Shown piece by piece: positions 1 through 64,000 of a stretch of 64,000 nucleotides of DNA (positions are counted from its first letter, which is position 1; each line of letters opens with the position of its first letter). The DNA is from Octopus vulgaris (lineage: Eukaryota). The stretch covers positions 37,634,001 to 37,698,000 of the forward strand of contig OX597825.1 of the NCBI GenBank assembly GCA_951406725.2, written 5' to 3'. Under the pieces are notes generated by a model that saw only the letters and a list, made by a program, of their open reading frames with translations, was not told the origin of the DNA and did not search any database. Made by a program: the position numbers and the translations under genes.

Positions 1-169
1 ACACTCGCGCATATACTCACATACACACATACGGCTGCACCAATGCAGCACACAGCCAAACAAATAATAAATAAGCAGCGACACGTGTATGATGTGTACA
101 TATACCTACACTTAGTACATTTACTGTTATATCAACTTATTCATTATAACTTTTCGTATATATATATAT

Positions 170-173
<4 letters not shown>

Positions 174-223
<50 letters not shown>
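174..223. repeat. (GA)n microsatellite
   Basis: Perfect GA run following a short (TA)n; it explains the ERERER ORF. Confidence 0.95.
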
Positions 224-228
<5 letters not shown>

Positions 229-3200
229 AAGAAATGTGTGTGTATTTGTGTTTATGTGTGTACATGTGTATGTACGTATATGTTTCACTAATATACACAT
301 AACTATCTCCCTATAAGTACGCGTGAACTCGAGCAGTTGTTGATTACATCAGTAATTCCTTGGAGTTTTATATGCGAGAAAATCCATGTCTGACCTCTGC
401 AATTCCCCGTTTGTCAAATGAATATTTTGACTCATGATTCTTCTGTTATTTAATCTGTGAGTGGCAGAAATTTGGTCAGTTGGATGCTATATTTTGTACA
501 ATATATTACCTGGCTTCTTCTTTATGCATATGCGCTTATGAACAAGCGTACACACATGCATAGGCAAACGCAACATATGATATGTAAGAATGTACAAAAC
601 CATACATATGTACACATACACACACACTTATAAAGACATGTAAGCGCGCACATACACATATGTATTTATATGGGTGTATATGTGTGTGTGTGTGTGTATA
701 TATACAATAATAGCAATAGCAACTACAACAACAACAACACTAATGATAATAAGCAAGTGTTTCACCTGTTTTTGTTTGTTTTGACACAACAGAACAACTG
801 TGACATCCTATCATAGTGTTCTATTAAATGTTGATATTAGTTAACCTCATTCTAGCAGAAATGCTTAGAATATTTCCGTTATATATTACTTCATATTCTT
901 CTACAATTATTTGTTATATTTTCCGGTCAACGCACATAGGTATTTCCACCACTCTCCAGTTTTTGTAGATTGTTTCATATATTCTGCATGACTTCTTGTG
1001 TTTTTATCAAAGTAAGGCTGTCTTCATCTGTTAAAGTCTTCAACCGCTAATTTGCTTTGATAGATGCGGCTGCAGTGCATATTTACAGGCCCATACAATC
1101 ATATTCGAGCAGACGCACACACGAAAAACATGCAAGTACACATATATGCATGTACAAGTATGTATTCATACACGCACGCATATAAAGGCGCGGGCACACA
1201 AACGTACGTGTGTGTATTTGAGTGGAGGTAGGTGTTTGTATGCTTCTGTGTGAAGGAATTAGTATTCAGTTCATTTTTCTCTCTACATATCTACCGGTTC
1301 TCAGTCTCTTTCTCTTCTCATACACACATGCACAGACACAAATACACATACTGGCGTGCACACGCATATATATGCTACATGGCCAAATGGTTAGATGTTT
1401 CTCATGATCACATTTGTTATCGCTTGATTTCTGCACAGGGTACGTCGTGGTGTCCCTAAGCAAGGTACTTTCATGTTTATTCAATCCAATAAGATGAAAC
1501 GATTATTTATCATTTGATATCTTCGACAGACCCTAGAATGGTTTATGTCTATATATGACTTAATGTTTACATACAATCAATTAACGAAAACATTCTCCTT
1601 CCGCTCGAAGAGAGAAAGAGAGAGAGAGAGTGTGTGAAAGAGAGAGAGTGAGAAAGAGAGAGAGAACGACTAAAAAAGAGGCTGAAGAACAAATAGGGAG
1701 CGAGATGGAGGTCGCGTATTGTATTTCTAAATGTGGTAACCTAGAGAGTGATAAAGAAAATGACGAACTGAGAAAATGAGGGAAAAGAGCAGTATCGTAG
1801 TTGAGCGCGCACTCACATACACACGCACGCACATAGACACACATGCCCACACACAATCGTGCATGTAAACACATACATACACACACATAGTAAAATAAGA
1901 TGACAAAGGAGTAAGCGATTATATTATGAATTTCATTAGGTAACAGTTGTTTCTCCTAGAAGATGCACTTCATATTTGATGCTGCGATGAGGCTATAATG
2001 TGTTACTTAGGCACTCGACTATGAGACCACTGCAACTTATAGCAGAAACAGCTGTTAGTTAGTGAAGGTAATAAGGTAACCTTTTATTCCTTTGTCATCT
2101 TATCTCATTATTGCCACTCTGTACTCGACTAATGTTTTGTTCTGATGCATGTGTATACTGTGTGCTACACTAGGTTTTTAATCTCACAATACCCAAAAGA
2201 AATTAGATGCATATATTAATGTATGTATATCATTATATATGTGTGTCTTTGTGCATGTATATATACCATTCGCACACAAATGCAGATAAACGTGTGTATA
2301 CACGTACCACTTCATCGATCCATCACTGCAGAAGGCCGAGTGAAGAGTTGTGTGTGGTACGTGTGTGTTTGTGTTTGTGTGTGTATAACTGTCCCACCTA
2401 TGTGAGCATGGAAGGCGGACATTAATCGATGATGACGACGATGGTGAAGATGGTGATCATACATATATCAGTTTTAAATTACGACATTTTTATACCTTGA
2501 AAATATATTATTTGACTAATTCTATTTGTCGAGAACATACGTGTTATGGTAGGAGTTTTATAAAGTCCTATTAATTTTAATATATCGACTGTTGATTCTA
2601 AGTTTTGTACACGAGTCATTAATTCCTGATGTAATATTGTCAATTAACAAGTTAATGTATACTTTAAATAATGTAACAAAAGTGTCATTAACCTCAGAAA
2701 CAACTTCGTGCTAATGAAAGAATATTCAACTAAAAAATTAGGATTTGTAAATGTGAGTGGCTCCTAGACACTAGTTATGCATTATCTAATTTAATCTGTG
2801 TGCATTCGCTATATACTATAACAGAGGAGATATAATCTATAAATTTTGTTTTGCTTCCTAATTCTCTTTGAATGTTTCAACTAATATAAACAGAACAAAG
2901 GGAGAAAATAAGTGCTTTACTTGTTCCTTGGGGAAAGTTTAGAGGTTGGTAAGTACACGAAACGTGACAAGGATAGCGTTGAAAAAGGAAACGGATAAGA
3001 AGTGTGAATGAGATTACTATAGAGAGGCTGAAAAGCATGTACCTTACGTTTAACTAAGAAAAAATATGTATAAATGCACATACATGTGTGAAGATATATG
3101 AAACCGATGTAACACATATACAAACACACACATGTATGCAAATATGTATGGATACACATACATGTATCCATACATAGATTCCATTCACTCAATCTATCAT

Positions 3201-3959
3201 CGCTCTTTCACCTAGATGTTAGAATCAAGGACTTCCGCTTCCTATAACTCATTACTCTGTCCAAACCACTGAAACGACCAGCAGCGTTAAGAACAACACT
3301 TTTATCTCTCATCTCTCCGAATTTATCGTCCTCGCTAACTTCTACACTCACATCTCTTGGATTTCATACTCATCTTTTTGCTATCCACATGTCCTTACGG
3401 AAATTTTAACTTGCTAATCTTCTACCTGCATTTCTGACCGACACATAGACACTTCAGAATTCTTGGTCTCTTTCTCACGTAAAACATAATTTCTATCAAA
3501 ACAGAAATGTCACTGGACCTATGGAGTCACCACAAGTACCCAACATGCAGTTAGATCCTTTTGGCTTCTTTATAAAAGTATCGCAGTTATCTTTACCGAG
3601 ACCGTTTTCCCTTCCCTTTTGAACAATGGAGATTCAATAAGCAGCTTCTATACGAAAAATGACTACTTCTACCACTCACTTTCGTCTATCATTATAGTAC
3701 GCACCAATAGTTAATACCCTACACATATAGCATTTTCAAATCCAATGGGCTTCTCTTCTCAAGCATACATATATCTGTGAATATATCTAGCTACTCTGTC
3801 TCTGGCACCCTTATTTGCTCACCCGTATTTGCTTCTACACTCATCAAACACTTTGACATCTCACTTCAGGAACTTATCCTGTCATTTATCAGTAAATTTC
3901 ACTCTCAAAACGAATCACCTCTCGCCCTAATACACTCATTTCAAAGACCTCCAAAATAA

Positions 3960-4990
3960 TGGAGACAACCCTTAGCAATGACGTTCTCAAATACCTAATA
4001 AGGACTCCCTCCTTATTAGCCACCAACATGTGCTCGCGAATACTGAAGAAATGGAAACCTACACTCTTGCTTCAGAGAAATTCAACAAAATGAATGTTGT
4101 TGCTTTGGACATCAGCAAAGGTTTCGACTCTTCGAGTCAATCTCCTATCAAACCTTCTCACTCACAGACTCTACTCGACAATCTTTTCTTAGATCAGTAG
4201 TTTTCTGTTGGGAGCGTTCTCTTTTCTTTCAACCAAGTCAGATGTTTGATAGATTTCGGTTTTATGCTTTACATTTTTCCTTCTATGCCATTATAATCTA
4301 TTTGTCACTATATCCAACAGCACCCGCTTCTATGCACGATATACAGTTCTTCATTCCTCTTTAATTTACCCTGACTGCGTATTAATATCACACAATCTAG
4401 CCATCTCTTTACCAACTAGAAGGGCATCCTCCAATGGAGCCATGCTAATCTTGCATCTTTTAGCAGCAAAAACACTAACATTATACTTATCAATAAAAGA
4501 ACCACACCCTTCTAAACACAGTCGCTCTAAACGTTGGGCCTCAGTATGAACGGGAATTTTTCCTGGTGTAAAACATCGTTAGCATAGCTAGGACAATATC
4601 TCAAAAGACTAATCTTTTTCTTCAAGGCCAGAACATGTTTCAGTCCTCCCCAACCCCAATAACTGTTAACACTCTGCAAAGTCCAGATGTGGACACAGCG
4701 GAGTAATGTTACTGTATACTGAACGGTGCTAGTGTTGTCCGCAAAAACATCTTGGGCCATATTCAGAGAACTGCCACTCGATCATTGACCATTAATCCGT
4801 CACAGACACATTTCAATCTTTAGCTAACAGACGCTATGTTTTTCTGCCGATACAATGATGGCCTCTGATCTTCCTAGCAAGATACTCTCATATCCCGACT
4901 ATTCAGGCACCACAACCTCCTGGGACTGAAGTGGTATCAAAGCCCTCTGCAGAAACCATATGCGCAGTTTGGAATCCTCTCTCTGCTTTT
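3960..4990 (+). mobile_element. Highly decayed CR1/Jockey-like LINE reverse-transcriptase remnant
   Basis: gttgctttggacatcagcaaaggtttcgac (~4098-4127) reads VALDISKGFD, the ALDxxKAFD RT motif. A decayed YADD-like region lies near 4330. Many stops and frameshifts. Confidence 0.55.
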
Positions 4991-5249
4991 ATCTTTCTTT
5001 CAGATGTTTAGTGCAGCATTTTATCAGAAGTAACTACAGGTAAAGGAATTGAAATTACAGGTAGTTATTTTCAACTCTTTCTGATGTCAGGTGTTCCTTA
5101 GCCGTAGTTATAGGGATTACGACTATATATACATAAGGCAAATTATTGCAAGTTAGAGTATTTGAATCAGCACAGTTGTACGTTACGTGAAAGGTTGCGA
5201 GATCATATTTTATAGAGTAATGTAAACAGATATGTCGTCTAAAGGAGAA

Positions 5250-5800
5250 GAGAATTATAAATAAAATAGTCACTAGTTGATTGTTAAGGCATAAAATATA
5301 ATTAAAGGGATCACAAATCAGGTGAGCAAGAAGTAGGAAGTGTATATAGGCAGAACATAACGACCTATGCTTTGAACAGAAGTATTTTAATGAGTTGATG
5401 AAAGCAGGTGGTTATAACCTCTAAAATATCCACGTATGCTTCACAACAACGATCGCATAAAGCTCTCTCACAGTCAGAAGGCATTTCTGTAGTAATAATT
5501 GACCAGATAATATTATAGGCAATGGTGTATGCTTGACATACTATATTTTGATACATATGTGAAGTAGAAGTTATACGTTTTGCCTAAGTGAACCTGCTGA
5601 GATGTAATGAAATTTCATACTTAAACCTAACCGATATATTTTAGTGGTGTTGCGTTGTCTAATATGCAGCACAATTATATATATATATATACAGTAACGG
5701 CTATTCTGAGAGCAATCATCAGCTACCCTACAGTTGCATAATGTTTCAACCAATATAAGTCCGCAATCGTTATTAGTTATATTATTGTCATTATTCCTAT
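5250..5800 (-). mobile_element. Penelope-like element remnant (GIY-YIG C-terminus and possible decayed hammerhead)
   Basis: ORF 5365-5556(-) IIWSII...CDRCCEAYVDILEVITTCFH...ILL resembles the PLE endonuclease tail (WxI...CxLCxxEKxxI...CxH). The minus strand has CTGATGA at ~5716-5722 and GAAA near 5613-5616. Confidence 0.45.
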
Positions 5801-6353
5801 CGATAAACTAGTGCTAAACCAGTGCGAGCTAAGCTTATCAACTTATATATGTCTGTGTCTGTATGTGTGTGTGTGTGCGTGTGTGCATGTGCGCGCGCGT
5901 GCATGTACGTGCGTGTATGGGCGACGTGCGTATGTGGGTGCATGTGTGTGTGTATATGTGTTTATGTGTATGTGCGAGTGTAGAGGAAGGCAGAGTGAAA
6001 GTGTTGAAGCAATAAATATTTCTCACATTCCAAACGAAACAGAAGTGAAAGAAAAATACTTCTGAGTTCCAGGAAAAATGACAGCTCGTGGGTTTTTCAC
6101 AGTTTTCTAAATTCTACAAAATGGAATTTTGTTTGATGGGTGTCAATTAATTTCATACATAGATCTAGAGTTTTAATTAATTATTTGTTTATAGTTTTAT
6201 CAAAAATATTTTCGTATATCTCTTGATAGATGAGAACCTATTTGCGCATTTGCATGTGTGAACTGTGAAATAGTTAGCCCAATCTATCTACTTCATTGCC
6301 TATATTTATATCTATCAAGCAGTCAATCGATCAATCAATCAGTCTATCCACCC

Positions 6354-6354
<1 letters not shown>

Positions 6355-6415
<61 letters not shown>

Positions 6416-6560
6416 ATATATATATATTTTTTTCTATGTATGTATGTATGTATGTATGTATCTATCTATCTATACCTTATACGTACACACACACACACGC
6501 GCGCGCACACACACATACACACAAACACACACACACAAACTCACACACACACACACAAAT

Positions 6561-6630
<70 letters not shown>
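6355..6630. repeat. Compound (TATC)n/(TATG)n/(CA)n microsatellite
   Basis: Directly visible tandem units. Confidence 0.95.
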
Positions 6631-6633
<3 letters not shown>

Positions 6634-7885
6634 GTTTTGAGCCTAACCTAGAAATGGATCTGTTATGTAGCTGAAACAACCTTTTCTGATAAGTACAGTC
6701 TTTTCGGAGTATTCTTGTTCATTTTCATAATTCTGATATTTAAATTTTTTTGTTGCAGATTTTTGAATAAACAAGCTTCGAGTTTACAAGGAAAATGGAG
6801 AAAACTGAGTATCGTGCTGTCATAAAGTACCTTCATTTGAAAGGCATGACTCCATCAGAAATCCATGAAGAAATGGTGAGAATCTTAACAGACAATGCTC
6901 CTTCATATGCATCAGTCAACGCTGAGAAAATGAATTCCAGCGTGGCAGGGAGAGTGTGGAAGATGATTCCAGACCAGGGAGACCTCCAACTGCAACCACA
7001 AAGGACAACCTTGACCTTTCTCTTGGTATGATAATGCAATATCGCCAAATATGTCGTTGGATAGCCGAGAGACTGGGCATCTCAACTGAAAGAGCAGGCA
7101 ACATTGTGACAAAAGAACTTGGGTTCTCAAAGGTTTCTGCAAGGTGGGTCCCTCGTCTTTTGACTCCTGAATAGAAACGCACCAGATGCACTTTGTCCAC
7201 GGGCAATCTGGAGCTGTTTGAAGCCGATAAAGAGAATTTTCTTGCTCATTCCTTTACTATGGACGAAAGTTGGGTTCATTACTACCAGCTTGAAACCAAA
7301 GTACAATCAAAGCTGTGGAAGCCCGCATCTCCAACTAACGCAAAGAAGGCCATGTTCAATCCTTCAGCTGGCAAGGTCATGGCATCCGTTTTTTTTTTTA
7401 TTCTCAAGTTGTCTTGCTGATCGATTACCTTGAAAAGGGCCATACCATGACAGGGCTGTATTATTCTCAACTACGAAAACGCATTTGAGAAGCAATCAAA
7501 GAAAACAAGCCGGGAATGTTCACCAGAGGAGTCCTTTTTCATCACGACAATGCTCCTGCTCACACCTCAGTGGTTGCCATGGCAATAATTCGTGATTGTG
7601 GATACGCACTTGTTCCCCATCCGCCTCTGACTTTCTTCTATTTCCAAAAATGAAAAAGCACTGACTGGTCGCCATTTTGTCACTGACAAAGACGTCATAG
7701 ACGCTGTATGAAGTTTCTTGGAGTCTCAAACAAAAGAGATCTACTATGCCGGGAAAATGGCGCTTCAGCACCGCTGAGGAAAGTGTTCAGCCATCGAGAG
7801 GGTCTATGTTAAAAAATAGATTATCAGAAGTCTTGAACCATGTTTTGTTTTTTTGAGACTCAAGACATTTCATACACCCCTCGTA
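6631..7885 (+). mobile_element. Mariner (Tc1/mariner, DD34D) DNA transposon, non-functional
   Basis: The 3' TIR ...agactcaagacatttcatacacccctcg is followed by TA (7884-7885). The left remnant aaagttttgagcct (6631-6644) matches the inner half of its reverse complement. A transposase pseudogene lies between. Confidence 0.9.
6795..7819 (+). pseudogene. Mariner transposase pseudogene
   Basis: MEKTEYRAVIKYLHLKG, EDDSRPGRP, KVSARWVPRLLT (WVPHEL motif), TMDESWVHYY, SAGKVMASVF and HHDNAPAHTS are spread across frameshifts and stops. Confidence 0.92.
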
Positions 7886-7889
7886 TATG

Positions 7890-8075
7890 TTCCAGTCATT
7901 TGACTGCGACCATGCAGAATCGCCACCTTTAGTCGAACAAATCGACCCCAGAACTTATTCTTTGTAAGCCTGGTACTAATTATATCGATCTCAGTTGCAA
8001 ACCGCTAAGTTACAGGAACATAAACACACCAGCATCGACTGTCAAGAGGTGGAGGGAGAACAAACACAGACATAC
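7890..8075 (-). mobile_element. SINE family A, 3' half
   Basis: cagtcatttgactgcgaccatgc...tttagtcgaacaaatcgacccc...cttattctttgtaagcc matches the full copies at 37345 and 54170. Confidence 0.85.
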
Positions 8076-8108
8076 AAACATATACATGCATATATCATAT
8101 ATATATAC

Positions 8109-8146
<38 letters not shown>

Positions 8147-8298
8147 TATATATATATATATACATGTGATACTTTAGATTAAATATGAACTTTGTGTGTC
8201 TGATTTTGAAAAATAAAAGCATAGAAAAACTACTTTATTTATAGGATGACCCAGTATATAAACATGTATATGTATATATGTGATTCTATATTAATATA

Positions 8299-8351
<53 letters not shown>

Positions 8352-8835
8352 GCTTATATATGAACATCATAATACACCAACATACAGACGCATACATTTT
8401 TGGATACCAATAGGTTCTGATTTCTTGATACGTTTCAAATCATTTCGGCATTCATTATTGACTTTCCTGAGCGCAGGGTTCATAGATGTAGCACAATCAA
8501 GCAACGAGTTGGATAGAATAGTATGTTCCCTCTGGCATCTTTGTACCCGTGGTAGGAAATAATGTTTACGCCAATTTAAAAATATAAAAAAAATTCAATC
8601 AATACTAATATTATCTCATAAGATTAATAATTTTGTATCTCTTTACTCTCCGTTTGTTTCCGAAATTCTCTACCTCTGTCTGCCTGACTGTCTGTCTCTC
8701 CCTCTCCCTCTCTCTCTATATATATATATAGATATACGTAACATTAGGAATGTAGGAATGTGGATGTACATACACACACGCACACATGCATATATATGTA
8801 TGTGTATATATGTGTGGGTGTGTACGTATGTATGG

Positions 8836-8872
<37 letters not shown>

Positions 8873-8884
8873 ATCTCTTATTAT

Positions 8885-9118
8885 TTTACATGTCTCAGTC
8901 ATCTCTTGATTGTGGCCATGTTGGAACACCACCTTCCAGTCGAAGAAATCAAGCCCTGGACTTATTGTTTGTAAGCCTGGTACTTACTCTGTCAGCCTTT
9001 TGCCGAACCGCAAAGGTTACGGGCATATAAACACCCCAAGATCGGTTGTCAAGCGATGGTGGAGGGACAAACACGGACGCAAACACACAAATATATATAT
9101 ATATATATAAATATGCAT

Positions 9119-9180
<62 letters not shown>

Positions 9181-9340
9181 GGCAGGCTTTCATTTTCCGT
9201 CTATCAAATCTACGCACAAGGCTTTGGTAGGCCCTAGGCTATACAAGTGGAGACACTTGCCCAACGTGCCACGCAGTGCGACTGAACGCGAGACAAGTGC
9301 TTTGGAAGCAGGCTTCTAACCACAAAACCACAACTGCACC
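8885..9340 (-). mobile_element. tRNA-derived SINE family A, full length, with internal (CA)/(TA) microsatellite
   Basis: Same body as 54170-54582. The minus-strand head carries A-box-like and B-box-like (GTTCAGTC) motifs. Confidence 0.85.
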
Positions 9341-9362
9341 TATGAATGTATGTATGTATATA

Positions 9363-9396
<34 letters not shown>

Positions 9397-10309
9397 CTAT
9401 AAGTTGATAGCTTGATATAAAGACAGATATGTAGCGATATTGATGAATGTATACAAATGTACATACATATACACATATATGTATACACTCTCTAGCTGTG
9501 TGCATGTGTGGAAGGTTTCCTTATATCTGCACTAATTCGGATTTCAATTAAATTTCTTGTCTCATCCAATGTAATAAGATTTCGGTGCTTCTTCATATTT
9601 CCCATTTACCAATTCGCCAACATTCATCTAGAGAAAGACAGAAGGTAATTTCCTTCTCAATGCACTAGCATTAAACGTGCACCATAAGCAGACACACAGA
9701 CACACATACAGGCGCATATACACACATACAGGCGCACATACACACATACAGGCGCACATACACACGCAAGCACACACGCACATATGTATACACACACTCA
9801 TGGATAATGCATTTATGTACATATATGCATGTATTCATATACGTATATGTTTGTTTATATATATATAATATATATATATAATGTATGTGCATATGTATAC
9901 TTGCACACATACAAGCATACACACACTTATACTTATACATATATATGCATACATGTGTAAGTGTGTGTATGTAAACAATTTGAAATGAATATGATATTGA
10001 AGAAATGATATTAACAGCTATAAAATGAATTAGTCGATATCAGGTGAATACTTCATTAATATTTCTAGAATGTATGCATGTATCACAACCGTTTGCAATT
10101 TTGAAAAAAAAATTCAGAGTAAAAGAATCCTTTCAGTAAATCCATCCGTAATCATTGAGCATCTGACAACTGCGTGTAAACGTTTTTTTTCTTTTCTACA
10201 TAATGTATTTGCTATATTTTGAACGTGAATCATGTAATCCTTTGTTGCCATCTTTACTAACAATAGCAGTCCATTTTACTTGTGTGTGTTTTATACATAT
10301 AATACATAG

Positions 10310-11430
10310 GGGACTCATGGAGTAGTGCCCCTGCCTTCCCGAGCTAGTTTCCCTCCAAATTTCTTTACAATCGTGGTAGATGCCTTGGTCTCAGGCAGTC
10401 TTCGCACTTAAGTGCGTGAAGAATTGAGGAAGAGGAGGCATGGCGCAAGATTTGGCGGGGTCAAGGGAAGAAGGTAGAAGTTGTGGTGGTCGGGAAATGG
10501 CAATAGGTTTGGAGATGTGGTAATTTTGGTGAATGAAAAAATCTGTGAGAAGGCAGTGGAGGTCAGGAGGAGAGTAACTGAGTGATGACAGTAGTATTTG
10601 CATTTGAAGAAGGAGTGGCGAGGGTGATTTGTGGGTATGGTCCGCAAAATGGAACAGAGATCACTGAGAAAGAGCGATTCTTTGGTGAAATGGTGAGTGA
10701 GTGGAACTTACATAATTTAGATGAATTGGTTTTGAGCATGGACATGTTGGGAAATAGCTCTAGGGCTTTGAGGGTGTGCCTAGGGGAAATGGAATTGGGG
10801 AGAGAAATATGGAAGAAAGGATGCTGATGGAGTTTTGTGATGTGAAGGAGTTGTCTGTGGCGGACACATGGCTTAGGAAAACAGAGAAAAGGTGACTTTC
10901 AGTGCAGGAGGGAATGAGTCACAGATAGATTTCCTGTTCGTTTGCATGGAAAACAGAAAGCATCTGAGAGATGTGAAGACAATACCAGAGAAGTTGCAGC
11001 ACAGGTTGATGGTTGCTGACTTGGATAAGAAGAAAGTTAAAAAGTGTGTGACAAAGAGAACGGTTGAGAGGAGGAATGTGTGGAACTGAAGGAAGAAGAC
11101 ATAAGAGCAAAGTTTGAGGAGAACGTTGGGGATTTGGTAAGCATTGATGCACCAGATTTGTGGAAGGGGTACTAAAGGCATGTGAAGAAATGTATGGGAG
11201 GACGAGAGGTAGGAGAGATCGATGAGATACTTGGTAGTGGAACGAGGAGGTGAGGGGTACGATAGCCAGGAAGAATTAGGGGCACAAATTTATGTTATAA
11301 TAGGACTGAGTAAATGAAAGCCTGGTATAATACATTAAGAATCGTGCAAAGAAGGTGGCTTCGAGATCTATGAGGATGGAGGCTGAGGAGAAGCTGATCG
11401 GGCTGGATGATGATAGAGAAGGCATGAAAA
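10310..11430 (+). mobile_element. Decayed RTE-clade LINE (APE endonuclease region)
   Basis: Purine-rich segment with GDVVILVNEK, VICGYGPQ and GNESQIDFL...DVKTIP...QHRLMVADL, matching RTE apurinic-endonuclease motifs. Frameshifted. Confidence 0.75.
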
Positions 11431-12679
11431 AATGGACTGCATATTAATAAATGAAAATATTACTTCTGCTTATGACAACTGTGAAAAATTTGTAAAGTAT
11501 TTTCTATAACTTCTGACCGCAAACCCTCAGTTTTCTCTGTATTGCTGATGAAATTGGTGGAGGCGCATATAAAATAATCAGTTATCAGGGAATGATCTCT
11601 GGTGATGGTGTTCTAAAAATGGATTAGACTAGTGGGTGTGGTCGAGGTATGAATAAGAGGAAGTAATCTAGCTTGGTTGTGGGTGTGTAGGTCACGTATG
11701 TTACAAGGATCTTAAAGGAATGCAGGGGTACATGTACAAAGATTATTTCACATATACATACAACATACACCTACACATACACACATATATACACACGCAC
11801 ACACACACACAACACATACACACATACACACACATACGCACATAGAAAAAACCCACCCAAAATATAGCTAAGTACATAAGCTCAACTTTTAGGTTTTCAT
11901 ACACAGACCATCGCAAAGTATACATTAAAAGTAAAATAAACATGTGGCACACCCACCATAAATACCACCAGCTCAGTCATACAACCGTACCCCTAAATAT
12001 AGTGCTCAGGAACACAATAGCCACCCAAACGCTGATGCAATCATGTAGATCCTTAACTACCTACTCTGTCGCTTTCGCGTGAACGTTATTTTTAACAGTG
12101 ACCTACGCCGAGTGGTATCGAGCATTTTCTAAAGTGTCAAATTGATGAAGAGTGTGCTCGCACCCGAAAGTAAAGTAATACCTAAACTGCAAATTAATAA
12201 CACTTTCAGTTTAAATGTCTAAATTTTGTTAAATACAATATTTGAAAATATATGTCGTCGGTATAGCATACAAATTATTTGCCCAATAATTATCGAATGT
12301 CACATGAAATATTAATCTATAAATCAAATTGAATTGCATTAATTTTTCTCCGCTTTCCCTGACAGAAAACTCTAAACACTAATAATTATGGCGTCAGGAT
12401 CGTTACAGTGTATACGATCCCTGATGACATTGTTTGATAACCTATAATAGCTATATATACATAAATATAGCTTCAAGCATATCGCTAAAGTCACTGTAAA
12501 GAACAAGGATATTGGATCCAGTAATGAAAAGCATTTCAGCCTCATTGTAACCAAATGAACTGAAACAAACTCATAAGGTTCTAAATACAGTATAGATAAC
12601 GTGGGAAGGTAACATGCTAGTGATTTAATCTTCACTAGTAAATAGAAAAGGTAAACATCATTGAACAATGTTTCCTGAT

Positions 12680-12870
12680 TACACGCCGGGCGAAATGCTT
12701 AGCAGTTTTTCGTCTGTCTTTGCATTCTGAGTTAAAATTCCGCCAAGGTCGACTATACCTTTCATTCTTTCGAGGTCGATAAATTAAGTACCAGTTGCAT
12801 ACTGGGATTGATTTAATCGACTGGCCCCCTCCCCCCAAATTTCGGGCCTTGTACCTATATTAGAAAACAA
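12680..12870 (+). mobile_element. tRNA-derived SINE family B (5'-clipped)
   Basis: cacgccgggcgaaatgcttagc...ctgagttaaaattccgcc...cctttcattctttcgaggtcgataaattaagtaccag; same family as 42951-43165. Confidence 0.85.
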
Positions 12871-13170
12871 TATGTTTTCTGATTAAAGGCAATAGCGATA
12901 AATAAAAAAACAATAATAATAAAAATCTGGAAAGAAAATTCAACGTCCAAGCCTGTCAATAAATAATGGGGAATTTAGCCTAACCTCTAAGAGATAGTCT
13001 CGCAACATAGGCTATCGTGAACAAGCATAAATAGTCAGTTAAAACTAAACAGTTTTGCTGCAGATATTTATATATTGGGTCTCGTTTACGTCTTCATAAA
13101 TGTGAAACATTTTTATGACGGACGAGCAATCATCTCCAGGTATATACTTATTTACACATATGTTTTTGTG

Positions 13171-13235
<65 letters not shown>

Positions 13236-14699
13236 GTGTGTGTGTGTATAAATATTTGCGTGTACGTATGTACATATGTATATATCCATCAATGCTGCTA
13301 CATTTCTATGTACAGCTATCTATCTCTTAATCTAATTCTTTCTTTTTTTTTGTATACCGTATCTTACAAAAAGTCGTCTCAGTCTGATAATTTCAATTTT
13401 CTAACTGTGAATTGGCCCTTATAAACATTTAGTTTTCCTTCTTTGATAACGTATGTTGTCTCTCAACAGATTTCGTTCTGAACTACAATCCATGTCCATC
13501 ACCTTTCCCTCCCCCACCTTTCCCTAAACATTAAAACTAAATATCTATGTTTCCAACTCTAAAAACACTCCAGTATTTTACCTTTTAGAGGACATTAATG
13601 ATAACTGGATTGTGCTCAAGTATTTTTATAGTTTCCTCATTCAGATCTGCTAAAAATCTAACATGATGCATATATTGGTGTTTCACATTTTGGCACATTT
13701 TGAAATTTTAACAAAGTATGGATACTATTTGGTAATAGTAAATGATTTTTATATATATTTGTTCGTGGGTTGATACAAGTGAGGAGGACATTAAATGTTG
13801 CATTCCTAAAGCATTGTCAACTCTTACGAAGTTGGATACCAATTAGAAATCGAATTTTAACAGAGAGCTTAAGCGACACTATCAAATTGGAAAGTGTCTT
13901 AAACCAATCCTAGGTCAGCAACACATACGAGGTGCGGATGAAAATGTATGGCACAGTAGAGATGAAATTTCCAACGAAGTGTAAGGATTCCTAAAGATTG
14001 GGAAAATTGTTCCAAACAAGTTAGATGCCAAGCAATTTAAACGGCTTCTTTGTCTAGCGTCTTAGAATACATTTTATTCTCTAACTGCCGAGCTGTAATA
14101 TTAGCTACACACAATTTTCGGGTTAATGTTTGCTCTTGGCACAGTCGCTTTCTTCTTTTAGAATGATACTGACCACATTGGCATTGTATCCGATGTTATA
14201 TGCGACATTGATCCAGTGAGACATCGATTTACATGTCGACACAGACTCCTGTGACTCAGTTCATTACCACCAGTTTCTACAACAAGGATTCATAAATCAA
14301 TACATATAGAAGAGAGTAGAGATGACACACAATAACATTACGACGCTCATTTTAAAATTTGCTCTTAGGTTAGTGTTTCTGAAGAATAATTTAAGTCAAG
14401 TCAACCGAAAAAATTAATTGACGATTGGCAGTCATATTAATAAAATGATAGATATACAAGAAAATATGGACGATGGACTCGATACAGTTATTAATTTTAG
14501 TTATCGCAACTATTGTTACAGTTCTAAGTTCTGAGAATATACATTTATATTTTTTCTTCCTTAATTTCTGTAAACCTATATTGAATGATATATCAGTAGA
14601 ATATAGGTACAACATGGTCTGGTTTTCACGTTGTTTTCATTACTGTATGAAAACAAGATTACAATGTTGACGTATATTAATCATTGTGAAAAATAGTTT

Positions 14700-15710
14700 G
14701 TAATGTTCAAAAAGTTTAATTAGCACCTTCCTACGTTCGTAGTAACCTTCAAATTGTATTGATTGACAGTTGCGTTGAGTGCTGCAGATCTGTAGTAAAA
14801 TGACTGACTTCTTCCTTTTTATACCTTTTAGAAGGCTCCGACAATCTGAATTTTCCGAATATGATTTTCACCAATCAGCATGCAGCTTAAAATACACGTT
14901 TTACTGATACACGTTTTACTGATATCACTGGAATAGATCCGGCTCTCATTGTAACCAATTACTTGCGGTTTACATGTAATGGTTTTATGAATAAGCAAAC
15001 TTAGTTGGTTTCGGTTGTTGTTATTTGAATCAGCGGGAGTCTTTTGTAATTTGTTTATATTCATATGTTAAAGATATATTTTTCATCCACATCATTACCT
15101 GCTTGTTATATTATTGTTGTTATTTCCGCTCAGAACAGGTTTGGACATTTTAATGAAGCGTTTTTCTTTTATCTTGCTTTTAACATCACTTGTGTCATGT
15201 AGTTTTTGGAAAGGAAAATTAGAAACCATTTCCGACCACATGTTCCTCTACGTTCGCTCAATGCAATTTGGTAAACATTTGTGTTCCAGTTTTGTTGTCT
15301 GTGGACTCAAGAGCATTCCTATAATGTATCCCCTGTCTCGCCAATGTATAGATCTTCGCAATTAAGTCATATAATGCAGTAGGTCAAATTTCTGCTTTTA
15401 CAATTCATATTTGCAATTGTGAAAATCTGTTCATTCTTTGTTCTAATGTATCTACCAGTTTGTATGTATTGACACGTTCCATATCTGTTATTATTACATT
15501 TGGATACAGCGAAAGTTTTATGCTGTTTGTTCTTGTGGATATTTGCTTTTAATAGTTTCGAAGACTCCAGCTTGTCGGAGCCTTCTAAAAGGTATAAAAA
15601 GGAAGAAGTAAGTCATTTTACCACAGTTGTAAACCACCCAACTCAACTGTCAGTCAACACATTTTAAAAGTTGATGATTACTCCGAACTTATGAAAGCGG
15701 TGATAGAAAC

Positions 15711-15715
<5 letters not shown>
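14700..15715 (-). mobile_element. Penelope-like element remnant (Neptune-like GIY-YIG) flanked by ~150-bp inverted repeats
   Basis: The minus strand at 15510-15240 reads KCNNNRYGTCQYIQTG...MNCKSRNLTYCII*LNCEDLYIGETGDTL*ECS*VHRQQ (Cys-rich linker plus GIY-YIG). The arms ~14700-14850 and ~15560-15715 are reverse complements (aaaatgactgacttcttcctttttataccttttagaaggctccgacaa). Confidence 0.8.
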
Positions 15716-15746
<31 letters not shown>

Positions 15747-16167
15747 TAGATATAAATTGTCACAATATGTTAAGGCTGCAAAACAATGAATGGCTTTGAG
15801 ATGCAAGTAAGTTTTGGCTCTGTGGAAACACTTTGTAGTTATCTACATCTCTGTATACTTAAACTATTGAAAGTTTACTGCTTTCACCATCAATTAGAAA
15901 ATAACGTATCAGAAGTTAAAGGAAGAATTGAACATAACAGACACTTTGAAACACGCAAATGCTTTATCATAGAAAAGACGCACCGATTTCAATGTGAATA
16001 ACTAATCTAACTTCATAAAAGTTATTCGATGTGTCTTTTTTTATGATTTCAATGATATCAGTGTTATAAACTCTGCTTAATGTTTAAGACTAGGCTACAT
16101 ACAGACACATTTAATACAAGATTAATAATAAAAAAGCTGCATAACCAAAAGTTATCGCTGGAATCAG

Positions 16168-16263
16168 ACAATAATAATAATGATAATAATAATACTACTA
16201 ATAAAGAAAGAGATGAGGATGCAGATGAAAATAATGATAATAATAACAAACATGATGATACTC

Positions 16264-16301
<38 letters not shown>

Positions 16302-16340
16302 TAATAATAATAATAATAATAATGATAGTAATAACAAAAC

Positions 16341-16420
<80 letters not shown>

Positions 16421-16440
16421 TAATAATAATAACAACAACG
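16168..16440. repeat. (TAA)n microsatellite array
   Basis: Directly visible. Confidence 0.95.
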
Positions 16441-16745
16441 GTAGGAAGATGACGATAGTGGTTGGAGCAAAGATAGCATTTCAAGACAGTTACAATATCA
16501 GTGATTGTGGAAGCACTTGAAATGACCAGTAAGGGAACTAAAAATTAATTGTGAATGATCCTTCGACTACCATTCACGCTCGGAGTATTAAATGGTAACT
16601 GTGAACGCAGACAGACTGTATATGAAAAGAAAGAATGATGGCAGATGATTAATTAATATAGACCATTGTATAAGGAGTGAAAGGAGAACGCTTGGCGAGT
16701 ATTTGATAAATAGTGACGAAGAATTGCTGCAATGTACCGAGATCC
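16440..16745 (+). mobile_element. R4/Dong-like LINE fragment
   Basis: agactgtatatgaaaagaaagaatgatggcaga...gaccattgtataagg...gtatttgataaatagtgacgaaga closely matches 19501-19610. Confidence 0.7.
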
Positions 16746-16871
16746 ATATCATTATTGATAGTTTAAATGCTATAGGTAGATCGATGGTGGTAATGATAAT
16801 CACTGTGGTTATGGAGGCGACACAATGAAAGCACGTTATTTATATGTATATAAATATATACATATATATAT

Positions 16872-16927
<56 letters not shown>

Positions 16928-16974
16928 GTGTATATACATGTGCACGTGTATATACAGATAAAGAGAGGCAGAGA

Positions 16975-19900
16975 GAGATGGGATCTCAATAACAGCTCTC
17001 GTGAGAACCCCATGAACGACTCATGAAATCATGATGCAACACATCAAGGAAAGAATTAACGGTGAGAATGAAGCTATAGTCGATCATGATGAAGGTTTCT
17101 CGCCCGGCATGTCTGAAACCGCCTGCATCAGTGGCACTGATCTGGCCTCGGAAGGTCGTTATGTCACAACTGATCACATACATGGTGTGCGCAAAAACAG
17201 ACGTAAGTAGACGAAGGAAGAGCACAATACACTTATTGAATGTCATGAAAGAGCAATGCTGGAAAGAAGTCGCTGAGTAGTCCGACGTACCTTGAAATTT
17301 TGGATGGAAAAAGGAGATTTTTCCAAAGTCAGAAAATAAACTGATGACCCAACTGAGAATGGTTAGGCAGAGGGTTATTTTAAATGGAGTAGAAATATCT
17401 CGGATTAGTGAGAGTCTGAGAGACCCTACGGATGAGCTACAAAGAATGGTCGGAGTTGAAAACAGAGAGGTAGGAGTTAAAAGCAGAGAGAAGTTTAGAA
17501 AGGAGGAACAGGGAAATGGTGATGGGGCTGTTAAGGATGAGGAACAGGAACGTTATACAGTGAACCCTGATACTGTGGTGGGTGACATGCAGGGGAAATG
17601 AACCAACTAGATAATTAATTGCTTGAAATTCAAAGACGACTCACCGAATTGATGAATGCTCCAGAAGAAAAAATTCCCATGAATATGAGAAGGGTAGATA
17701 GGATTATGATAAATAAAGTAACACAAACGATAAATACTGTTATACAATACATGCAGACAGAGGATTTAACACTACTTGCGCTACTTGCTGAAGAGAAATT
17801 ACAACTTAAGAAAACAAAAAATGGTGGAGCGAAAGAACCATGGTGGGAACAACACATTGAAAGGGACATAATGCGGGCAAGGCAAGATCTAGGTAAAATT
17901 GAGCAATGGTTAAGAGGAAACTGATAAAATGGGAAAAAGACCGACCAAGAAATATAAAATACGGAAGAACGGGTTTAATGCAGTAATAGAGCAGTTAAAA
18001 CAAATGATCATGGCAAAAAGTCAGAAGATCAGAAGATTTGTGAACAGAAATAAGCAGTTCGAGGAAAACAGATTCTTCAAAAATAACCCGAAATAATTCT
18101 TCCGAACTAGAAGGAAACAATGGGAAAAAATGTTGTTCCTGATGCAAATCAAGCCAAGGAGATCTGGAGCGAGTTATGGGGGAACAATGAAGTGCATAAA
18201 AGGGATGCAATGTGGATAGAATCTATCACGACAGAATTACAAGGAGGAAAAAACAAAGGAATATTGTCATAAGCACAGGTGACGTGAAAGAAGTAGTTAA
18301 AGTGCCTAGCTGGAAAGCCCCCGGACCAGATGGGATTCATGGCTTTTGACTGAAGAGATTTTACGCGGTGCATGAAAGACTAGCAGCCCAATTAAATGAG
18401 TGTGTCCAGAAAGTTACAGTCCCTGAGTGGATGGTGGCTGGGAGGAAAATACTTATTATGAAAGATAGATGAAAGTGGAATATTGGGAATATTGTGGGAA
18501 ACTACCGTCCCATAGCATGCCTAAACATAATCTGGAAGATACTCACCAGAATATGTGCGGCAAAGACATGTACTTATCTGGGACAGGAAGAAATACTACC
18601 AAGGGAAGAAAAAGGATGTAGGAAGAGTTCTCAGGGTACCAAGGATCACCTGGTCATCAATAAAACAGTTTTGAGGCATTGTAAAAAACATCATACAAAC
18701 ATCTATTGCTTGGATTGGCTTTAAAAATACAAATGATATGATGCTACATTTTTAGAACGTTGAATGCTTACAGATATTTGGTGTTGCTGACACCATCACA
18801 AATTTTCTGATGCATAGTATGAATGAGTGGAAAACCAAATTGTACTCAAGTAATGTATTCCATGGATAAGTTACTTTTAAAAGGGGAAATCTTCCCAGAT
18901 GACTCGTTTTCTCCGTTACTATTTGTAATTGCACTAATACCCATAAAAATGACACTTAGGAAAGTTAAGACGGGTTACCGATGTGGGAAGAAAAGTCCAT
19001 CACTGAGCCATCTTTTGTTTATGGATGACCTGAAATTGTTTGGGAAATTTAAAAAAAACAGATAGATTCCTTAACTAAAACAGTCCAGAATGTGTGGTAG
19101 GGACATCAATATGGGATTTGGGCTTACCAAATGCTCAGTACTTAATATGAAAAGAGGAAAGAAAGCAGCCTGTAGAGGATTGCGATTACCATCAGGAGAG
19201 ATCATGAGTGAACCCGACGGTAGTGGTTATAGATATTTAGGGATTTTGGAGCCGGATGACATTCTACACAGAAAAATGAAAGAGAAGGTGAGAGAGGCGT
19301 ATCAGAAAAGGCTGAAGATGGTGTTGAAATCGAACCTGAATGCCAAAAATTTGATTACCAGAATGAATATCTGGGCATTTGTAATGGTCAAATATAGTGC
19401 GTCTATCCTCAAATAAACTAAGGAGGAAATATCAACAGATAGATGCACAAAAAAGATGATGGCACTGCATGGGGCGCAACACAGTAAAGCAAACGTAATC
19501 AGACTGTATAGGAAAAGAAAGAATGGTAGCAGAGGACTAATTAGTATAGAGCATTGTATAAGGTGTGTAAAAAGAACGCTTGCCAAGTATTTGATAAATA
19601 GTGATGAAGACCTGCTACAATATGCTGCGAAAAATATGGGTGTAAATTCAGATAAAATGATGGACAGGAAGAGTTTGCGCGAATAGCTCAGGAGAAGAGA
19701 AGACCTTCTTGAAAGAGAATGCATGGACAGTTTGAAGGGAATACACGGGACCTTAAGGATAATACAGCATCGTGGACATAGCTTGAGCGAGGGGATTTGA
19801 AGCGTATCATCGAAAGCCTGATCATTGCTGTATACGGCTAGGCTCTCGCTACCAATTCAGTGAAGTATAACATCTATAAAACTTCTGACACCCAGAAATG

Positions 19901-20529
19901 CAAACTCTGTGGAAAGAGCGTGGAAAAATGTGACCCACTGGATAAGTAGATGTGAGAGCGTTGCGCATAAAGGATACAAGCGCTGCCATGATAAATATTT
20001 TGTGTATCTTCATCGGCTCTTATGCCATCAATACTAATATGAAGTAACAGAACTGGTATGAGCGTGTACCAAATAAAGTTATGCAGGAGGATGGAAAAGT
20101 AACGATACTCTGGGACTATGATTTTCAGGCGGATCGTGTTATCGAACATTGTCGGCCGGATATTGTTCTATTGAGTAAAAGAGTCAAATACTGATGTAGC
20201 CATACCAAATGACATATGTATTACGATTAAAGAGTTTGAAAATATCATCACGTACTCTGAATTGAAAGTGGAAATGGCTAGACTGTATGGGTTGCGAGAG
20301 GGTAATGTAAAAGTGATACCAGTGGTGACTGGTGCGATAGGCTCAATCCTATGGAAACTTCAAGGCTTCTTAAGGCAACTGGACATCCCCTGCAAAATTG
20401 ATGTCTTGCTTAAAACAGCCTTATTGGGCCCAGCGCGCATCTTAAGGTAACTATTTTCTGTCTGAAGTCCTTGTGACTTGACAGATGACTAAAAATTCCG
20501 GTGCATTTTACCTACACTGTGTTACGAAG

Positions 20530-20530
<1 letters not shown>
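16975..20530 (+). mobile_element. Near full-length decayed R4/Dong-type RLE LINE ending in (TAA)n
   Basis: Ordered motifs: KEPWW, WKAPGPDGIHGF, NYRPIACLNIIWK, QGTKDHL, DSFSPLLF, SHLLFMDDLKLF, YRYLGI, RGLISIEHC, HGQF, CKLC, RPDI, KTALLGPARILR. (TAA)n follows from 20531. Many stops and frameshifts. Confidence 0.9.
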
Positions 20531-20595
<65 letters not shown>

Positions 20596-20689
20596 CAACA
20601 ATAATAATAATTTCTTTTATCATGCAATTATGGCAATATCAATGACAATATTTTTACATAAATGGGGCGGTTACATCGCTTAAAAGAGG

Positions 20690-21330
20690 CTGGACAATAA
20701 GGATGTGATAAAAGATACTATGGGAACACAAACCACCCCCAGTGCTTGAAAATGACCACATCTCACTCCTCTGGAACTTCACCATTGCTAATAAACAAAA
20801 AGATGCAACGCACAAAAGCTATATCACTCAGCAGTCTGGAAGGCAATGAAAGGCTTTTTTAGTATCAAAAGTTATTGGGTTAATCAGAGTAATAGACAAG
20901 ATGTCGTAGTAACAAAGAAAAAATTGTTATGATACGAGGTATGAAGATGAATCTAGTAAAAATGCTAGAAAGGGCAGCTCCAGAAAACAGTATTATTAGG
21001 TACAGCTAGGATACTTGATGTGAAGGCAAATTTACCTTCTCGGTATCATGTTGACTCATTCCCGGTTTCCAGGACAGATAAATCCCCCACCTGGGGTGGG
21101 GACGCCGCTCCGTCGCAGGATTATTCATTTTTGACCGCTGGGTGGACCGGAGCAACGAGAAATGAAGGGTTTTGCTCAAGAACACAACGCGTCGTCCGTT
21201 TCAGCAATCGAAACCACAACCTTACGGTCATGAGCCCAATACCATAATCACTACGCCATGCGCCTCCACTTGTTAGGATACTTAGGAATGTTTTTGGCAT
21301 TTAACGTTACTTGTTGTGGCCCGATGTTCG
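20690..21330 (+). mobile_element. R4-like LINE 3' (RLE) fragment interrupted by a SINE
   Basis: QKTVLLGTARIL|RNVFGI* is split by the SINE at 21017-21271. Confidence 0.65.
21017..21271 (-). mobile_element. tRNA-derived SINE family C (CORE/V-like body) with 10-bp TSD
   Basis: Minus-strand head ggaggcgcaTGGCGTAGTGatt...GGTTTCGATTgc, then gtgttcttgagcaaaac...gctccggtccacccagc. TAGGATACTT is duplicated at 21007-21016 and 21274-21283. Confidence 0.85.
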
Positions 21331-24300
21331 GAATCTTTACCAACAATCTAATCTTTTGTTCATAAATGAAATAACCATAATAATTAAGATAATTTCTTTT
21401 ATTTGCAACATGGGCATAGATGAGAGATACATCACAAGGGCAGACAACAGTTTATGTGGGATTTGCATAAAGGATGAGAGAAAGGAATGAAAAAAGCAAT
21501 GAATTGCGATAAAAGTGTAGGCAGTATATAAGATATGTGATAGCATACAAGATGCAATCTTCTTCATACAGGAGGAAGTCTAACTACGGTCAGTGAAGGA
21601 ACCCCACTGATACAAGTCTACTCTGGTCACTTCAAAAGTAAGAACCTTCTCTCCTCATCTCCATAATAATGATAATATTTGGAGTAGAAATAACTATGGT
21701 ACAAAAGCAACACACAAAATAAAAGTTCCGGATGAATAAAAATTGAAGAAGAAATATACCTATTGAGCCTTCAATTTGAAAGAAATTTCAAAGAAGAAAG
21801 AGCTGTGTATGCATACCAATAAGGAAAAAAGTTACTTAAAATTTCTATTTACTCTACCTAAACAACACATTAAAAACGAAAATCTTACGAATACTGAATT
21901 TTGAGAAAACATGCTTTGAAATAACTAAATTGATTTTTATAATTTGTTGTATTAAATATATGCCGATTTACGTTTGACTGATATCTGCACCGACAAGCGA
22001 CTAACAATTTAAATAGAACACACAACTCTTCACACTGAAACACTCTTAGACTATATTAAAAATCAGAAAATTTCAATCCTCTAAACTGTGGCAAAGAACT
22101 TAAATATTTCCGGAAGTATGATTTGACAGAAGATGAAAGTGTGATGTGCATTTGCAAAACGTATGAAAAATCAAGCATGTAAAATTCAGTATGAAGTAAA
22201 ACTAACGAAGCGATATCCAATAAAAATTACTACAATATAAACAATGATTGTGAATTCTCTCCCTAGCATTCCACATTACAAAGAAAAGCAACATTTGATG
22301 AAATAAATAGCAAACACAACTTCACCAGATGAACGGATACCAAACATTTGCTGTTCCAACTTGTTATGTTTGGGAAAAATTATCAACATGAAACAAAATG
22401 AACGCCATTGCTACTAGCACGCTTAGGAAAAACATGTGAAAAAACTAAACACGGTTTGCAAATATTTGCTCAGTAACACTCTTGAGCCTCTACCACAAAG
22501 GCATACTAATTTATTTTTGTGTTACTTCTATAATACCGCAACGCTTTTTCGTCTGAATTAAGCCACCGCATACCACCTCCCAACTTGCTCGTTAGTCATA
22601 TGGTTCTCTTCCTCTGCTCAACATTGTCTGTCTAGATGTCACTAGTTGTCTGTATGTATACAATAAGTAAACACACACACATACAAATCATAATAATAAT
22701 GATAACGTAATACGATAGAGTTGAGTGACATTAATATATATTAATATATAAAAGAGATAACATTTACATTAAAAGAAATAAACCAATGATAGTTGATCAC
22801 ATAGCAATATCCGGAAATGAATTAAACATTGTAAATTTTCTGAGAATTTCGATCAAAAAGAAAATTATGCTGCAAAATAAGGTGTAGCTGTATAAATATG
22901 CGTGAGCGCTCCGTACTGTATTCATTAAATTCTTAGAATTATTTGTATTAGTTTGTTTCCAGATGTAGTCGTATGAGTCATACGTTAAATAAAGTGAATC
23001 GACAGAGTGGTGAGTAACTTCACTTTCAGGATGGGGTTCCCCACTATTTGATCTGGACTTTCATCTTTCTGGATTAGATTAAGAAAATTACCAGACGACA
23101 TACTTGTGGACATGCGTTTATACCAGAAATTGCTAGTAGTATTGTTATTATTTTTTTCTTGTCCCTTTGATACGTAAAGAGTTAGCTTTAAAAAACATCT
23201 TTTGTAATGTTTCTACATCATATATATGTACTGTCTATTATTGGTAGGTGAGTCTGCTTTACATTTATTGTGTTCTCGTGAGTTACAAATGTGTACTTTC
23301 TGCATGTTTTAAATGTATTTCAACGAAAGCTGCTAATAACAAGACATTTTAGTTTCCAGTTTAAGCATTCAAATCTTCTTCATATCTTGATAATTCCTCC
23401 GCATAAAATAACATCTGGTACTTCTTAAGAGACCATTCCTTTCTGGAGGTTCCCCTGGACAAGATCTGTCCAATTAACATTGATCTCCATAGCTATATGG
23501 ATTTGTGTACCCATTACATGGACATATTACCCTTCCTTGGAACATTTTCTAATGTAAGTGGCTCTAACACTTTTCTGTTTATTCATTCTCTTTGGGTGAC
23601 ATGATGCAGGAATGATGTAAACCTTACCTACACTATAGAAGAAATAAAAGCAGATGAACAATGCACATTTCCGTTTGATCCCAAAATGTCGGCAATAAGC
23701 TTATTCTGATTTTAAAGCAAATGTGCAATTTTATACATGTAAAAGAATCAATAGATTAGGTGAACGTAAATACCAAGTGTATATTTGGAGTTCCAAAACT
23801 CGTGTGAGTAGCTTTGGAATGAAAACATCTGTTTCAAGATTACAAAATATCAACGTATATTTCATATAATTATTATGAGTTCACTGCACTGTAAAATTGT
23901 AGCGCAACACAGGTAATAACATTGAGATGAAAGTATGATGTATAAAATATGGAGGTATATTTTAAGATAAAGCAGATACGCAGAAATAGTGATATAATAC
24001 TTAGCATAAGTGTTACACAAAGACGAAACCAATATAAATGCGGTGCTGTGATCTCATACTTAAAGTAGAAACGTAATTTACGTATACTCATCTTCAATCG
24101 AAATACTTCATGGTTGCATCAAATAACAGTAGAATAAAGTTTTAGAATGATCAATATCTCAATTCCCCTTAGAGAGAAACAATAATGCGTAGAATGCACG
24201 AGTAGAGTAGGTAATACGTAAAATAATAGTAAAAAAGATTAAGGCGAACTCATTGCAACACAGGCAATAAGTAAGTACATCCCAGCAGGTTTCTCTCAAA

Positions 24301-25498
24301 AATATCTTTTAAAGAAATGATCTGAGAAACTGTTGCCAATTGTAACATGCCTCTCAGTGTTAGTTAAAAACAATAAAATCTTGTATCTATTGGAACCGTG
24401 TATATTTAGTTAATTGCTGTTGTATTATGAAATATACGCACTTGGGAGCATATATAGTCACATAATGCGTATATTTATAAGAACAAAACAAAGACAGGAA
24501 AGAAGTCACAGAAATAAAAGAGAGATAAAACAAGTACTAAAAGGAACACATAATGCGCTGCATGAAATAAATACCTAGAAGATCTTGATTTATCTAAAAA
24601 AATCTTAACGTTCTTTTACGAGATCAAATCAACAGGTTGTTTTTAAATAAAGTCCTTTAGCATAACTAGAAATCGAGGATAATTTAGGAATCAATAGGGG
24701 AAGCGTTATTAGTATAAAGAACGAAAATCGATTGCGAAGAAAACCTGAAATATCAAATAATTGATGAGGATGATGTCTAAATTCATTGATAGTGGATAGT
24801 ATTTTATCTCTAAAAGTAAATCATTTACTTCCAAGCAATTGGTGTTGTTAATGCACGTAAAATATGTCAGAAACATTGTACAGAAAGTCCTTACAAGCAT
24901 ATTCAACTTCCGGTAGTTTCTGGAATGTAAGACGACCCTTAAAGATTAATACAGAACCAATCCTTGAACAGATAACCTACTATTATGAAGAACATTGACA
25001 TGCAACGTTGTAGCACAATGTATTCACAGATGCAAAAGTAAACCATTCCAAACAAAGGAGCGTAAAAGTTGTAGATGTCAAAAGAGAATATTGTATAATG
25101 TTCTCAATAAAGAATCTGTATAAAAAAAGGATGGCGGAAACCACGTATAGAAAACTATTGAAAATGCTTTGAAACGAATTGAAGGAATTTCATATTCATA
25201 ATATTTACAGCCAACAGGGAAATAAGACATGTTACACTACATAAGACTGAAAAAAAAATATTCCTATTCCCCGATACATATAGTATACCGCGTGACCCAC
25301 TATCCTTTTATATTTGTGTTTACTTAATATGTAAGTACTGTGTTGAAACTACGTCTGTGTGGGGTTTGTCTAGGAAAATATAAATATTACAGTGCGTCAA
25401 ATAGTATATAACTATCCCCCAAAGATGTGTAGACTATACTAAGGTTTGGGAATTCTACCAAGACTACTAAAATCAAAAATAGGATAATCGGGAGAGCG

Positions 25499-25543
<45 letters not shown>

Positions 25544-27329
25544 AACAATAGATAGGGAGAGAAGGAAGAACAGGCGGATAACAATGTATATAGAGACGTG
25601 CGATTTGTACATATAAACGTCCTTGAGAAGCAGGGACTATACGGTATGAAATAAAATAAGACTGCCATAGACAAATTAAATTAGAATTAAGTGTAGAACA
25701 AAACGGAACAATCAGGCTGTTTATCATAAACAGACTAGCTAGCCTCATAAATTAAGTGCGATTATGTTGTAATTAATTGCAAATGAAGTAAACTACGAAT
25801 AAACGGATCATAACTGTATCGTAAACACATTACATATAAGAATAACAACTATGTCACAACACAAATGGAAACGTCCTGCAAAAAGGGCGAACATTATAAT
25901 ACACTGAGCTGAATAATTTCAATTAATAAAAATTACATCCACATCCTTAGCTAACTAAAGAATTCAGGTCAATAAATGCAAAAAGGAAAACCCCTCAAAT
26001 GAAATTAATCGCAACGTATTCATCAAACTTGCATGTGGGTCGGTATTAGGGTATGAATATGATATTTTTGCGAATGGTAATGAGTATGGCTATGAGCAGG
26101 AGCTTACGAAACCAACTTAGGAAATAACAGTACGAAGTACGCTGCAATATCTTAAAATTTGCTGGCAACTTAATGAAGTTCAAAGCCTCGTATATTAGGG
26201 TATATTCTGAAAATTGATGAAGCGAAACCTTAATAGTGGGAAATGGAATTTTCTCTATATGAAATGTAAATAACTATATTGACGGGTACTTTCATCAAAT
26301 GCAATATCAAATGCAACTCAGCCATTTATTCTGTATATAAAGAATATATTATATCATGAAGAACGAAATTTCTCTTACATCACATGCTACTGGAAATGTA
26401 CTCTGAATAATGTACAACGAAGTGAGATAATATCTGATAAAACCCAAAACATGTTCCTCAAGACTGAATCGATTTCAATCAATAAACTACAGGACATGAT
26501 GTCTTCTGTGTTAAGCAATCACAATAGGGACTATAACATAAAGCAAACACGGATGTGTATAACCTTCATTACATAATTGCGTGTAATGGAGAGAAATCCT
26601 TTCTAAGTCAATTCCTGCGAGGATGAACGGGTTTGAAGTTGTTGTTTAGCTTCGTATCTACCCGGTTGTAGCGGAAATGCGATTAAAAAATGTCACCCTT
26701 ATCCAGTTATACGATTTGTACACGATATATTTTAGAGTTTACGTTATAGAATGTACTCCGTACTTTTTAATTCTGTATGGTGAGTTTTGAGGGATGTTCG
26801 GTAGTTATCTCTGGCAGGTTATACGGGACGTCGTGGAGGCTTCCTCCTGTCCTAGTTTGTCTAGTATTCAGCAGCGATTTCTGTTGGGCTTCATAACCAC
26901 GCATATATCATTCATTAACACGTCCAAGTTAGACGAAGCAGTCAACTAAATTAACTTTACTAGTATAGTGATAAGAAGCCATTCACACTGATATGCATAA
27001 CTTTTAAAACGATGCGAAGATCTGAGTTTCCTGATATACAGTACTTGACAATATAACCGAATAAATGGGTAAAAATAAATACTGAGCACCAATAAGTACT
27101 TGATTATATGGTTCTTAGATGTGTAACTTTACCATAAAATTTCAGTACAGAGCCACATCAGCCCTGATGATAAAGACCTATTCTATAATTCCCATTCATG
27201 GTATTCCAAGATTAATGCTTAATGCATGATCTACATTAAACTGCATGATCTAATGGGTTATTTGTAATATGAAATATATTTAGCTGTTATTTTTAGTACA
27301 CCGACTGAACACTTAGCTGTTAACTCAAT

Positions 27330-27730
27330 GGTTCGTGACCAATGGGGAAATATATTTACTGGTCAAGAGTATAATGATATATTAGCTTATCAAACACCAT
27401 CAATAGAAACAACAAAATTACAGCTTTCTAGACTATGACTGTGCTCAATTATAAGGATCAAAGAAAAACTCTCAGACATTATTATTAAAGAGTAACGTAG
27501 AAAATAATGTCTCTTTATCGACATATCGATTCGTTCTGACCAGGAATTGGCTCGGAATATAGGATATTCAAGATGGAGATGAAACTTATGTGGCGAATGG
27601 ATGTGAAATTAATTTCATTGTAATTGGAGCCTTAGGAGTAGTTGAAACAACAACAAATCTGTACATTCTATATTAGATAACGTTACTAAGAGCGGACCAA
27701 ATCTTATATATGTAGGGATCTTTTCATAAA
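27330..27730 (+). mobile_element. Very decayed RLE-LINE 3' fragment
   Basis: Remnants of PDII...LFIDISI and VIGALG resemble the endonuclease end of 31321-32959. Confidence 0.5.
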
Positions 27731-30090
27731 TTCAATAGCATGACATACATTTACACACACACACACACAGACACACACACAAACAAACACACGCATACAA
27801 ACACACAAACACACACGCGCGTGTACAGAAACACTCACATACACACATACACGAACACACACACCCAGATACACAAAGATGTATTAGATGCTTGCGTCTC
27901 ACATTGAGCAAAGGTTTCCATTTCTAGGTAAAACACGATAAAAGAGACGCGTCAAATAATAGTAATAATAATAAGAAGAATAAAAATAACAATAATAATA
28001 ATAATAATGATAATAATAATAATAATAGTTTCTTGCAAATGCTCATTTTATAGAGCAACAGCGATCTCATCAAAATAGCCACAATAGTAGTAGTAGTCGT
28101 AGTAGTAGTCGTTGTAGCAGTAGTAGTCGTAGTTGTAGCAGCAGCCGCAGAAGTTGTTGTGAGTAAAATAAGTATTGAAAGTGTGCAAAATAATTTCAAA
28201 GAAGCATCTAGTGTAAGAGAATGACCATTTCCTTGAGTGCTTTGCAAATTGATATAACGCTTCAAAAAGAATGAAAATATGTGGCAAGAAAGAAAAGGAA
28301 AACTCTCCAAACAAATATTGAAAATGACATTCACAAAAGTGAAATAAAAAAAAAATGAAAACGCAAAATAACAGAAATAAAAAAAAAAACTCTGACTGTC
28401 AGGAGTGAATAAAAATATTAAAGTAATAAAAGCTGTATTTTCCAGGTTTTACGTATGTGTTTTGAAAAATAAAGCAAAAGCCGAAATAAAACGCAATTCT
28501 GAAGTTTGCATATGACATACATAAAAAAATAAATAAAATAAACAAACCGGTAGTCATTGTGGTATATTAAAACCAAGGAAACATAAATTCAATATTGATG
28601 CTAAGAAAGAGGTATTTAAAAGCCTATCTCTAGGAATGAAAGTGCTTTTGACAATATCTTATAGTTTCTAAAAAGAGAAATAAACCTGAAACAAATAGTA
28701 GAGGAAGAATATATACAACCGCAAACGAAATTACGCACAAACTTAGAAGGAATACTTTTTTATCAATATATATGTATTTTCTGTTTTTATTTTAAATTGG
28801 TCTCTCGACTTTTTCAAAGAATATTGCACAGCAACAGGAACAATACAGTCAAGAATCGTAATAATAGCAACAGTAAATAAACTAATTATATTAGTAATTA
28901 TGAACAGGTTCACTGAAATGTAAAGAGACACACAGACTCCAGCACACACTTGTGTAACTACATACAAGTAAACGAAGATATTCGTACACACATATATATA
29001 TATAAAATACATATATGTATATACACATACCAATATAAATATATACACACACACATATATATATATAAACATTTATATATATTTGTATGTATATGTGTAT
29101 ATATATATACACACATACATGCCCATATGTGTATGTATATATAAGTACGCATACATATGTGTATTTTTGTGTGGGCATACGTATGTGTACATCTTTTAAA
29201 TATATTTTTTTTCTTTAAAACATCATCTTATTTCAGTAATAAGCAAAGGAAAAATTAGAAGTTTGGTATTACCTAGAGAATGCACATCCCACTACTGTAG
29301 ATTGTTGATTTTAATTATATTATTGTATATATCTATGAGCCTCTACGTTCTGAGCTCAAATGTTATCAGCGAGAATGTTTTCTTTTTTATTTAAAAATAT
29401 ATGAAACATATGGTTACAACCGAATCCTCACATACTTTTTATACTTAAACTTGTTTAAATCACTGAAGGGCCTCCGTACTGGAACACACGAAACTAGAAG
29501 ATGTTTAGTATCTATATGGAGCTCAGTTTTGGTAGGACTGATTAGCCTTCTTTTAGAGTTATTAAAGAGCCGAAGTTTGTGATATTCACATCTAATGCAT
29601 GTTATATGCAGGCTTAAATCTATAGTCTACTTCGCTGATAGAAGCAAATGCTTTGGTCTCAAATTGTATGGAAATATAGTCGTTAATACCAAATATTTTG
29701 CACATAGTGCTACTGATATTGATCAATAGGCTGAGATACAAGTTTACATCTATTGCGCGGAAAATTTTGGCTCATCTATCTTCTTAATGTTATAACAAAC
29801 GCATTTAATGAGGTTTGAAAGATGTTCTAGGTTTTCTTCTCAACTGTTCCATACATTCTTTGTCATTTATTAGGATTGCTCGGTTACAAGAGAAAACTTG
29901 TTATATCCTGGGGTACGTTTACAAAAGAAACATGCATGCTATCTTATGCCTATTATCGATACAGAACAATTCCTGGGGTGACGATTTTAGGTGATTTTGG
30001 TTTGAAGTCTGAAAGATATCCGTCAGACGTATATATTTTCTTCTGTTTTTTTTCCATCTGTATACATTGCCCCTCTTCAAAAAGGAGGGG

Positions 30091-30148
30091 GAGATGGATG
30101 TAAAGAGACAAGTATTAAGAGAGATGGATGTAAAGAGACAAGTATTAA
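30091..30148. repeat. 30-bp tandem duplication
   Basis: gagatggatgtaaagagacaagtattaa occurs at 30091 and 30121. Confidence 0.9.
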
Positions 30149-30465
30149 AATAAAGAAGACGAAACGTCTTTCAAATGCGACCTCGGGTGATATTACTTCG
30201 TGAAATTTGAAATATGAATCCTTATCTCGTTCTACGAAGATCATTTGCTGGCGTTTATGCGAAAGAAAGCATTAATATTAGTATATGATAAGTATACTAT
30301 AAATCTAAAATTGAATATCATAGAGAGTACTAGTCGGCAGATATAAAAGTTACGCTATCTGTCTGAGGATTAATTAAAAAAATGAGGAGTGTTTTACGAT
30401 TAGATGTATAATACGTAGATATATATTCATCGTTATGGTTAACGTGATAGGTATAAATGGCTATG

Positions 30466-30526
<61 letters not shown>

Positions 30527-30647
30527 TTTCGGCATGGTGGTATGTCGGACACCCTTATTTTTAGTTGTAAAAAATTATTACCTTTGTATGGTATTTTTTC
30601 CCATGCTGGCCACTTGATAATATCGATATTATCCTTATTTATAAATT

Positions 30648-30691
<44 letters not shown>

Positions 30692-30875
30692 CACATATAT
30701 ATGCATATGTAAATATATATATATATTATATATTATATATTATATATATGTTGTTGATATCAGTGACGTAATATGCATAAGATTTTACTGTTCTATATTT
30801 AATAGATGAAGAATTATGCACATTATTTACATTATTTACATTTGACGGATATTTGTCCTCATCTCGTTTGTTGTT

Positions 30876-30921
30876 AACGCAATATTTCAGCTGATGTATT
30901 CTCCAGCCGCCATCGGGTGTC
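30876..30921 (-). ncRNA. Decayed minimal hammerhead ribozyme (PLE family 1)
   Basis: GACAC-CCGATGG-cggctgg...tcagct-GAAA-TATT-GCGTT; the core is mutated relative to 46559-46604. Confidence 0.5.
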
Positions 30922-30972
30922 CTGGGAGAAATTTCGAATCTGGATTCTCATTCCTAAGGTATTTCTCCGATG

Positions 30973-31045
<73 letters not shown>

Positions 31046-31267
31046 CATCATCATCATCATCATCATCGTCATTATTCAAGTCACTGCCTGAAATAGTACA
31101 CGGAATCTAGGGGTTAGTAGCAGATCTAGTGCAAATATGGTTAGCATATCGGAACCGGTATTAAGGAAGGGTAGGAAAATATTAGATTTGTAAGCCCTAA
31201 AATTCACTCCATAATTACCCACAGGCATATGGCGATATAGTTAAGAGCGCGGGCTATAATAATAATG

Positions 31268-31320
<53 letters not shown>

Positions 31321-31321
<1 letters not shown>

Positions 31322-32959
31322 TCACCTCTATCTGATATGCTAAATAGAACTGGATGCGGATATAAATGTTACGGCAAAACGATCAGCCACCTTTTATATA
31401 TGGATGACCTAAAACTATACGCTGGAAATGACAAACAGCTGGAAACACTATTAAAGACAGTTCATGGATTTACCAAAGAAATAGATATGAAATTTGGATT
31501 AGAAAAATGCGCCAAAGTAACCATGAAAAAAGGAAAACTAGTTAAGAGTAACAACATCACACTAGATAAAACCAATGAAATAAAAGAATTAGACCAAAGC
31601 CAAACTTACAAATACTTAGGAATCCATGAACTAGATAAGACACAACACACACAAATGAAAGAGAAAATAAAAAAAGAATATTATAGACGAGTTAGATCAA
31701 TACTAAAAACAGAGCTCAATGCTAAAAACAAGATAATAGGTATCAACACTTTAGCTGTCCCAGTTATAAGTTACAGCTACAATATCCTTAACTGGACACG
31801 AAATGAACTGTCCAATATAGATAGGAAAACAAGAAAAATACTGACAGGATCTAGGATGCATCACCCAAAATCTGACATAGAAAGACTATATATACAACGT
31901 ATAGAAGGTGGTAGAGGCCTTATACAGCTGGAAAACTACTATAAAATAACCACCATAGGACTGCAAAAATACCTACTTCAGAAGGAAGGAAAACTGATCC
32001 AGATAGCAGCAAAACACGAGCAAAACAAAAAACTGTTCTCAGTATTTAAGGAAGCTGAAAAATACAAACAAGAAATCATACCACCTAATAAACACAAAGA
32101 AGAAGAAGAAGATGATGAAGAAACAACAAAAGCTATAAAACAAATGAAATCCAAACTAAAAATAGAACAGCAACGAGCCATGATAAAACGATGGCAAGAA
32201 AAGCCCCTTCATGGTAAATACTGCACTAAACTAAACGCAAAAGAAATAGACAAAGAAAAATCCCAGCAATGGTTGAGAAGCTCAGGACTCAAAGCAGAAA
32301 CAGAGGGATTTTTAATTGCAGCACAAGACCAAAGCCTCCCCACCAGAAATTACCAAAAACATGTAATGAAAAGAAATATTACAAGTAACTGCAGAACATG
32401 TGGAGATGGACAAGAAACAATAAATCATATTATCTCTAGCTGCCCAGTCCTGGCTAAGAAGGAATATATTCACAGACATGACAGAGTTGGAACCTACATA
32501 CATTGGAAGCTATGCCAACATTATGGAATAGCAACAGAAAAAAGATGGTATAGGCACACACCAGAAAAGGTCACAGAAAACGAGAAAGCAACCATACTCT
32601 GGGATATGCCGATACACACAGATAGAGAAATTAAGGCCAACAGACCAGATATAGTTGTCAGAGATCATGAAGAAAAAAAATGCTTTCTAATTGATGTATC
32701 AATACCGGCAGATGACAACGTTTCTCTAAAAGAAATGGAGAAACTCTCAAAATACAAAGACCTGGAAATAGAGATAACTAGAATGTGGAACCTGAAAACA
32801 GAAACAATTCCTATCATAGTAGGTGCATTAGGCATGATAAAAAAATATTCAGACAAATACATAACAAAAACACCAGGACTTACAAACACATATAACATAC
32901 AGAAAATTGCACTACTAGGCACTGCACACATCCTACGCAGAACACTTTCCATACAATAA
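31321..32959 (+). CDS. C-terminal part of R4/Dong ORF: RT (motif 5 onward), CCHC zinc knuckle, PD-(D/E)xK restriction-like endonuclease (5'-partial; the track's poly-Ile start is microsatellite)
   Basis: SHLLYMDDLKLY, YKYLGI, GGRGLIQL, HGKY, AAQDQ, CRTC-x8-H-x4-C, RHD, RPDIVV...LIDVSIP, EKLSKY and IALLGTAHILR all lie in one open frame of ~545 codons. Confidence 0.93.
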
Positions 32960-33053
32960 CCATCAGAGCATCACAACAAATCACAGCACATACCCAAGGC
33001 ACACAGAGCTGCGCTCGGTAGTGAAGTGAAAGCACGCTATAAAAATAAAACTA

Positions 33054-33056
<3 letters not shown>
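31321..33056 (+). mobile_element. Young 5'-truncated R4/Dong-type RLE LINE inserted in (TAA)n
   Basis: (TAA)n on both sides (31257-31320, 33057-33142), an uninterrupted ORF, and a ~97-nt 3' UTR. Confidence 0.93.
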
Positions 33057-33143
<87 letters not shown>

Positions 33144-33149
33144 CATAAT

Positions 33150-33184
<35 letters not shown>

Positions 33185-33237
33185 GATCATCGGAAAAATA
33201 CTTTAGGAATGAGAACCCAGGTTCGAAATTCCCCCAG

Positions 33238-33280
33238 GACACCTGAAGAAGGCTGGAGAGTACATAATCTAAAACGTTAA
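33238..33280 (+). ncRNA. Decayed minimal hammerhead ribozyme (PLE family 1)
   Basis: GACAC-CTGAAGA-aggctgg...-AAAACGTT; stem II 3' strand and stem I 3' strand are eroded. Confidence 0.45.
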
Positions 33281-34374
33281 CAACAAACAAGATGAGGACA
33301 AATATCCCTCAAATATAAATAATGTATAAGATGTTATAAACTACAAGAGTTCGTGAACTAGTTTTTGTGGGATGATGGATCTTGAAGCAGATGAAGCTAC
33401 GAATAATAGTATGTAAAACTTGAGTTGAATAACTTCGATAGAAAAAGGTTAAGACTGTCCGTGGGACTCAAATCCATAATTTCTGTAAAGATGACATTAG
33501 ACAAAGGCAGAAAAAAGGGGCTGTGAGACGACAAATGAATCTACGAGTAAATTTTTTAAAAATCAGCAAGAAATGATGAGAGACGCAAACAAGTTCGATC
33601 ACTCATCACCAGGTTTCAAATATCATTACAATTTCGATACCTTCTGACAATATTGTTCAATATATTGATATTACTGAAAAAAAAAATAGCATACATTATA
33701 AGACAAGAAGAGTAGCAGAAAAATTGAGTGTGCAGATCTAACGTTAAACAAAAACAATCTATGGCAAAACTAGGAAAAGATCTGAAACGAAACGAATCAG
33801 TAGACAATGTCGATGACAAAAAAAAAATATATATATATATATAAATAAATAAAATACAAAACCTCACAACCATGTGTATATGTGCTATATTTGAATATAT
33901 TTATAAATAAAAGTGAGGTGGGATATTTTATAAAAGATTCCGTCTAAAGAAAATATTAATATTTTTTGCATCTATTCTGTGATATGCTTTTTGTTGTTTT
34001 CATCCGCAGGTTTATATTCTGCTATATATTTTTCTTGGAGATAAATATTACTTTGAAAATTATTTTGTGATATTGTACCTCATCTGTGTGATATTTTGTA
34101 TCTTATCTGTGTGTTCTATATTTCTGAGACATATGGTGATGTACTATGTTCCACTAGTTTGTGTTTTAAAGAGTAGAGTTTTTTTTCTATCTTTCTAGGC
34201 TTCTAAACCTTAAGAAACTGCATTCAGTCACCCGAAATCTATTTATTGTCTCTTTAACGCAACAAACTAGGCCGGCTTTGTCTGTAGCTACGGACCACTT
34301 GCTTACATATTAGCAATATTCATTCAACTGCTGACTTGTACGAAGTCTGCTGATAAAGTCCCATATGAAACATT

Positions 34375-34558
34375 GATTCAAATATTGGCACAAGGTCAGA
34401 GAGCGAGTATGCCAATAACCTCGACCTTATTGTTCAACTGGTACTTATTTTATCAATCCCCAATGAATGAGAAGCAAAATCGAACTCAGCGGATTTGAAC
34501 GAAATACTGCTAGGCACTTTTCCCGACGTGCCATCGATTCTGCTGGCTTGCCGCCTTA
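34375..34558 (-). mobile_element. SINE family B copy
   Basis: Reverse complement of 42951-43165 (ggcggcaagccagcagaatcg...gataaaataagtaccag). Confidence 0.8.
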
Positions 34559-35329
34559 GTCCCATCTGAGATATTGGCATTTCTTACAATGTACTTTATG
34601 AGATTTCAGAAATGGCTTCGTCCGGAAAGAAATTAAGCAGCTTTCTCTATATCTATATCTTTGGTATGTCTAAGTTATGACATAATTTTTTTTTTTTTAA
34701 AGAAAAAGGTAATACAATTTCTTTCATGACATAGTGTATTTTCTGAAAGGTAGATTTCTGGAAATTATCATGGATCACTGACGTGTACTTTAATTCTAAA
34801 GTACACCACAATCTATCATATGAAATCATTCTATGTGATTAGTAGGCTGTTATTGCTTTCCTTGTTGCAATGGATATCAATTATTCATATGACATGCGAT
34901 ATCCTAATCATATGTAGGTCATATTTTCAAATGATATAATTTTGTTCTCAGCGCACAAAAATCAACAGGAGCGTTAACAGTGAATTTTATTGAATGGTAT
35001 ATGTGTGACAAACGAGCATGTTGAAATACTATGCGCATGACAGAGAAATCAAAAACTTTTCAAAAGGTGACATAAGCCCACTATTTGGCTACCATATACC
35101 AATACAATAATTTAGGGCTGTGGAAACCGTTCAATGAGTGCAAAATGAAAATGGGAAAATTACCCATTCAAGAGCAGTATTGAATAATCTGTGTTTTTTT
35201 GCTCTGCTCTCACACACTGATAAAACAAGCACTTCCCCCATACAAATTGGTTCAGTAAATCATTTGATAGGCACACCCTGCGAGTTTTAGCTGTACTCCC
35301 AAAGTAAAATAAGATTTTATAAGGTAGGC

Positions 35330-36360
35330 CACACCTGAGACAGAAGCAGGATGCTCATGAAGGAGCAACACAACATGTCGAATGAACAACCTCTGAAACA
35401 CCGAGGCTGTCTTATACGAGTCAAACCAAATGGGCAACCAAACGATCGTAAGTACGTAGGAGCAATGGAATGCTCCTTCAGAACCCGATATAATGATCAC
35501 AATCCCGCTTCAATGTCCCAGAGAACGGTAGCGCCACACCCCTGGCCATACACGTATGGTTGTTGACAAAAGCGAATATAACATAAAATAGAGGATTCTA
35601 GAGAAATATAATGTTTACTTCACTAGCAGCAGAAAAATTCAGATTATGCCTGGCTGAGAAATGAGCGATATTAAATATTCTGAACTGCAGAAGTGAAAAT
35701 TTTAATCCTTGCCCATATGGAAGGAAGTACATCCTTTCATAACTGTGTGCCCCAAAGCATCAGTCACCCAGCTTTGGCCCTTCCGTCACCAATAACTGGG
35801 AGTCTGGCAAAGAGTTTGACCAGAGCATACACAAACGCCCTCAAAAACGTATACATCCTAGCACGACAGACATCCTTCCAATACTCATTTTCCACACACC
35901 CTTAATATAATCCCCCACACATCTTTGTACCCCTACATACACTATATGCACGCATAAATGCACCAAGATTTTAACCAAAGAAAAGAAAGCACACTACCGA
36001 ACACAGATGTGTACATACTACTGCAATCGCTATACATATATACACGACACACATTCTATTTCTACAAGAACACCGACTTTAAAGATACACACATTTCCCA
36101 TAAACTCTTTTTCAGAAAACTCTCGCCGACTTGCAACACCTTCTTAACTCAACCGCTGCTCGGTTTGCTTTATAATCTTTTTCACTGCAATCACAAACTG
36201 AATGTGTCTGTTCACCTCCAAAAATAGACATATTTCATTCCATAACGGCTACCCCTGAAGAGCGCAGTGTTATATAATCGGATTGTTAACTAACACTCAT
36301 TTGAACCCCTATTACGAAACTTATCGGTAAAATCGGCCGTGATGGATTGCCTTTACACAG
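35330..36360 (+). mobile_element. Penelope-like element 3' remnant (GIY-YIG, 3' region with hammerhead-like motif)
   Basis: RKYVGAMECSFRTRYNDH, then LAIHVW, RILEK and RLCLAEK in shifted frames. CTGAAGA (36255-36261), a hairpin, then GAAAC (36316-36320). Confidence 0.65.
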
Positions 36361-36610
36361 TAATATATTTATTTAGAAACATATATATAATGAAGGTGAA
36401 CATTTTAAAATACTTCTAGGTGTGTCGATATGTAGGTTTGTAGTAGTTGTTTCCAAACTTATAAAAGTTCTTTACATCGGCTTCAGTAGCTATCCTGGAA
36501 ATATTTTAGATTCACGTCATTCCATTTATTATCACTTCAAAATTTCACATTTTTTTCAATATTCTTTCATGTCCGTTTGATAACTAATAATGGTGATGAT
36601 GATGATGATG

Positions 36611-36699
<89 letters not shown>

Positions 36700-36996
36700 T
36701 TTAAATGGAATAATTATTTTTCTTTAGTAATTACTTTAGGCCATTTCTTTTTCAAATATACCTATTAATATATTTATCAGCATATTTTATTGATAACTTT
36801 CCTTACATTTTGATTAGTAGTATTATGAGAATTTCCTTTAACTTCAATACAGCCTACTTTCAATGCACTTCACTATTTGTTAAGGCATCATTTTAAATTC
36901 TATTCAAGTCTAGAATTCCAGTCTAAACCACAACACATCCTAGCAAGCTATGAAATCATTATGTTTGGTTGCAACTTCTCCTGGAACGTTCTTGCT

Positions 36997-37073
36997 ACTT
37001 CTTCTTCTTCTTCCTCTTCTTCTTCTTCATCTTCTTCTTCTTCTTCTTCTTCTTCTTCTTCTTCTTCTTCTTC
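36997..37073. repeat. (CTT)n microsatellite followed by a polypyrimidine tract
   Basis: Directly visible; it explains the poly-Ser/Leu/Phe ORFs. Confidence 0.95.
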
Positions 37074-37344
37074 CCCCTTCCAACTCCTCCTCCTTCAAAT
37101 TTATCACCGTCCACTTCCTCTTTATCTTATTCCACTTCGACTTTCATCATCTTTTCTCCACCTCTCCTCCGTCCTCCTATACCCTCCCCTCCCCTCTTCT
37201 TCTCTTACTTCTCTTCCTCCCATCCCCTTCTCCTTCTCTCTCCTCCTGTCCTCCTTTCCTCTCTTTCGCCTCCTTATTTTCCTTCTTCCACACTTCATAC
37301 CTTCATTCTTTATGTTTTTCTATACCGTATTCCGTTTCTCTTTT

Positions 37345-37617
37345 CTCTTTTACTCTTTTACTTGTTTCAGTCATTTGACTGTGGCCATGCTGGAGCCCCG
37401 CCTTTAGTCGAGCAAATCGACCCCAGGACTTATTCTTTGTAAGCCTAGTACTTAATCTATCGGTCTCTTTTGTCGAACCGCTACGTTACAGGGACGTAAA
37501 CACACCAGCATTGGTTGTCAAGTGACATTGGGGGAACAAATTCAAACACACAAACATACACACATACACACACACACACATATATACATACGCACACACG
37601 CACACACACACATACAC

Positions 37618-37672
<55 letters not shown>

Positions 37673-37800
37673 AACGACGGGCTTCTTTCAGTTTCCGTCT
37701 ACCAAATCCACTCACAAGGATTTGGTCGGCCCGAGGTTATTCTGAACCCAGAATCATGTGATTGGTAAGCAAGGTACTTACCACACAGCAACTCCTACGC
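37345..37800 (-). mobile_element. SINE family A copy
   Basis: (ttttactc)n tail, conserved body, internal CA/TA tract, and a tRNA-like head with a short internal deletion. Confidence 0.88.
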
Positions 37801-38072
37801 CAGCTTCTTTCTCAAAACATATATGCAGATCTCACATAAATTCAAATTAAATCCTCCGAAAAATGCCAAAAAGTCAAACTGAAATAATCATTCTGAAAGG
37901 GTCCAAGGTATTGCTGGAATATTGAATATTTTTTTAGTATCTGAAAGTCTTGTTTACTTCAGCGCACAGTACTCATCGAGTATGGTGTTGCATTAGCTCT
38001 CATTTAACCGCCGATTTTGTGCTGTGCTCTTTGATAATAGAGTAGTGTAACATTACTAAATTATCGTCGATG

Positions 38073-38136
<64 letters not shown>

Positions 38137-38149
38137 GTATGTTCACATG

Positions 38150-38458
38150 CGTTGTAACAGCGTGTCGCTGCATCCACTATTTGTTGATGGTTCCGGAACT
38201 ACTTTGCAGCATTCAGGCGACAGCCGTCTAACCCATGGGTCTATTTGACTGGTCGCTGCCGGTGAGGATTTACGGGGTTAGGGTGCGAATCATACATCAA
38301 CCTCTTTTCGTCGTATTTACGACACTCAGAGAGAATCATGGGTCTATTCCTTGACATGCTTGGTCTCCGCACAGCACTAGAGCAAGGGTTTGCTCAAGAG
38401 CAAAACACGCAGACCGGTCAGGGATTCAAACTCACCTTCTAGTGATCGTGAACGCAAC
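38150..38458 (-). mobile_element. Decayed SINE C-like / RTE-5'UTR-like repeat
   Basis: gggtttgctcaagagcaaaacacgc...gggattcaaactcac resembles 21167-21220. Confidence 0.5.
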
Positions 38459-41400
38459 AATATATATTTGCATATAAATATGGTGTATTTCTATATTTGA
38501 ACGTGTTTTCTTTGCTTATAATTTTTTATCTAAGATTTAAAAACAATGTGACAGATATCTATTTCACATAAGAACAGAGTTTATATGTATTCGTTTCTCT
38601 CTTTTATTCAATATTGTCTTTCGTTCTAATTATTAGTAGCATTGGATATTTGTTGAACAACAAGACAATATTTGTGCGCATATTATTTAACCGTATAATA
38701 TTCTATGATTATGATATCTTCTAGGATTAAAATCTGCCATTGTATATTTGAAAGATGTTGCTAAATTTCTAAATTGTTAGTATGTAGAATTAAACAGAAA
38801 TCTTTCACTCTGCGATCATCGGAAACATAATTTTACGAGGAACGATGGATCCCGAAGCAGATGAAGCTATAAGTAGTATTTGCGGTGTTTGTCATTTCTA
38901 AGTAGTTTATTGAAAACTTATCTTCTGAGCATAATACAAATAATATTTAGAATATGTGTAACTTTCAAGGACAATTAATTGCAATTTTTAATAAATAACG
39001 AATATTTTCTAACATAGCCTTGCTAAAAGCTAAACTTTAATTGAAACTTGAAATATTTCTTCTGTTCTGCACAATATTTATGTTTTATGTTTGTTTCACA
39101 CTCAAAATACTTACCTCTATATTATTAATCAACTCGCTCACCTCTCCCACCCATACTTTCATTTATCTAGCATTCTATATGCATTACTATCTCTATCACG
39201 ATCACTCTGTCATTTGCTCGCTATTCATCTAATAGTCATGTGTACATATAATTCACCTAACAATATATCTGCGTCGCTATTACATTCTTTTGACTATATA
39301 CTCGATCTCTTTCAGGTTATTTCTTTGATCACAATTCAATGTTTACAGATGTCTACAATATTATGACTGACGTAGTCACCTTCGTAATATAACCTGCTCT
39401 TAGCCAGTAACCCTTTCAGTGAACTATTTCAAATAATATATTTGTCATTTAGCTTCAATTCTACACAATGAGTCCAATTGATACCTTTACATTTTCGAAA
39501 CTAGGATCATATATCAATACCTCTCATGAGAAACTATTGATGTCAGAGATGATTATGTGTTGCTACTATTATCTATTATGTCGTAGTCGTTGTATTTATG
39601 TCTCATTTTACCTAACTGTTTGAAATATTTTCGAAATACTCATTTTTACTTACAACACAATATCAGATAATACAAAGGCACTTTCCTAAAAACATAGTAT
39701 CTAAGCTGTTATAAAGAGGTTATCGCAAATTACTATAATCAATTAGAGCAGCTTTCTGCTATTCCATCACATTTTAATTCAGTTTTGTATGAGAGGCATC
39801 CATGCTATTATGTAAAAATACGACTTTCGCAGAACAGCTATCTAGTGACGATATAATTTTGAAATTCCTTGTATGATTAATAAATCACATTCGTCCCTGT
39901 GCTTCGGAAACAAGGTCTGAAATACTTGTTGATTATTATTTCAGTTCCAAACACCATTTATAGTGTTCAGTCATATTTGGCGACATGTGAAAAGTGAATT
40001 CAACCATAGCTTTAGGTTCAGCATGAAGTATCAATTTGTTTCAATCATAGGAAACTGTACAGAAGCCCGAATATCTAGGAGTATGTTTGGGTATATATGT
40101 GTGTGCGTATTTACACATATATTTATATACATGTATGAGTATATAGGGTTATGTATGCATATTGGAGAAGAATGTGAGGAATCTGGTGATAGTCTAACGT
40201 TACATGTTAGCGATAATTCTCTGCATACATTTGCACATACGCTCACTTAATTATCTGTGTGCGACATGCTATGAAACTGCCGCATTTAGTCAAGTTCAGC
40301 AATTCATCAATCATATAATTATAAAAACTCCTCTTGCTATATTTTGTTTCAGTAATATTAACCCACTTTTTTTTTCCAATTTAAATGGTCAAGTTTATTA
40401 AATCCGAATTGCACGATTTCTCTAAAATGGAGTCGTTTGATCAGCAGAATGATTAAAGTATCGAATGAAATCAGTGTGGTATTCATTTTATTTCTGTACG
40501 TTCTAAGTTTCATTATAGGTTAAAAAAAAAACAAGAAAGTGCAATTCAAGTGCTGGGCCGACTTAATCGACTGTAGATTTTGTGTTTAAATTACCTCACA
40601 TCAAATCATTATTATCTGTTTGTAATACATTATTGCATCATAATCACTCATAACACATATCTTGTTAGTCACTCAAACATGCACGAACATTGTCACTTTG
40701 AAAGCAAACCCAATTAAAATTCCGTCTTAAAGACGTTAAGTTGGTGGCATATTGAAATAACGTGTCACTTGCATAATTTCCAGTTGAACATCAGACGCAA
40801 TATCATCACTAACAATAGATTATTTACGTTGGGCAGTCAAAAATTTAAGCTTAAATACATGGATATTTTAGGCACTGTTAAAAAAGGAGTATTTGGAAAT
40901 AAAACCCAGTAATATATTTTTCTGCTCTACTGTGTAGCTGTTCTTAACCAGCAATGCCGTGAGTAGCTTCGTGGAGTTGTTGGAATCTATAATTATGTTT
41001 AAAGCTGGAAAATTGTTAATCGTTTAAGGTACGATATTCTTTACTGATATAACAGATCATCAATGAGCTCTTCACTTGGCACTCCACGGGCAAGATCATA
41101 TTTTTTTTTATTATACTGAGATATTTTAAACTTTCGGAATAAAATAATATTTTACACAAATTGATTGTCAACAAAGTCGCAGCTACATTCCCAATCTCAG
41201 TAGAAGGATAAAATCATTACTTGCTGAACTGAACTAAAATGCTACAAACTAGTAGAAAACAGGATAAACTCAGAACCTGGTTGGTAACTTCCTATCTTGG
41301 AGGACGAGCAACAGTTGGTCCCTAATTTCGGATTTCTTTTTTCTTCTTCGTTGTTTCGTTGAGGAAAATTTGATTACATATAATCAGTCATGGAAATAGA

Positions 41401-42352
41401 ACTAATGTAATCCCAAGATCTGAGTTTGTAGATTATATATAATTTCCAGTCTATGATTGAATTATGAAGTTAATTTCCAGAAATAAAACAGACTAAAATG
41501 AAGTAAACTTTTGTTCAATGTATTTTAATTTTCAGCATTACGTTGCTGTAAATCATTGCCCTTCGCAATCACAATACTAAAATCAACGCACCGTGCAACT
41601 CACCAAATCGGGTTAATTGGCATAGCTTATTGTAAAACCTCAAGACCTTACAAACAGTGAGAGATGACATGAATGGCCTGATAGTAATGGCGTTATATAT
41701 CTAGTGTGAAATGTTATGTGAAATAAACATTTTCAAGGTGACATCTGATTACAATACACTTGATTTTAATCATTTTATTTTCCAGCATATCTTAACCTGA
41801 TGTGTTCTAAAACATATAAATATAGTTAGCAATAAATCAGTTTATTTATATCTAGACTAGTTTAATGGTACTGAGAGTAAAATTGTAATTTTTTGTTAGA
41901 TGTTTCTATAGTTCTTTAACATTTTGTATGTACATAATGAACAGCCAACATTCAGTTATCTGTTTGTAGCGTTTAATAAAAGCAAAGAAAAACAGAGAAA
42001 AAATGTTAGATGGATGGAAAAATTCTAAAGAATCTATAATATATAAATTTTGTGGGTAAATGTGTTCATGAAGATAAAAAATATATGAAAATTCTGCTCG
42101 GATATGCGGCACTCAATCCTCTGATCTTTATACTGTGTGGATCCTGATTTAAGTAAGTTTACACAACGTTCATAAATATATTTGTTTGATGTGTGCGCTT
42201 ATGTGTGATTTTGTTTGCATGTATGAATCTGTCAATATACACATGTTATTTTGTTTTTCGTGGGTGCACGTGCCGATGCATATTTTTTGCGTGGGTGCAC
42301 ATGGTGAGGCATATTTGCAAAATATAGGAAATGTAAAATATATTACACTCAC

Positions 42353-42486
42353 AAATTTTGTTCCCAATTTATCTACGGAACACCGCAACGTTGCTAATTG
42401 TCCTCGTCTGTATGTGACATTGGTTGGGGTCGGAAGAAATCTCGGTATTTGTGTCGACATGATGCTCGGCATAATAACACCAATTA
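42353..42486 (-). CDS. Internal exon of a DPR/Zig-8-like immunoglobulin-superfamily cell-surface protein (end of signal peptide plus Ig strands A-B)
   Basis: Acceptor tttcAG (42488-42487) and donor GTgagt (42352-42347). 134 nt, phase 1 to phase 0, encoding IGVIMPSIMSTQIPRFLPTPTNVTYRRGQLATLRCSVDKLGTKF, which fits the PxF...NVT...G..A.L.C.V..LG.K pattern of DPR-family first Ig domains. Confidence 0.82.
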
Positions 42487-42950
42487 CTGAAATTGGAATT
42501 GAATATCAGAATTAATTTTACTATGAATAACGTGTGAGATAAACATAACAATTTTTCGGTACAGTTTTCCTGTTTGTAAAACAGAGAAACATATAATAAT
42601 AGATATGAAAATCAATACACAAAATTAAACAGTTAATAAGTTTTCAGTGCTAAATAATCTTTTGAGTTTAATTATGAAGACTATAATGACAGTCACGAGG
42701 AAGTAGAAGCTACTGCTAATGATCATGATATGGAGGAGGAGGGGGATAATTTTGGCAATATTAATGATAATGATAATTACACTAATAATAATTTTATATT
42801 ATATCAAGCTCTTAGCAGCAGTCGGCGACGTAAGTCTCCAGTTTCCATTAATTACTAGAGGTTCGGATTTGATTCTGTATATATGCATAATACGCTAGCA
42901 GATAGACTGATACATGTATGCATGGTTAAATACATAATATATATTTGACA

Positions 42951-43165
42951 AGGCGGTGAAGTGGTAGAATCGTTTGCATGCCGGGTAAAAACTTAGCCGC
43001 ATTTCGTCCGTCTTTAGGTTCTGAGTTCAGATTCCCCAGGCGTTGACTGTACCTTTCATTCCTTCGGGGTCGATAAAATAAGTACCAGTAGAGCACTGGG
43101 GTCGATCTGATCAACTTAACTCCTTCCTTAATGTTGCTGAACTTGTGTCAAAATTTGAAACCAAT
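42951..43165 (+). mobile_element. tRNA-derived SINE family B, full length
   Basis: A-box-like gtggtagaatcg, B-box-like gagttcagattcc, central cctttcattccttcggggtcgataaaataagtaccag domain. Confidence 0.88.
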
Positions 43166-43769
43166 ATATACATTTGGCATAAATCGAGTGAAATATTCAT
43201 CTCGTGTTAGATGTGAACTCAAAACATATTAACAGGTTGTAGGAAAAAAATTCTGCTTTATATCATAATTAAAATATGCTCTTTATCAAAGTACTGGATA
43301 AACAGATTTGACCTAAGGATATGTAATATGAGTGTATACAAATATAAACTCATGCTGTATATTTATAATAAATGCTTTTCAGTAATCATTCAAGTCTAAT
43401 GGAATTTCAGGCGAGTTAGCAGTCCCTGCATTTCAACTGCGTGCGTCACGGTTCATATGATAAAATGAATTGAGGACAAGTGAAAAACACAAGGAAAAAA
43501 AGATGCAAGTAATTCTATTTTAAAAACTGTTTCGTTTTGGTTATTGAAGAAAAACTTGACTTAAAATTGCTCTTCTCAATATACAGCCTGGATATAAACT
43601 TCAAACAACTTATAGTTGAATGTTCTATAAGGTAGGTCCGTCGTAATTGCATGCTTCCAGAATTCTTATATTTTTAGTAAACACATTCATATTCTTGGAC
43701 TGTCATGTTTTGTTTTCACATTCCTTTACACTTTTTTCCACGAGATATGATATTTATAAAAACTCATGT

Positions 43770-43803
<34 letters not shown>

Positions 43804-43968
43804 CGTAAAGTATACTAGCCATATCAATATGGCTAACCACTGAGGGTGGGTGTTACTGTAGCTTTTAGCCCCAGGAGATCATCGACTCCAGCTGGCTTTA
43901 GGCACACTTTCTGTGCTCTTATGATATTTGCAAAGGGAGGTCATCCCCTGTCGTGAACCTAAGTGATA

Positions 43969-44014
43969 CGCACGGACTGCAGTTTCGACGTAATTTACCT
44001 CTTGTCAACGTACG
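43969..44014 (-). ncRNA. Minimal type-I hammerhead ribozyme, U3-A8 core variant (family 2)
   Basis: CGTACG-TTGACAA-GAGGTAAATTACGTC-GAAAC-TGCA-GTC-CGTGCG: 6-bp stem I, stem II hairpin, palindromic helix III ACTGCAGT, GUC cleavage triplet. Confidence 0.78.
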
Positions 44015-44381
44015 GTAATCACCGGTTTGCGACGAACGGAAGACCTGTTTGCAAATACTTATAGGTTTTTCTAGTGACTTCCGTCACTGATTTCGAAAAA
44101 CCGTCTGCAAGCAATAATAAATCTCTGAACGAGTTTTTCGAAATCAGTGATGGAAGTCACTAGAAAAAACTATAAGTATTTGAAACAGGTCTTCCTTTCG
44201 TCGTAAACCGATGATTACCGTACATTGACAAGAGGTAAATTAAAAATTAAAAGCTACAGTAACACCCATCCTTAGTGGTTAGCCATATTGATATGGCTAG
44301 TATATTTTACGTTGTCGAGCGGTTACTGTTTACATCTCGTTCAGAGATTTATTATTCCTTTCGTCGTAAACCGGTGATTAC

Positions 44382-44427
44382 CCTACGTTGACAAGAGGCA
44401 AATTACCTCGAAACTGCAGTCCGTGCG
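44382..44427 (+). ncRNA. Minimal type-I hammerhead ribozyme, U3-A8 core variant (family 2)
   Basis: CCTACG-TTGACAA-GAGGCAAATTACCTC-GAAAC-TGCA-GTC-CGTGCG. Confidence 0.78.
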
Positions 44428-44638
44428 CATCACTTAGGTTTACAAGAGGGGATGACCTCCCTTTGCAAATATCATAAGGGCACAGAAATTGTGCCTAAAG
44501 CCAGCTGGAGACGATGATCTCCTGGGGCTAAAAGCTACAATAACAGCCACCCTTAGTGGTTAGCCATATTGATATGGCTAGTATACTTTACGTTGTCGAG
44601 CGGTTACTGTTTACATCTTGCTCAGAGATTTATTATTG

Positions 44639-44718
<80 letters not shown>

Positions 44719-44844
44719 ATATATAAAATAGAAAAGAGTGAAGAAAAAACTACAGAAGGCTTGTTTTATAAGATTAAAGAATATATTTAAGTCGTTATGT
44801 TAGAAGAATGTTATAAAATTTTGCATATAGTAACATAGTTTTTG

Positions 44845-44883
44845 GAGAAATTACCGGTTTCCTGTTAACTTTTCAAATTTCTC
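44845..44883 (-). ncRNA. Minimal type-I hammerhead ribozyme, U3-A8 core variant (family 3)
   Basis: GAGAAAT-TTGAAAA-GTTAACAG-GAAAC-CG-GTA-ATTTCTC: perfect 7-bp stem I, palindromic ACCGGT helix III, GUA triplet; stem II closing pair mutated. Confidence 0.68.
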
Positions 44884-45022
44884 AAATGTCTTTATATACA
44901 TCTTTATATACAAGCGATTATCTCCCTTATACCGGAAGAAATCACCTATTACCTCCCCCTGCCTGGAACACTCTCTTTGCACTGCATAACGAAGACATGA
45001 CACGATGTATATAAAGACATTT

Positions 45023-45061
45023 GAGATATTTGAAAAGTTAATACGAAACCGGTATTTTCTC
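45023..45061 (+). ncRNA. Minimal type-I hammerhead ribozyme, U3-A8 core variant (family 3)
   Basis: GAGATAT-TTGAAAA-GT TAAT AC-GAAAC-CG-GTA-TTTTCTC: 2-bp stem II with G10.1-C11.1. Confidence 0.65.
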
Positions 45062-45259
45062 CAAAATCTATGTTATTATATGCAAAATTTTATAACATTC
45101 TTCTAACATAACGACTCAAATATATTCTTTAACCTCATAAAACAAGCCTTCTGTAGTTTTTTCACTCTTTTCTATTTTCTATATATCCAACCACGTGCTT
45201 TCACACACCAACTTTCTCACCTATATATATATATATATATATATGATTGTAGACATATA

Positions 45260-45292
<33 letters not shown>

Positions 45293-45651
45293 ATGTATGT
45301 GTGTAGGTATATATATATAAATATGTGAGTGTGTGCGTGCGCGCGCGATTTGTGAGAGAGAGAAAGAGCGAGAGAGAGAGTCATCGCCACTATTAAATGC
45401 AACAATAACAACATACCGATATAGCTGTTGCTTTTTGTTGAAGCTTACTATCAACGCCGATGTTTATCGTGTTGCAATAAACAATGACATGAAACAGTGG
45501 CAGGCTGAATATAGAGGGGTATCATTACGGTGACACAAAATGTTGAATATCATAAACTGTATTGTCAAATACCTGTGTAATTTGTTATGGTGCAGTGTTA
45601 TCTTCTAGATGAAGATAATATGAAAGTGTTTTATACATCAATATGTTTTAC

Positions 45652-45690
<39 letters not shown>

Positions 45691-45746
45691 TTGATAGATC
45701 GTTAGTTCCTTCACGCATTTTTTCTCTCCTTGTTTTTTTCTGTGTA

Positions 45747-45784
45747 TCTTTCTGTCGAAGAGCGTAGGCTCGAAACGTAAAATA
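45747..45784 (+). ncRNA. Hammerhead-like motif with CUGUCGA core (family 4), in a ~170-bp repeat between (TA)n tracts
   Basis: TCTTT-CTGTCGA-A-GAGC GTAG GCTC-GAAAC-GTA-AAATA. A decayed inverse copy lies at ~50555-50700. Confidence 0.6.
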
Positions 45785-45877
45785 CTTTTTCTATTTCTAT
45801 TCCTGAGCGCTATACTAATACATTTGTTTGTACTCCACCTGCCTTCGTCTTTTGTTTATTTTCGTAAACTTTCTGGT

Positions 45878-45921
<44 letters not shown>

Positions 45922-46025
45922 CACACAGGAAATGTGTCGAAGCCAACAGGAAGCGTCGATGCTTCCTAGGGCTAAACAGCGGTGGTGCAATCCCCTACTG
46001 TCACGTTAAGTTGACAGTATACAAC

Positions 46026-46116
<91 letters not shown>

Positions 46117-46169
46117 CATATATAAATCAATATATTTGTGTTATACTGTTATACATTCTATTTTTATAT

Positions 46170-46370
46170 TCTTACATTTGTTTCAGTTACTTGACTGTGG
46201 CCATACTGTAGCACCAGTGTTAGTCGAACAAATCAACCTCAAGACTTAGTCTTTGTAAACCTGGTACTTATTCTATCGGTTCTTTTGCCGAATCGCTAAC
46301 TTGCGGGGACACAAACATAGCAATATCGGTTGTCAAGCGATGTGGGTGGGGCAAACACAGACACAAGAAC

Positions 46371-46433
<63 letters not shown>

Positions 46434-46511
46434 GTCGGGTTTTTTCAGTTTCCCTCTACCAAATCTACGCACAACGCTTTGGTCTGCCCGAGACTATAGT
46501 AGAAGATACTT
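46170..46511 (-). mobile_element. SINE family A, part 1 (split by a Penelope insertion)
   Basis: The body stops at gtagaagatactt and resumes at 48178. Confidence 0.85.
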
Positions 46512-46558
46512 ATATTATTTACAATTGAAGGATATTTGTTCTCATCTTGTTTGATGTT

Positions 46559-46604
46559 AACACAATATTTCGGCTGATATACCCTCCAGTCTTCATCAGG
46601 TGTC
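46559..46604 (-). ncRNA. Minimal type-I hammerhead ribozyme (PLE family 1), core intact
   Basis: GACAC-CTGATGA-AGACTGG agggtata TCAGCC-GAAA-TATT-GTGTT: stem I GACAC/GTGTT, palindromic AATATT helix III. Confidence 0.8.
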
Positions 46605-46658
46605 TGGGAGAAATTTGGAGCCTGAGTTCTCAATTCCTAATGTTGTTGTTATTATTAC

Positions 46659-46704
<46 letters not shown>

Positions 46705-47256
46705 GAGTGAGAGAACAGTGCATGCCATCAAAGTGACACTGGGGTAAAATATACGAAGCCCAATATACCCATCATGACTACCCGTCTGATAAAGGTACAC
46801 CAGGCACATGCATCACAACCATATGTGCGCGACATGGTGATCTCATATCAAGATAAACAGCACATGACCTTGCAGGTGGGGCCCAGTTAGAATTTTCTTC
46901 AGGTTGAGTAGCACATCCCGCCCAAAGGTCCCTGAATAAGGGTTGTTTAAGGATGTTGAAAGAACCACCCATGTTTCCAGAGGTGAATTATTCAAACCCC
47001 AAAGAATCCCTCTCAACATATGGCTATGATGCTCCGCCACTACTTCTGCTCGTGATCAGAGATGCACATATAGTCAGCCTCTAAGGGACATGCTCAACTG
47101 GATAAGGTCAAACAACTGACAAGCAAATCTGTGGTATTGAGCAGAATATTTGCTGTAGCCCATCTTTTATACCAAGACAAAACAATGTACATGATAACAC
47201 TTCCAATCAGTTAAGATCAGAAGCCATGAGAGCCACTGCCTGGTACTGTATCAGGG

Positions 47257-47260
<4 letters not shown>
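46705..47260 (-). mobile_element. ~555-bp non-coding element inserted in (TAA)n (putative non-autonomous partner of Dong/R4)
   Basis: (TTA)n on both sides, no credible ORF. A second, partly deleted copy at 60003-60277 is also embedded in (TAA)n in the same relative polarity. Confidence 0.8.
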
Positions 47261-47322
<62 letters not shown>

Positions 47323-47323
<1 letters not shown>

Positions 47324-47365
47324 GGGGTTATTAGCCCGTGCTCTTAACCACTACGCCATATGTCC
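47323..47365 (-). promoter_or_regulatory. tRNA-like (Ile-AAT-like) Pol III head inside the Penelope-like element, 5' half
   Basis: catatGGCGTAGTGGTTAAGAGCACGGGCTAATAACCCCA (A box, D arm, anticodon arm). The 3' half with a decayed B box is at 31075-31121(-). Confidence 0.65.
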
Positions 47366-47394
47366 GTGGGCAGTAATGGAGTGAATTTTAGGGT

Positions 47395-47990
47395 CTATAA
47401 ATCTAATATTCTACTATCCTTCCTTCATACCGGTTCCCACATGCTGTTCATATCTGCACTTGGTCTGCTTAGGAGGTTGTTGGGCCCTAGTGTATGTGCT
47501 GCTTCTTTTAGTTTGCGTATTTTCGAGTGGCGTTCTCTGTCTATTATTTTAACTTCACCCCACAGAGGGAGGTGGTCTCTATTTTTTCATACATGATCAG
47601 CTATATCCGATTTATCAATATGTTCCCGTGTCACAGCTTTGTGATGTTCCTCTACCCTTATTTTGAGGGGACGGTATGTTTCGCCTTTGTATAACCTATC
47701 ACAGCTCCATGGGATGGAGTACACGCAGTTCTTAGTCATATTCTCTTCTATTGGTGGTTTTACTCGAAGGAGATATTTGCGAAGTGTTGTATTACTTTTG
47801 AATACCGTCCTGATATCATATGGTCCGCATATCTTTTGTGTCTTTTCGGAGAGGCCTTTCACATTGGGTAGACAGACTGTGGACAGTTTATCGGTTCCAT
47901 CCCCTCTTTTCTTCATAATTGGGGAGGGGTAGTTTTGGGGTAGTTGTTGCATAATAGATTGTTACTGAGCTTGATCATTTCTTCCTGATG
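47395..47990 (-). pseudogene. Penelope-like GIY-YIG endonuclease pseudogene
   Basis: LPNVKGLSEK...IRTVFKSNTTLRKYL...NCVYSIPWSCDRLYKGETYRPLKIRVEEH...IADHV*KNRDHLPLWGEVKIIDRE...RKLKEAAH...WEPV*RK...DL*. Confidence 0.9.
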
Positions 47991-48053
47991 GGTATCACAA
48001 TTGCTACTTATATTCATTGCTCGATGTTTTAGGCAGTTTCGAACTTACCCCAA

Positions 48054-48099
48054 GACACTTGATGAAGGCTTGATGGCATATCAGCCGAAACGTTGTGTT
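48054..48099 (+). ncRNA. Minimal type-I hammerhead ribozyme (PLE family 1), C3U point change
   Basis: GACAC-TTGATGA-AGGCTTGATGGCATATCAGCC-GAAAC-GTT-GTGTT; palindromic AACGTT. Confidence 0.72.
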
Positions 48100-48177
48100 A
48101 AGAACAAACAAGATGAGGACAAATATCCGTCAATTGTAAATAATGTACATAATTCCTCATCTCTTAAGCATAGAACT

Positions 48178-48260
48178 GTAGAAGCTACTTGGCCAATGTG
48201 CCACGGAGAAACACATTGTTTGTAAGCTAGCTACTTACCACACTACCACACCTGTGCTTC
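48178..48260 (-). mobile_element. SINE family A, part 2 (head)
   Basis: cttggccaatgtgccacg...gtaagctagctacttaccacac continues the SINE interrupted at 46511. Confidence 0.8.
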
Positions 48261-48299
48261 TATATCCATAATTATATAGTAGATATTTATTCTTTTCCT

Positions 48300-48675
48300 T
48301 TTTGCTTTTATTCATTTTCCTTCGTTGGATAAAACCCATGCTGGGTGTCACTTGACATATTTATTTGAATAAACAGACCCCAGTGCGTATTACACTATCG
48401 TTCTGACTTGCTGAGCGGCTACGTTACCAATACATAAACACTCCAGAATAGTATGTCAAATGATGCTGAAGTAAACACATAGACAGGCACAAAATCAAAA
48501 TACACATGCATTTATATATTTATAAGTAACAGGATTCTACGTAGTTTTCATCCTACCAAATACACTCAAATGTTAATGGTGAGCGCAGGCATCCTGCAGA
48601 AAATATCCCTAATCCAGAAACCGTGAAGTGAGACTGAACGTGAAACCATGTATGGAAAGTGAAAATTTTAATTGC
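48300..48675 (-). mobile_element. Old, diverged SINE family A copy
   Basis: ccatgctgg...gaccccag...ataaacactcca...ctaccaaatacactca...gactgaac..gaaaccatg are collinear with family A. Confidence 0.6.
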
Positions 48676-49394
48676 GGATCATATCTCTATGTATCTGTAC
48701 AATATACGATGCGTTATGAAATATTCATAGTATGCTGAATTACTAGTATAGTCAATTGAAAACTGCTTTCGCCAGTTGCAATGTATCATTTCGCAGTACA
48801 ATTTAGTGACTCGTAAATTTCTAAATTTTCCTAAACGTTTGTTTTAACGAGTTGTGTTCATATGCCTTGCATCACGAGATATAGCCAAACATCTATATGT
48901 TTCTCTTGTATGGGAAACAAAAGCTTTTCTACAGCGTTTAACCCAAAGCAATTTGAAACGCTGTAGAAAGATTTCAGCAATAAATGAAACAATTAACGGT
49001 GCAAATTCTATTGTCAGAATTTCATTCATATCATTTGCATTAAAATAAGTTGCCGATTTATGAACAATAATTTCGTTCCTTAATAGAATGTCTTCTGAGC
49101 TGTTTGGAGCGGATTGACGTCAAAGAGTAATGAGCTACTAGTTAATATCAGTATGGATATCACAATGAATGGATATCACAATGAACATCGTGTATCAATG
49201 TCCGAATTCTACTATACCACAGGGAACTTCACGTCAGAGATTCTGCCACCACATATTTCATGAGGGCACCATTTATTTCTTCTCAGTACCTGCCATGCGC
49301 TTCTAACAAAGTCTGGCAAGTAGAATAACTCCTTATGTTTAAAGATTCCATATAGCATCCAAGAATAACAAATTGAAAAGTGAGCGTGTGTATT

Positions 49395-49495
<101 letters not shown>

Positions 49496-49877
49496 GCACA
49501 CAGACACACACACACATACATATAAGCATGCATACATAAACGTACATATGTTGGGAAGGTGTTGGTTTATTGAATTTCAGACGATTCTTTTGTTCTCACT
49601 CGTATATTATTTCTTTTATGTTGGCATAGAGGCACGCATATCTATCTATCTGTCTATCTATATCTATCTATCTATCTATATATATATATATTTATGTGTG
49701 TGTGTATGTATGTACTCAGCCATCTAACTGCGCAAGTGCTTTTTCGGACTGTACTTTTCATTGTCACCGGATATTTCCGCTTACCTTTGTCTCACTAATG
49801 TGCAAATTGTCACATACCCGTTTTTTGCCACGTTAACCAGTGCATTTACTGTCTACAACGTTTGGCTTTTGTGGGTG

Positions 49878-49921
<44 letters not shown>

Positions 49922-50740
49922 TATATAATGGTAAGTACATTGTTTTGACTTTTCCTTTCTTTGCTTTTACTCTTGATTTAGCCAAATATATGTATATATA
50001 TATAATAGAAAGAATCTCTCAAGAAGGTCTTAAAAAACAGGCAATTTGAATCGGCTCTTAACTTGTAATACTCTAAAGGAGCCACGCCTCATCTTGGTCA
50101 TGACTTCTGAGTGCCCTTCTACTGTCACTTATAGTCACTTGGATATCAGAGTTTTGTGCATTTAAGCAGCGTAAAGATTTCACATAATCGTAACTCTGCT
50201 TACTTGACTCAGCTTTCAAATTTTTACATAAAGAAGAATTAATGATTGTACGTATGGTAACAGTGAAACTTCAGTGCTAGCATAGTCACTCATTCAGAGC
50301 TACTTCTGAATGAGTTGAAATCTAAAAATATAAAATGAGTTAAAATATAGAACTTTTGCCTTTGAAATGGCATGGATATCGTTTTCGTTCCTCCTCGACC
50401 GTTGTAACACCACTTCTCTGTCTCTGTGATTGCCTTTAGGGCTATAGGGCTTTGCTGCTGTTCTTCCTAGAGACTGAAAGATGTTTCATCAGATCATAAG
50501 TACGTTTAACCATATATATTTGCTCGAGGTCGTATATATATATATATATATATAAAGTTGGAGTTTACAAAAAAACGAAAGACGAAGACAGGTGTATAAA
50601 CAACAAACTCGGGAAGGTGAAAAAGTTTTTAGGTTTCGAGCCTACATTCGTCAGCAGGAAGTAACACGAGAAAATATACAGAGGCAAAATACAAAAAGAA
50701 AGCTTTATTAGCTAGCGGTCACATACTCACACACGCTCGC

Positions 50741-50809
<69 letters not shown>

Positions 50810-50984
50810 TGTGCGCGCGCACACACACATACACACACGCACGCACACATATGAGTGTGTATCTGTGTGTATAATAATTCCAGTAAGCACATTAGAAATG
50901 AAAAAGAAACGGCATCGAATTCGTGATGCATACACTGCGTACGGACAAAGTTTTCGCAGATTATAGTGCGGTTAACAATGCGTT

Positions 50985-51606
50985 GCTTACCTCTGCTTTT
51001 TAATTGAACTGAAATAATTATTTTTTAAGTATCATCATTATAGATATTTCTACATCGGCGAAATTAAATCAACTCGTAAATAAACGAAACCTCCGAATCC
51101 ATCAGTGTACACACACATGCACACACACAAATACACACAATCACACACACATACAGTCATATATATACGTGTCTATGTCATATGAAACAGAAAGTGAACG
51201 AGATAGTATGACCACATTCTTATCGGGAAATTTCCAGTGAAAAAATATAAGTTAAGTAAACTATTACTGGTATTTATACTCCGGTGAAATTAAGAAATCA
51301 AGTCGTAAATTAAGTATCGTCATTATAGGTATTTATACTTTGGTGAAATAAACGAAACATTTGGACTCCATCACTGTGCATACACATACCCACGCACACA
51401 CATACACGCACGCACACACATACACACACAAACATAATCAAACCAACTGTTCATCATTTCGAGTCACTCACCAATGTGTATTTCTGCCAAATGTGGTGAA
51501 AATCCGTTCAGCCGTTTTCCAGTAACTTTGAAAACACACAAACAAACAAACAAACGAAGACGTGTGATTAGAATTCTCTGCTTTCGCTTGCGTGCACAGC
51601 GTAATT
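50985..51606. mobile_element. Non-autonomous DNA-element remnant with internal degenerate tandem repeats
   Basis: A ~55-85-bp unit (taagtatc.tcattatag.tattt.tac..cgg.gaaat) recurs at ~51026, 51255 and 51311. It is followed by ccaaatgtggtgaaaatccgttcagccgtttt...(acaa)n and a terminal imperfect hairpin, a layout reminiscent of Helentron-associated/MITE-like repeats. Confidence 0.4.
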
Positions 51607-53996
51607 ATGACTAAAGTAAAAACGAAGGATAATAACTCTGATTTTAGCTAGCTATCGTAATTTATGAGGCAGACAAATTGAAACAAGTGACAAATGTACA
51701 TTAGCTGTAAATAACATGGGTTGATTTCAGCTCAGAAAAGACACCCACCCACACACACAAACAAACACACACACAAGCAAACACGTGCACACACACACGC
51801 ACATATATAATATATATAATACATATATACATATGTGTGTGCGTGTATGTATTTGTGAGTGTGTATATGTATATATATGTACATATACACGTCTCTATAT
51901 ACACATATACATACATACAAAACACATGTATACACTCACACACATACACACACAAACGCACACATAGGCACATACACAATCACACACGCAAGCACATATA
52001 TAAAAGGAGGCAAAATGGCTTAATACATCCAGGTAGATGTCTTGAAAGTGCTCAGTATGACGCAAACTTCGATAACGATATAAAACAATCAGATGCCTAT
52101 AAATTTGAATAATGGTAACATCTATGCAAATTCGTCGTGTATGATAAGTAAATTCAAATATCACTTACAAGTATTTCAGAAATATGACATGAAAAAGAAT
52201 GAAGAAAAATTCATCTTTAATTACCGACAATCATTTCTATTGTCTGAGCATATTTAGATATAGAATAAAAAGTTACAAAATACCAGTCAAACCTATACAT
52301 CCAAAAATGTATTGATCACAATGTTACCAAGGTGGTTCAAAAGAGACTAAATTCATAGCGAACTGTGAAAATATCTACAGTATGTAGTCTCATACAAAGA
52401 GAGCGTTAAGAAAGATTATAATAGTCTAGGGAAAGTCAATTACGTATTTAAACTTAGAACGGCGTCAATAGATGATAAAAAAATAAAAATAAATGAACAT
52501 AAACATTTTATGCCAAGATATTTAGTTATTTAGCCATTCATGTATGCATGCTAAACACTTTAGAAAATATGATTACTAGATTATTGGAAAAGCGCTTTTA
52601 ATTAAGGTGTTATTTGTTATTCACTATTTACATATTTAAATGTTTTTTCTATATTTATGGGAGCATTTCAACGTAAGACCGGTTCTACAATTTAATAATC
52701 TTAAATTTAAAGTAATTATATAATATACTTCGTTCAGGCAAACACCATATTGAAAATCAGCAGGATTGTACGATGGAGCGTAATTTCACGGAATTATATT
52801 AAGCATTTTCGAGGAATATCAGTAGTTATATAAGATTTGAAAGGTGCATTGTGTCATCATATTCCTTGCTTTAGCCTTTCTGTTATTTTCATTGAAATTT
52901 GAACATTATCAACATCATCAAGTAATATTAACATTATCAACAAACATGTTCATAGTTCTTAATTCCAGTTCCAAAAGTAGATCTTCTCTTCCAATAATTC
53001 TGCTACGCTGGCATCTCCCTCGTTGGCTTGAGCAGATCTGTCACATCTTCCACAAAATACACTCTAACGTTACGAGAATGTAAATATCGGGCAATATAAT
53101 TCGTGACACAGATATTCGATCTGGGCTCAAACATCATTGACTGTGGGTCTCCTTGAGCAGTTCTGAAAACAGCTTGCACTAAAACAATTGCATGTATACT
53201 ACCAAATCATCTAAAATTGCATTTTGGAATGTTGCATTTTACTATATTTATCAAAGATAGATTTGGTCAAACCAATTAGTTTGATGGGTTCTCTTGAAAC
53301 TTTGCTACTTTTAGAGATCATATACCTCTTTTCGTAGACATTATACATCATGTGATATTACGATGCTGATGCGATGTGAACAACACAAGAGAAATGCTGA
53401 CTTTTATATTTAAAAATAGCATTTTTTTCTGTTATTGAAGAATATAAGTCTATATTTATCTTGTTCTTCTTAATATTTCACCAGGTCAAATACTTTACGT
53501 AGCTTCGAGTTGAGTGTTCACAAATGTAGGTACGATTGTAAGTGCATGTCTCCAGAATTTTATAGTTTTATATATGATGCACAGTCATATTTTAGGAATA
53601 AGGCTACTTTTCTTCATTCTCGTTTCTCGTTTCTAAACTAAAACTGCGTACAAAGTTTCATAAATTGTTAAATACGCGCGCTTCACCACCACCATTACCT
53701 AAGTAACAATACTGTCAACAACACTAATAACAATGGCATAACTTTTGCTTATTTAGAGTGCCATATCAGCAGTCTCTACCTTCTAGCTGCAATACACACA
53801 GCCGTTCAATAGTGACAGGTTGAATATAGAAAAGCTGCATCATTAAGGCAATACAGAATTTGTAGACTGATATACTACATGGTCGAATACCAGCTTTGTT
53901 ATAGTACAAATAGTTGTCACGTGCAGTATATTGCATGATGGGGTAATATAGAGGAATGATCATATGAAATATCTATACATTCTGCATATTGTACTC

Positions 53997-54068
<72 letters not shown>

Positions 54069-54118
54069 ATTTTTGTACTTGTGCGCGTATGTGTGTCGCT
54101 GTGTGCGTATGTCCACTG

Positions 54119-54164
<46 letters not shown>

Positions 54165-54169
54165 ATACT

Positions 54170-54582
54170 CTCTTTACTCTTTACTCTTTTACTTGTTTCA
54201 GTCATTTGACTGTGGCCATGCTGGAGCACCGCCTTTAGTCGAGCAAATCGACCTCGGGACTTATTCTTTGTAAGCCCAGTACTTATTCTATCGGTCTCTT
54301 TTGCCGAACCGCTAAGTGACGGGGACGTAAACACACCAGCATCGGTAGTCAAGCAATGCTAGGGGGACAAATACAGACACACAAACATATACACACTCAC
54401 ACACATATATATATATATACATATATACGACAGGCTTCTTTCGGTTTCCGTCTACCAAATCCACTCACAAGGCATTGGTCGGCCCAGGGCTATAGCAGAA
54501 GACACTTGCCCAAGATGCCACGCAGTGGGACTGAACCCGGAACCATGTGGTTGGTAAGCAAGCTACTTACCACACAGCCACT
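54170..54582 (-). mobile_element. tRNA-derived SINE family A, best-preserved copy
   Basis: Minus strand: gagTGGCTGTGTGGtaag (A box)...GGTTCAGTCCC (B box), internal (TA)/(TG) tract, tail (GTAAAAGA)n. Confidence 0.92.
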
Positions 54583-54589
54583 CGTATAC

Positions 54590-54640
<51 letters not shown>

Positions 54641-54671
54641 TATATACATATATACACATACGTGCATACAG

Positions 54672-54716
<45 letters not shown>

Positions 54717-55324
54717 GTGTGTGTGTGCATGTATGCATGCATGGATGCATGTATTTATGTGTGTATAGATACGTATGTATGTTTGTATTTTCGGGAAACA
54801 TCTCGAAGCATACACATTAGTCTATGTAAATGTATAAATATTGATTTGATAAACAGTTTTGACTGCAGGAGATCTGAGTTCAAATATCATGGGCAACCTT
54901 TGACCTTTTCTACCAAAAAGAGTTCAGTCAAATATCTACATGCTTTATGTGTCTGTTTCGAGATATTACTAAAAAGTGTGTGTGTGAGTGCAATGTTATT
55001 TTTGTACATAATATACAATACCAAATTGTTTATGATATGTAGAGTATAGTGTATCTTTAAAACATATAGTACTTGCACTGTGTTCAATTCAACCAAATCT
55101 ATATTGCACCTGTTGCTCATGCCCTAACCTCATTAATTACTCGAATATTGCAGTATTTTCACATTTTAAATATTCACTTAATACGCTACGCTATTCGCTA
55201 TAATGAATTGTTTTCAATACAATTGCTTCTTAATGTTAATTAAAGAATAATGGCTTTTAATTCTACTATATTACTGCTTTTTTATTGGTATGTAACACAT
55301 TTATCTTTCCTTAAAATAATTTTC

Positions 55325-55552
55325 GAGGACGTAAACACACCAGGGATAAGTACAGACACACAAACATATACACACACATATACACTCACACGCACACATA
55401 TATATATACGACGAGCTTATTTCAGTTTCCGTCTACCAAATCCACTCACAAGGCTTCGAGGCTATAGCAGAAGACATTTGCTCAAGGTGTCACGTATTTT
55501 GTCTGAACCCGGAATCATGTGGTTCGTAAGCAAGCTACTTACCACACAGACA
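55325..55552 (-). mobile_element. SINE family A, partial
   Basis: ggacgtaaacacaccag...tttccgtctaccaaatccactcacaaggc...ctgaacccggaatcatgtgg. Confidence 0.85.
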
Positions 55553-55970
55553 TTCTTACGCCAAAATATTTTACGGAAAGAGACGATCTTTTTCAGAAAC
55601 ATAAATTAGTAATTACTCAGGATGGGCAGTTGGTGACTTTTGTGTAGTAAAACACACAAAATAAGCGACATATAAGTGCGCGACTGAGTTGAAGACAGAT
55701 ATACTTCTGTATTTATAGGAACTAACGAAAACGGTGTTGTAGGACTGTACACAGCACGTGTAATACAACAGTACTACACGTAGCTAAAATACTGAGATTG
55801 AAAAGCAGGGGCGAATTATGCCTGCCTAATCTACAAAAAAAAATTGTATTTTATGTATAGTAATCAGAGTAACCTTCGTGATTTTATTGAATTACCTGCA
55901 TATTTGGCCATAAAAGGAGAATGTTGCTATCGATCTATTTTATCCAAGGCACGTTCCTGATACACACACG

Positions 55971-56021
<51 letters not shown>

Positions 56022-56044
56022 GCATAGACATATCAATAAATATA

Positions 56045-56103
<59 letters not shown>

Positions 56104-56155
56104 AAGCTTATGTTGTGTGTATATACGTATACATACATACACACATACATATATA

Positions 56156-56401
56156 TATCTGTAAATGTAATATGTGGCAATTATTCAGTAGTTATGATAA
56201 AATTCCGAGTTTCGGATGTCGGGGTGGAAATCCACGCCGCCATCGGATGGACGGATAACCGAAGAGATGGCGGTGTGGATTTCCACCCCGTCATCAGCCG
56301 GATAGCTGAAAAGATAGCGGTGTGGATTTACACCCAGGCATCCGAACCTCGGAGTTTTCTCATGGCTACCGAATAATTGTCACATATTACATTTACAGAT
56401 A
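56156..56401. mobile_element. Small fold-back plus tandem element (pLTR-like) in (TA)n
   Basis: 56156-56245 is inverted to 56313-56401, with an extra partial direct copy at 56253-56295. Confidence 0.85.
56301..56361 (+). ncRNA. Hammerhead ribozyme motif (family 5), mutated in this copy
   Basis: Consensus of the three local copies: GATAG-CTGAAGA-GATGGCGGTGTGGATTTCCACCCCGGCATCC-GAAAC-TCGGA-GTT-TTATC (stem I GATAG/TTATC, long stem II, near-palindromic AACTC-G-GAGTT). Confidence 0.62.
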
Positions 56402-57430
56402 AAGTCCTCTATTTACACAATATCGAGGTCTCTTTCATTCTTTTGTTGTCTTACCATTTCTATCAATATATATATATACGTGTGCGTGAGTGCGTGAGTG
56501 AGTGTGTGTAACTATGCATATGTGTATGATGGGCTTGCACAAGATTTCATCTCCCAAATTTTACCGATGCTATATTGGTCAGCATTCTTCGGCTACCACA
56601 CTGTTAGGTCGAAAGTTAGACTACAACAATGAAATATGTATCCTTATGACTAGAAGAAACTGACGACCACCAATCTTGGCATTAACATTTTGGTGAAAGC
56701 GTAGTGCTCTTTAGTAAATCCTAGAGTAAAGAAAGAGAGTATAACTGCTGCTATTGTATTTTAAAAATCAAAGATCCATATATGGAGTTTGTTATCTTTG
56801 TTCTGCGAAAGCATCAGCGTCTTCTAGACTGATAACTTTTCCACTGGAAAACATCTGATATATGCAGATATGTGTTCATGCTAGAAATGCAACATACATT
56901 GTGCTGTAGGTGTCATCTTTCTATATATGAGATACTAGTCCTATATTTTATAGCTTTAAAATTACTAGTATATATTATAGCTATGTATATCTCATATACT
57001 TAAGCTGTTCAGCAAAATGACAGCATCACAATTCATATTTTTAATGCGGAATGCGCGAGAAAAATCTCTTTAGGATTTAGTATATGAAGAATTATTTTAC
57101 ACGCAAGGATTTAGAATATATGAAGCATTTGAAAATAGGAAGAAAAAATAAGAATGAAAAATAGGAGAATGATTTTCTTACGATTTCGATATCAAACACA
57201 AAATATGAAATAATACAATATTAACTTGAAATGTATGAGGAAATCCATACAGAAAACAAGACAAAAATTGGAGAGATTATGAGAAATAATGGTTGTATAA
57301 CTATGTTATGCATTACAGAAACTCATGTATCTATATAATCTGGCTTATCACACATTGGAAGTGAAGAACAAGTCTACTTCCGAGGAAAACAAATTCGTCA
57401 GAATATACATGTTTACTTATAGAGACATAA

Positions 57431-57491
<61 letters not shown>

Positions 57492-57510
57492 TGAGTATAT
57501 TTAATATGCA

Positions 57511-57542
<32 letters not shown>

Positions 57543-58189
57543 CCGCGTATGTGTATGTATTGATTTATCGAAATATATAATGTATGTGCATGTGTGTATT
57601 AATATCTTTGTAATTATGCGTCTATACATGCATGTATATGTATTTGTAGATGTAGGTGTATTTTTTATCTACACAAAAACACTTTTCTGTATTTACTGCA
57701 TTCAGATAATGCACGTGCACAAACACACACATACACACACATACACACACACACATACACACACACACAAACACACACACATCATCTCATTTTGCTTCTG
57801 TTTGTACGGTTACATATACGCAAAGACATAATCGCATATTCATACCGGCTTAGGTAAATATATTTCTAGCTTTTTCATCTAAATATCCAAGATTGTTAGT
57901 ACACATTACATTAATCTATCTTAGCATTACAAACTGGATACAGTGCAACTAGTTTATGTTTAATTTACATCGGTTGTTGCATTGAAGTATTTTCAAAGTA
58001 GTAAACTATCTACTGTTGATATCGTCATCTAGAGGGAACACGGTTTATTCACGTCATGCAGTAATTGTTCTGAGCTTATATCCTATCTCATAAGCAAACC
58101 TGCACCTAACTCCCCAAATTTATAGGAGAATGAGTAGGGCCGAAACATTGACAACTATATAATAGTGATAATGATGATGATGATGATAA

Positions 58190-59520
58190 TTGGAATATGA
58201 CAAAATTAAGAAAAATGAAATGAAGGTAAGCTTTAGGCAAGAATATCTCAGAAGAACCGAATTAATCATAGGAAGTAGGCTCGATATAAAGAACAATATC
58301 AGGGCAATGAAAACATGAACTGTTTCCTTAATAGGATATGGCGCAGGTGTTATTAGGTGTACAAAGAACGAGCTTGAGGAAATGAACAGGAAAACCAACA
58401 GAAGTGATGACAACAACGAGCTACACGCAAAAAAGCATTATTGACAGGCTCTATATGCTTAGGAACGATGGAAGAAGAGGCCTCATGGGATGCAAGATCT
58501 GTGTTGCCAAACGACAACAACAGTATGGGATGGTACATCAAGCAGCTGAGTGAATCCTTGTTTTCCCTCTGTTAGAATTAACAAAAGAATACCTACCGAA
58601 AAATTTACACACCCACAAACATTTGAAAAATAAGATGAAGAAGAAAGAATAAACAGTTGGTAAATGAAATCACTGCACGAACAATACCTAAAAAAAATCG
58701 GTGGAAACGATAAGAGTTGAGATTGGCTAAAAAGTGATCTGAAAGGATGCACAGACGCATTGTTATGCAACACCCCGGAAGAAGCTCTGAGAACTCATTA
58801 CACTAAGTTCCAAATATTTAAGAGTACCGAATTGCCTCTTTGGCGGATGTTTGATAGCAACAAGGAAGGAGTCTCACATATTGTGAATGAGTGAAGCGGT
58901 AATGTGTCTAAGTTTCCCGCTGGAGACTATGTGTAAAGTACGGCCTGGACAGAGCACAGAGATGGTACAAACATGAATGAAAAGTAGTTACGAAGAACAA
59001 TGAATATAAGATACTGTGGCATTTTACAATCCAATGTGACTCCCTAATCAATGCTGGGAGACCCAACATTTTTGTGGCAGATAAAGGAAAAATGGAAACT
59101 AAAACTATAGGTTTTACAATCCCTGGCGATGCACACATAAAGGACAAATATCTAGAAAAATTGAGAAGTACAGTCTACTAAAAGATGAAATAGTGAGAGT
59201 GTGGACTATGAGGAGAGTGTCTATCATTCCAGTAGTTGTAAGGGAAGTCGAAGCACTTACAACCAAATTCGAGAATTATGTCAGAGAAACTGAGATTGAC
59301 ATGAGAACAGAGCTGGCCCAAAAAACTGCTCTGCGGGGACAGCTAAGGTTTTTGAGGTTGGTACTTGGATGTTGAATGTCTCCCACGATAATTAACATCC
59401 AATATTCAAAGCTTATAATTTTTCGGAGAGAGCCTGTAAAACCTCTAACAACAGGCTACTGTCCGCTCTTACAGAATCGACAAGAGCACAAAAGACTGAG
59501 CGCTCTAGGAAGTAAAACAA
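58190..59520 (+). mobile_element. Decayed R4/Dong-type LINE 3' portion ending in a long (TAA)n array
   Basis: Remnants: EYLRR, IDRLY, GRRGL, LHEQY, ILWHFTIQCD, RPNI, IEKYSLLKDEI, AQKTAL...RFLRLVL*. 3' UTR followed by TAA. Confidence 0.85.
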
Positions 59521-60326
<806 letters not shown>

Positions 60327-60384
60327 GAAGAAGAAGAAGAAGAAGGAGTAGAAGAAGAAGAAGAAGAAGAAAAATAAGAATCAT

Positions 60385-60578
60385 TTCCACTAGAGACACA
60401 ATACCTGAAATATTGGTGGAGGGGACTAGTCTATTACATTGAGCTAAGGGTGAAGATAGTACTTATTTCATTGACTTCGAAAGGATGAACGGAAAAGTCC
60501 ACCTTGGGGCATTTGAGCTTAGAATGTAAAAACAGACAAAATACCGCAAAGCATTTTATTCGGCGTGATAACGACTCG
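60385..60578 (-). mobile_element. SINE family B copy
   Basis: gtacttatttcattgacttcgaaaggatgaac...aaataccgcaaagcattt...cggcgtgataacga is the reverse complement of family B. Confidence 0.8.
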
Positions 60579-60629
60579 CATCACCATCACAATTATTGTT
60601 AATATCATTACTATTGTTATTATTACTGC

Positions 60630-62400
60630 TCTAGTGATACGTATTTTACAGCCCACGAAAAGATGACAGGCAAAATCAATATCGGCGGAACGTGAACTCG
60701 GAGTATAAAGTCGAACATCTCGTACGTTTTACGCTCTTCTAAAAGTATCAAAGATCTCTTGAAACAGGGAATTGTCGTTGACTCGTAAAAAGTCCGCTGT
60801 GATGAAAAAGTTAAACGATCGTTTAAAAACATAATATATCTGTGTTAGATTTTGGAAGGTGTTCACTTTATATCCTTTTCTTGTTCGAGTCCAGTCTAAA
60901 AGTATTTTATCAAGAACTAAATCGTAATATAACTGGAATCAATGCAGCATTAGCGGCAAGAGAAGAAAAGTAATTCCCGTGAGGAGCACATACATCGAAG
61001 TAAGACGCAAACAGGTAACCTTTCATCACAACGAACATACCAGCCGAATAACTGTATTAAGCCATATTACCATAAGAATTGAGCCAGACACTACAAAATC
61101 AAAATAGTGTACGGGACTAGGAACGGAGTGGATCCCAAAGTTATCAGCTCAATATTTAAGAAGTATTTAATAAGAAACTGAAAGGACCAGAGACAATATC
61201 TGAGAAGGAAACCATCTTGATTCCAAAGACTAATGAAACAATAAGCCTTAAAACCTACTGACTCATAACCTGCTTTCCTACAGCTTCGTCACAGAGAATA
61301 GATTATTTAAAGAGAAGTATAAATGTGGTTTCGGTGTTCATGTATTAATTAGCAAAGTCGGAATTGAAGTAACTGGAGTTTAAAAAAAGTCTGAGCAATA
61401 GTATTCACCACGTACGGATCCAGATAATATTGCCATTGAATGAATTGTTAGTATTTGGTAGTAGATTTATTTAATAGGTTATTGATAAATGAATAATAAA
61501 CTCTGGAAATGTGGGTAGAGAATAACATAGGACACCAAACATATTTATGGTAGACGAAAAGAATTCAAAATCTAACTTTGTGCGCTGCCTTAGTTAAAGA
61601 CATTTCCACATTTAACTAGTATGGTAAATCAAATTTAACACAAACTCAAATGCTATGGGGTGAGAAATAAAATATTTTTAACGAACGATCTCAGTCTGTA
61701 AACTATTGATGACAAAGAAATGAAACAGAATTCAAAACAGCAGAAACTTACTCGGGGAATTGATATATTTGATTAGAAAAGTGCACTTTGAAATCATGAA
61801 AATTAACTAAGAACACTAATATTACATTAGATAAAGAAGACATATATGCAAATTAAGCAGAACAGACTCAAATAAACTAACGAGTCAATGAACTATCTCA
61901 GTAGAAAGAAAAAAAATTAGGAATGATTATCATAATTGATTTAGTCTAATAATTGAATCAGAGCTTAATGCAAGTGTAATGAAATAAGGAACTAAAATCT
62001 ACTTAACTCGATAATCTTAATTGAAAGCTAAATAAATCATCATGCCTAGACAGACATAGGACAAAAAAATGGTGACTTCAAATAGAAAAGAATTCACAAA
62101 ATGTGAAATAGAGATACATTTATTACAAATAGAGACAGGAGGAGGGAAACGCAAAAGGAGAGCAATCTTAAAATCGCACAACTACGAAAATATGTAGAGG
62201 AGAAGAATGGATAATAAATACGAATATCCAGTAAATATGAACAAAATACAAAACTATTTTTTGTATCTTAGGAATCCTAAAACTTCAAGCAATTATGAAG
62301 GGGCTGTACTACATTAATAGAAAAGCATAAATGAAACTAAAAATGAGATTGTATGCAAAATGTATGCAAAAACCATGGCAAGAAATTCCACTATATAGGC
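60630..62400 (+). mobile_element. Very old R4-like LINE RT remnant
   Basis: EGKTILIPK...TY*LITCFPT (~61200-61280) and later similarity to 31480-32220 (ttagaaaagtgc, attacattagataaa, agagcttaatgc, aatatgaacaaaatacaaaactattt, ccatggcaaga). Confidence 0.6.
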
Positions 62401-62619
62401 AATGACATCTAAAGCCTAATAGGGTGAAAATAATATAACAAACAAGACAGGTGTTGTCTGAGAAGGACCCCATAGAATGATGACATTGATGGACATTTCA
62501 GTGTGGTGCAAATGTCAGAGACGGAGAGAGAGAAAGAGAGGGAGAGAGAGAAATAGAGACAGATAGACAGAAAGAAACAAAGACCGAAAGAGGGGGAAAC
62601 AGAAGCAGAGAGAGTAGCG

Positions 62620-63250
62620 AGCTTTCTTTCCGGGAAACTCTTTGTGTCCTTCTCGATTTATTTTACCTTTGACGTGCATTTTTCTTTTTTCTTTATTCTA
62701 AATTATTTCGTCACCTTCTCTATATCTGCTCTGCATCGTCTTCTGATGATAGATGAAACTACTGATAAAGCGTATATTAATTATCTGATTATCGACTCCA
62801 ACCACAATCGAATTTCCTCTTTTCCTAAGAAATGCAACCAGAACTCTTCAAAAGACAAGTTTCAAGATCCTTCTGCTCTTCTTGTTGCCTTCTTTGCATT
62901 CTTTGATGACAGACCAATAGCAGCTTGGCTTTCCCCGCACTGCTCCACAACAGTTTTGCTGTGTTCCCGGTGTGGATATCATCAGGACTTGTATATCTGA
63001 ACAACCGTCTCTAGATAACATTTCTTTGTATCGCATCAGTAATTTCCACCTCTCCCTCAGAGTTGCAAATGTAAGGATGATTTCAATGTCAGCCCCACGC
63101 GTAATAGCTCTGCCTATAAACCCTTTAACTTTTTTCACTATGTCTTGCGCTACCAGTCTGGCAGCAGGTGTGCAGAGAGCCATTAATGTTATCTCACTTC
63201 GTTCTGTACATCTCACTTCTGTCGATCAAACGAATCACGTGTCATATATT
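62620..63250 (-). other. Unassigned GC-richer, coding-like decayed segment (possible retroelement ORF1 remnant)
   Basis: 122-aa non-repetitive ORF 62848-63216(-) in an otherwise AT-rich context; no motif I can name. Confidence 0.3.
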
Positions 63251-64000
63251 AGACAATGTTTATAGCTCCTCGTTTGTGATCATGGGAAAATTTATAATAA
63301 TATAAAATAATTTAATTTAATCTAATATGATATAATATGATATAATATAAAACATATATGTTAATATACTTTCTGTGAACAGTGGAGACATGTATTGTCT
63401 CTACTTTGATGACACCAACACTTCCAGATCCTTAGATTAAATCACACTACTAGTAAACAACACAGATTCAAATTATGTGGACCCCAGAAATATCAGCCCT
63501 AAAATGTGATTATGACAATATATTTGCTGGTGCTGAATATGGGAAGAAATCCTAGTAATGTTTAACAAAACTAGTAACATTTGGAAGAATCACGAGAGAA
63601 ATATTACTGTTACTGCTGAGAATAACTATAACAACGTTGACAGAATAGACATTACGTTTCCGGTAGCCATATCACATCGGTGACACAAATTCTGGTATGT
63701 ACCGCTGAACAATAAGAATCCTAGATTACATGTATCAACTAAATACAGTGAAAATACAATACGCTAAAGAGGCAATTTCTTAAAAACCAGCCTAGGTTAA
63801 TGGATTCTATCAGTACCATACAAAGGAGAAGGTTACCGTTTACTACGTTATATTACACAGTGAAACAATTCTCTACCAAATTGAATACTCACTACAAAAT
63901 AATTGGGATTAGATAAACATGCGTACCCACTACAACAGACTATGTCGGATTAAATAAACAATGTACCATTATAAATGAGATAAAATACCAACATAGAAGA

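Follow-up and report, generated by a model that had tools for sequence, protein, structure and literature searches.

The insertion at 43802-44640

The window analysed here is a 64,000-nucleotide stretch of Octopus vulgaris DNA. Positions 43802-44640 hold a single insertion between two (TA)n tracts, in which one repeat is arranged both inverted and in partial tandem when mapped on a natural array copy. Its parts are as follows.

43775..43801, no strand: left (TA)n tract (approximate bounds)
43802..44133, minus strand: copy A, a 5'-truncated inverted monomer that spans roughly -147 to +185, numbered from GAAAC
43969..44014, minus strand: hammerhead of copy A, with its U3-U4-G5-A6-C7-A8-A9 core at 44008-44002
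44132..44242, plus strand: 5' part of copy B, -116 to -5, head-to-head with copy A
44248..44360, plus strand: 3' part of copy B, +120 to +232, on the far side of an internal deletion of ~124 nt
44355..44640, plus strand: copy C, -55 to +231, linked to copy B across a ~68-nt deletion
44363..44376, plus strand: unoccupied 14-bp site; in other copies its counterpart is duplicated around an inserted LINE
44382..44427, plus strand: hammerhead of copy C (core 44388-44394; helix II 44395-44409; GAAAC from 44410)
44595..44640, plus strand: optional 'tail' of ~46 nt between the preferred 3' ends E1 and E2
44641..44726, no strand: right (TA)n tract (approximate bounds)

Copy A, which matches the natural array copy at 93.6%, ends at the first preferred 3' end (E1), where it adjoins a (TA)n tract; this left tract is the likely target of the insertion. 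Copy C runs as far as E2, the second of the preferred 3' ends, and the other tract follows. The inverted arms (43802-44041 and 44355-44594) are 240 nt long and 94% complementary. Between them lies copy B, in which the core (44225-44231) is still present. Of its helices I and II just the 5' halves survive, because the ~124-nt deletion has removed GAAAC, helix III, the cleavage site and the rest of helix II. All three motifs that an earlier note on this DNA had placed here were recovered at the same positions.

The locus is probably inert, since the ribozyme of copy C, the only complete one on the plus strand, has no intact partner on the same strand, the stems carry private mismatches (G.G in helix II of copy A and C.C in helix I of copy C, neither present in array copies), and the 240-bp fold-back would hide the ribozyme in read-through RNA. 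No match to a Penelope protein was found within the element, nor any RT plus GIY-YIG ORF between the repeats. Judged by such an ORF, the element itself does not appear to be an autonomous Penelope-like element. The window also contains a Penelope GIY-YIG fragment on the minus strand (15128-15555; 56% to the family at locus L154), a 572-codon retrotransposon-like frame on the plus strand (31241-32959) and, directly after the right (TA)n tract, a separate MITE-like fold-back (44743-45163) with 160-nt arms that are 94% complementary.

The hammerhead and its 3-8 pair

In copy A the 5' strand of helix I (44014-44009) is followed by the core TTGACAA, and cleavage is predicted after C17 at 43975; in copy C, where helix III is palindromic, it is predicted after C17 at 44421. 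Both copies agree at every position with the type I core (N3-U4-G5-A6-N7-N8-A9, G12-A13-A14, A15.1-U16.1, H17 and 3-8 pairing), with U3-A8 as the 3-8 pair. The ribozyme consists of a 6-bp helix I with a distal extension, a 4-bp helix II with a 6-nt loop, and a 2-bp helix III with a palindromic loop, and helices of this shape are described as the canonical metazoan type I form (PMC4209133). The same source gives the minimal hammerhead a helix II of 7-8 bp, a short helix I, an extra nucleotide between A9 and 10.1, and a helix III that is absent or tiny. The ribozyme of the window family has no extra nucleotide at that position, and the earlier description of it as a minimal Penelope-type hammerhead does not fit.

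It had also been suggested that standard searches would overlook this ribozyme because of its U3-A8 core. An Rfam scan of the window region did return no hammerhead, only sub-threshold matches of miRNA type, and among 11 loci of the family one, L211, gave a hit, below the gathering score (35.2 bits, against 52 for HH9). Rfam missed all five C3-G8 loci tested, while it matched one of six U3-A8 or U3-G8 loci, and the miss is therefore not specific to U3-A8.

Pattern searches of the genome gave 257 matches for C3-G8 sister copies, 106 for a pattern with the window's helix II fixed and positions 3 and 8 free, and 919 for a wider family pattern. The reversed control of each pattern gave none, which argues against a chance motif. 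In the first 100 of the 919, counted by hand, the helix III loop is a strict palindrome in 83 (in seven different sequences) and can pair with itself in 97 if G.U pairs are allowed. Several of these loops are only 2 nt long and would be unable to close a hairpin within one monomer, which points to a dimer instead. For an 8-bp helix III the dimer duplex is predicted at -11.1 kcal/mol. In an isolated monomer, a non-hammerhead structure (-17.6) is favoured over the hammerhead fold (-14.0) by 3.6 kcal/mol. The loop palindromes, the folds and the covariation results agree with the earlier proposal of a dimer-type helix III.

Covariation was examined in an alignment of 46 copies, made up of 45 of the 49 rows that passed a flank filter (four chimeric rows were dropped) and copy A of the window. 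Two-sided changes occur at 14 of 52 pairs, and none of 500 shuffles reaches the observed covariation score, although kinship among the copies may inflate it. In the stems for which this check had been proposed, helix II shows two-sided changes at three of its four pairs; helix I is 92.8% paired with one-sided changes only, and helix III is invariant. Taken with the self-complementary helix III loops (97/100), the covariation of helix II makes it likely, at the level of sequence, that selection has acted on a dimer-type ribozyme. The predicted fold of the circular monomer (z = -4.8) pairs 61% of the nucleotides and is a rod with the ribozyme at one tip; for the antisense strand the value is nearly as low (z = -4.2).

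With the window's helix II fixed and positions 3 and 8 free, U3-A8 is present in 97 of the 100 matches listed (106 in total; hand count), the remaining three being U3-U8, U3-G8 and G3-A8, one each. A script count of the first 100 of 919 matches to the wider family pattern gives 57 C3-G8, 37 U3-A8, 5 U3-G8 and 1 C3-A8, which makes 94 Watson-Crick and 5 U.G pairs. U3-A8 is thus the consensus of the window's sub-lineage and not of the family. The earlier reading of U3-A8 as a family consensus rather than decay stands in so far as the pair is inherited, but fails for the family as a whole. Another tolerated core change is found at position 4, which is C in 19 of the same first 100 copies, mostly in C3-G8 sub-families.

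Within the 37 U3-A8 copies the most frequent forms of helix II are GAGG/CCTC (17), GAGA/TCTC (8) and GGGA/TCCC (7). Pair 10.1-11.1 is a C.A mismatch in 54 of the 57 C3-G8 copies and G-C in 33 of the 37 U3-A8 copies, an association that may reflect hitchhiking, since perhaps only one switch took place. A Fisher test of it (p 9e-21) counts related copies as independent and was not used as evidence. Sequence 3' of the ribozyme was used to build an unrooted tree of 95 copies (5 of the 100 rows had too little of it and were dropped), which is ladder-like, with one C3-G8 arm and one U3-A8 arm. The tree requires seven changes at 3-8, of which the starred branches force only one, and a single clade is not rejected by the AU test (p = 0.13). 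Repeated independent switches are therefore not established. The covariation at 3-8 may represent a single event, and U3-A8 probably arose by one switch. The longest end branches occur in a C3-G8 group (0.059); among the larger groups, a U3-A8 one has the shortest (0.018). Distant relatives lying beside LINEs are C3-G8. These two observations suggest that U3-A8 is likely to be the derived state, in a tree that has no root. A U3.G8 sub-family of three copies on a starred branch could be the intermediate of the switch.

The U3-A8 pair is not new in nature. Natural cores of this kind are reported in PMC3088659, and the minimal hammerhead of the Cercyon Penelope of Schistosoma mansoni carries one, with ~1,300 hits (PMC4209133). 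The core is accordingly a known, rarer variant of the hammerhead (reports of 2011 and 2014). The compensated 3-8 pair is the same in the octopus repeat and in these cases, Cercyon providing a Penelope context. However, the cases described in these sources are minimal ribozymes of coding elements, while here the ribozyme is of canonical type and belongs to a non-coding repeat, and C3-G8 and U3.G8 sister sub-families occur in the same genome.

The repeat family, its ends and its LINEs

A DNA search of the 2.8-Gb genome returned 1752 candidates, of which 40 were scored; among these is a head-to-tail array of 10 units with a period of 355-357 bp and a ribozyme in every unit (G000:C4:13620873-13624198). 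The earlier description of an ORF-less, retrozyme-like element is well supported by this tandem monomer and by the longest stop-free frame of the window element, which has 54 codons. Most copies are dispersed 0.6-1.3-mers, and dimers also exist. The ribozyme region is also present in contigs under four other organism labels, where the listing gives no alternative letter for 44388 and 44393; C3-G8 sisters appear at loose ends. Contigs from four runs guessed to be RNA span the monomer, some of them across the cleavage position; being assembled, they carry no information on ends, strand, level or circles. More distant repeat families with hammerheads were also seen (L099, L114, the upstream part of L046, L143:1-230 and L263), the one at L143 having U3-A8. 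No literature on this repeat family was found in a search with most subscription journals and Repbase reports outside its scope, and the words 'ribozyme' and 'hammerhead' are absent from the main text of an Octopus repeat annotation (PMC13282606).

The ends of the copies show a consistent pattern. Ten array copies were excluded and 6 of a further 173 had no anchored alignment, which leaves 167. Their 3' ends fall at E1 in 88 copies, at E2, ~47 nt away, in 58 and elsewhere in 21, so that 146 of 167 end at one of the two preferred sites; none ends at the ribozyme cleavage site. The 5' ends are scattered, an inverted copy lies adjacent to the 5' end in 66, and the flanks are 81-86% AT. In the account of Penelope-like elements in PMC8557442, 5' truncation, inversion, a tail and AT-rich targets are listed as their features, and PMC11167929 places the tail between two internal RT start sites. 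The tandem-plus-inverted layout of the window locus had been read as the design of a replicon; given how often the inversion recurs, the fold-back is better regarded as a by-product of Penelope-type insertion.

The repeat shares with the Penelope groups Neptune and Nematis (PMC8557442, PMC11167929) 5' truncation, partial tandems and an adjacent inverted copy, as well as an optional tail between two 3' ends, (TA)n targets and a hammerhead upstream of the 3' end. Unlike the elements described there, it has no ORF, its tail is ~46 nt rather than 30-40, and it shows no sequence match to the Penelope termini examined. The genome contains many RT-GIY-YIG elements with intact 781-codon frames and (TA)n ends. 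These have a ~35-nt tail at 4 of 16 visible ends and a minimal U3-A8 hammerhead of their own, with 1,335 pattern matches. In 36 loci no terminus common to monomer and Penelope was found (two hits are neighbouring retrozyme copies; 150 of 6136 GIY-YIG candidates were scored), and alignment of the 3' ends of monomer and Penelope does not exceed shuffled controls (326/1000).

Some Penelope elements of this genome deserve separate mention. A young two-frame element (L145-L153, L132-L139, L143) encodes the 781-codon RT-GIY-YIG protein with a CX4CxxC linker of Neptune/Nematis type; it has a minimal U3-A8 hammerhead near its 3' end and repeated short 3' motifs resembling promoter boxes. The 3' end of another Penelope family (L199:8919-8960) has a minimal U3-A8 hammerhead whose palindromic helix III is not the one seen elsewhere; U3-A8 has therefore turned up more than once among unrelated elements of the genome. 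A Penelope fragment behind a U3-A8 copy at L199 is set off by a TA tract and was read as a separate insertion.

Three C3-G8 copies have a common upstream flank, which is a 5.3-kb LINE of the L1 group with two ORFs. Its Pfam domains are zf-CCHC, Exo_endo_phos, RVT_1 and zf-RVT, and its best solved relative is L1 ORF2p (E 9e-53, versus 2e-23 for R2). A search with LINE sequence only gave 212 candidates, of which 40 were scored and 30 fetched. A second LINE family, with a protein 58-63% identical, occupies the same site in tandem with the first. The loci are as follows.

L091:3894-9213 and 29 further loci (L095-L124, L264-L272): LINE, at one site with a ~14-bp duplication
L121 (downstream of the match), L216 and G000:C1:102658026-102663753: second LINE family

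All 30 fetched 3' junctions lie at one site just upstream of helix I, 27 of them in the repeat family, 2 in a distant hammerhead family and 1 in the second LINE. In the long copies checked (14/14) the repeat is found at both junctions, with a duplication of ~14 bp that follows the local sub-family. Target copies include the C3-G8, U3.G8 and U3-A8 sub-families, and a LINE stands directly upstream of 7 of the first 100 of 919 ribozyme copies. At least one of the distant hammerhead-bearing families is likewise a target. The flanking repeats are much less alike (75%) than the LINE ends (98%), which indicates independent insertions, and the second family at the same site suggests an old target preference.

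The element is putatively of L1/Tx1 type, since it shows features of the Tx1 clade: a zinc knuckle in ORF1 and an APE-RT-zinc finger ORF2. The closest named relative of a LINE protein comes from Argonauta (57% identity), and no named Tx1 reference was among the homologues returned by the search. Target-specific Tx1 LINEs (PMC4494074) share with it two ORFs, the APE-RT-zinc finger arrangement and a fixed site in a multicopy repeat; their targets there are DNA transposons, snRNA genes, microsatellites and unnamed satellites. A hammerhead retrozyme is not named among the targets listed there, although the 'Sat' targets of its Fig. 3 may overlap. No literature on a Tx1 element targeting a retrozyme was found, most subscription journals, Repbase reports and the supplements of PMC4494074 being outside the scope of the search.

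A candidate non-LTR retrozyme

The explanation that seems fairly probable to us is that the insertion is a decayed, inverted and partly tandem form of a ~355-bp ORF-less repeat with a U3-A8 type I hammerhead, likely a non-LTR retrozyme whose RNA is predicted to cleave itself as a dimer and which a reverse transcriptase/endonuclease of Penelope-like type would probably copy into (TA)n DNA. It has an ORF-less tandem monomer within the range of 150-450 bp, one type I hammerhead in each unit and a circle that is predicted to be highly self-paired. By every feature tested except an Rfam match above threshold, the element is likely to belong to this class. The non-LTR retrozymes of mussel (350-390 bp) and axolotl (330/350 bp), for which circular RNAs were shown (PMC7229834), have in common with it an ORF-less monomer of 150-450 bp, tandem copies, low GC and coexisting Penelope elements, together with a canonical type I hammerhead, a short helix III with a palindromic loop and a highly self-paired predicted circle. 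In contrast to the retrozymes described there, the octopus family has U3-A8 in 37 of 100 copies, the C10.1.A11.1 mismatch in 54 of 57 C3-G8 copies and a LINE that targets it, and its copies are mostly dispersed 0.6-1.3-mers. The words 'octopus' and 'cephalopod' are absent from the main text of PMC7229834.

In the proposed cycle, tandem source copies would be transcribed as multimers, and two ribozymes, joined by way of the palindromic helix III, would cut 3' of GUC. The monomer, predicted to fold as a rod closed by helix I, could circularise. To judge from the ends of the copies, a Penelope-like protein would nick AT-rich DNA, and reverse transcription would start inside the RNA, ~170 or ~220 nt downstream of the cleavage site; such internal starts would yield the 5'-truncated, more-than-unit and inverted copies. 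In one lineage C3-G8, the form inferred to be ancestral, would have changed to U3-A8, perhaps via U3.G8, and the new pair is found throughout the later sub-families counted. The copy in the window would by now be inert.

The repeat could be a 5'-truncated pLTR of a still unfound autonomous Penelope and not an independent replicon, which we regard as unlikely. The Penelope-type ends, inversions and targets would fit such a source, the GIY-YIG candidates scored amount to 150 of 6136, and the retrozymes of Xenopus are said to resemble pLTRs in bioRxiv 2026.07.22.740005. However, the unit repeats head-to-tail with nothing between copies, both in the 10-mer and in dimers. When 235 loci were compared with three Penelope proteins, three distinct places were hit and no coding region ran into the repeat, and the Penelope ribozymes of this genome are of minimal type, with sequences unrelated to that of the repeat. 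It is quite unlikely, too, that the U3-A8 hammerhead is a non-cleaving relic kept within a structured RNA bound by RT, its U3-A8 pair having hitchhiked on a successful source copy. A single origin of U3-A8 is not rejected, no copy ends at the cleavage site, and cleavage is dispensable for insertion of an Anolis Penelope in vitro (PMC11167929), all of which speak for a relic. Against this, compensated changes in helix II and changes of the helix III palindrome took place after the switch, across several sub-families; G5, A6, A9, GAAAC and GUC are common to the copies, although the pattern fixed these letters and dead copies are unsampled; and U3-A8 cores are reported to be active in vitro (PMC3088659).

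That the repeat is instead a SINE-like passenger moved by the adjoining L1/Tx1-type LINE is very improbable, even though all 30 LINE 3' ends examined lie at this family's site. The LINE interrupts the monomer, and the 14-bp duplications, which match the local sub-family, contradict it as the mobiliser; the difference between LINE ends (98% alike) and flanking repeats (75%) marks the repeat as the target. The two also have no sequence in common, and copies of the repeat end at fixed internal sites rather than in the LINE tail. The 240-nt inverted arms and the (TA)n flanks might suggest a fold-back DNA transposon or a MITE in whose arms the motif lies by chance. This is exceedingly improbable: arm lengths and inversion points vary from copy to copy, 101 of the 167 copies have no inversion, and tandem arrays exist, which together rule against it. 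In bioRxiv 10.64898/2026.07.22.740005 vertebrate retrozymes are argued to be non-autonomous Penelope derivatives. Some points count against the retrozyme reading of the octopus repeat: in the Xenopus test of that preprint only one of nine retrozyme dimers cleaved, the 36 Penelope loci gave no terminus in common with the monomer, the 3-8 covariation may go back to one event, kinship can raise the covariation score, the antisense fold is nearly as stable, and the isolated monomer favours a non-hammerhead structure.

A bolder proposal, which we hold to be doubtful, is that the ribozyme has been kept deliberately weak in two ways (C3-G8 with a C.A mismatch that closes helix II, or U3-A8 with the canonical pair G10.1-C11.1) and that the transcribed, self-processing unit has long served as a dedicated target for two or more LINE families of L1/Tx1 type. 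Since an intact hammerhead remains directly downstream of the LINE after the 14-bp duplication, a read-through RNA of the LINE would receive its 3' end from the host ribozyme.

Because the U3-A8 core itself is known, the finding as first posed is modest. The presence of C3-G8, U3.G8 and U3-A8 on one nearly identical scaffold does make it possible to measure what the swap costs and how it is linked to 10.1-11.1. The end statistics provide genomic evidence for Penelope insertion of an invertebrate retrozyme from internal starts, and not from the end cut by the ribozyme, which is relevant to the unsettled mechanism of retrozyme mobility. The LINE that targets the retrozyme is a more novel lead than the U3-A8 core: the exact-site LINEs are a candidate for a new target class of Tx1-type elements and offer a test of a LINE that uses the ribozyme of its host. 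If the bolder proposal is true, the LINE would be a parasite of a retrozyme that is itself parasitic on Penelope.

What the first reader, a model, noticed from the sequence alone, without database searches (positions are those of the whole stretch)
44725..45178. Second, unrelated fold-back family with an ultra-minimal (39-nt) U3-A8 hammerhead
Seen: both 178-bp arms contain GAGAWAT-TTGAAAA-GTTAAYAS-GAAAC-CG-GTA-WTTTCTC, with a 7-bp stem I, a stem II of only 2 bp plus tetraloop, and a palindromic ACCGGT helix III. The sequence shares nothing else with the 43.8-kb family yet has the same U3-A8 swap. Inference: U3-A8 hammerheads may be recurrent in this lineage, and this one is near the smallest size the fold allows.
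Basis: partly seen in the sequence, partly recalled or inferred. Interest (0 to 1): 0.82.

Follow-up and report, generated by a model that had tools for sequence, protein, structure and literature searches.

The report
Shrunken hammerhead in Penelope-like element ends
The fold-back is two broken-off tail ends of a Penelope-like jumping gene facing away from each other, and each holds a mutated copy of an unusually small, predicted self-cutting RNA whose swapped U3-A8 core occurs about 9,000 times in this genome.

Summary
The fold-back is not a new element type. It is an inverted pair of 5'-truncated 3' ends (pseudo-LTRs) of a Penelope-like retrotransposon (PLE) in a (TA)n tract. Elsewhere the arms run into an RT plus GIY-YIG frame, and a full pLTR-ORF-pLTR copy exists. 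The hammerhead is real at family level. The U3-A8 descriptor with this geometry has 629 matches against 3 in the control. The core differs at 2.2% of positions against 11.8% in the flanks of protein-selected copies, and stem II shows a compensatory change. U3-A8 is recurrent: about 9,000 matches, in two unrelated lineages. PLE hammerheads, U3-A8, 2-bp stems II and dimer cleavage are each published; 39 nt is no size record. Not found in the papers I could read: a PLE clade with a 1-2 bp stem II. One key paper was unavailable and cleavage is untested. The scan has PLE-hammerhead notes on other genomes, none on this one.

The parts
44640..44724 (.). (TA)n tract on the left, likely the insertion target; it hides any target-site duplication
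   Evidence: sequence; family copies end in (TA)n or (CT)n
44725..44902 (-). Left arm: 178-bp 5'-truncated pLTR copy, 3' end pointing outwards, no tail
44845..44883 (-). Left hammerhead copy: 7-bp stem I, U3-A8 core, ACCGGU, GUA triplet (A17 = 44852); G10.1-C11.1 broken by a change at 44862
   Evidence: the public contigs laid show the family base at 44862 (table 3)
44903..44905 (.). 3-nt junction between the two 5'-truncation points
44906..45178 (+). Right copy: 273-bp 5'-truncated pLTR, starting about 25-30 nt after where the ORF stops in other copies; 45004-45178 is the arm that pairs with the left copy
45023..45061 (+). Right hammerhead copy: U3 = 45030, 2-bp stem II with tetraloop, ACCGGU, A17 = 45054; stem I with two U-U mismatches (changes at 45027 and 45055)
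45179..45222 (+). PLE 'tail' on one end only; in the full-length sister copy L272 the same sequence lies between the 5' pLTR and the start codon
   Evidence: one tail in 27 of 32 inverted pairs, both in 0, none in 5
45223..45244 (.). (TA)n tract on the right

Best explanation
This is an inverted pair of 5'-truncated 3' ends of a Penelope-like retrotransposon, and the motif in each arm is that element's pseudo-LTR hammerhead, predicted to cut as a dimer in intact tandem copies but likely dead here. How it likely arose (inferred): the element's GIY-YIG nuclease nicked a (TA)n tract, and its RT copied the 3' end of one RNA onto both strands. It started once in the tail and once at the pLTR end and stopped early both times, leaving 273 bp plus tail and 178 bp back to back. 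How the motif would work in the parent (inferred): a transcript of pLTR-ORF-pLTR carries two hammerheads about 4 kb apart. Helix III cannot form in one copy (2 bp on a 2-nt loop), so two copies would pair through ACCGGU, and each core would cut after the GUH triplet, probably with help from the element's protein, releasing unit-length RNA that starts about 210 nt before the AUG. Shown: the PLE origin, the position of the motif, selective conservation of the core, and a compensatory change in stem II. Not shown: cleavage, dimer formation, transcription of this locus.
For: Copies run 5' into an RT (Pfam RVT_1, 32.7 bits, cut-off 29.6), a C-x4-C-x2-C linker and a GIY-YIG-type end. Of 702 homologues, many of the 120 listed carry PF00078 and PF01541. 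L272 is pLTR(HHR)-tail-AUG-ORF-pLTR(HHR). The tail is on exactly one end in 27 of 32 pairs, as described for PLEs (PMC8557442 passages; two RT start sites in PMC11167929 passages). Both window arms share a private change at 45010-45011 seen in none of the other 33 aligned copies, which fits one template. Descriptor counts against reversed controls: 629/3, 2,093/5, 8,338/317; mismatched C3-A8 only 356/157. Copies chosen by the nuclease protein: core 10 of 455 differences (2.2%), flanks 915 of 7,749 (11.8%), 26 of 36 cores intact. Copies chosen by an upstream anchor: core 38/1,020 (3.7%), flank 584/9,713 (6.0%), Fisher p = 0.002; shared variants in 0 of 13 core columns and 4 of 6 columns inside stem-loop II. 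U10.2-A11.2 becomes C-G in sister subfamilies. Helix III is a palindrome in 24 of 30 and 27 of 30 pattern hits, with different sequences in different families.
Against: No cleavage data: the runs found are contigs only. The commonest subfamily in the anchor sample (50 of 85) has only one Watson-Crick pair in stem II (10.2/11.2 is A-A in 48 of 85) and a GUU triplet, yet it amplified. The double hammerhead is the predicted minimum-energy dimer for only 1 of 5 intact copies folded; for the window's own subfamily it is -13.3 against -17.7 kcal/mol for a fold without stem II. I saw no conserved loop II complementarity by eye. In a lizard PLE the hammerhead was dispensable for insertion in vitro and cut only with protein (PMC11167929 passages). 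The flank figure is inflated by the window's own mutations, and copies are not independent, so the Fisher p is indicative only.
Confidence: 0.8

Rival explanations
1. It is a PLE end, but the shrunken motif no longer cuts. The core is kept as a binding or folding signal for the element's protein, or only by descent.
For: A subfamily with a 1-bp stem II and GUU makes up 50 of 85 anchor-selected copies. Competing dimer folds are predicted for 4 of 5 copies. PLE hammerheads cut poorly in vitro, and other functions were not excluded (PMC4209133). The hammerhead was not needed for insertion in vitro. A C3-A8 mismatch version of another family occurs 9 times identically among 100 listed hits, three of them in tandem, so a broken 3-8 pair can spread.
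Against: The invariant positions are the known catalytic-core ones, while loop II, position 17 and the flanks vary. Position 17 is A, C or U and never G in the 79 of 85 copies with a base there. The core persists in families with 41-64% nuclease identity, though those were picked by the pattern.
Confidence: 0.17
2. It is a MITE or fold-back DNA transposon with 178-bp terminal inverted repeats, and the hammerhead likeness is chance in AT-rich DNA.
For: Long inverted arms in a TA tract. Rfam's 150 listed best matches for the window contain no hammerhead (84 weaker matches were not shown).
Against: The arms continue into RT and GIY-YIG coding sequence. Spans vary from 237 to 3,974 bp and the ends are asymmetric. 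The motif has 629 matches against 3 in the control.
Confidence: 0.02
3. This particular locus makes an active ribozyme.
For: The right copy keeps all 13 core positions and stem II.
Against: The two copies are on opposite strands. A read-through RNA folds into a hairpin of about 175 bp (-243 and -266 kcal/mol) with stem I probability 0 on either strand; the right arm alone also misfolds; each copy has a damaging change.
Confidence: 0.01

Closest known systems
Minimal type I hammerheads in PLE pseudo-LTRs (Cervera and de la Pena 2014, PMC4209133; read: main text parts 1-2 of 4, supplement parts 1-2 of 3)
   Same: Position in both pLTRs, palindromic short helix III, G10.1-C11.1, predicted dimer action, pairs on opposite strands 100-700 bp apart, and a U3-A8 variant (about 1,300 hits in Schistosoma mansoni).
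   Different: Their metazoan motifs have a long helix II (shortest 3 bp among the 56 in Fig. S3), a short helix I and usually an extra base after A9. Here helix II is 1-2 bp, helix I is 7 bp and there is no extra base. From position 3 to 17 this core is 25 nt, against about 27 for the shortest in that figure (my count on the extracted text).
Natural hammerhead variants of Perreault et al. 2011 (PMC3088659; passages read)
   Same: Natural U3-A8 covariation, said to be active in vitro; stem II often 2 bp and once 1 bp; palindromic helix III for dimers in repeats.
   Different: There the tested 1-bp stem II comes with a pseudoknot in a metagenome RNA. I saw no conserved pseudoknot here (by eye only), and this motif sits in a PLE.
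C-terminal-endonuclease PLEs of the Neptune/Nematis type (Craig et al. 2021, PMC8557442; passages read)
   Same: RT then CX2-5CxxC linker then GIY-YIG with CCHH; 5' truncation; inverted copy; one-sided tail; (TA)n targets; hammerhead in the pLTR.
   Different: Neptune versus Nematis was not tested with reference RTs. The full frame here seems about 1,200 codons with a long N-terminal part.
Lunse, Weinberg and Breaker 2017, small PLE hammerhead variants that cleave as dimers (PMC5785218; not held, only the title and a review's summary seen)
   Same: By title and by the review PMC6765202 (passages): small PLE hammerheads with a palindromic short helix III that cut as dimers.
   Different: Unknown. 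It may already contain short-stem-II or U3-A8 variants, which would lower the novelty.
Animal non-LTR retrozymes (PMC7229834, search listing; bioRxiv 10.64898/2026.07.22.740005, part 1 of 5 read)
   Same: Type I hammerheads in PLE-related repeats; the neighbouring 43.8-kb family resembles these.
   Different: The element here is a truncated piece of a coding PLE, not a non-coding tandem unit.

Membership tests
Penelope-like element, C-terminal endonuclease | RT followed by GIY-YIG endonuclease in the parent element | tested here: met
   (in other copies; the window holds no coding sequence)
Penelope-like element, C-terminal endonuclease | pLTRs in partial tandem and inverted arrangement, 5' truncation | tested here: met
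   L272 tandem; L093, L273, L276 inverted; 32 inverted pairs
Penelope-like element, C-terminal endonuclease | 30-40 bp tail at one end | tested here: met
   27 of 32 pairs with one tail, 0 with two; about 40-44 bp here
Neptune/Nematis-type PLE | CX2-5CxxC linker and CCHH motif | tested here: met
   read directly in P0001; motif definition from PMC8557442
Neptune clade specifically | RT phylogeny with reference PLEs | not tested
   no named reference PLE was fetched; the tree holds only this genome's copies
Type I hammerhead ribozyme | Core YUGANRA and GAAA with a 3-8 pair, A15.1-U16.1, H17 | tested here: met
   both window copies and the family
Type I hammerhead ribozyme | Stem II closed by G10.1-C11.1 | tested here: met
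   met in the family and the right copy; not met in the left copy; only 1 bp in subfamily B3
Type I hammerhead ribozyme | Stem I flanking the cleavage site | tested here: met
   7 bp in the family and the left copy; the right copy lacks the 1.1-2.1 pair
Type I hammerhead ribozyme | Helix III, formed in a dimer through a palindrome | tested here: inconclusive
   palindrome conserved; the double hammerhead is the lowest-energy dimer in 1 of 5 copies
Type I hammerhead ribozyme | Stem I-loop II tertiary contact | tested here: inconclusive
   no conserved complementarity seen by eye across subfamilies; non-canonical contacts cannot be judged
Type I hammerhead ribozyme | Site-specific self-cleavage | not testable with these tools
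   only contigs were available
MITE / fold-back DNA transposon | Symmetric terminal inverted repeats that define a unit, no RT | tested here: not met

The most novel reading that the evidence does not exclude
One PLE clade in this genome has cut hammerhead stem II down to 1-2 base pairs on a U3-A8 core (25 nt from position 3 to 17), remodelled it several times with compensatory changes, and still cuts, probably as a protein-assisted dimer. In the same genome U3-A8 arose a second time in a retrozyme-like lineage where a C3-A8 form also spread. This would be a natural series for how small a working hammerhead can be and how its core pair is swapped.
Probability: 0.45. Interest if true: 0.55.

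Novelty: new variant of a known kind. Interest (0 to 1): 0.35.

Why it matters
The locus itself is a dead fragment. The family matters in two modest ways. First, descriptors that demand C3-G8 or a stem II of 3-4 bp or more would miss about 9,000 motifs in this genome, close to the number of canonical-core matches (11,414 with a looser pattern). Second, the role of PLE hammerheads is an open question, and this clade offers natural variants on one tree (4-5 bp, 2 bp and 1 bp stem II; GUA, GUU, GUC) in elements that all amplified. Testing them would show whether cleavage is needed for PLE spread or whether the core has another job.

Tried and rejected
Rfam scan of the window: no hammerhead among the 150 listed of 234 matches; those listed are mostly miRNA-family models, and the ten alignments shown lie on microsatellites. 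Expression and cleavage: no RNA holder on record among 21 runs listed; the four runs laid were contigs, which cannot show ends. Whether U3-A8 and the short stem II extend beyond this genome is therefore open. Papers not held: Lunse 2017 and one stem II deletion paper looked up by a recalled id. Searches for prior reports: 'hammerhead'+'U3-A8' gave 1 paper; hammerhead+cephalopod gave 2 listed, neither on this by title and abstract start; hammerhead+Penelope+octopus gave 4 listed, one relevant to PLEs only; hammerhead+Octopus bimaculoides gave 0; U3A8/C3U/G8A gave 0. A two-ORF layout was considered and dropped, because L274 has all marker motifs in one frame. Pairing of loop II with the TGTTA downstream of stem I fits only one subfamily and was dropped. 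Dropped before counts: 8 of 94 anchor hits without downstream homology and one duplicate, plus 6 unassigned copies left out of the rate table; 1 of 37 protein-selected loci without a pLTR, while L251, probably misaligned, was kept and counts against the core. Earlier scan notes gave no lead.

Full report
Observation. The window holds inverted arms at 44725-44902 and 45004-45178, 178 and 175 bp, with 9 substitutions and one 3-nt indel between them, inside (TA)n tracts. The degenerate letters hide that the two copies are damaged in different places. The left copy has a perfect 7-bp stem I, but G10.1 faces G. The right copy has the 2-bp stem II, but two U-U mismatches in stem I, one of them the pair next to the cleavage site. 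Other copies carry the intact letters at these places (table 3). There is no similarity to the 43.8-kb family beyond chance.

What the arms are. The genome (G000, 2.8 Gb, 227 contigs) gave 1,898 first-look candidates, of which 40 were scored; most match the right arm plus the 'loop' (query 182-454) at 91-93%. The loop is therefore part of a 273-bp right copy. Upstream of other copies the sequence runs into a frame with RT motifs, a C-x4-C-x2-C linker, two cysteines and two histidines around an IIY...YVG motif, and a 'PELN' end. Pfam RVT_1 passes its cut-off on P0002. There are 702 homologues; the 120 listed are 41-74% identical, many carry RT and GIY-YIG families, and the four that bear an animal's name are from bivalves. 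L093 is a 3.9-kb copy with an inverted pLTR. L272, of a sister subfamily, is pLTR-tail-AUG-ORF-pLTR with a hammerhead in each pLTR. The 44 bp after the right arm is the PLE tail: one end only in 27 of 32 inverted pairs, both in 0, none in 5, with spans of 237-3,974 bp. This is the layout described for PLEs (PMC8557442 passages), and the tail has been tied to two RT start sites (PMC11167929 passages). Both window arms share a private change at 45010-45011, which fits one insertion event. From genome size and repeat content I take the host to be an octopus-like cephalopod; this is a guess from recall and was not tested.

Is the motif more than chance? With U3-A8, G10.1-C11.1 six bases apart and a 2-nt helix III insert there are 629 matches against 3 for the reversed pattern; with C3-G8 there are 2 against 0. 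With seven bases: 2,093 against 5. With 7-18 bases: 8,338 against 317 (which includes the 2,093). The mismatched C3-A8 gives 356 against 157. C3-G8 with a looser pattern gives 11,414 against 688. The U and C patterns are not identical, so the ratio is rough. About 9,000 U3-A8 motifs (629 + 8,338, some 300 of them chance) is a lower bound.

Is the core selected? Two samples were chosen without the motif. Among 85 copies picked by a 14-nt anchor upstream, 79 were assigned to three subfamilies. The 13 core positions differ from their subfamily majority at 38/1,020 (3.7%) and the flanks at 584/9,713 (6.0%; Fisher p = 0.002, copies not independent). A second allele shared by six or more copies occurs in 0 of 13 core columns, 1 of 14 stem I columns, 4 of 6 columns inside stem-loop II and 16 of 126 flank columns; 47 of 85 cores are whole. 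Among 36 copies picked by the nuclease protein, the core differs at 10/455 (2.2%) and the flanks at 915/7,749 (11.8%, inflated by the window's own changes); 26 of 36 cores are whole.

Stem II across the clade. A tree of the nuclease region for 22 copies puts two families with 4-5 bp stems II outside a clade (99/98) whose members all have 1-2 bp. The root is a midpoint and the outgroup branch is long, so the direction (shortening) is inferred. Inside the clade the second pair is C-G in two distant families (41% and 64% nuclease identity), A-A or A-G in subfamily B3, U-A in the window's subfamily, and C-G again with a 5-nt loop in the subfamilies nested inside it. The outer stem I pair is G-C or G-U in the window's subfamily and A-U in sisters. 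Helix III is a palindrome in 24 of 30 and 27 of 30 pattern hits, and differs between families (ACCGGT, ACATGT, ACGCGT, ACTGCAGT). All PLE families in this tree that have a detected hammerhead use U3-A8; the outgroup L095 had none under my strict pattern. The distant families were found with the U3-A8 pattern, so this does not show that the whole clade lacks C3-G8. Against a simple story: B3, with one Watson-Crick pair in stem II and GUU, is 50 of the 85 anchor copies.

Recurrence of U3-A8. The 43.8-kb family has U3-A8 motifs at 44388 (+) and 44008 (-) with longer stems II, and is 65-79% identical to tandem repeats of about 353-359 bp that have C3-G8. tblastn found no PLE protein in those loci or in window 42-47 kb.

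Mechanism. One copy cannot form helix III. In tandem transcripts two copies could pair through ACCGGU. Folding gives the double hammerhead as the lowest-energy dimer for 1 of 5 intact copies, and 1.4-7.4 kcal/mol above a competing fold for the other four, so help from a protein is plausible; a lizard PLE hammerhead cut only with its protein. In L272 the predicted cut lies about 210 nt before the AUG. At this locus the copies face opposite ways; a read-through RNA is predicted to form a hairpin of about 175 bp at -243 or -266 kcal/mol with stem I probability 0. No RNA evidence for or against cleavage was obtainable.

Comparison with the known. Hammerheads in pLTRs, palindromic helix III, opposite-strand pairs and U3-A8 (about 1,300 in S. 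mansoni) are in PMC4209133. Natural U3-A8 and 1-2 bp stems II are in PMC3088659. In Fig. S3 of PMC4209133 the shortest helix II is 3 bp, and two nematode motifs total 34-35 nt by my count. So 39 nt is not a record, but the 25-nt span from position 3 to 17 is about 2 nt shorter than any there. Lunse et al. 2017 could not be read and may already cover such variants. My literature searches found no report of a short-stem-II U3-A8 PLE clade or of hammerheads in this group of animals.

Verdict. A dead, ordinary PLE fragment that points to a real and well-conserved hammerhead variant. Every single trait is published. The combination in a PLE clade, and the genome-wide frequency of U3-A8, appear new but are untested. 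Novelty: new variant of a known kind. Interest 0.35.

Noticed in passing
window 43802-44640: The 43.8-kb fold-back has U3-A8 hammerheads at 44388 (+) and 44008 (-) with an ACTGCAGT helix III; it is 74-79% identical to a C3-G8 tandem repeat (L208, L240) and 65-68% to another (L239), and looks retrozyme-like.
   Followed up: partly
G000:C4:80857199-80857949 and others: One motif with a mismatched C3-A8 core occurs identically 9 times among 100 listed hits, including three tandem copies 360 bp apart and an inverted pair: a possible intermediate of the C3-G8 to U3-A8 swap that still spread.
   Followed up: no
L174-L177 (G000:C1:8134351-8135463), L241: Tandem repeat of about 361 bp with a U3-A8 hammerhead (4-bp stem II, CAAUA loop, ACGCGT helix III): a retrozyme-like array with the swapped core.
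   Followed up: partly
window 45752-45779: Remnant of the abundant C3-G8 minimal-hammerhead family seen, with a decayed first core segment.
   Followed up: no
window 48059 (+): Another minimal-hammerhead-like motif, with U3 opposite G8 and a longer stem II.
   Followed up: no
L095:1100-3850: A different PLE family (38% nuclease identity) lies just upstream of an insertion of this family; no strict hammerhead was found within 700 nt after its nuclease.
   Followed up: partly
run X6 (organism B): The family, judged from contigs, is also present in a second organism label.
   Followed up: no
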